From NCBI GenBank assembly GCA_021160245.1, contig JAGHCW010000197.1, forward strand, positions 1 to 12,641: 12,641 bases of DNA, written 5' to 3'. Shown in pieces: positions 1-12,641 of this stretch. Source of the stretch: a bacterium. GTDB taxonomy: Bacteria > B130-G9. The notes beneath the pieces were generated by a model that had not been told where the DNA came from, did not search any database, and worked only from the letters and a program-made list of their open reading frames with translations. Within the stretch, counting starts at the first letter, position 1. Each line of letters begins with the position of its first letter. Position numbers and translations under genes: made by a program.

Positions 1-219
1 GCGAGGCCATCTTGCCAGCCGGCGGACGGTCTCTTTGGCCGCAATCGCGACTAGCCATGACGGCTTTGACGCGGAGACCACCCGCGCTAAAGTCCTTATG
101 CGCCTCGAGGATAAGATACCCATAACAGCATATTAGCAGGAATTGCCGCATTGGGAATATAGAGATTGGTTCCTTGAATGATCACGCGCCCATCAGCCCC
201 TTCTGCATATTTTGTCCTA

Positions 220-246
220 TTGAAATGCAACCACATCCTGTATTAT
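220..246 (+). promoter_or_regulatory. Candidate sigma70-type promoter for the + strand operon
   Basis: TTGAAA at 220-225 and TATTAT at 241-246 are separated by a short 15-nt spacer. A second TATTAT lies at 255-260. This is the only AT-rich stretch upstream of the first gene. The call is by eye only, and spacing is shorter than the 17-nt optimum. Confidence 0.3.
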
Positions 247-292
247 CAATAGAGTATTATTGAATGGCGGTGGTTAAGACATCGAATGCGCG

Positions 293-1369
293 TTGAGAGG
301 AATGCAGGTGGAAACGCTTAGGGAGCAGATCGAGGAAAGAGAGGGTCAATTTCTCTGCGATAAGGCTATGCTGAGCCGTAACAGCCGAGGCCGAAAGCGA
401 GACGAGTCGGAATGCGACATTCGGACCTGTTTCCAGCGTGACAGGGACAGGATCATCCACAGCAAGTCGTTCAGGCGATTGATGCACAAGACCCAAGTAT
501 TCTTAAAGCCTCGAGATGACCATTACCGAACTAGGTTGACACACACGCTCGAGGTCGGTCAGATAGCGCGGACAATATCACGGGCGCTGCGACTGAACGA
601 GGACCTGGTTGAGGCGATTGCCATGGGTCACGATCTCGGTCACACGCCATTTGGACACTCGGGAGAGGCAGCGCTGCAAGAGGTTCATCCGGGGGGGTTT
701 GAGCATCCGGAGCAATCGCTGAGGGTTGTGGACTGTCTTGAGCGGCAGGGCAAAGGCCTGAACCTCACGTTTGAGGTTCGCGATGGAATCGTCAGGCACT
801 CAAAGGGCTTATCGGACCTTATCCCTAGTGACAAGAGCGGACTGCCTCGAACGCTTGAGGGTCAGATTGTTAGGATATCGGACATCATCGCTTACGTAAA
901 TCACGACATCGACGACGCCATACGTGCCGGACTTCTGACGCCGGAGTCCATCCCCAGTGAGCTCAGCTCCGTAATTGGAACAACTCACTCCGGGAGAATC
1001 GGCGTGATGGTCAATGATGTTATCCGGGCAACCTGGGACGTTGGAATGGAGTTCATCGCCATGAGCGGCAGAATATGTGAGGCAACGGAGCGGCTGCGCG
1101 CATTTCTGCATCGGGAGGTCTATAACAACCCAACGTCCGTTGAGCAGTTCGACAAGGCCAAGAGGCTTTTGAAGCGGCTTTATCAATACTACCTCGAGCA
1201 TTTGCATCTTGTGCCTACGCCACGATTTCAGCCCAAATCGGAGAATGCTAATCAGATTGTTTGCGACTATATAGCTGGGATGACGGACGGGTTTGCCATA
1301 TTGTGTTATGAGGATGTTTTTATACCGAGACCGTGGGCACGAGCGGAGGGCGGAGATGTTTATACCTGA
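293..1369 (+). CDS. dgt: dGTP triphosphohydrolase-like HD-domain phosphohydrolase (Dgt family)
   Basis: Shows the Dgt-family signature: FQRDRDRIIHSKSFRRLMHKTQVF, DHYRTRLTHTLEVGQIAR and the HD metal motif GHDLGHTPFGHSGE. The ORF opens with TTG at 293; ATG at 302 and GTG at 308 are alternative starts, and GAGG at 297-300 could serve as an RBS. The 3' end overlaps the next gene by 14 nt. Confidence 0.85.
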   Translation: MRGMQVETLREQIEEREGQFLCDKAMLSRNSRGRKRDESECDIRTCFQRDRDRIIHSKSFRRLMHKTQVFLKPRDDHYRTRLTHTLEVGQIARTISRALRLNEDLVEAIAMGHDLGHTPFGHSGEAALQEVHPGGFEHPEQSLRVVDCLERQGKGLNLTFEVRDGIVRHSKGLSDLIPSDKSGLPRTLEGQIVRISDIIAYVNHDIDDAIRAGLLTPESIPSELSSVIGTTHSGRIGVMVNDVIRATWDVGMEFIAMSGRICEATERLRAFLHREVYNNPTSVEQFDKAKRLLKRLYQYYLEHLHLVPTPRFQPKSENANQIVCDYIAGMTDGFAILCYEDVFIPRPWARAEGGDVYT

Positions 1370-2225
1370 GATTGACCTTCATCTTCATTCCAACGCCTCA
1401 GACGGGACCGAGACCCCTTCGGTTCTGGTTCGCATGGCGAGTGAGCTCGGGCTTGCGGCAATATCGCTCACCGACCATGACACCATTGAGGGCGTCGCTG
1501 AGGCCATGAGCGAGGGTGAGCGACTGGGCGTCGAGGTCATTCCCGGCATTGAGCTCAATTCCTTCTTCATGGGGCGTCCCGTTCATATTCTGGGCCTCCT
1601 TATTGACCCGGCGAGTGATTCCCTGAGAGATTTTGCGGCGAGGCGGCGCGAGGCGCGCCTCGTGAGGGCGAGGGAGATGATTCGAAGGCTTGCCGAGGCG
1701 GGGAAGCCAATCGATATGGACTTGGTGCTTAAGACAGCCGAGGGGGGCATAGTCGGCCGAGTGCATATCGCCCGTGCCCTTGTTCAGCGCGGCGCCGCTG
1801 CATCCGTGTCCGAGGCTTTCAAGAGCTACGTGAGACGAGGCTCGCCATACTATGTGTCGCTGGACAAACCGACCCCCGAGCAGGTGATCGCTGTGATACA
1901 AGATGCCGGGGGTATTGCCGCGCTTGCGCATCCGATCTTCATCCCAGATGATGTTCTGACTTCCCTGCTTCCGATCATCCTCAGCGCCGGCATCGGCGCG
2001 GTAGAGGTGCTTTGCGGCCTGAACAAGGACAAGGCTCAGGATATAGAAAAGCACTTGCAGCGGTGCTCGGAGATGTCTGCGTTTGCAGCGGAGCACAACC
2101 TTGCGCGATGCGGAGGCTCCGATTACCACGGGCTCTCGGTGAAGGGCATCCGGCTGGGTTCCGCTCATGTGCCAATTCAGTTTCTCGAGGAACTGAAGGA
2201 GAAGCACCGTGCGATGCAAGGATGA
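1356..2225 (+). CDS. PHP-family metal-dependent phosphoesterase, TrpH/YciV (RNase AM)-like 5'-3' exonuclease family
   Basis: PHP motifs IDLHLHSNASDG and ISLTDHDT are present, with later ALAHP and GGSDYHG metal ligands. ATG at 1356 is preceded by GGAGG at 1345-1349. The ORF-track start at 1293 would overlap dgt by 77 nt, so 1356 is preferred. The stop TGA at 2223-2225 overlaps the next ATG as ATGA. Confidence 0.8.
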   Translation: MFIPEIDLHLHSNASDGTETPSVLVRMASELGLAAISLTDHDTIEGVAEAMSEGERLGVEVIPGIELNSFFMGRPVHILGLLIDPASDSLRDFAARRREARLVRAREMIRRLAEAGKPIDMDLVLKTAEGGIVGRVHIARALVQRGAAASVSEAFKSYVRRGSPYYVSLDKPTPEQVIAVIQDAGGIAALAHPIFIPDDVLTSLLPIILSAGIGAVEVLCGLNKDKAQDIEKHLQRCSEMSAFAAEHNLARCGGSDYHGLSVKGIRLGSAHVPIQFLEELKEKHRAMQG

Positions 2226-3418
2226 CACCAGTTTCACAGAACCGCGATGGCGATACTGACATCTTGGATGGCTCGATGAACCACGAGCTTGAGGCCATTG
2301 TGGTCGGCGCGGGCCCGGCGGGAGGCATCTGCGCTCTTGAGCTCGCGTCCGCCGGAATCGATGTGGCTCTGCTCGAGAAAGAGGCCCTCCCGCGCTTTAA
2401 GCTATGCGCCGGTGGCTTCAGCGAGAGGGCACAAGATTTGCTGGGGCTGGATATCTCAGACGCCATCACAAACAAGGTCGAGGCGGTGGATTTCCTGGGC
2501 AAACATCGCTCTCGTCTCCGCAAGGATTCCACCAGCATCTTCGGCTCAATAGTCGACCGGAAACTCTTCGACGCGATCATTGTGGACGAGGCGCGCCTCG
2601 CTGGATGCGCCGTTTATGACGGTGCGGGGGCCCACTCGATTGAGCGTGAGGGTGGTTTATTCCGGGTGGCCACGCAAGACGGGCGCACGTTCACGAGCAA
2701 GGCCCTTGTGGGGGCGGACGGTTCCCGCTCAGTTGTCCGGCGCCATCTTGGCTTGCCTAATTTGAGGCGCCGAGGCGTAACCGTGATGTTTGAGCTCTTG
2801 CCTAATACGGATGTGAACCTTGAGAGCACAACGATCAAGCTCGATTTCGGCGTGGTTGATCACGGATATATGTGGATATTTCCGTTCGGCAAGGGCCTAT
2901 CTGTTGGAGCTGTAACCTCAAATAACTACTTGCCCGGCGCGAGGGCGAAGGTCTTGGAGTACATTGAGGACGACGAGGCGCTCTCATCGGGTTTCGATGT
3001 AAAATTTCTGGGTGGGTGTGTGGTTCCATATTGGACAGGCGAGCGTCGTGTCGGAGACGGGGGTTGCCTTCTTGCGGGCGATGCCGCCGGCCTTGTGGAC
3101 GCCTTCATGGGGGAGGGCTTGAGCTGGGCCATCTTGAGCGGTCGTATCGCGGCTGAAGCCATCATCACGCAGCGTGGGGCCGGGCGTGGGCCGCTTGGCC
3201 TACATGCGAGATACGCCACCGCGTTGAGACGCGAAGTCCTGCCCGAGCTGAGAAAGGCCTATTGGTTCGGGCGCCTCGCCTACAAGTATAAAGAGCCCAT
3301 TTTCAAACTCGTTTCGAGACTGAGCTTCGATGGTGATGTCTTCACTAAGATGACGAGGAGCAGGGTCTCCTATAGGGCACTCATCGCTCGAATGTTCAGG
3401 CAGTTGATCCGCTTTTAG
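2222..3418 (+). CDS. FAD-dependent oxidoreductase, geranylgeranyl reductase family
   Basis: Shows the Rossmann motif IVVGAGPAGG and the KLCAGG motif (GGR-type conserved Cys), plus GADGSRSVVRRHLG and GDAAGLVDAFMGEGLSWAILSG FAD-binding motifs. ATG at 2222 overlaps the upstream stop as ATGA. An alternative start at 2276 (MNHELEAIVVGAGPAGG) gives a more typical distance to the Rossmann motif. The ORF-track start at 2012 is rejected. Confidence 0.8.
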   Translation: MTPVSQNRDGDTDILDGSMNHELEAIVVGAGPAGGICALELASAGIDVALLEKEALPRFKLCAGGFSERAQDLLGLDISDAITNKVEAVDFLGKHRSRLRKDSTSIFGSIVDRKLFDAIIVDEARLAGCAVYDGAGAHSIEREGGLFRVATQDGRTFTSKALVGADGSRSVVRRHLGLPNLRRRGVTVMFELLPNTDVNLESTTIKLDFGVVDHGYMWIFPFGKGLSVGAVTSNNYLPGARAKVLEYIEDDEALSSGFDVKFLGGCVVPYWTGERRVGDGGCLLAGDAAGLVDAFMGEGLSWAILSGRIAAEAIITQRGAGRGPLGLHARYATALRREVLPELRKAYWFGRLAYKYKEPIFKLVSRLSFDGDVFTKMTRSRVSYRALIARMFRQLIRF

Positions 3419-3476
3419 AGATATACGCGCCGGCAGTTAATCGATCTGATGCTAAATCGACGGGGATAATGGTCGG

Positions 3477-5792
3477 ATGACAGGTCTCGGTCCATTCATT
3501 GAGAAGATGATGACCTCAAAAGAGGCCGAGCGATGTATCGCCGCGAGCTGTGAGATTGCAGGGAAGGCCGCCCGATATGTCTCAGTTGCGCCGCCTTTGC
3601 CGGACCCACTCCTCCGGGGCCTCTCTGCTATCGGGATTGAGAAGTTGTACTCCCACCAGGCGGCGGCTATTGAGTCGGTGCGTCAAGGCCGGGACATTGT
3701 CGTTGTAACTTCGACGGCCAGCGGCAAATCGCTTTGCTACAATTTACCTATTCTCGAATCGCTGCTTTTCGACCCTTCCGGCAAGGCCGTTCTCATGTTC
3801 CCGACCAAGGCGCTCTCTTATGACCAGCAGGCGGCGCTGCAAGGTCTGGTTGCATCGGAACCCGAGCTGTCTGGGCGGGTCGTGTCTGGGGTATATGATG
3901 GCGATACGCCGAGCCACGCGCGAAGGAAAGTGCGAGAGAGGGCCAACGTTCTCATCACAAACCCGGACATGCTTCATCAGGGCATTCTGCCACATCATTC
4001 TCGCTGGGCGGGCCTCTTCTCGGGACTTAGGTTCGTCGTTTTGGATGAACTGCACACCTATCGGGGCATCTTCGGCTCGAATGTCGCGAATGTTATTCGA
4101 AGGCTACAACGAATTTGTGAACAATACGGCGCCAAGCCTCAGTTTATTTGCTGTTCGGCAACGATCAACAATCCCAAAGAACTTGCATCGAGGCTTACGG
4201 GCCGTCCGGTTGACCTGATAGACGACGATGGCGCGCCGCAGAGCAAAAGGCATTTCATTATATGGAACGCGCCCCCCGTTGACGCTAACGGACTGATCAG
4301 GCCGACCCGGGCGGGTCAGGCGGAGCGGCTAATATCCGAACTAATGTCCGCTGATGTGCAGACAATCGCCTTCACAAGAACCCGTATGGGTGCTGAGATT
4401 CTCTCGAAGAACATAAAGGCTCGCCTTGAGAAGCAAAAGAGTCCCCTTGCGGACCGCGTTAAGCCCTATCGAGGAGGCTACCTAGCCGAGAAGAGGCGCA
4501 GGACTGAGTCGGACCTGATGAAGCGGAAGCTGCTCGCGGTCGTAAGTACCTCGGCACTTCAGCTTGGGGTTGACATAGGGTCGCTGCAAGGGTGCGTCAT
4601 AGTCGGTTACCCCGGCACCATAGCCGGAACATGGCAGCAGGCGGGGCGTGCCGGACGAAAGCAGGGCGCGTCTCTTGCGATACTCGTGGCGGGGGCAGAC
4701 CCAGTCGATCAATACATCGCCCAGAACCCCTCCTACATCTTCGACCGGAACCCGGAGGATGCCGTCATAGACCCGATGAATCCATACATTCTCACCCAGC
4801 ATATATGTTGTGCCGCTATGGAGAGACCACTTAGGGAGGAGGACGAGGCCTTCTTTGGCCCTATGTTCAGGTCGATTGTGAAACTCCTCTCGGACTGTCA
4901 GAAACTAAAACGTATCGGCGAGACCTGGTTCTGGTCAACTGATGAATACCCATCCGGGCAGGCCGGGCTTCGAACCGTGAGCGGCAAGAAACTCACAATA
5001 CAGGCTTGGGATATGACCCATTCCGGCGACGTGGTGGGCGAGATTGACGCCGCCAGCGTTCCGTTCATAGCGCATCCCGAGGCAGTCTATCTGCATGAGG
5101 GTGAGACGTTCCTTGTGGCACATGTCGATTATGGCAGAGGCATCGTGACGGTTCAGCAGGAAGATGTCGGATATTTCACGACGCCAGTTGTCAGCACGTC
5201 GATAGACCTTAAGGAAACATACGAAAAAAAAGAGCTGCGCGGCCTCACGATCGCCTGGACGTCGGTATCCGTGACGTCTCAGACGACAGGATACATGAGG
5301 CGCCGGTTCTCGACGTTTGAGAATCTCGGGACATACGAGGTCTCGCTTGAGCCCGTTATCCTTGACACTGTGGCGACCTACATTATGATCGATGAGAGCT
5401 TGAGGGATGCTCTTGCGCTTGAGAATCTGCCGGCGGTTGGTGGCATTGTGGGTTTGAAGAATCTACTCTCCGTTGTGGTTCCACTGATTGCTATGTGTGA
5501 CAGGCTCGACATCGGGATTGTGCTTGATTCCGAGAACTTGGGCGAGCAGGCTATCTTCGTATTCGACAGGTTTGACGGGGGACTGGGCTTCTCCGAGAGA
5601 GTTATGGACAGGATTGAGGAGGTTCTCGCGATGTGCCTCAAGGTGGTGTGTGGATGCCCCTGCAAGAGGGGGTGCCCATCCTGTGTCGGGATCGCGGACC
5701 CATCGACCGAGTCGCCTGTGCTTCCAGAAAGTATGCAGTCAAAAAGAAAGAGCGCCACGAGGAGATTGCTGGAGCTTGCGCTGGATGAATAG
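3477..5792 (+). CDS. Superfamily-2 DEAD/DEAH-box helicase with C-terminal DUF1998 (MrfA_Zn-binding) domain, MrfA/YprA family
   Basis: Walker A is TSTASGKS, motif II is VLDELH, motif VI is QQAGRAGR. The C-terminal CLKVVCGCPCKRGCPSCVG matches the CxCxxGCPxC Cys4 signature of DUF1998. ATG at 3477 has a weak GGGGAT RBS; an alternative start lies at the MMTSKEAE methionines. Confidence 0.9.
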   Translation: MTGLGPFIEKMMTSKEAERCIAASCEIAGKAARYVSVAPPLPDPLLRGLSAIGIEKLYSHQAAAIESVRQGRDIVVVTSTASGKSLCYNLPILESLLFDPSGKAVLMFPTKALSYDQQAALQGLVASEPELSGRVVSGVYDGDTPSHARRKVRERANVLITNPDMLHQGILPHHSRWAGLFSGLRFVVLDELHTYRGIFGSNVANVIRRLQRICEQYGAKPQFICCSATINNPKELASRLTGRPVDLIDDDGAPQSKRHFIIWNAPPVDANGLIRPTRAGQAERLISELMSADVQTIAFTRTRMGAEILSKNIKARLEKQKSPLADRVKPYRGGYLAEKRRRTESDLMKRKLLAVVSTSALQLGVDIGSLQGCVIVGYPGTIAGTWQQAGRAGRKQGASLAILVAGADPVDQYIAQNPSYIFDRNPEDAVIDPMNPYILTQHICCAAMERPLREEDEAFFGPMFRSIVKLLSDCQKLKRIGETWFWSTDEYPSGQAGLRTVSGKKLTIQAWDMTHSGDVVGEIDAASVPFIAHPEAVYLHEGETFLVAHVDYGRGIVTVQQEDVGYFTTPVVSTSIDLKETYEKKELRGLTIAWTSVSVTSQTTGYMRRRFSTFENLGTYEVSLEPVILDTVATYIMIDESLRDALALENLPAVGGIVGLKNLLSVVVPLIAMCDRLDIGIVLDSENLGEQAIFVFDRFDGGLGFSERVMDRIEEVLAMCLKVVCGCPCKRGCPSCVGIADPSTESPVLPESMQSKRKSATRRLLELALDE

Positions 5793-5796
5793 ATAG

Positions 5797-6360
5797 GTGA
5801 ACAAGTTGGATAGACCCACAAGTATCGGGCTCCTTGAGCTCAACAGCGTCGCCATTGGGATTAAAGCCTGCGACGTCATGCTAAAGGCGGCGTTTGTGAA
5901 GCTCTTGCGGGCTACCACAATCTGCCCCGGCAAATACGTGATCATGGTCTATGGCGGTGTGGACGCAGTCAGCGCCTCGGTCCGAGATGGCCGCGACGCT
6001 GGCGGGGAAAACGTCATCGATCACCTGATCATCCCGAATATCCACTCGTCCGTAATCCCGGCCATTGCTGCCGTAACCGAGGTTCAAGAGGTGGATGCGG
6101 TCGGCGTCATAGAGACCTTCTCGGCCGCATCCGCCATCGTCGCGGGGGACCTTGCGGCAAAAGCGGCGGACGTTCAGCTGATAGAGGTCAGGCTCGCAAA
6201 TGGCCTGGGCGGAAAGTCGTTCGTCGTTCTGACGGGTGATGTGTCGGCCGTTCAGGCTGCTATAGCTGCTGGTTCCGCCCATCCAAAGGAGCAGGGACTA
6301 TTCGTTCAAAGCGTCGTCATCCCGTCGCCTCACGAAGAGCTCAAGGATGCGCTGCTATAA
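5797..6360 (+). CDS. Bacterial microcompartment tandem-domain shell protein (BMC-T), PduT-like
   Basis: Two BMC domains are present: SIGLLELNSVAIGIKACDVMLKAAFVKLL...TTICPGKY and AVGVIETFSAASAIVAGDLAAKAADVQLIEV...GDVSAVQAAIAAGS...VVIPSPHEEL. These are collinear with PduT (AIGILELTSIA...KTICPGKF / AVGIVETWSVA...VIPRPHEAM). Cys43 (codon TGC at 5923-5925) aligns with the PduT Fe-S ligand Cys38. The start is GTG at 5797, 4 nt after the helicase stop; TTG at 5806 with AGGTGA 6 nt upstream is an alternative. Confidence 0.85.
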   Translation: MNKLDRPTSIGLLELNSVAIGIKACDVMLKAAFVKLLRATTICPGKYVIMVYGGVDAVSASVRDGRDAGGENVIDHLIIPNIHSSVIPAIAAVTEVQEVDAVGVIETFSAASAIVAGDLAAKAADVQLIEVRLANGLGGKSFVVLTGDVSAVQAAIAAGSAHPKEQGLFVQSVVIPSPHEELKDALL

Positions 6361-6361
6361 T

Positions 6362-6383
6362 CCAGATGCGTACGTTCATCTGG
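6362..6383. terminator. Possible bidirectional terminator hairpin between convergent genes
   Basis: A perfect 7-bp stem (CCAGATG at 6362-6368 and CATCTGG at 6377-6383) with an 8-nt loop lies immediately after the TAA stop of the BMC-T gene. It sits in the 80-nt gap before the convergent lipoprotein gene. There is no U-tract, so it is weak as an intrinsic terminator. Confidence 0.3.
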
Positions 6384-6440
6384 CCGGACAACTCGGATAG
6401 CTCGGCCGTCAGAAAACAACGCGATTTGCTGCTTCCGTGA

Positions 6441-7883
6441 TCAATCGGCGCCCGGCTGCTGCGCCTCAATGGTCTTCTGCTCGCCCGAGGCGTCTTGATA
6501 CGGCTCTATGCCCAGACCTTCCATGATCACCTCAATTAGGGCGATGGCTTTGTGTTCCAGCGGCAGCACTTCCTTGAGCACCTCGGCCTGCTTGTTGCGC
6601 ATTTCCTGTGTCCACGCCTCATAGTTAACGGTGAAAGGAGACGGGATGTTTTCCTCACCCTCCTTTAACAGCTCGACCTGCTGGGCGTAGATGTCGGCCA
6701 GCCGCAGGACACTTTCTCGCATGCAGCCAAACACGCCGGCGTATGTCTTCAAAAACTTGACCGCCTCCCCTCTGTCGGCTATGAAGCGCTGATATATCCA
6801 GTGGTTACCGAGTAATATGTTATCGTGTTCTTGTGTGGAGATAGAGGCGATTGAGGCCTCATTGCCGAGGAAATCTATCCAATGCTCAAGAGCGCTTGGC
6901 CCCGAATAATACGTGTCAAACTTCTTCGTTGTTCCCGCCTTGTAGGCTATCGCGAGCGATTGACGGACGGCCTCCTCGCCGGAGAGCGACTCGGATTTCT
7001 CCCCGAGGACCGCGGCCACCCACGGCGTCTTCTCAGCGATGTTGTAGTCATTCATCTCGCCATCAAAGCAGGAACGGCAGAAAAAGTCGCGCTTGCCGTT
7101 CTGGTAGCCGGTGATTATACCCCACTCGGGGACATATACGATGTCGATGCCGATAACGGGCAGGCCCCTGTCTATGCTCTTGATGATCTGCTGCCTCATC
7201 TCATCCTCGGTTAAGGCCTTCGGATCTACAGAATTCTCGCCTATCATCTCAAACCACTCTACTTCGCGCCCAAGCGCCTTAAGCAACTGCTTGGTGCAAT
7301 TGAGGCCCACACCGGGGTCCGGTGAGCTTGGGCATAGCTGCTCGTGAACTTGCAGTCTGAAGGCGCTGCCGGAGATGCCCATTAAGTAGTTGTAGTTGTG
7401 CTGCTCGCCGAAATGGGCCAGAACGCGCCTCGCACAAGCTATGAAGCTGCTTAGCTCGTTGCTCTCCATTGAGAGCGGCTCAATCCCCTCGATTATCTTC
7501 GCGTCCGGCATTCGATGGACCTTCGTCACTGTCTTGAGAGATACGCCGATCCTGCCGGGCGCAAGCGTGATGTCGATCTTCTCTTCGCCGCGTCGAATGA
7601 CAAGGCCGATGTCAGCCTTTCCGCCGGCGGCCTCGATGGCCGTGTGCAGGTCGAAGAGGCTTTCTATGGGCTTGCCGTCATACATAAGAATAACGTCGCC
7701 TGGCTTCAAGCCCTTGCTATCCGCCTGGCTTCTCGGGACCAATTGCTCGACCTCAATGTAACGCTCGACGGACTTCGGCGGCGCTGTGACCGCGGTCGTC
7801 TCCTGAACCTGATTACCTGCACAGCCCCAAAGAACCGCGACAGAAAGCAGCAATATGCAAAATAAACTCGCTTGCCTCATCAT
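6441..7883 (-). CDS. Secreted/lipoprotein with N-terminal PDZ domain and large uncharacterised C-terminal domain
   Basis: The signal peptide MMRQASLFCILLLSVAVLWGCAG has a possible lipobox Cys. A PDZ-like segment follows (GLKPGDVILMYDGKPIESLFDLHTAIEAAGGKADIGLVIRRGEEKIDITLAP). The ATG start has GAGGAG 7 nt upstream on the - strand. The roughly 330-aa C-terminal region has no family I can name from sequence alone. Confidence 0.7.
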   Translation of the reverse strand: MMRQASLFCILLLSVAVLWGCAGNQVQETTAVTAPPKSVERYIEVEQLVPRSQADSKGLKPGDVILMYDGKPIESLFDLHTAIEAAGGKADIGLVIRRGEEKIDITLAPGRIGVSLKTVTKVHRMPDAKIIEGIEPLSMESNELSSFIACARRVLAHFGEQHNYNYLMGISGSAFRLQVHEQLCPSSPDPGVGLNCTKQLLKALGREVEWFEMIGENSVDPKALTEDEMRQQIIKSIDRGLPVIGIDIVYVPEWGIITGYQNGKRDFFCRSCFDGEMNDYNIAEKTPWVAAVLGEKSESLSGEEAVRQSLAIAYKAGTTKKFDTYYSGPSALEHWIDFLGNEASIASISTQEHDNILLGNHWIYQRFIADRGEAVKFLKTYAGVFGCMRESVLRLADIYAQQVELLKEGEENIPSPFTVNYEAWTQEMRNKQAEVLKEVLPLEHKAIALIEVIMEGLGIEPYQDASGEQKTIEAQQPGAD

Positions 7884-8089
7884 TTTTCATCTCCTCAATG
7901 TTGAAAAAGGTATATAGATTGATGTCATCAACAGGGCTAAGACAGCCCTTTCAGGGGTGAGGGCCTCTCATGCCTCGTGATCCGTGGGTGGTACCCGCAG
8001 CTACTGTTGTTGTTCTCCTTCAGAGAACCTAAGGACATTCATAATACACAACCTATCTATCGAGCCAGGCACTGGCGCATTATCTCCAC

Positions 8090-8716
8090 TCACTGCGCTA
8101 GCGCTTGCGCAAACTGGTTTACAACCTCAAAATTGCGCCCGAAATCGAGAATAAGAAATCCTGAGACCGGTGTGCTGACGGCAGTGATCTCATGCGAACC
8201 ATTTTCCAGTTTATCTATCTTGAGCGTAACTCGGGATGCGTAGAAGGGCCTTGTGAACCCCTCAATACAGCCAACCTCTCGATCCACTACTCTCAACCTG
8301 ACGCCCAGGGACGAGACCGCCGAGAGAACATCGTCGAAGACCTGTTCAGGGCTGTGCTCCGGCCCGCGATGAACCACGCTGGATTGCGAGAGAAAAAGGG
8401 CTCTGCCATGAGGCGCGCCGTATTGCTTGCTCAGAGCGAGGCAGCGGTTCTTATCGTGCTTGACGACTGGCAATAAAATGGCCAGCGATATGATTGCGGA
8501 GACGAAACCGAATAGGATACCCATAACAACGACATCGCCAAATGAATATATGGGCAGCACCAGGGGATGGAGCGAGTCCTCCCGTATGATGTTTGGGCCG
8601 ACATAGAGCATGGCCACGATGACTCCTGCGCAGAAGAAGACGGAGACCGTAATCGTGATGCTCGCTACGAGTTTCGCGTATTGTCTCTTCATTCTGGTCT
8701 GAACGTGTGCTTTCAC
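8090..8716 (-). CDS. Small membrane protein with 2 TM helices and C-terminal soluble domain, unknown function
   Basis: Two hydrophobic helices are visible (ITITVSVFFCAGVIVAMLYV and VVVMGILFGFVSAIISLAILLPVV), followed by a roughly 120-aa soluble domain. The start is either GTG at 8716, overlapping the upstream stop as GTGA, or ATG at 8692. No clear Shine-Dalgarno precedes either, which fits translational coupling to the upstream FGE-domain gene. Confidence 0.6.
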   Translation of the reverse strand: MKAHVQTRMKRQYAKLVASITITVSVFFCAGVIVAMLYVGPNIIREDSLHPLVLPIYSFGDVVVMGILFGFVSAIISLAILLPVVKHDKNRCLALSKQYGAPHGRALFLSQSSVVHRGPEHSPEQVFDDVLSAVSSLGVRLRVVDREVGCIEGFTRPFYASRVTLKIDKLENGSHEITAVSTPVSGFLILDFGRNFEVVNQFAQALAQ

Positions 8717-9375
8717 TTGATCTCAATAGCCGGCGCTTTGCAGCAGCGAGCCCCATTGAAGACGTATCTGACAGATTTATCTAGCGTATAAGAGCTTCTG
8801 CAAGTCGAAAAACGGCCGCTAAGCCAACTTCCGCCGAAGATGACGGCGCTCTCCTTGTCGCTTGTCGTCCACTCTGAGACATTTCCGCTCATGTCGAAAA
8901 CGCCATAGCCACTAACGCAACCTGGAAACGTTCCCGACGGGAAGGCTTTGCTGCCGTTCATCATCCACTCCTGCTCCGTGTTGCAGGTCTCTGGAAAGTA
9001 GGAGACTCCATAAGGATAGGCGGTCTGTGCCGGGCCCTGGCACGCCGATTGCCATTCGCCGCCTGTGCAGAGCCTCTTGCCAGCCTTGAAGCAGAGCGAC
9101 TCGGCCTCGATCCAAGATATGTCGAGAATCGGCATCACTCCGATTTCATTGGGGTACTCGAAAAGATCGATGCAGAATGCCTCCTGCATCTCGCCGTCCC
9201 GGATTTTCATGGACGGAACAAGCGCCATGCCTGGGGGGCATATCAGCGATACTGTCGGAATGCGTTCCTCAAGAGTCTCGGGAGCATCCGGCGCAGCAGT
9301 TTCATCCTGTCCAAAGCCAATCATCGGTTGGCCGAAAAGGCATAGCGCGAAGCAGAATGCCAAAAAGCGTGTCAT
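8713..9375 (-). CDS. Secreted formylglycine-generating-enzyme (FGE-sulfatase/SUMF1) domain protein
   Basis: The N-terminal signal peptide is MTRFLAFCFALCLFGQPMIGFG. The hallmark FGE-sulfatase motif GVFDMSGNVSEWT is present, with flanking conserved Trp/Gly/Cys pattern and a C-terminal RCCKAP. A strong AGGAGG RBS sits about 9 nt upstream of the ATG on the - strand. Confidence 0.8.
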   Translation of the reverse strand: MTRFLAFCFALCLFGQPMIGFGQDETAAPDAPETLEERIPTVSLICPPGMALVPSMKIRDGEMQEAFCIDLFEYPNEIGVMPILDISWIEAESLCFKAGKRLCTGGEWQSACQGPAQTAYPYGVSYFPETCNTEQEWMMNGSKAFPSGTFPGCVSGYGVFDMSGNVSEWTTSDKESAVIFGGSWLSGRFSTCRSSYTLDKSVRYVFNGARCCKAPAIEIK

Positions 9376-9583
9376 GTTCGCATCCCTCCTAAGTACCGTT
9401 CTAATGTGCGCTTGAATGATTGTGAATCTAATCTCTTATATTGTGAGCTGCAAGCGCGATTACGTTACCCCCATAATCAGATTGACTGCAAAGAACATGT
9501 TGGAATAAGCGCGCTTCCTCGCTGTCCGGGGGAGTACGAGCTAAAAGGGGATCAGTCAGTGAGATGCACCAGCTGGGTGATTG

Positions 9584-9757
9584 TGGAGTGCGGAGGCTTG
9601 ACGCCGCTTTGGCTGGCCGCGGTTTGACGCGGCATCGACCTTATGTCAATTGGCGTCCGGGTCGAAAGATCGTTGTCTGAAAGGTCAAAAAGGCAATTCA
9701 TGAGAGAGTGGTGTCAAGCCACCACCAATCAAGGCGGAGTCAAGCCTCCGCACTCCA
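9584..9757. repeat. Symmetric TTGAC-core repeat element with 19-bp perfect inverted arms (MITE/REP-like or multi-site operator)
   Basis: The 19-bp arms at 9584-9602 (TGGAGTGCGGAGGCTTGAC) and 9739-9757 are exact reverse complements. Inner TTGAC and GTCAA units at 9624-9628 and 9713-9717 are each offset 26 bp from the outer ones. All four units are symmetric about the same centre near 9670.5. Two adjacent 6-bp-stem hairpins with identical TCAAGC loops lie at 9708-9725 and 9734-9751. Confidence 0.6.
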
Positions 9758-9826
9758 AAAAGCCACAGCCGCCTGCGTCAATCTGATTACTGGGGCGTTA
9801 CATTCGATAATCGATTAAGACAATGA

Positions 9827-10627
9827 CTATTTCGGCCGGAAGGTTATTGTTATGGTGCCCCATTCGACGTAGTCCTTGCCCTCCGGAAGAGATGCGAATC
9901 TCAGCGCGCGGACGTATTGGGCGGAGTAGTTGTCCAATGTGGCATCCAGTTTTCTCTCAAAGATAATTCTTGAGACCGCGCCGTCCGGCTGGACCCAGAA
10001 CTTAATGGCAACGCTCCCCGGAGTTGTGATCTCGACCTTGCTCTGCGGGGCCCTATAGACGATACTCCTTGCGGAAACGGGACCGGCAATGGCCTCAACG
10101 TTGACTGGGGACTTCCCCTTGGGGGCAGCGGAGCCTTTAGGCGCGGCGAAGTCCGGAAGACGGACACTCTCCTTTGGCTGAGCGGGCTGAAGCGACCATA
10201 AATTGTTTCGCTCCCTACCCGTGCGGCCAACGTCCCGGCTGGATGTCGCGAGCCTCGAAAGCGTCTTTTCGATCATCTCTGGCAGCCGCTTTTGAGGAAG
10301 GTCGAGCTCGTCCACTTCCAGGTTGTCATCTGCGGGAGCTGCCCGAGGACTGCGAATGAATGCGCCAAGCGGCAACTGCTGAGCGAAGGCGATTGTTGAG
10401 CTATCCAGCTCCGAGAGAAGCCTCGCCTCATCCTCTGAGGCGCCAAACGCCACCGCTTCGTAGCCCAACGCTCCATAGTCCAGCGGAAATAGGTCCACCT
10501 CGATCAGTTCTTCCATCGCTTTGTGCTTGGGAACAGCCGCCGGGACTGGGATAAGCAGAATGGCAAGCAAGTGAATGGCGACCGAGGCCAGGAGACCCCA
10601 GATGATGCAGTGTCTATCGGACGACAT
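9827..10627 (-). CDS. TonB C-terminal-domain membrane protein (energy transducer TonB family-like)
   Basis: The N-terminal TM helix is CIIWGLLASVAIHLLAILLIPVP, followed by a Pro/Ala-rich linker (AAPKGSAAPKGKSP). The C-terminal GSVAIKFWVQPDGAVSRIIFERKLDATLDNYSAQYVRALRFASLP fits the TonB_C pattern. ATG at 10627 is preferred; ATG at 10660 would overlap the upstream gene by 47 nt. The 14-nt overlap with the BMC-P gene and the absence of an SD both suggest coupling. Confidence 0.5.
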   Translation of the reverse strand: MSSDRHCIIWGLLASVAIHLLAILLIPVPAAVPKHKAMEELIEVDLFPLDYGALGYEAVAFGASEDEARLLSELDSSTIAFAQQLPLGAFIRSPRAAPADDNLEVDELDLPQKRLPEMIEKTLSRLATSSRDVGRTGRERNNLWSLQPAQPKESVRLPDFAAPKGSAAPKGKSPVNVEAIAGPVSARSIVYRAPQSKVEITTPGSVAIKFWVQPDGAVSRIIFERKLDATLDNYSAQYVRALRFASLPEGKDYVEWGTITITFRPK

Positions 10628-10880
10628 GGGTCTGGTCCACGATTCCGACGACGCACGCATCGACTGGAAGCTCGACGCCGAAGGGGTTACAAGCCTCTTT
10701 TCCAGAGACCCACAAGACGAACTCTGAGGCGCCCGCGCCGACCGAATCCAGCACGACTATTGGACTTCCGGCCGGCGTCCGATCGCTCCGCATAGGCTGC
10801 ATTAGCAGCAATCTCTTGCCGTTAAGTCGCTCGTCCTTGCGCGTCGCGACCACGTTCCCTATTATTTTGCCAAGCCTCAT
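10614..10880 (-). CDS. Bacterial microcompartment vertex protein (BMC-P, EutN/CcmL/PduN family)
   Basis: The 88-aa product MRLGKIIGNVVATRKDERLNGKRLLLMQ...VVLDSVGAGASEFVLWVSGKEA...VDACVVGIVDQTHVV is collinear with EutN (MKLAVVTGQIVCTV...AIDNIGAGTGEWVLLVSGSSAR...DLCVIGIVDEV). ATG at 10880 has a GGAGA RBS 8 nt upstream on the - strand. Confidence 0.8.
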   Translation of the reverse strand: MRLGKIIGNVVATRKDERLNGKRLLLMQPMRSDRTPAGSPIVVLDSVGAGASEFVLWVSGKEACNPFGVELPVDACVVGIVDQTHVVR

Positions 10881-11127
10881 GCCACGATTCTCCGTTTAAG
10901 GTCAGGGGGCTTTCTAGCCTGCCACACAATCCGAACAATCATCTGCGATACAATTGCCCGATTATACAATCAGACAACAATTGGCAGATTTGAAAGTCCG
11001 TCCAACGCCTTTCCGACTTGCGATTGAAAACACAGCCAGCTATGATTGCCCCTTGGGCAAGTAGTCTATAGCATAATCTCAGTCCTTGCTCAAATGATGA
11101 TTTCTAGACTACTGCAAGAGGGAGACC
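10881..11127. promoter_or_regulatory. Divergent control region between BMC-P/TonB-like operon (-) and AI-2E transporter (+) with ACAAT repeat array and a 9-bp inverted repeat
   Basis: Five ACAAT repeats sit at 10926, 10935, 10950, 10966 and 10977; they read ATTGT on the - strand. They flank a perfect - strand TATAAT at 10961-10966, about 80 nt upstream of the BMC-P ATG. The 9-bp inverted repeat AGTAGTCTA (11060-11068) and TAGACTACT (11104-11112) brackets a CATAAT -10-like hexamer at 11072-11077 just upstream of the transporter gene. An AGGGAG RBS lies at 11118-11123. Confidence 0.4.
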
Positions 11128-12399
11128 ATGGCAGCAAATAGCGGTCGCGGAAGGTCTGATCTTATCGCGAAGACCGCCATTGTGACGTTGAGCGTTGCGG
11201 GCGTTCTATGTGGGTTTTACATAATTTACGAGCTGCGTTCTCTCATCTACATGATGCTCTTCGCGTCTATTATTGCGTATGCTCTAAGCCCAATCGTCGG
11301 TCGAATGGAAGACGCGGGCATAAATCGCACGCTAGGCATAATCGTCATCACCACGCTGATAACTGGCGGCATTGTCGCCTTGCTGCTTTTTGTTATCCCC
11401 ACAATACTCAGGGAGATAGCGGAGTTCTTCCAGGGGTTTCCGACCTACTTCGAGCAAGGCCGTGCATTGCTTATATCCCTCTGGGAGAGGTTCTTTGGCG
11501 AGAGCTTCCCATCCAACGTCCAGTCGTTTCTGGATACTATCGCTCCCAGTTCGGCCACGCTGAAATCCATCGCATCAAAGGCCATCAAACCTCTCGGAAC
11601 GCTTCTTGCAGGGGCATTCACCGGCGTCGTTGGATTCATCGTATGGATTGTTGGGCTTGCAATTGCCCCGGTGGTGATATTCTATCTGTTGCGTGATTTT
11701 GAGCGAATTGTGGACGGCGCGGTCGCGCTAATTCCTGTCAGCCGAAAGGAAACTGTGGTGAGTTTATTCAAAGAGATCAATGAGACGCTGGGGAATTTAA
11801 TTCGAGGCCAGCTGCTGGTTGCGCTAATTCTCTCGATTTTCTACAGCGCGGGATTCTATTTTATCGGCGTTCCTTATGCAGTACTACTCGGCTTCATATC
11901 GGGCTCTGCAAACATCATCCCCTACTTCAGCCTCGTCGTCGGTCTAATCCCCGCCATTGTGGTCGCCTCCATTCACTTCGCAAACTGGGTTGAGCCGCTC
12001 TACGTGGTCCTTCTCTTCGCAGTGGTCCAGACGCTGGAGGGTTTTGTCTTAACCCCTAAGATAGTCGGGAAAAAGGTCGGCCTGCATCCGCTTCTGATCA
12101 TCCTCGCGCTCCTCGTCGGCGCCTCGTTGGGCGGCATAGTAGGTGTGCTCCTGGCCGTGCCAAGCGCGGCTGTGTTGAAGGTAGTCGTAACGCATTTCCA
12201 TCGGAAACTGAAGGGCAGAACTGAGCAGGAGGAGGCATCGGGATCATCCATTGATGGCGAGATCACGCAAGAGCAAAGCCCTGATGCGGCTCCGCACGTC
12301 GATTCAAAGACCTCGCCGGCAATTGAGGCTCAAAAAGATGGCGAAGAGGCCCAGCAGAATGATGAGCGACAGGGCAAGGACCCTTGCCAATCATCGTAG
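11128..12399 (+). CDS. AI-2E family transporter (UPF0118/PerM-type permease)
   Basis: The protein is polytopic, with about 8 hydrophobic helices. Its conserved C-terminal core (QTLEGFVLTPKIVGKKVGLHPLLIILALLVGASLGGIVGVLLAVP) is typical of the AI-2E_transport family. ATG at 11128 has a good RBS, and the C-terminal tail is acidic/Gln-rich and disordered. Confidence 0.85.
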   Translation: MAANSGRGRSDLIAKTAIVTLSVAGVLCGFYIIYELRSLIYMMLFASIIAYALSPIVGRMEDAGINRTLGIIVITTLITGGIVALLLFVIPTILREIAEFFQGFPTYFEQGRALLISLWERFFGESFPSNVQSFLDTIAPSSATLKSIASKAIKPLGTLLAGAFTGVVGFIVWIVGLAIAPVVIFYLLRDFERIVDGAVALIPVSRKETVVSLFKEINETLGNLIRGQLLVALILSIFYSAGFYFIGVPYAVLLGFISGSANIIPYFSLVVGLIPAIVVASIHFANWVEPLYVVLLFAVVQTLEGFVLTPKIVGKKVGLHPLLIILALLVGASLGGIVGVLLAVPSAAVLKVVVTHFHRKLKGRTEQEEASGSSIDGEITQEQSPDAAPHVDSKTSPAIEAQKDGEEAQQNDERQGKDPCQSS

Positions 12400-12641
12400 C
12401 GCGGATTGATCCCGGCTCGGCTGCGGACGGTCTAATACCCCCCGGCGCTGCGATAACAGTGGTCAACGACGAGCGCATTGACGACCCCATAGACTTCATG
12501 TTCGCCGCACAAGACTGCCAGCTGGACATCTCGTTTGTTGGCCCCGATAAAAGGCGCTGCTCAGCGCTGATACATCGGACCGCCGGGGAGCAGATCGGGC
12601 TCACATTCGAGCCAATCAAGCCCAAAATGTGCCCAAATAAC
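12384..12641 (+). CDS. 5' portion of a PDZ-domain / radical-SAM (DUF512-like) protein gene, truncated by window end
   Basis: An open frame runs from the in-frame stop at 12363-12365 to the window end. A TTG start at 12384 has AAGGA 6 nt upstream and overlaps the transporter gene by 16 nt. The translation IVARIDPGSAADGLIPPGAAITVVNDERIDDPIDFMFAAQDCQLDISFVG is a PDZ-like fold. The last residues, KMCPNN, look like the beginning of a CxxxCxxC radical-SAM cluster motif, as in PDZ-DUF512 proteins. It is not in the ORF track because there is no stop in the window. Confidence 0.5.
   Translation, partial: MPIIVARIDPGSAADGLIPPGAAITVVNDERIDDPIDFMFAAQDCQLDISFVGPDKRRCSALIHRTAGEQIGLTFEPIKPKMCPNN

Follow-up and report, generated by a model that had tools for sequence, protein, structure and literature searches.

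The region from position 293 to 6360 of the window (the whole stretch of 12,641 nucleotides that was analysed) contains five co-directional open reading frames on the + strand, whose genes span 302-6360 (Table 1). Profile-HMM domain annotation of each ORF confirmed all five family assignments made in the original prediction, and the tight co-directional packing described there was reproduced at all four junctions, two of these distances (those set by the GGR and BMC-T starts) being dependent on the start codon chosen.

Table 1. Genes and promoter-like element of the locus (coordinates in the window)
Feature	Position	Strand	Remarks
dGTPase-like dNTP triphosphohydrolase, HD + HD_assoc, housekeeping type	302..1369	+	355 aa; Pfam/NCBIfam, PDB match
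PHP-domain phosphoesterase, TrpH/YciV family (RNase AM / 3',5'-bisphosphate nucleotidase type)	1356..2225	+	289 aa
Geranylgeranyl-reductase (GGR)-family FAD flavoprotein	2222..3418	+	398 aa from ATG 2222; 380 aa if ATG 2276
MrfA/YprA-type SF2 DExH helicase, winged-helix + Cys4 MZB (DUF1998)	3477..5792	+	771 aa
Putative sigma-70-like promoter TTGACA-N16-TATGAT, inside helicase ORF	5362..5389	+	~420 nt upstream of BMC-T
PduT-like tandem-domain BMC-T shell protein	5806..6360	+	184 aa; alternative start GTG 5797

Gene junctions

The dGTPase gene (stop 1369) overlaps the PHP gene (ATG 1356) by 14 nt, with GGAGGGCGGAG upstream of the PHP start. The PHP and GGR genes meet in an ATGA overlap (stop 2225, ATG 2222), a gap of 58 nt separates the GGR stop (3418) from the helicase ATG (3477), and 4 nt lie between the helicase stop (5792) and GTG 5797. 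The starts at 302 and 2222 are those of the NCBI products MCD6328163.1 (dGTPase) and MCD6328165.1 (GGR). ATG 2276 fits better with the N-termini of five GGR homologues from related genomes, M-x(3-6)-E-V-[IV]-V-V-G-x-G-P, and would turn the ATGA overlap into a 50-nt gap. Because the public BMC-T product (P0001) has 184 aa and a Shine-Dalgarno sequence, AGGTGA at 5795-5800, stands ahead of TTG 5806, the helicase/BMC-T gap is more likely 13 nt than 4 nt. Neither intrinsic-terminator-like sites on the + strand of 293-6360 nor unusual structure in the intergenic gaps of the five genes were found. It is likely that the dGTPase, PHP and GGR genes form a tightly coupled trio translated from one mRNA.

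Families of the five products

The first protein carries the Pfam domains HD and HD_assoc and reaches 513 bits against the housekeeping equivalog NF002327 (cut-off 393). In the PDB it matches best to 2DQB (a putative dGTP triphosphohydrolase by annotation; E 1e-69), which we take to be the Thermus thermophilus enzyme of TT1383 type. In these respects it resembles short-form dGTPase-like dNTP triphosphohydrolases, whereas it differs from the anti-phage dGTPase clade in staying below the cut-offs of that clade's models (NF041026, 195 of 400; NF003701, 163 of 383), so the parallel with defensive dGTPases drawn in the original prediction was not supported. A PADLOC dGTPase model, which has no curated cut-off, matched at 258 bits; PADLOC models gave no match for the PHP, GGR or BMC-T proteins. 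The enzyme may regulate or sanitise the dNTP pool.

The PHP protein (PF02811) finds its PDB matches in the 5'-3' exoribonuclease 7UG9 (E 3e-36), 3E0F and 2YB1, with which its metal-binding motifs H-x-H, DH and GSD(Y/F)H align. This fold, the aligned motifs and E values of 3e-36 to 3e-32 link it to E. coli YciV/TrpH (RNase AM) and to Chromobacterium Cv1693, a 3',5'-bisphosphate nucleotidase. Nevertheless, it differs from both families in scoring below both NCBIfam equivalog cut-offs (NF041577, 178 of 400; RNase RNM, 161 of 375), and therefore no substrate can be assigned from these models. Homology to the TrpH/RNase-AM type would suit a pAp/oligonucleotide phosphatase or a 5'-3' exoribonuclease. 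The GGR protein, with 3OZ2 as best PDB match, attains 210 bits against the subfamily model TIGR02032 (cut-off 158.8) and lies far under the cut-offs of the specific equivalogs ChlP, MenJ and DGGGPL reductase; it may reduce the prenyl chain of a lipid or quinone.

The helicase comprises the Pfam domains DEAD, Helicase_C, WHD_HRQ1 and MZB/DUF1998 only, with no fused nuclease, and aligns colinearly with YprA/MrfA of B. subtilis (structure 6ZNP) across residues 37-739 (E 7e-183). In each of 15 homologues, D190/E191/H193 and C727/C729/C733/C736 are conserved. Length class, the order NTR-RecA1-RecA2-WH-OB/CON-MZB and the four cysteines are shared with B. subtilis MrfA (YprA) and Mycobacterium smegmatis SftH. 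Against TIGR03817, a helicase/secretion-neighbourhood DEAH helicase equivalog, it scored 690 bits (cut-off 874). Many PADLOC helicase models match it at the SF2 core, and the scores against specific defence models were low (DISARM DrmA, 28 of 999 and 19 of 950; DpdF, 62 of 550). With this DrmA score and the plain MrfA architecture, the DISARM parallel drawn earlier found no support. No defence-branch hallmark as set out by Bell et al. (2025) was detected in the helicase. For the repair branch of YprA helicases, either 'no conserved genomic context' or pairing with MrfB has been reported (Bell et al., 2025). Unlike the MrfA plus MrfB pair, the helicase of the window has no adjoining DEDDh exonuclease, and no exonuclease-family match was found among its window neighbours or in the gene tables of the related loci, corresponding to the 'YprA only' case (Bell et al., 2025). 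Judged by its sequence, it belongs to the repair branch as a full-length MrfA/YprA orthologue without MrfB, and would act as a 3'-5' DNA translocase in an excision-type repair route that works without this partner.

The BMC-T protein consists of two BMC domains (PF00936), with eut_PduT as best NCBIfam model, a score of 137 against TIGR02526 (cut-off 250), and 3NWG (E 6e-54) and PduT (3N79/3PAC) as best PDB matches. It resembles these PduT-type single-layer BMC-T proteins in its two domains, the pore cysteine in CPGKY and the D-x-x-x-K edge motifs of both domains. Among the clade relatives described below, Cys40 and the edge positions D23/K27 and D115/K119 do not vary, and of all five proteins BMC-T shows the highest conservation (71-82% identity; PHP and GGR, 46-60%). 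A [4Fe-4S] cluster is predicted at the pore cysteine, and the edge lysines are predicted to serve in tiling.

The tandem domains, pore Cys and edge Lys of the PduT type are thus present, but the expected surroundings of BMC-H, BMC-P and core-enzyme genes are not: no other BMC gene, and no BMC-H, BMC-P, AldDH, PduL or PduS-like gene, lies within 10 kb of BMC-T in any clade locus. In contrast, among 74 non-clade BMC-T relatives (44-57% identity), 72 have shell or core genes on the same contig, namely a PduS/RnfC-like gene, BMC-P, BMC-H or AldDH, some also DeoC, often of the sugar-phosphate (SPU) type. A BMC-T gene apart from other shell genes recalls the satellite BMC loci of Sutter et al. (2021), with the main locus presumably elsewhere in the genome. 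A satellite shell tile of PduT-like type is the best reading of the protein; its gene may have been displaced from an SPU-like metabolosome locus. An SPU4-like BMC-P occurs in a fragmented satellite locus of Coatesbacteria MAG 4484_99 (Sutter et al., 2021, supplement); this, the one Coatesbacteria BMC-P recorded, belongs to a MAG other than that of the window.

Distribution of the gene order

The five-gene arrangement occurs only in close relatives, the Ca. Coatesbacteria clade, whose helicases are 58-66% identical; it recurs there on independent contigs and is no one-off. The original prediction had staked its operon on synteny in related genomes, and within the clade the order is indeed conserved. 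HD-PHP-GGR-helicase is kept in L001/L002/L093, L003, L004, L086 and L087. Upstream, GT2 genes are kept in L001/L002/L093, L003, L004 and L087, Thi4 additionally in L003, L004 and L087, and MurJ in L003 and L087; downstream of BMC-T, an opposite-strand PDZ gene is kept in L001/L002/L093, L003 and L089, its place being taken by a cupin gene in L086 and L095. Given these conserved flanking genes, the conserved order exceeds the five genes. In most clade loci, the HD, PHP and GGR genes overlap or lie at most 10 nt apart, and the 14-nt dGTPase/PHP overlap is also found in L001, L086 and L087. The spacing between GGR and helicase ranges from 5 to 223 nt. Between helicase and BMC-T it is 3 to 93 nt, or the two genes are separated by an inserted D12 methyltransferase, alone or together with a SacI-like endonuclease, a restriction-modification (R-M) insert present in L004, L086 and L095.

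In L089 the block splits between GGR and helicase, the order being uvrB / HEPN-MNT / uvrC / helicase / BMC-T; the HD, PHP and GGR genes are absent and no PHP gene lies within 10 kb upstream of the helicase. The helicase-BMC-T adjacency therefore survives new upstream neighbours (L089), new downstream neighbours (L086, L095) and R-M insertion.

Outside the clade, 80 helicase loci (helicases of 37-46% identity from Planctomycetota, Latescibacterota, Bacillota, Acidobacteriota, Chloroflexota and others) contained no dGTPase, GGR or BMC-T gene and a single weak PHP match within about 10 kb, and none of the 74 non-clade BMC-T loci carried the helicase, dGTPase, PHP or GGR. The three nearest non-clade PHP relatives reside in unrelated housekeeping operons (def-QPRT-ThiS-MoaE, nusA-infB-rbfA-truB-pnp and MoaE-MoCF).

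The promoter-like element within the helicase ORF agrees with the consensus at 11 of 12 positions, and 6 of the 7 clade loci have it at identical helicase codons. Synonymous-codon conservation within the gene peaks in the stretch of 10 codons that covers it (0.77; gene mean, 0.51). The element is absent from this spot in all 23 outgroup helicases that were mapped there (best, 8 of 12), and their amino acids differ at that place. Such a conserved site, read as a promoter from its sequence, argues against an obligatory single transcript, and the BMC-T gene is probably served by a promoter of its own, located in the 3' end of the helicase ORF.

Meaning of the arrangement

The original prediction saw in the five genes a candidate new repair or defence module, a reading that the survey does not support: the partner genes are missing from the 80 helicase loci (bar the weak PHP match) and from the 74 BMC-T loci, and the block breaks in L089. 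We consider it likely that the five genes form a lineage-specific string of housekeeping genes with mixed functions, in a bacterium related to Coatesbacteria, and that no dedicated system lies behind it. Their adjacency would stem from common ancestry and operon drift rather than from a common biochemical pathway. A mixed-function conserved operon of this kind is rpsU-dnaG-rpoD, which the locus resembles in its tight co-directional packing of functionally unrelated housekeeping genes and in an internal promoter (here putative), and from which it differs in being confined to one candidate phylum. What counts against the gene-string reading is the helicase-BMC-T pair, whose persistence at ~60% protein identity is more than expected of a purely accidental neighbour. 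The strong conservation of BMC-T relative to the other four proteins and the lack of any further BMC gene within 10 kb of it in the clade loci also count against this reading.

A module for excision repair of the MrfAB kind, with the PHP nuclease in the place of the DEDDh exonuclease MrfB and the dNTPase assisting repair synthesis, appears unlikely. It would agree with the full-length MrfA orthologue, with a PHP protein closest to a 5'-3' exoribonuclease and nucleotide phosphoesterases, and with the presence of both in one conserved string in most clade loci; uvrB and uvrC beside the L089 helicase fit a repair role for the helicase itself. However, PHP and helicase are never adjacent, GGR always standing in between, and L089 keeps the helicase without the PHP gene. 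Moreover, 79 of the 80 outgroup helicase loci have no PHP relative, the nearest PHP relatives belong to translation/RNA-processing and cofactor operons, and such a pathway has no place for GGR and BMC-T.

Functional partnership of BMC-T with its neighbours, either as an Fe-S pseudohexamer outside a shell, working with the helicase or flavoprotein, or through a cluster that feeds deoxyribose phosphate from dNTP/DNA breakdown to an SPU-type microcompartment, is quite improbable. Besides the adjacency that outlasts rearrangements on both sides, it could draw on the high conservation of BMC-T with its invariant pore Cys, on the SPU-like loci (DeoC, RpiB) of the nearest BMC-T relatives, and on the proposal that SPU microcompartments metabolise DNA-degradation products. 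Yet the adjacency is confined to one clade, and dGTPase, PHP and helicase are absent from all 74 SPU-like loci. The R-M inserts and the conserved internal promoter-like site suggest independent expression of BMC-T, and the conserved edge Lys point to ordinary shell tiling. To our knowledge, neither MrfA-type helicases nor GGR have a role in nucleotide catabolism. Capture of BMC-T beside the MrfA helicase as a stand-alone Fe-S pseudohexamer with a role outside microcompartments, or as a gate from nucleotide/DNA breakdown to an SPU-type organelle, is very improbable; if true, a shell protein would have taken on a new role that is conserved across Coatesbacteria.

An anti-phage system akin to DISARM, Druantia or ARMADA, built from a dGTPase that depletes dNTPs and a helicase of the YprA family, is most improbable, for against the PADLOC matches of dGTPase and helicase, the R-M genes at the helicase/BMC-T junction of three relatives and the HEPN-MNT pair nearby in L089 stand the failure of the curated anti-phage dGTPase models beside a housekeeping equivalog, the low DrmA scores of a helicase in which no defence-branch hallmarks were detected, the absence of DrmB/C, DruA-D and Dpd partners by Pfam and PADLOC, and flanks made up, throughout the clade, of stable chromosomal housekeeping genes and not of a variable island.

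The five-gene block and its signals

The window is an entire MAG contig of 12,641 bp. The five genes of the original prediction form a real block, with five plus-strand ORFs taking up positions 293-6360 of the window, and profile searches reproduced the family assigned to each of them. A search of solved structures gave every one of the five proteins a characterised relative. Residues 37-739 of the helicase match Bacillus subtilis YprA/MrfA (6ZNP, E 7e-183), the flavoprotein matches 3OZ2, and the dGTPase matches 2DQB, which we take to be the Thermus enzyme. Matches of the PHP protein are a 5'-3' exoribonuclease (7UG9) and two phosphoesterases (3E0F, 2YB1), and the BMC-T shell protein matches 3NWG and PduT (3N79/3PAC).

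Features of the window and of related loci, with coordinates on the respective contigs
Contig	Coordinates	Strand	Feature	Assignment or content
Window	66-93		Promoter-scan match, 9/12	Only site flagged upstream of the dGTPase gene
Window	220-246		TTGAAA-N15-TATTAT	AT-rich DNA ahead of the dGTPase gene; candidate promoter of that gene
Window		+	First gene, dGTPase	HD and HD_assoc; NCBIfam dGTPase equivalog NF002327 passed (513 bits, cut-off 393)
Window		+	Second gene	PHP domain
Window		+	Third gene	Geranylgeranyl-reductase (GGR)-family flavoprotein; TIGR02032 (210, cut-off 158.8)
Window	3477-5792	+	Fourth gene, helicase	DEAD, Helicase_C, WHD_HRQ1 and MZB/DUF1998 domains
Window	5362-5389		TTGACA-N16-TATGAT	Sigma-70-like, 11/12 match
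Window	5488-5796	+	102-aa alternative-frame ORF	In the helicase 3' end
Window		+	Last gene, BMC-T	Tandem BMC-domain protein; eut_PduT is the top NCBIfam model
Window	6441-7883	-	480-aa protein	N-terminal hydrophobic segment ending in Cys; one PDZ domain
Window	8090-8716	-	208-aa protein	Predicted membrane protein
Window	8713-9375	-	FGE-sulfatase-domain protein	
L003	12371-17515		Upstream flank	Thi4, two GT2 glycosyltransferases, MurJ
L087	1114-6400		Upstream flank	Thi4, two GT2 glycosyltransferases, MurJ
L004	7923-9927		Type II restriction-modification insert	D12-class methyltransferase, SacI-like endonuclease
L095	26-1367		Type II restriction-modification insert	D12-class methyltransferase, SacI-like endonuclease
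L086	5799-6716		Type II restriction-modification insert	Methyltransferase alone remains
L089	4203-9377		Helicase locus	uvrB, HEPN-MNT pair and uvrC ahead of helicase-BMC-T-PDZ
L171	4636-6830		TrpH-type PHP homologue, 42% identity	Inside nusA-infB-rbfA-PHP-truB-ribF-rpsO-pnp

The proposed junctions (overlaps of 14 nt and of ATGA, then gaps of 58 and 4 nt) were recovered with the longest or NCBI starts, but two of them depend on the choice of start. For the flavoprotein, ATG 2276 agrees better with the N-termini of homologues than the NCBI call at 2222 does, and gives a 50-nt gap. The public BMC product has 184 aa and therefore starts at TTG 5806, which is preceded by AGGTGA at 5795-5800, and the gap is then 13 nt. 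An exact look-up of the window's 187-aa BMC product found no entry, the public call having another start. The window's 771-aa helicase also has no entry, and none of the tested starts (3477, 3507, 3510) is on record, unlike the other four products of the contig; the public annotation may use another start or carry a different flag. A separate 5,670-bp ENA contig encodes a 100%-identical 583-aa helicase fragment (P0121).

No terminator-like site was detected on the plus strand across the block. Three intervals were folded, namely the 58-nt gap, the PHP/GGR junction and the spacer between the convergent BMC-T and PDZ genes; their z-scores were 0.2-0.9, with nothing structured. A scan for Rfam families at the gathering threshold and one for tRNAs found none in the window. 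The TTGAAA-N15-TATTAT element fell outside the scan range because its spacer is one base short.

Gene order inside and outside the Coatesbacteria clade

The nearest relatives are from metagenomes or from MAGs that carry the name Candidatus Coatesbacteria (identity 71-82% for BMC-T, 58-66% for the helicase and 54-60% for PHP), followed by a tier at ~59%, ~50% and ~44%, respectively. Synteny, on which the original prediction could be checked, is kept in these clade loci, though not as a sealed unit. The order (Thi4)-GT2-(GT2)-HD-PHP-GGR-helicase is found in L001/L002/L093, L003, L004 and L087, with MurJ further upstream in L003 and L087, and HD-PHP-GGR-helicase is present in L086, whose contig begins just upstream of HD. 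BMC-T is followed by the opposite-strand PDZ gene in L001/L002/L093, L003 and L089. Since gene order is kept beyond the five genes, it fits shared ancestry and not a self-contained module.

Within the block, HD/PHP/GGR junctions overlap or nearly so in most clade loci, the GGR-helicase distance ranges from 5 to 223 nt and the helicase-BMC-T distance from 3 to 93 nt. A D12 adenine methyltransferase gene is inserted between helicase and BMC-T in L004, L086 and L095, accompanied by a SacI-like endonuclease in L004 and L095; these inserts belong to one sub-lineage. The BMC-T of L086 is intact, though missing from the gene table. HD, PHP and GGR genes are absent from L089, where uvrB, uvrC and a HEPN/nucleotidyltransferase pair, an MNT-type toxin-antitoxin, stand in their place. 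Downstream, L003 carries a UbiA prenyltransferase and a GHMP kinase; the flank genes of L003 and L087 are possible lipid/prenyl partners of the flavoprotein.

Outside the clade, a helicase profile scan with one genome per species covered 80 loci among the matches listed (37-46% identity, many phyla), all from outgroup phyla and none from a Coatesbacteria genome. Using tblastn with the window's other proteins, no dGTPase, GGR, BMC-T or PDZ relative was detected in the ~10 kb flanks of these 80 loci, and PHP gave one weak match. The BMC-T profile scan of metagenomes yielded 80 loci, six of the clade and 74 non-clade (44-57% identity), and helicase, dGTPase, PHP and GGR were absent from all 74. 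A PduS/RnfC-like gene just upstream and/or BMC-P just downstream occurs at 72 of them, frequently accompanied by AldDH, BMC-H and DeoC; the other two loci are contigs <1.8 kb. Most longer non-clade loci (among L096-L169) share the fixed order PduS/RnfC-like flavo-Fe-S protein, BMC-T, BMC-P, which fits a PduS-PduT redox pairing lost by the Coatesbacteria BMC-T. The closest non-clade BMC-T (P0016, 59%) lies in PduL-BMC-H-AldDH-RnfC-BMC-T-BMC-H-RpiB-DeoC, a locus of the sugar-phosphate-utilisation (SPU) type of the microcompartment catalogue (Sutter et al., 2021). GC values are too alike (0.59-0.62 against 0.55-0.60 in clade loci) for SPU-like contigs of the same samples to be assigned to the clade.

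For three of the nearest PHP proteins from outside the clade, the gene contexts are def-QPRT-ThiS-MoaE, nusA-infB-rbfA-PHP-truB-ribF-rpsO-pnp and MoaE-PHP-PHP-MoCF. The second of these operons (L171) would agree with an RNA-maturation role of the TrpH-type PHP family.

Defence, repair or housekeeping

The proposal of a novel module for repair or defence is not supported: the order is clade-limited, the partners are absent from the outgroup loci scanned apart from one weak PHP match, and the anti-phage cut-offs are not reached. As an anti-phage enzyme the dGTPase failed both curated models (195/400 and 163/383) while passing the housekeeping equivalog, and the helicase scored 28/999 and 19/950 with the DISARM DrmA models. 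PADLOC matches of these two proteins are generic family matches, and PHP, GGR and BMC-T gave none. The YprA family comprises two branches, of which the defence branch carries inserted domains together with nuclease fusions or partners, and the repair branch has "no conserved genomic context", or MrfB (Bell et al., 2025). The window helicase shares the plain architecture of MrfA but has no MrfB neighbour. In B. subtilis MrfAB act independently of UvrABC (Burby and Simmons, preprint), so a function of the helicase in repair would be compatible with its uvrB/uvrC neighbours in L089; these carry no information on the other four genes.

The block is instead likely a Coatesbacteria-specific mixed housekeeping operon, comprising a coupled dGTPase-PHP-GGR trio, a stand-alone MrfA-type helicase and a satellite PduT-like shell gene. 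The case is mainly a caution: tight packing, together with domain names as suggestive as dGTPase, PHP nuclease and DUF1998 helicase, can mimic a defence or repair system where comparative context reveals a clade-restricted string of housekeeping genes that are unlinked elsewhere.

The shell protein, the promoter-like site and downstream genes

Of the five proteins, BMC-T shows the strongest conservation. Its CPGKY pore cysteine, presumably equivalent to the [4Fe-4S] ligand Cys38 of PduT, and the D-x-x-x-K edge motifs of both BMC domains (D23/K27, D115/K119) are invariant in the clade, and would suit an ordinary shell tile. Persistent helicase-BMC-T adjacency with no other microcompartment genes nearby might mean that the shell protein has taken on a new role, which we consider very improbable. 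The catalogue records an SPU4-like BMC-P of Ca. Coatesbacteria 4484_99 at a "fragmented (sat)" locus, and other shell genes therefore exist in the phylum; among the catalogue files covered, Coatesbacteria are named in the BMC-P tree, and they go unmentioned in the main text (Sutter et al., 2021). A literature search combining Coatesbacteria and microcompartment found nothing relevant. Across a candidate phylum, a PduT-like shell gene thus placed, with no microcompartment genes in the 10 kb covered, may interest specialists.

The sigma-70-like site in the helicase ORF lies ~420 nt before BMC-T and is the only strong one in the block. It occupies identical codons in six of the seven clade loci. 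Synonymous-codon conservation over it, in a 10-codon window set in advance by the scan, is 0.77 against a gene mean of 0.51, the highest of all such windows (top 0.15%), the sequences compared being few and related. Leu in the -35 hexamer is CTT in 7/7 loci, a codon whose share of Leu codons in these genes is only 13-35%. Outgroup helicases read (M/L)HT..(Y/A)W where the clade reads LDT.A.Y.MI, and no match above 8/12 was found among 23 mappable outgroup helicases. These data are suggestive of a promoter belonging to the gene downstream of the helicase. A promoter seemingly written into coding sequence, at which the amino acids appear altered relative to outgroups, may also be of interest to specialists. 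The 102-aa ORF downstream of the site ends 1 nt before GTG 5797 and is probably due to chance.

Convergent to BMC-T, the 480-aa PDZ protein, a possible lipoprotein judging from its N-terminus, has no family match over ~350 further residues and shares 47-57% identity with its counterparts in L001, L003 and L089. The 208-aa protein has no Pfam, NCBIfam or PADLOC match, and its gene is overlapped by that of the FGE-sulfatase-domain protein by 4 nt.

Follow-up and report, generated by a model that had tools for sequence, protein, structure and literature searches.

A MrfA/YprA-family helicase gene in a Coatesbacteria-like lineage stands without an adjacent mrfB

Among the known systems closest to the locus analysed here is MrfA (YprA; PDB 6znp, 6znq and 6zns) of Bacillus subtilis, a DNA helicase with the domain order NTR-RecA1-RecA2-WH-OB-CON-MZB whose gene lies next to the exonuclease gene mrfB (yprB). 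MrfA is conserved more broadly than MrfB (Burby & Simmons, 10.1101/426304), and the repair branch of the family includes 'YprA only' helicases that lack a conserved genomic context (Bell et al. 2025, PMC12458937). The defence clades carry a BrxA-like domain after RecA1 and zinc modules in the OB region (Bell et al., PMC12458937). DrmA and DrmB of DISARM and DruE of Druantia also share an SF2 core and a DUF1998-type zinc module with the helicase studied here. It is encoded in a stretch of 12,641 nucleotides from an uncultured Coatesbacteria-like lineage, which we refer to as the window. The original prediction held it to be of the MrfA/YprA type, proposed that an upstream PHP-family nuclease replaces MrfB, and named a defence role as an alternative. 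The first of these proposals was supported by the comparisons described below and the other two were not.

The helicase ORF occupies positions 3477-5792 on the plus strand, begins with ATG and encodes 771 amino acids before its stop codon. Four Pfam matches, all exceeding their gathering scores, follow each other in the order found in MrfA: DEAD (residues 59-235, 108 bits), Helicase_C (284-395, 40 bits), WHD_HRQ1 (431-499) and MZB/DUF1998 (661-737, 60 bits). They place a RecA1 domain with motifs I, Ia, Ib, II and III at 3651-4181, a RecA2 domain with motifs IV, V and VI at 4326-4661, a winged-helix domain of the Hrq1/MrfA type at 4767-4973 and the MZB zinc-binding domain at 5457-5687, all on the plus strand. 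The SF2 motifs are intact, as had been claimed. In RecA1, motif I (TASGKS, residues 80-85, nt 3714-3731) is followed by Ia (PTKAL), Ib (TNPDML), II (DELH, residues 190-193, nt 4044-4055) and III (SAT, residues 227-229, nt 4155-4163), and RecA2 holds motifs V (TSALQLGVD, nt 4548-4574) and VI (QQAGRAGR, residues 387-394, nt 4635-4658). An alignment of 100 relatives showed that key residues of the SF2 core are kept in 96-100 of them, with K84, D190, E191, H193, S227 and T229 at 99-100. The winged-helix domain is followed by the arginine of the WH-OB linker, R499 (within 4965-4985), which corresponds in the alignment to the SLR arginine of the B. subtilis protein and does not vary among the 100 relatives. 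The predicted C-terminal tetracysteine of the CxCxxGCPxC kind is present as well. The stretch reads C725-G-C727-P-C729-K-R-G-C733-P-S-C736, in which C727, C729, C733 and C736 (CxCx3CxxC, nt 5655-5684) are the zinc-binding cysteines; they are kept in 99 of the 100 aligned relatives and match the CPCHDGCPSC motif of the B. subtilis protein. C725 is an additional, non-conserved cysteine.

Comparison with solved structures and family models places the protein in the MrfA group. The match to B. subtilis YprA (6znp) reaches 612 bits (E 7e-183) and pairs residues 37-739 with 37-732, so that the 771-residue protein and the 751-residue chain are collinear over their full length with gaps of at most three residues. 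Identity is about 41% over conserved columns, and the DExH motifs and four-cysteine zinc site are the same in kind. The window protein differs in having C725 and a tail about 30 residues longer. In the neighbour-joining tree, 82 of 100 bootstraps supported a grouping of the window clade with B. subtilis MrfA, and all 100 the monophyly of the Coatesbacteria helicases; PARA_L076, the supposed paralogue that rooted a first tree, is unrelated (17% identity) and was left out. The best NCBIfam model was TIGR03817 (DECH_helic), which represents the same family and includes Mycobacterium smegmatis SftH. It scored 690 bits over residues 41-737, below the cut-off of 874 and hence short of the SftH equivalog level, and the actinobacterial secretion-locus neighbourhood of SftH is absent around the window gene. 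An Lhr-type identity, the outcome that would have spoken against the MrfA assignment, was rejected: M. smegmatis Lhr (5v9x) aligned over residues 61-314 only, with 80 bits, and NCBIfam models of the Lhr type gave 56-135 bits, far under their cut-offs. Judged from its sequence, the ORF is a bona fide and intact MrfA/YprA-family helicase of the repair branch, and an ordinary member of that family.

The second component of the MrfAB module was sought as an adjacent or fused DnaQ-like exonuclease of the DEDDh type (PF13482). A tblastn search of the window with an MrfB-like protein gave matches at E>1 only (best E 1.2), in agreement with the earlier statement that no DnaQ-like gene is adjacent, so the two-gene module is not present at this locus. 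Nor was an MrfB-like gene found in the Coatesbacteria-type contigs, by tblastn or, for some of them, in their Pfam tables. As a positive control, the same approach was applied to 80 helicase loci that came from other phyla, and 35 of these carried MrfB-like genes in the orientation of the helicase. The lineage has probably lost or moved mrfB, since the nearest helicases outside it are mostly of the MrfAB type. The configuration, a helicase with no MrfB next to it, is the 'YprA-only' one that has already been described (PMC12458937). Like the members of that group, the window helicase is a stand-alone MrfA-like protein that has no conserved partner gene across phyla and lacks the insertions of the defence clades. 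Unlike them, it is fixed within its lineage between a triad of upstream genes and a gene for a tandem-BMC (BMC-T) protein.

The triad starts with a housekeeping-type dGTP triphosphohydrolase gene (dgt, 293-1369, plus strand), which scored 513 bits with NF002327 (cut-off 393) as against 195 bits with the anti-phage dGTPase model (cut-off 400). It is followed by the PHP gene that was proposed as the MrfB substitute (1356-2225, plus strand, Pfam PHP), located two genes upstream of the helicase as stated, and by a gene for a flavoprotein of the geranylgeranyl-reductase family (2222-3418, plus strand; TIGR02032, 210 bits, cut-off 158.8). The PHP product is a phosphoesterase of 289 residues of the TrpH/RNase AM/Cv1693 type. 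Its best PDB matches were 7ug9, 3e0f, 9etk and 2yb1, with E. coli RNase AM (YciV/TrpH, 7ug9) at 129 bits and Chromobacterium violaceum Cv1693 (2yb1) at 116 bits. These two proteins are, like the window protein, single PHP domains of about 290 residues. The PHP fold and the full His/Asp/Glu metal-ligand set of the TrpH/RNase AM/pAp-phosphatase family are present, with H9, H11, D16, H41, E66, H77, H192, D256 and H258 invariant in 20 homologues. The protein differs from RNase AM and Cv1693 by a Coatesbacteria-specific insertion of about nine residues and by scores below both NCBIfam equivalog cut-offs (pAp phosphatase, 178 against 400 bits; RNase RNM, 161 against 375).

The first 14 nt of the PHP gene (ATG at 1356) lie within the end of dgt, and 4 nt (ATGA) are shared by the PHP stop and the probable reductase start codon at 2222. 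By these reading-frame overlaps the translation of PHP is coupled to that of its two flanking genes, dgt and the reductase gene, rather than to that of the helicase. The ATGA overlap recurs in the related loci L084 and L168. Between reductase and helicase lies a spacer of 58 nt (3419-3476, plus strand), which among relatives is conserved neither in length (5 to about 220 nt) nor in sequence. A TCGAT-N10-ATCGA inverted repeat in the window spacer was considered as a regulatory motif and rejected, as it is not conserved. Nor did the sequences ahead of the helicase in nine relatives share a regulatory motif, for example an SOS box. Consensus scans of the window showed no excess of sites over shuffled sequence, and Rfam and tRNA scans of it gave no matches. 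The earlier placement of PHP and helicase in the same operon may be correct. All five genes from dgt to the BMC-T gene are on the plus strand, and inspection of the window sequence revealed no terminator-like site between them; the 58-nt spacer sets the helicase apart from the overlapping dgt, PHP and reductase genes. A common operon is plausible and co-transcription possible, since 8 of 9 arrangements retain the order and nothing like a terminator separates the genes.

The order dgt-PHP-reductase-helicase was found in 8 of the 9 distinct Coatesbacteria-type arrangements, with helicase identities of 59-66%, and solely in Coatesbacteria-type contigs. The exception is L167, in which uvrB-(HEPN/NTase)-uvrC precedes the helicase. 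There the rearrangement ends some 65 nt before the helicase ATG, and from this point on L167 and L169, the sole pair with similar spacers, are homologous. Not one of the 80 helicase loci that came from other phyla had a TrpH-type PHP, dgt, reductase or BMC gene, and not one of 80 PHP loci outside the lineage had an MrfA-like gene or dgt. An HMM search gave weak PHP matches in four Clostridia helicase loci. These were rejected as a link to the helicase: they represent a distant PHP gene 3 kb upstream, with sporulation and cell-wall genes in between. The conserved synteny was read as general conservation of gene order because the block extends in the relatives to PIG-L, Ogt, MurJ, Thi4 and two GT2 genes, an unrelated housekeeping block. 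The neighbours of the helicase would then reflect an order inherited within the Coatesbacteria lineage rather than a functional module.

Downstream, an orphan gene for a PduT-like tandem-BMC shell protein (5797-6360, plus strand; two Pfam BMC domains, 150 bits) begins 4 nt past the helicase stop. Its product scored 137 bits with TIGR02526, under the cut-off. Such an orphan PduT-like gene lies 3' of the helicase in all seven Coatesbacteria-type arrangements for which downstream sequence is present.

In view of the above, several explanations of the locus can be considered. We regard it as likely that the gene encodes a repair-branch MrfA/YprA helicase of the 'YprA-only' kind with inherited neighbours, the PHP protein being a housekeeping enzyme and any nuclease partner being located elsewhere or not needed. 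A second explanation is that an MrfAB-descended lineage lost its adjacent MrfB and recruited the PHP 5'-3' exonuclease or the BMC-T protein as partner, which would make a new variant of the MrfA pathway; we consider this very unlikely, and its two forms can be weighed separately.

In the first form the PHP enzyme is a non-orthologous replacement of MrfB in this lineage, with the task of degrading whichever strand the helicase displaces. Several observations are compatible with this. No MrfB-like gene was found in the window or any Coatesbacteria-type contig, and the nearest outside relatives are of the MrfAB type, which makes the loss or relocation of a partner probable. PHP and helicase genes share a strand in 8 of 9 distinct arrangements, the metal site of the PHP protein is intact, and TrpH-family enzymes are exonucleases (PMC7261194), the 7ug9 entry being labelled '5'-3' exoribonuclease'. 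However, the coupling of the PHP gene is to dgt and the reductase gene, an unrelated reductase gene and a spacer of variable length (58 nt here) separate it from the helicase, and the linkage is broken in L167. Neither the 80 helicase loci nor the 80 PHP loci showed an association, whereas the true partner MrfB was detected in 35 of the former. The enzymology also differs: relatives of characterised activity have RNA, in the 5'-to-3' direction, or pAp as their substrate, and MrfB is a 3'-5' DNA exonuclease of the DEDDh type, unrelated in fold and polarity. Since TrpH homologues occur widely in different phyla, finding one here carries little weight. The view that the gene is a trpH orthologue independent of the helicase and found with dgt is correct in part, in that it is widespread without the helicase but not generally located beside dgt. 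The comparative evidence thus gives no support to the proposed replacement, which we consider highly improbable. If it were true, it would bring a new nuclease class into the MrfA pathway and would help to explain how excision is performed by the large, unexplained group of 'YprA-only' helicases.

In the second form the helicase and the PduT-like BMC-T protein are a functional pair, a proposal that draws on the constancy of this neighbour. It is the most constant one of the helicase (7/7) and is retained even in L167 despite the different upstream block; the gap in the window is merely 4 nt, BMC-T identities of 71-81% exceed those of the helicase, and other microcompartment genes are absent within 10 kb. 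Against this, shell proteins and DNA helicases have no known or plausible biochemical connection, and satellite shell genes are common. Restriction-modification genes are inserted between the two genes in L084 and L168, a BMC gene was found beside the helicase in none of the 80 loci from other phyla, and the nearest BMC-T homologue outside the lineage belongs to a normal microcompartment locus. This makes a functional pair barely credible.

The original alternative of a defence role, taken here as an anti-phage system that resembles DISARM, Druantia or ARMADA and is built around the DUF1998 helicase, is the least probable of all. DUF1998/MZB is indeed common to DrmB and DruE, PADLOC models for BrxHI (125 bits), DruE (116 bits) and DrmA (73 bits) matched the helicase core and DruE its C-terminus (32 bits), and small defence-type modules are located nearby in relatives (a Dam-like methyltransferase with a SacI-like restriction enzyme in L168, HEPN/NTase in L167). 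These matches are weak and partial; the repair-type MrfA match is about five-fold stronger and covers the full length, and the C-terminal 171 residues gave no DrmB match at E<=1. The alignment with 6znp contains no insertion of more than three residues relative to MrfA, and the extra domains of the defence clades are thus absent. DrmC (PLD nuclease), DrmMI/II methyltransferase and DrmD (SNF2), whose presence the original prediction suggested checking, were not found among the ten window proteins by Pfam, and the sole PADLOC match among the helicase neighbours is the dGTPase. In all relatives the helicase occupies a fixed chromosomal position amid housekeeping genes, and the window lacks the restriction-modification genes of L084 and L168, which are insertions.

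For the preferred reading, a stand-alone repair helicase with inherited neighbours, the homologs MrfA of B. subtilis and SftH of M. smegmatis suggest a mode of action. The protein would be a monomeric, ATP-driven 3'-to-5' translocase on single-stranded DNA and a helicase. In MrfA and SftH the loading strand is covered by a WH-OB-CON-MZB canopy that closes on it and has the four-cysteine zinc site as its anchor, and the same may hold here. Its likely role would be excision-type repair of bulky adducts; we infer the 3'-to-5' DNA helicase activity and a part in the repair of mitomycin C adducts from the homologs (PMC7797055; 10.1101/426304). The PHP protein, made in translational coupling with dgt, would serve as a housekeeping phosphoesterase for nucleotides or oligoribonucleotides, and a nuclease partner of the helicase, if needed at all, would be encoded elsewhere.

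Beyond annotation the significance of the helicase is small. The locus provides a worked negative example, in which gene order kept within one narrow lineage should not be taken for a functional module, and the helicase adds a Coatesbacteria-like candidate phylum to the many lineages that possess a stand-alone repair helicase of the MrfA type.

The 771-residue protein encoded at 3477-5792 on the forward strand shows the Pfam order DEAD, Helicase_C, WHD_HRQ1 and MZB (the former DUF1998). As the original prediction held, its SF2 motifs are intact: motifs I (TASGKS), Ia, Ib, II (DELH), III (SAT), IV, V and VI (QQAGRAGR) were located. The C-terminal sequence, CGCPCKRGCPSC, carries the predicted tetracysteine, in which C727, C729, C733 and C736 fall at the zinc-ligand positions of B. 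subtilis MrfA and are retained in 99 of 100 relatives. Among all PDB sequences the best match is B. subtilis YprA/MrfA (6znp, E 7e-183, 612 bits). The single alignment, of residues 37-739 with 37-732, contains only gaps of 1-3 residues and reproduces the order NTR-RecA1-RecA2-WH-OB-CON-MZB described for MrfA by Roske et al. (PMC7797055). Lhr of M. smegmatis comes second, with 80 bits over the core only, followed by Hel308 and RecQ-type cores. The top NCBIfam model is the SftH-type TIGR03817, for which the score of 690 bits is below the 874-bit equivalog cut-off. A role in defence, the alternative originally considered, is unsupported: the PADLOC models BrxHI, DruE, DrmA and DpdF match the core only, at 125 bits or less, and the C-terminal 171 residues, compared with PADLOC, match only DruE of Druantia (32 bits) and give no match to DrmB of DISARM at E<=1.

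A neighbour-joining tree of 100 sequences included the window helicase, nine from Coatesbacteria, those of an 80-locus set from other phyla, ten long paralogues and B. subtilis MrfA. In it, the helicases of the window and of Coatesbacteria form one clade (100/100 bootstraps) that joins B. subtilis MrfA and one Cytophagia sequence (82/100). On the PDB, NCBIfam and PADLOC matches and this tree, the helicase is, as judged from its sequence, a member of the MrfA lineage and not of the Lhr or defence clades, and the family originally assigned was right. Candidatus Coatesbacteria MAGs and metagenomes supply the nearest full-length relatives (59-66% identity); among GTDB species representatives, the top match is only 48% identical. 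According to Burby and Simmons, conservation of MrfA is broader than that of MrfB (10.1101/426304). In their analysis of ~52,000 YprA-like proteins, Bell et al. (2025; PMC12458937) describe a repair branch, composed of 'YprA only' helicases without conserved genomic context and MrfB-associated helicases, and a separate defence branch with extra inserted domains. The window helicase gene, which as predicted has no DnaQ-like gene adjacent to it, fits 'YprA only'.

In the window, a complete contig of 12,641 bp, the helicase gene is part of a consecutive row of five genes, all on the forward strand. It is preceded by dgt (293-1369), encoding a housekeeping-type dGTP triphosphohydrolase (NF002327, 513 bits, above the cut-off; the anti-phage dGTPase model scores below its own), the PHP-domain gene (1356-2225) and a gene for a geranylgeranyl-reductase-family flavoprotein (2222-3418), and followed by a tandem-BMC shell-protein gene (5797-6360). 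Beyond this, mostly on the reverse strand, are genes for PDZ, hypothetical membrane, FGE-sulfatase-domain and TonB_C-like proteins, after which comes an AI-2E transporter gene (+). In the region 6441-9375 (-), the PDZ protein has 480 residues and an N-terminal signal or lipoprotein-like sequence, and its gene, adjoining the BMC gene, is kept in several relatives; the membrane protein (208 residues) is without a family match and its gene overlaps the FGE-sulfatase-domain gene by 4 nt. Scans of the window for tRNA genes and Rfam families gave zero matches.

The PHP gene does lie two genes upstream of the helicase gene, with the reductase gene between, and was proposed to replace MrfB, the DEDDh exonuclease partner of B. 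subtilis MrfA. The idea gains something from the nearest helicase relatives outside the lineage, which are mostly MrfAB-type, so that Coatesbacteria probably lost or relocated mrfB. We nevertheless regard the replacement as very improbable in this lineage. The PHP start codon (ATG at 1356, with GGAGG upstream) lies within dgt, giving a 14-nt overlap with the dgt stop (1356-1369), and the reductase gene starts at 2222 with an ATG that shares the sequence ATGA with the PHP stop (2222-2225). Both overlaps recur in relatives, whereas the helicase gene follows a 58-nt spacer that varies from 5 to ~220 nt in relatives and is not conserved in sequence. The PHP gene is therefore coupled to the dgt and reductase genes, not to the helicase gene. 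The encoded trio of dNTP hydrolase, TrpH-type phosphoesterase and isoprenoid-reductase-family flavoprotein is unusual, and adjoins PHP homologues in none of 80 other-phyla loci.

The nature of the PHP protein also argues against the replacement. Its metal ligands are invariant in the alignment, and the closest solved structures are E. coli RNase AM (7ug9, '5'-3' exoribonuclease'), 3e0f, 9etk and Cv1693 (2yb1). RNase AM matures rRNA 5' ends (PMC7261194), whereas MrfB is a 3'-5' DNA exonuclease (PMC12458937); fold, polarity and preferred substrate all differ. Homologues at ~40% identity are spread over many phyla. An insertion of ~9 residues (alignment columns ~236-244) is common to the Coatesbacteria-type PHP proteins and absent from the other 15 aligned TrpH-type homologues.

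The order dgt-PHP-reductase-helicase occurs in eight distinct Coatesbacteria-type arrangements (the window and the comparison loci L081, L082, L084, L165/166, L168, L169/170 and L171). The conserved block reaches upstream over genes for PIG-L, Ogt, MurJ, GGACT, Thi4 and two GT2 glycosyltransferases, which have nothing to do with DNA repair; the synteny is general gene-order conservation of a narrow lineage. It is broken in locus L167 (62% identity; 4203-12313), where uvrB, a HEPN/nucleotidyltransferase toxin-antitoxin-like pair, uvrC and a 66-residue ORF replace dgt-PHP-reductase 5' of the helicase and the BMC and PDZ genes are retained 3' of it. Homology with its close relative L169 starts ~65 nt 5' of the helicase ATG, and the breakpoint is therefore between the reductase and helicase genes.

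The comparison outside the lineage covered 80 loci of helicases 40-48% identical, drawn from many phyla and with up to 8 kb of flanking sequence. By tblastn they contained no TrpH-type PHP gene, and no homologues of dgt, the reductase or the BMC gene even at E 1e-2. As a positive control, the same approach recovered an MrfB-like gene (RNase_H_2/DEDDh), encoded on the same strand as the helicase, in 35 of these loci; it lies directly downstream of the helicase in 19 and upstream in 16, in the latter mostly as mrfB, long MrfA paralogue, mrfA. A real partner therefore gives a strong signal in these data, and PHP gives none. Conversely, in 80 metagenomic loci built around homologues of the TrpH-type PHP gene (33-43% identity), a profile search found no MrfA-like gene. 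The PHP gene thus looks like a trpH-type gene that occurs without the helicase, but the association with dgt also envisaged for such a gene did not appear, dgt being absent from all 80.

When the helicase loci were searched with a PHP profile, the only matches, at 23-38 bits (23-31 bits with Pfam), were to a distant PHP gene of one Clostridia clade, present in four loci (L026, L027, L041 and L079; e.g. L027 3891-4754). It lies ~3 kb 5' of the helicase, with SipL/LysM sporulation genes between and also a peptidoglycan-binding gene in L027, and was judged coincidental. In Planctomycetota, Armatimonadota, Lentisphaerota and Victivallales a second, longer MrfA-like paralogue (~930-1000 residues) precedes the helicase (L031, L033, L036, L037, L053, L057, L069, L071, L074, L077 and others), and an MrfB-like exonuclease gene is found farther 5', which makes the string mrfB, long mrfA paralogue, mrfA, for example at 3832-4890, 4918-7956 and 7983-10433 of L037. 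These paralogues have all four Pfam domains and form their own clade (100/100 bootstraps).

The most constant neighbour of the helicase gene is the orphan PduT-like BMC-T gene, which follows it in all seven Coatesbacteria-type arrangements with downstream sequence: the window, L081 (12366-12893), L167 (12407-12964), L168 (13923-14489), L084 (~6817-7365), L169 (7045-7602) and L171 (10001-10558). The protein is more conserved than the helicase (71-81% identity among relatives) and retains the 'TICPGKY' cysteine, which we take to be the Fe-S ligand of PduT. Genes for BMC-H, BMC-P or signature enzymes were not found within 10 kb of it. Beyond the lineage the closest homologue, at 58% identity, belongs to an ordinary microcompartment locus (L173) that also encodes PduL, an aldehyde dehydrogenase, RpiB and DeoC, and the likeliest reading of the BMC-T gene is as a satellite shell gene. 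In L084 (5799-6716) and L168 (11845-13849) a restriction-modification insertion that carries a gene for a Dam-like (D12 class) methyltransferase lies between the helicase and BMC-T genes, accompanied in L168 by a gene for a SacI-like restriction endonuclease; this junction seems to accept insertions. A sigma-70-like near-consensus site (TTGACA, 16 nt, TATGAT; 11/12 matches) is present at 5362-5389 (+), within the 3' part of the helicase gene and ~410 nt 5' of the BMC-T start; such sites are no more abundant in the region than in shuffled sequence.

Going by homology, the protein would be driven by ATP to translocate on ssDNA and unwind in the 3'-5' direction; the WH-OB linker and the zinc-anchored MZB domain could, as has been described for MrfA, close over the loading strand. 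In L167 the helicase gene is physically linked to nucleotide-excision-repair genes, and this single case agrees with a repair role. By analogy with MrfA, the helicase probably acts in excision-type repair.

Follow-up and report, generated by a model that had tools for sequence, protein, structure and literature searches.

A PduT-type shell protein gene behind a helicase gene in a Coatesbacteria-like clade: a probable dispersed member of a fragmented microcompartment system

Why should a gene for a PduT-like shell protein of a microcompartment (BMC) be located directly behind a helicase gene? The question is raised by a stretch of DNA of 12,641 bp, the entire contig of a MAG, which is called the window here. 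In a preliminary description of the window, the open reading frame (ORF) at 5797-6360 of the forward strand was read either as a satellite shell gene of a BMC locus situated elsewhere in the genome, or as a PduT-like protein co-opted as a soluble Fe-S partner of the neighbouring helicase and flavoprotein. The satellite reading is the better supported of the two, because a second shell gene, for a vertex protein (BMC-P), is present in the window, the two kinds of shell gene co-occur in relatives, both are highly conserved, and fragmented shell loci have a precedent in Coatesbacteria. We put the probability at roughly 0.7 that the ORF is a dispersed shell gene of a Coatesbacteria-like clade with fragmented BMC organisation, encoding a functional PduT-type trimer that has no partnership with the helicase.

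What does the ORF encode? The product has 187 aa if translation starts from the GTG at 5797, and 184 aa if it starts from the TTG at 5806 as in the public annotation (MCD6328167.1). The stop codon of the helicase gene (TAG) is located at 5790-5792, which leaves before the GTG the 4-nt gap given in the preliminary description, while the annotated TTG lies 13 nt past the same stop and is preceded by the Shine-Dalgarno-like AGGTGA. The choice between the two start codons is ambiguous. The Pfam profile search, which had been proposed as a check, identified two consecutive, non-permuted BMC domains (PF00936) with 150 bits against a cutoff of 24.5. The NCBIfam model TIGR02526 (eut_PduT) matches residues 9-184 with 137.2 bits, below its equivalog cutoff of 250.3, and by this score the protein is a family member and no equivalog of the enteric PduT/Eut protein. 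The solved structures closest in sequence are 3NWG (186 bits), followed by the PduT entries 3PAC and 3N79. Alignment with PduT needs no gaps, residues 6-179 of the query corresponding to 4-177 of 3N79, and the likeness to PduT over the whole length is therefore borne out. The AF2 monomer model, based on a 25-sequence alignment (mean pLDDT 94.2, pTM 0.88), shows two beta-alpha-beta-beta-alpha-beta repeats, and the top folds found by Foldseek are 3NWG (TM 0.94), 3PAC ('PduT ... with 4Fe-4S cluster binding site', TM 0.87) and 3N79 ('PduT C38S'). Judged from these profiles and this model, the ORF is a genuine tandem-BMC-domain shell protein gene of the PduT kind (BMC-T^S / BMC-T^SE), and is referred to as BMC-T below.

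The PduT/BMC-T^SE proteins of known structure, that is, PduT of Salmonella and Citrobacter (3N79, 3PAC) and the Desulfitobacterium hafniense protein (3NWG), share with the window protein the non-permuted tandem PF00936 fold as well as the CPGK motif with its cysteine at C38; they have 182-204 aa, and are 42-52% identical to it with TM scores of 0.86-0.94. Unlike PduT, the window protein stays below the TIGR02526 cutoff, its gene has no PduS/MNdh, pdu or eut neighbour, and it ends a housekeeping array that contains a helicase. BMC-T1 of Haliangium ochraceum (Hoch_5812; 5DIH, 6N06) is also a single-layer tandem-domain trimer, which is incorporated into shell facets, with a TM score of about 0.8. 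However, its identity to the window protein is only about 31-33%, and its [4Fe-4S] cluster was engineered (5DII), whereas the CPGK motif of the window protein is natural.

The window BMC-T groups with thirteen protein clusters in a tight clade (71-99% identity), one of them from a 'Candidatus Coatesbacteria' MAG, and the next homologues are at most 59% identical. The CPGK pore motif is encoded at 5923-5934 of the forward strand, and its cysteine (codon 5923-5925; Cys43, or Cys40 in the 184-aa protein) aligns without gaps with PduT Cys38, the [4Fe-4S] ligand at the trimer pore. The equivalence previously proposed for the TTICPGK motif thus holds, and the variation of the cysteine among orthologues that had been considered as an objection was not seen, since all 25 aligned homologues, the most distant of them 51% identical, have the residue. 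Of 119 homologues, 117 contain a C-[PAS]-G-K motif, and CPGK itself is present in 100. In addition, 45 positions reach a conservation of 85% or more among 106 out-clade (MNdh-paired) homologues, and the 13 in-clade sequences keep 44 of these, the sole change being from A to S. Each domain of BMC-T also contains a D-x-x-x-K edge motif (D23/K27 and D115/K119 in the 184-aa numbering), which is invariant in all 25 sequences. According to the PduA/PduT literature the edge lysines make tile-tile contacts, and by analogy they may do so in BMC-T. The CP(G/S)K motif is the mark by which PduT homologues have been renamed BMC-T^SE, and PduS has been renamed MNdh in the same work (PMC11626177, 2024 PNAS). 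With TICPGK and its cysteine on C38, the window protein carries the motif of this subtype, and a [4Fe-4S] cluster may be expected in the central pore of its trimer.

Are there really no metabolosome genes nearby, as the preliminary description held? For the window, profile searches found no BMC-H and no signature BMC enzyme (aldehyde dehydrogenase, PTAC, glycyl-radical or B12 enzyme), and this part of the statement stands. However, a BMC-P gene had been missed. The gene is located at 10617-10880 of the reverse strand, 4.3 kb from BMC-T, and encodes an 88-aa vertex (pentamer) protein of the EutN/CcmL family (MCD6328172.1), in which PF03319 (EutN_CcmL) spans residues 1-82 with 92.6 bits against a cutoff of 25. 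Its 3' end is overlapped by the gene of a membrane-anchored TonB_C-like protein (9830-10660, reverse strand; PF03544 with 19 bits, below cutoff), and a gene identified by NCBIfam search as an AI-2E family transporter (11128-12399, forward strand) is divergent from it. The trio of transporter, divergent BMC-P and overlapping TonB_C-like membrane protein is conserved in the clade, the pair of BMC-P and the downstream TonB_C-like gene being kept in the loci L005-L008 and L116-L118. The orthologous BMC-P genes, too, are solitary, and their products are 73-77% identical. In the comparison with its neighbours, BMC-P reaches 74-75% and they reach 48-60%. Both shell genes are present in the MAG GCA_964480475.1, on separate contigs (CAYZPW010000059 and CAYZPW010000032), and they co-occur in the JGI sample 3300005098 and in the sample ERZ26661670. 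The nearest out-clade homologues of this BMC-P are the middle BMC-P of triplets, beside BMC-H and class II aldolase. We know of no role for BMC-P outside shells.

The other components of a microcompartment were then sought around the shell genes of the clade. About 10 kb on either side of each shell gene was inspected, and in this in-clade sequence (about 220 kb, partly redundant) phmmer searches found no BMC-H, MNdh/PduS, AldDh, PTAC, RpiB, DeoC or class II aldolase, so that a single BMC-P without BMC-H accompanies BMC-T in the sequence examined. No MNdh/PduS gene is present within 10 kb of BMC-T in any in-clade locus, hence the adjacency of MNdh and BMC-T^SE is found in none of them, and no in-clade MNdh could be recognised among the best 120 of about 8000 homologues when the MNdh of the nearest out-clade locus was used as the query. 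A cluster of signature enzyme, AldDh, PTAC, BMC-H and BMC-P, which characterises a canonical main locus of the PDU, EUT, GRM or SPU type, occurs neither in the window nor in the in-clade loci. Assignment of the gene as a PDU or EUT satellite was rejected on two grounds, the lack of B12 and eut or pdu genes and the score below the equivalog cutoff.

Then, is such a scattering of shell genes known from other bacteria? In PMC8217296 (Sutter et al. 2021), a locus needs one BMC-H or more and one BMC-P to count as a main locus. The FRAG BMCs of that work, which are common in candidate phyla, have their shell genes in up to six places, mostly far from the enzymes. PduS/T pairs are sometimes satellites, and the supplement describes a solitary MNdh/BMC-T-type arrangement for the ACI type. 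In the BMC-P tree of that work, Ca. Coatesbacteria 4484_99 is labelled 'fragmented (sat) (omitted)' and falls in an SPU4-like clade, and RBG_13_66_14 (Coatesbacteria) is labelled 'incomplete (sat) (omitted)'; the Coatesbacteria entries were left out of the final typing. Like FRAG loci, the present clade has scattered shell genes remote from recognisable BMC enzymes, with BMC-T and BMC-P each solitary in a conserved housekeeping context. However, a BMC-P triplet accompanied by one or two BMC-H belongs to the FRAG types as defined, whereas the clade has one BMC-P and no BMC-H in the 220 kb around its shell genes. It counts against the reading of a dispersed shell gene that a complete shell and cargo have to be assumed, and that only one BMC-P is seen where a FRAG triplet would be typical.

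A second precedent is the satellite module of MNdh and BMC-T^SE (PMC11626177; ACI and PVM types), in which the gene of the Fe-S-type trimer likewise lies apart from the main BMC locus. According to PMC11626177, the module is often found at satellite loci. [quoted passage not shown] Such modules carry MNdh upstream. In our comparison, a PduS/MNdh gene (Complex1_51K, SLBB, Fer4_17 and RnfC_N domains; PF01512, PF10531, PF13534 and PF13375) is directly upstream of BMC-T in 18/18 informative out-clade loci (48-58% identity), and it is this gene that is missing from the 10 kb around BMC-T in the window clade. Ten of the 18 loci are compact and contain other shell genes, and signature metabolosome partners are present in the out-clade loci of L013-L027 and in L033. 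Seven loci from Bryobacterales are solitary MNdh/BMC-T pairs (L015, L020, L022-L024, L026 and L029), and the satellite BMC-T of Bryobacterales is 51-54% identical to the window protein. The nearest out-clade BMC-T (57-58% identity) belongs to the SPU-type L033, from an Eremiobacterota-like genome, and the tree of PMC8217296 has a Coatesbacteria BMC-P in an SPU4-like clade. Yet the genes of L033 are gathered in one compact main locus (PTAC, BMC-H, AldDh, MNdh, BMC-T, BMC-H, RpiB and DeoC), and none of these partners is found near the in-clade BMC-T. The window gene thus fits a described category, in which a BMC-T^SE gene stands apart from the remaining BMC genes and the shell loci of the lineage are fragmented, while the separation from MNdh and the fixed place behind a helicase gene are traits of the clade itself.

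Could the missing BMC-H truly have been lost, so that a shell, or some other oligomer, consists only of BMC-T^SE trimers and BMC-P pentamers? In all the in-clade sequence examined no shell genes other than these two are present, and the label 'incomplete' of one Coatesbacteria genome in the tree of PMC8217296 would agree with this. However, that label may merely reflect the incompleteness of a MAG, the parts of PMC8217296 consulted give no natural shell type free of BMC-H, and the inspection reached about 10 kb to either side of a shell gene while fragmented loci occupy up to six locations. We consider such a minimal assembly improbable. The same low probability is assigned to the wider proposal that the clade keeps only the Fe-S-type trimer and one pentamer, without BMC-H, MNdh and enzymatic core, for a non-canonical role, either in an assembly of the two proteins or as a free ferredoxin-like electron carrier serving the co-transcribed array of GG-reductase-type flavoprotein and helicase.

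If BMC-T is a dispersed shell gene, what is the meaning of the helicase? The gene directly upstream (3477-5792, forward strand) encodes an MrfA-like DEAD/DEAH helicase with DEAD, Helicase_C, WHD_HRQ1 and MZB/DUF1998 Zn domains, all four of which score above the Pfam cutoffs, although TIGR03817 gives 690 bits, below its cutoff of 874. Pfam and NCBIfam matches in the region 293-3418 of the same strand indicate an HD/HD_assoc phosphohydrolase, a PHP phosphoesterase and a flavoprotein of the geranylgeranyl (GG) reductase family, the true start of the last being near 2270; this order is repeated in L001-L004, L010 and L034. Downstream, a PDZ-domain lipoprotein-like gene (6441-7883, reverse strand), recognised by Pfam and by locus comparison, is convergent with the array and closes it in most relatives, its place being taken by ExbD/ExbB in L034. 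The conserved array is co-directional and consists of Thi4, GT2, GT2, HD, PHP, GG-reductase-like flavoprotein and MrfA-like helicase genes, with BMC-T as the last gene. In the relatives the helicase neighbour is not lost, as had been thought possible: it is upstream of BMC-T in 7/7 informative in-clade loci, that is, those with upstream sequence present (the window, L001/L002, L003, L004, L010, L011 and L034).

The preliminary description had called the two genes directly coupled, which does not hold as a conserved feature, since the spacer varies from 3 nt to 2.2 kb in relatives. It measures 3-13 nt in L001 and the window, 19 nt in L003, 93 nt in L011, about 134 nt in L010 and L034, and 2.2 kb in L004, where genes for a Dam-like methyltransferase and a SacI-like endonuclease have been inserted on the same strand as the array. 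The spacers of L034 and L010 contain a pair of GC-rich palindromes that fold at -70 to -78 kcal/mol, and because copies occur elsewhere in these genomes the element looks like a REP or MITE-type insertion. The junction of helicase and BMC-T is not constrained. As an observation against the reading of a dispersed shell gene, it should be noted that the order of the two genes, with helicases that are 59-66% identical, outlasts usual random synteny and could reflect selection for co-expression.

Could the coupling then be regulatory only? BMC-T would be carried on a transcript for DNA repair and nucleotide housekeeping, expressed constitutively or in response to the same stress signal, and its product would not interact physically with the helicase. 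The genes are co-directional and tightly packed, and the R-M genes inserted in L004 keep to the same strand. Moreover, no terminator-like site was found at the junction in the window and L034 by consensus scan, which is weak evidence. Against this reading, the same kind of scan places one promoter-like site at 5362-5389, inside the helicase gene of the window, and the strong hairpins of L034 and L010 could terminate or process a common transcript. Rfam and tRNA scans of the window gave no matches. Regulatory coupling as the whole explanation is, in our view, unlikely.

According to the co-option reading, the trimer takes no part in a shell and serves as a soluble Fe-S subunit with a redox or sensor function, acting on the helicase or as a ferredoxin-like donor to the flavoprotein two genes upstream. 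Archaeal GG reductases use ferredoxin-type donors, which lends this some plausibility, as does the order of helicase and BMC-T that is kept in all seven loci despite the divergence of the helicases. The MNdh that is upstream in every informative out-clade locus is missing here, and BMC-H and cargo genes are missing from the sequence around the shell genes. However, descriptions of the MZB domain in MrfA-type helicases make it a binding site for zinc, not a redox site. BMC-P co-occurs with BMC-T and is equally conserved; no family-conserved residue of BMC-T has been lost or re-fixed, the edge lysines included; and the variable spacer tolerates an R-M cassette and REP-like hairpins.

The distribution of the gene pair also speaks against co-option. 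Co-occurrence of PduT-like genes and DUF1998 helicases had been proposed as a check, and it is complete within the clade, but an MrfA-like helicase adjoins BMC-T in 0/18 out-clade BMC-T loci. As a control that starts from the helicase, 80 metagenome loci were collected whose helicases are 41-48% identical to that of the window, in-clade contigs not being among them; in the 65 with at least 700 nt of downstream sequence, a BMC domain, BMC-P, or the HD, PHP and flavoprotein neighbours were found in none (0/65). Since the adjacency is seen in 7/7 loci inside the clade and in 0/18 and 0/65 loci outside, it is a property of one clade and of neither protein family. The co-option reading is weakened by this restriction to the clade, by the variable spacing and by the foreign DNA inserted between the two genes, and we regard it as quite unlikely.

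That BMC-T is a decaying remnant of a lost BMC locus, as its isolation from other BMC genes in the in-clade sequence examined might suggest, is extremely improbable and was rejected for the high conservation of the gene in its block: the ORF is intact in every relative, the family-conserved positions and the pore cysteine are kept as described above, and the identity of 71-81% is among the highest of the block, where the neighbours reach 47-76% (HD 70-76%, helicase 59-66%, flavoprotein 48-59%, PHP 54-59% and PDZ 47-58%) and only the HD protein in L004 exceeds it (75.9% vs. 70.9%). As judged from identity relative to their neighbours, BMC-T and BMC-P both appear to be under purifying selection.

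How would the product of a dispersed shell gene work? The BMC-T trimer would form a facet tile, with a [4Fe-4S] cluster ligated by its three CPGK cysteines in the central pore, so that electrons could cross the microcompartment shell there, and BMC-P would close the vertices. The trimer would be incorporated into shells whose BMC-H, MNdh and cargo genes are presumably located elsewhere in the genome, the shell genes being dispersed such that BMC-T ends a housekeeping array and BMC-P lies in the block with the AI-2E and TonB_C-like genes. The place behind the helicase gene would be inherited synteny, probably with co-transcription by read-through, and without a physical link to the helicase.

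What does the locus mean for the biology of these bacteria? The data give no support to a new partnership between a helicase and an Fe-S protein. If true, a lineage with BMC-T and BMC-P only, or the co-option of the trimer for a soluble Fe-S role, would be of far greater interest than a dispersed shell gene, though we hold each of them to be improbable, and the importance of the locus would rise only if complete genomes of the clade were to lack BMC-H and MNdh. If the reading of a dispersed shell gene is correct, the clade adds a further example to the 'fragmented' BMC organisation, and a concrete, well-conserved case in which the gene of an Fe-S-type shell trimer has been parted from its MNdh partner and has become the fixed last gene of a housekeeping array. 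Such a case may be of use for studying the co-regulation of dispersed shell genes, and for learning whether other electron donors or acceptors can serve BMC-T^SE.

The start of the BMC-T gene is ambiguous. One candidate is the GTG at 5797, 4 nt past the stop codon of the helicase gene, while the public annotation uses the TTG at 5806, which is preceded by AGGTGA and gives a protein of 184 aa; the N-termini of the in-clade homologues have the form M-x-x-R-P. A near-consensus sigma-70-like promoter match (TTGACA, a spacing of 16 nt and TATGAT; 11/12) is located at 5362-5389 on the forward strand, within the helicase coding region and about 410-440 nt 5' of the BMC-T start. Further upstream in the array, the longest ORF of the geranylgeranyl-reductase-family flavoprotein (2012-3418, forward strand, 468 aa) exceeds its homologues (382-392 aa) by about 85 aa, and its additional N-terminal part overlaps the PHP gene; the true start is probably near 2270.

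The spacer between the helicase and BMC-T genes has received insertions in some relatives. For example, in the Candidatus Coatesbacteria MAG GCA_016929465.1 (L004), an inserted gene pair separates the two (7923-9927); one gene encodes a Dam-like methyltransferase (MethyltransfD12), the other a SacI-like restriction endonuclease, and both share the strand of the array. In addition, a GC-rich palindrome, GGCGGCTC(A/G)(C/T)GAGCCGCC, was found in relatives at L034 9906-9967, L010 9900-9961 and 2002-2019, L009 3525-3588 and L035 27-44, mostly as an inverted pair that forms a hairpin with a folding energy of -70 to -78 kcal/mol. In two relatives it lies between the helicase and BMC-T genes, and there are copies at other sites in these genomes, so the palindrome appears to be a REP or MITE-type element.

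We also found redox and acyl-phosphate genes downstream of BMC-T in relatives. An RnfB-like Fe-S protein with PF04060 and several Fer4 domains is encoded 1.8 kb downstream in a single relative (L003 12371-13171); it may serve as an electron partner or be there by chance. Two different relatives (L001 16675-17602; L003 19048-20367) encode, about 9 kb downstream of BMC-T, a classical phosphotransacetylase (PTA_PTB) and an acetate kinase. These genes may be mere fermentation housekeeping, but both enzymes use acyl-phosphate, the usual metabolosome product.

On the reverse strand of the window, the BMC-P gene forms a pair (9830-10880) with a membrane-anchored TonB_C-like gene (PF03544, only 19 bits), whose start it overlaps, and an AI-2E transporter gene (11128-12399, forward strand) is divergent from BMC-P. 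This trio is kept across the clade (the window, L005-L008 and L116-L118). A TonB_C-like membrane protein is an odd operon partner for a vertex protein. In the roughly 450 nt between the FGE-sulfatase-like and TonB_C-like genes (9376-9826), no convincing gene was found, and Rfam and tRNA scans gave no match. Outside the clade, the closest BMC-P homologues belong to a very small shell locus (L030 8425-10619; L031/L032 8309-10569), which consists of a class II aldolase, one BMC-H and three BMC-P genes and is surrounded by the housekeeping genes for FtsH, PdxJ and endonuclease III.

Follow-up and report, generated by a model that had tools for sequence, protein, structure and literature searches.

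To our knowledge, the positioning of bacterial microcompartments (BMCs) and the access of substrates to them are known for only a few systems, no BMC shell protein has so far been tied to the cell envelope, and the function of the microcompartments of the fragmented (FRAG) types is entirely unknown. In the FRAG types the shell genes are found in up to six places, remote from the enzymes, and the types are defined by a triplet of BMC-P genes (green, grey and orange clades) together with at least one BMC-H gene (PMC8217296). Neither enzymes nor encapsulation peptides were found by Sutter et al. for several of these types, and a BMC-P of Ca. Coatesbacteria was catalogued as 'fragmented (sat) (omitted)' and left untyped (PMC8217296). 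A preliminary description of the locus presented here, which took clusters of shell and enzyme genes to be the normal setting of a BMC-P gene, overlooked these published types (PMC8217296), and the "orphan" state of a shell gene is, given such scattering, an already known condition.

What has not been reported before is the linkage of a BMC-P gene to a tonB-like gene. The two overlap on the minus strand of the window, which is the whole stretch of DNA that was analysed and a complete contig of 12,641 nt, in an uncultured lineage related to Ca. Coatesbacteria. Literature searches on BMC-P or EutN with TonB, or on Coatesbacteria with microcompartments, yielded nothing relevant beyond the Sutter catalogue, and no paper was found linking the two proteins, in line with the earlier statement that the pairing is not described. 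The features of the window that bear on this linkage are the following:

5797..6360 (+), BMC-T gene (PduT-type tandem BMC), a second, separately placed shell gene
9764..9777 (-), terminator-like hairpin with T-run, about 50 nt past the tonB-like stop, from a pattern scan only
9827..10627 (-), divergent TonB-family gene, 266 aa when counted from the conserved ATG or 277 aa from 10660
9830..10105 (-), C-terminal TonB domain, comprising the last 92 residues
10535..10606 (-), single N-terminal transmembrane helix with the invariant SxxxH (SVAIH)
10614..10627 (-), 14-nt overlap, in which the tonB-like ATG falls within the final BMC-P codons and their TAG stop
10614..10880 (-), BMC-P gene (EutN/CcmL-type vertex pentamer), 88 aa, first of the pair
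10881..11127 (no strand), divergent intergenic region separating the pair from the AI-2E permease gene, presumed to contain promoters
10889..10893 (-), Shine-Dalgarno-like GGAGA, 8 nt upstream of the BMC-P ATG, read from the sequence
11128..12399 (+), AI-2E family permease gene (PF01594, 206.9 bits), a conserved divergent neighbour

The product of the first gene of the pair matches the EutN_CcmL profile (PF03319) with 92.6 bits against a cut-off of 25, across all profile positions (1-83/83), and its single domain of 88 aa falls within the range of about 85-100 aa, and has the full-profile coverage, expected of a PF03319 member. The closest solved structure is 5V74, the shell BMC-P of Haliangium ochraceum (E 4.5e-16), and the protein aligns end to end with both 5V74 and 4I7A. 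Residues D45, G48, A49, G50, E53 and G79-I80-V81-D82 are invariant or nearly so in alignment A2, and the core motifs of BMC-P proteins from shell clusters (D-x-V-G-A-G-x-x-E, and G-I-V-D near the C-terminus) are kept, with GAGASE substituted for GAGVGE in the BMC-P clade of this lineage. The orthologues are 69-100% identical and are separated by a clear break from the next matches, which reach at most 59%, while dN/dS values of 0.09-0.18 point to purifying selection. Judged by its sequence, the gene evidently codes for a genuine vertex pentamer protein, as had been proposed, and the good ribosome-binding site also ascribed to it is borne out by the GGAGA. The nearest BMC-P proteins outside the lineage are encoded by the middle genes of clusters comprising BMC-H and three successive BMC-P genes, the window protein being the orthologue of the middle member of the BMC-P triplets in Acidobacteria-type shell clusters. 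An exact-match look-up of both window proteins, BMC-P and TonB-like, returned no record.

The hydropathy profile of the second protein shows one peak only, at residues 8-26, confirming the N-terminal transmembrane anchor of the preliminary description. The anchor of TonB carries an S-x3-H motif, corresponding to S16/H20 in E. coli, and the equivalent S26 and H30 (277-aa numbering) are invariant in alignment A1, and the same two residues form the consensus of A3, an alignment of 65 sequences. A similar N-terminus is seen in a more distant relative, P0072, encoded on a 1-kb contig. The helix is followed by a periplasmic spacer of approximately 150 aa, in which residues 32-90 form a conserved non-Pro segment and residues 91-185 contain 11.6% P and 11.6% A. 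The linker described earlier as Pro/Ala-rich is so only to a moderate degree, and the spacer is without EP/KP repeats and contains a well conserved acidic/Ala segment found only in this lineage.

Taken singly, the window protein falls below the thresholds of both TonB_C (PF03544; 19.4 versus 24.6) and TIGR01352 (22.6 versus 27.1). Across the family, TonB_C is matched by 14 of the 15 members (best E 5.3e-07), and the Pfam threshold is reached by nine of ten distant relatives checked; distant relatives are encoded in exbB-exbD-tonB operons. The full-length AlphaFold2 model was poor (pLDDT 44.8), with a spacer of low confidence, and was kept out of the fold search, while the C-terminal domain, modelled from a deeper alignment than the full-length run, reached a pLDDT of 95.9 and a pTM of 0.86. 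When this domain model was compared with the PDB using Foldseek, the top 14 matches were all TonB C-terminal domains (best 6i97_D, TMq 0.72, rmsd 2.4). Comparison of the family profile with PDB sequences gave weak matches, all of them to TonB (E 0.08-0.5), which are not decisive alone. Because of the family-wide TonB_C matches, the relatives in exbBD-tonB operons, the SxxxH motif and the fold match, the downstream protein can be regarded as a divergent but genuine member of the TonB family, and the TonB_C-like domain assigned to it beforehand withstood these comparisons. The full-length family is very small, with 15 matches, and only two representative clusters with E<1e-30 occur among 1.84 billion proteins. 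The gene is under purifying selection (dN/dS 0.13-0.29), and the family defines a very divergent TonB subfamily that is missed by standard Pfam thresholds.

Two in-frame ATGs are available to the tonB-like ORF, at 10660 (47-nt overlap with the BMC-P gene) and at 10627 (14-nt overlap). As the latter is present in 16/16 related loci, where the overlap measures 14 nt in 14 loci and 11 nt in two, and in L056, L057 and L059 an in-frame stop codon follows the former and cuts it off, the 14-nt overlap given in the preliminary description is the conserved one. Only a weak Shine-Dalgarno-like GTGGA is located upstream of this ATG, 11-15 nt away, and it falls within the conserved I-V-D codons of the BMC-P gene. 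The downstream gene, said to lack a Shine-Dalgarno sequence of its own, therefore lacks a strong one and does possess this weak counterpart. The tonB-like ATG is placed 14 nt ahead of the end of the BMC-P gene, with no more than this weak signal, and ribosomes that complete BMC-P probably re-initiate on tonB.

The overlapping pair was recovered in all 16 related loci (9 sequence variants) of the one uncultured lineage, so that the expectation of its conservation in relatives held. Identity of the TonB-like proteins among these loci falls to about 47-62%, synonymous sites have reached saturation, and synteny is lost directly downstream of the pair. The upstream 10 kb is also syntenic in the relatives, and part of the conservation of the pair may thus simply reflect shared ancestry. 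Wherever the upstream sequence of a related locus reaches far enough, the AI-2E permease gene adjoins the pair, and among the related loci covering the upstream DNA the divergent intergenic arrangement is kept without exception. No credible riboswitch or other RNA was found when the leader and intergenic regions, including 10881..11127, were scanned with Rfam, and scans for sigma-70 promoters and terminators gave counts not above the shuffled background, with no minus-strand promoter called. Homologues of ExbB and ExbD were not found within 8-10 kb of the pair in any locus of the lineage.

With the window being the whole contig, the DNA beyond it is not directly readable and the flanks were judged from the relatives. 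The pair could in principle represent the edge of a complete BMC locus beyond the contig, whose own flanks are out of view, or the downstream ORF, with its single-protein TonB_C score below the Pfam threshold, could resemble TonB by chance. This is extremely improbable in view of the independent lines of evidence for TonB set out above, and of the relatives with 8-10 kb on both sides, in which no other shell or cargo genes occur near the pair. The edge of a full BMC locus was rejected as a candidate on the strength of these flanks, and a complete locus just outside was likewise not found in the relatives' 8-10 kb flanks of either shell gene.

Aside from BMC-P, the window encodes a BMC-T protein, in which PF00936 is matched by two domains (150 bits) and TICPGK aligns with the CPGK of PduT, the pore cysteine being conserved in the lineage. 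Its gene is joined to a DNA helicase gene by a 4-nt gap, and the helicase-then-BMC-T block is conserved in L061-L063. The preliminary description placed shell genes of the T and P classes in separate operons on opposite strands about 4 kb apart; both classes are confirmed, but this spacing holds in the present genome only, and in the relatives the two blocks lie over 10 kb from each other or on different contigs. No cargo genes adjoin either shell gene in the window or in the relatives, as had been stated for the window. BMC-P and BMC-T each lie in a conserved non-BMC block of their own, which corresponds to dispersal of the FRAG kind. As BMC-T is equally tightly linked to its helicase gene, linkage to an unrelated gene seems to be the way in which shell genes are arranged in this lineage. 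If co-expression is all that joins the pair, it shows that scattered shell genes can be embedded in housekeeping operons, which matters for the automated calling of BMC loci.

The approximately 229 kb of redundant lineage DNA available, a small part of the genomes, contained no BMC-H, further BMC-P, cargo enzyme or ExbBD. It might be supposed from the missing shell and cargo genes, and from the lack of enzymes and encapsulation peptides that Sutter et al. noted for several FRAG types (PMC8217296), that the EutN-fold protein no longer builds a shell and has taken on another role, alone or with the TonB-like protein, in an organism without a microcompartment. We consider this quite improbable, given that a PduT-type BMC-T with a pore cysteine conserved in the lineage is encoded on the same contig, that BMC-P keeps the full-length similarity and core motifs of the triplet members in shell clusters, and that the genome sample behind the missing shell genes is small and redundant.

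The pair is best interpreted, with somewhat better than even confidence, as a co-expressed two-gene operon whose products serve different compartments, the cytoplasmic shell and the envelope, and whose linkage is regulatory or historical instead of reflecting a physical complex. The operon would start at its own promoter region, facing away from the AI-2E permease gene, and re-initiation at the overlap would cause both proteins to be made together. BMC-P would be one of a FRAG-style set of dispersed shell genes and would cap the vertices of a cytoplasmic shell in which the PduT-like BMC-T also takes part, a complete shell being assumed. The TonB-like protein would comprise a short cytoplasmic tail, one membrane helix whose SxxxH engages an ExbB/ExbD-type motor, the spacer and the C-terminal domain, and would energise outer-membrane uptake with ExbBD encoded elsewhere, on the assumption of a complete Ton motor. 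The linkage itself would most likely be regulatory or historical and locked in by the overlap. A specific functional link is disfavoured because BMC-T is joined to an unrelated helicase gene and because homology with TonB would leave the TonB-like protein no more than about 7-10 N-terminal residues on the cytoplasmic side, the side on which BMC-P would be.

Retention of the overlapping pair despite the rearrangement downstream would also be expected of a functionally linked pair. BMC-P and the TonB-like protein may be physically or functionally coupled, with the pentamer docking either on the tail that the TonB-like protein extends into the cytoplasm or on the motor that this protein engages. 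At an uptake site such docking would tether the microcompartment to the inner membrane, or it would link uptake to the organelle. Such coupling would fit the retention of the overlap in 16/16 loci across saturated synonymous sites and a synteny break just downstream, the restriction of the full-length TonB-like family to the very lineage in which this BMC-P orthologue occurs, the position of the BMC-P gene where distant relatives' operons have exbB-exbD, and the substitutions particular to the BMC-P clade, such as GAGASE for GAGVGE. It is nevertheless unlikely, as so short a cytoplasmic tail offers few residues, the apparent MSxDxR conservation within it is confounded by the overlapping BMC-P stop codon, BMC-T is as tightly linked to a helicase gene that has no plausible connection with it in function, and the 51 nearest BMC-P loci from outside the lineage all lack a TonB-like gene within 10 kb. 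That the two proteins form a working unit, either as a tether at a TonB-energised uptake site or with the EutN-fold pentamer as a cytoplasmic accessory of a Ton-type motor in the operon position of exbB-exbD, is if anything a shade less likely again. Were it true, a BMC shell protein would for the first time be connected with the cell envelope. A vertex gene that overlaps a tonB paralogue through deep divergence is a lead on microcompartment positioning and bears on the FRAG microcompartments; if the two genes are only co-expressed, as preferred here, the pair still marks the condition under which this lineage builds its shell.

The locus resembles the FRAG and satellite loci (PMC8217296) in that single shell genes, here those of BMC-P and a PduT-like BMC-T, are dispersed in a candidate phylum, far from any recognisable cargo enzyme. 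It differs from them in its TonB partner, which the catalogue lacks, 'TonB' being absent from the main text and supplements searched (PMC8217296), and in that one BMC-P and no BMC-H are seen in the DNA of the window lineage, whereas a BMC-P triplet and BMC-H are defining there. Acidobacteria-type (ACI/PVM-like) clusters consist of BMC-H followed by three BMC-P genes, of which the middle product is up to 59% identical to the window BMC-P and shares the G(K/R)EAS-PF motif with it. Unlike these triplet members, the window BMC-P stands alone, without BMC-H or sister BMC-P genes, carries the lineage-specific GAGASE and LWV-S/T-GKEA, and overlaps a tonB-like gene, a partner present in 0/51 of the nearest outside loci. 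Compared with the canonical ExbB-ExbD-TonB system, exbB and exbD are not nearby and the upstream place is taken by a BMC-P gene, the spacer does not look like a Pro-rich rod of EP/KP repeats, and the divergence of the sequence is such that it scores below the Pfam threshold for TonB_C. With the canonical TonB proteins of E. coli and P. aeruginosa (PDB 1XX3, 6I97 and 6FIP) the window protein nonetheless shares the N-terminal helix with SxxxH, the long periplasmic spacer and a predicted C-terminal beta-beta-alpha-beta domain, the model of which superposes on the solved ones.

The gene for an EutN/CcmL-type vertex pentamer (BMC-P) overlaps the start of a TonB-like gene on the reverse strand of the window. 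This overlapping pair is real and reproducible in uncultured bacteria related to Ca. Coatesbacteria, and its interpretation is partly supported. The window, itself an entire 12,641-nt contig of a metagenome-assembled genome, encodes:

293-1369 (+), HD-domain hydrolase
1293-2225 (+), PHP phosphoesterase
2012-3418 (+), geranylgeranyl-reductase-family flavoprotein
3477-5792 (+), DEAH/MrfA-type helicase
5797-6360 (+), tandem-domain BMC-T
6441-7883 (-), PDZ protein
8090-8716 (-), 208-aa membrane protein
8713-9375 (-), secreted FGE-sulfatase-domain protein
9827-10627/10660 (-), TonB-like gene
10614-10880 (-), EutN-type gene (BMC-P)
11128-12399 (+), AI-2E family permease

The longest open reading frame of the reductase gene has ~90 extra N-terminal residues overlapping the PHP gene; judging from its orthologues (383-392 aa), the true start probably lies near residue 85-90. 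The PDZ protein (480 aa) has a signal peptide, a single PDZ domain and a conserved C-terminal ~350 aa without a family match, and its gene is convergent with that for BMC-T in every relative.

The 88-aa BMC-P product scores 92.6 bits against PF03319 (cut-off 25) over the whole profile, bearing out its original identification, and its closest solved structure is 5V74, the BMC-P of the Haliangium ochraceum shell. GGAGA occurs 8 nt 5' of its ATG. The orthologues are 69-100% identical and are separated by a clear gap from the next matches (<=59%). The 51 nearest loci outside the lineage, belonging to the Vicinamibacterales, Pyrinomonadaceae, Solibacteraceae, Bacteroidales and others, are nearly all shell clusters, typically ordered as a hexamer-type BMC-H followed by three BMC-P genes, and the window protein best matches the middle BMC-P of this triplet. 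The G(K/R)EAS-PF motif and the core D-x-V-G-A-G and G-I-V-D are shared with the triplet proteins, whereas the window clade carries GAGASE instead of GAGVGE. The BMC-P of the lineage descends from a triplet-type BMC-P. In all 51 outside loci, the 10 kb around BMC-P are free of TonB-like genes. One ancestral triplet member became isolated and linked with a tonB paralogue, in this lineage alone.

Taken alone, the window TonB-like protein falls below the curated thresholds of both TonB_C (19.4 vs 24.6 bits) and TIGR01352 (22.6 vs 27.1). Its family is tiny (15 matches, one annotated as Ca. Coatesbacteria), and 14 of these 15 members match TonB_C (best E 5.3e-07). Searching the family profile against 1.84 billion representative proteins returned just two full-length clusters, together with hundreds of ~250-290-aa proteins whose similarity covers the C-terminal part and, in many cases, also the N-terminus. 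The Pfam TonB_C threshold is reached by nine of ten distant relatives checked, and where their gene context is readable (L060, L073 and L074), it is a classical exbB-exbD-tonB or a receptor-exbB-tonB operon. The TonB-like protein has one membrane helix, with its hydropathy peak at residues 8-26 and an invariant S-x3-H; this motif is also the consensus in a 65-sequence alignment of the wider subfamily and is the counterpart of S16/H20 in E. coli TonB. While the full-length AlphaFold2 model is poor (pLDDT 44.8), that of the last 92 residues reaches pLDDT 95.9 and pTM 0.86. In a Foldseek search of the PDB, the first 14 hits of this model are without exception TonB C-terminal domains, with TolA ranking next; 6i97_D, P. 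aeruginosa TonB bound to FoxA, heads the list (TMq 0.72, rmsd 2.4 Å). The family matches, the operons of the distant relatives, S-x3-H and the C-terminal fold make the TonB assignment of the preliminary description secure despite the sub-threshold scores. The Pro/Ala-rich linker proposed with it is borne out only in part: residues 91-185 contain 11.6% Pro and 11.6% Ala, EP/KP repeats are absent, and the segment of residues 32-90 is strongly conserved, specific to the lineage and unmatched in Pfam.

Two ATGs, at 10660 and 10627, open the TonB-like reading frame. All 16 related loci keep an equivalent of ATG 10627, where the overlap with the BMC-P gene measures 14 nt in 14 loci and 11 nt in the other two, and an in-frame stop precedes the upstream ATG in three relatives (L056, L057 and L059); the 14-nt overlap first reported is therefore the conserved arrangement. 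The absence of a Shine-Dalgarno sequence holds except for a weak GTGGA 5' of ATG 10627, embedded in the BMC-P codons for the conserved I-V-D, and translational coupling from BMC-P to the TonB-like gene is plausible.

The pair is indeed conserved in relatives, across 16 loci counting the window (nine sequence variants), and in every lineage locus with upstream DNA (L052-L059 and L064-L071) the TonB-like gene comes after BMC-P and the AI-2E permease gene is oriented away from the two. For unsaturated pairs only, dN/dS is 0.09-0.18 for BMC-P; in the TonB-like gene it is 0.13-0.23 over the C-terminal domain and 0.13-0.29 elsewhere. dS exceeds 1.7 between the window and other variants. The linkage is old, with both genes kept by purifying selection. 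Genes 3' of the TonB-like gene differ in nearly every variant. The ~10 kb upstream, encoding a giant NHL-repeat protein, a PQQ beta-propeller protein, a radical-SAM enzyme and AI-2E, is also syntenic, so part of the pair's conservation may be plain shared ancestry. Upstream of the AI-2E gene, L052 and L054-L057 have in common the NHL-repeat protein (~3,400 aa), the PQQ protein (~1,250 aa) and a radical-SAM/DUF512 enzyme, a block that the window contig stops short of.

The 450-nt gap 3' of the TonB-like gene contains two inverted ~57-nt REP-like copies (9572-9628 and 9713-9769, 77% complementary) and a terminator-like hairpin (9764-9777, -), and is the exact point where synteny with relatives breaks. 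Beyond it, at 8090-9375 (-), follow the FGE-sulfatase-domain protein (220 aa) and the overlapping 208-aa membrane protein. An FGE-like ORF lies directly 3' of the TonB-like gene in L070 (1230-1946) and a peptidase-C14/FGE fusion near the pair in L054 (12709-14634); such genes may be remnants of a longer ancestral operon. On the leader side, L052, L055, L056 and L057 share the motif GATGTGATATAAGCT(A/T)GAG ~70-90 nt upstream of the BMC-P start, which may be a promoter or operator. The window leader (10881-11127) has TGTATAAT at a similar distance and lacks the full motif, and the L055 leader region carries unrelated hairpin-rich insertions.

No BMC-H, further BMC-P, BMC-T or cargo enzyme is encoded within 8-10 kb on each side of the pair in relatives. 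This agrees, for BMC-P, with the earlier statement that neither shell gene adjoins cargo, and the full BMC locus envisaged just outside the window is likewise absent from these flanks. The pair as the edge of such a locus is rejected as far as checkable, leaving an artefact or locus-edge explanation very improbable. The BMC-T gene belongs to a block of HD, PHP, reductase, helicase and BMC-T genes converging on the PDZ gene, conserved in L061-L063, where no other shell gene is nearby. It starts 4 nt after the helicase gene, a conserved gap, and its product keeps the PduT pore-cysteine motif TICPGK; no PduS-like partner occurs near it. The ~4 kb proximity of the T and P genes pointed out earlier is true of the window, but elsewhere only of its 98%-identical twin, L064.

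On balance, the pair is somewhat better read as a bicistron whose proteins are made together and act in different compartments. Co-transcription and translational coupling would ensure co-production. BMC-P would form pentamers capping the vertices of a cytoplasmic shell, which would also use the PduT-like BMC-T with its intact pore motif. No ExbBD gene adjoins the pair; since SxxxH is retained, the TonB-like protein, predicted to be N-in, would cooperate with an ExbBD-type motor whose genes lie elsewhere in the genome, as that for BMC-H presumably also does. Physical or functional coupling, in which BMC-P would either tether the organelle to the membrane or serve a Ton-type motor as an EutN-fold accessory, would fit the position of the BMC-P gene, which is that of exbBD in distant relatives. 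However, homology with TonB predicts a cytoplasmic part of only ~7-10 residues, whose MSxDxR conservation is entangled with the overlapping BMC-P stop codon. BMC-T is, moreover, just as tightly linked to an unrelated DNA helicase gene, so that in this lineage such linkage is not specific evidence of joint function. Coupling is unlikely, and it is somewhat less likely still that the EutN-fold protein has a role outside a shell. The pair would be of high interest only if a physical BMC-P/TonB link were demonstrated.

Fragmented (FRAG) microcompartments, whose shell genes occur in up to six places, mostly remote from enzymes, are common in candidate phyla, and satellite shell loci have been described in general (Sutter et al. 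2021; PMC8217296). In the BMC-P tree of that study, one protein from Ca. Coatesbacteria bears the label "fragmented (sat) (omitted)". An orphan BMC-P is therefore a known condition rather than an anomaly. The pairing itself, initially called undescribed, is mentioned neither in PMC8217296, nor in its supplements searched, nor in full-text literature searches. The pair thus resembles FRAG and satellite shell genes in the isolation of its shell gene, but its overlapping BMC-P/tonB operon is new and restricted to one uncultured lineage.
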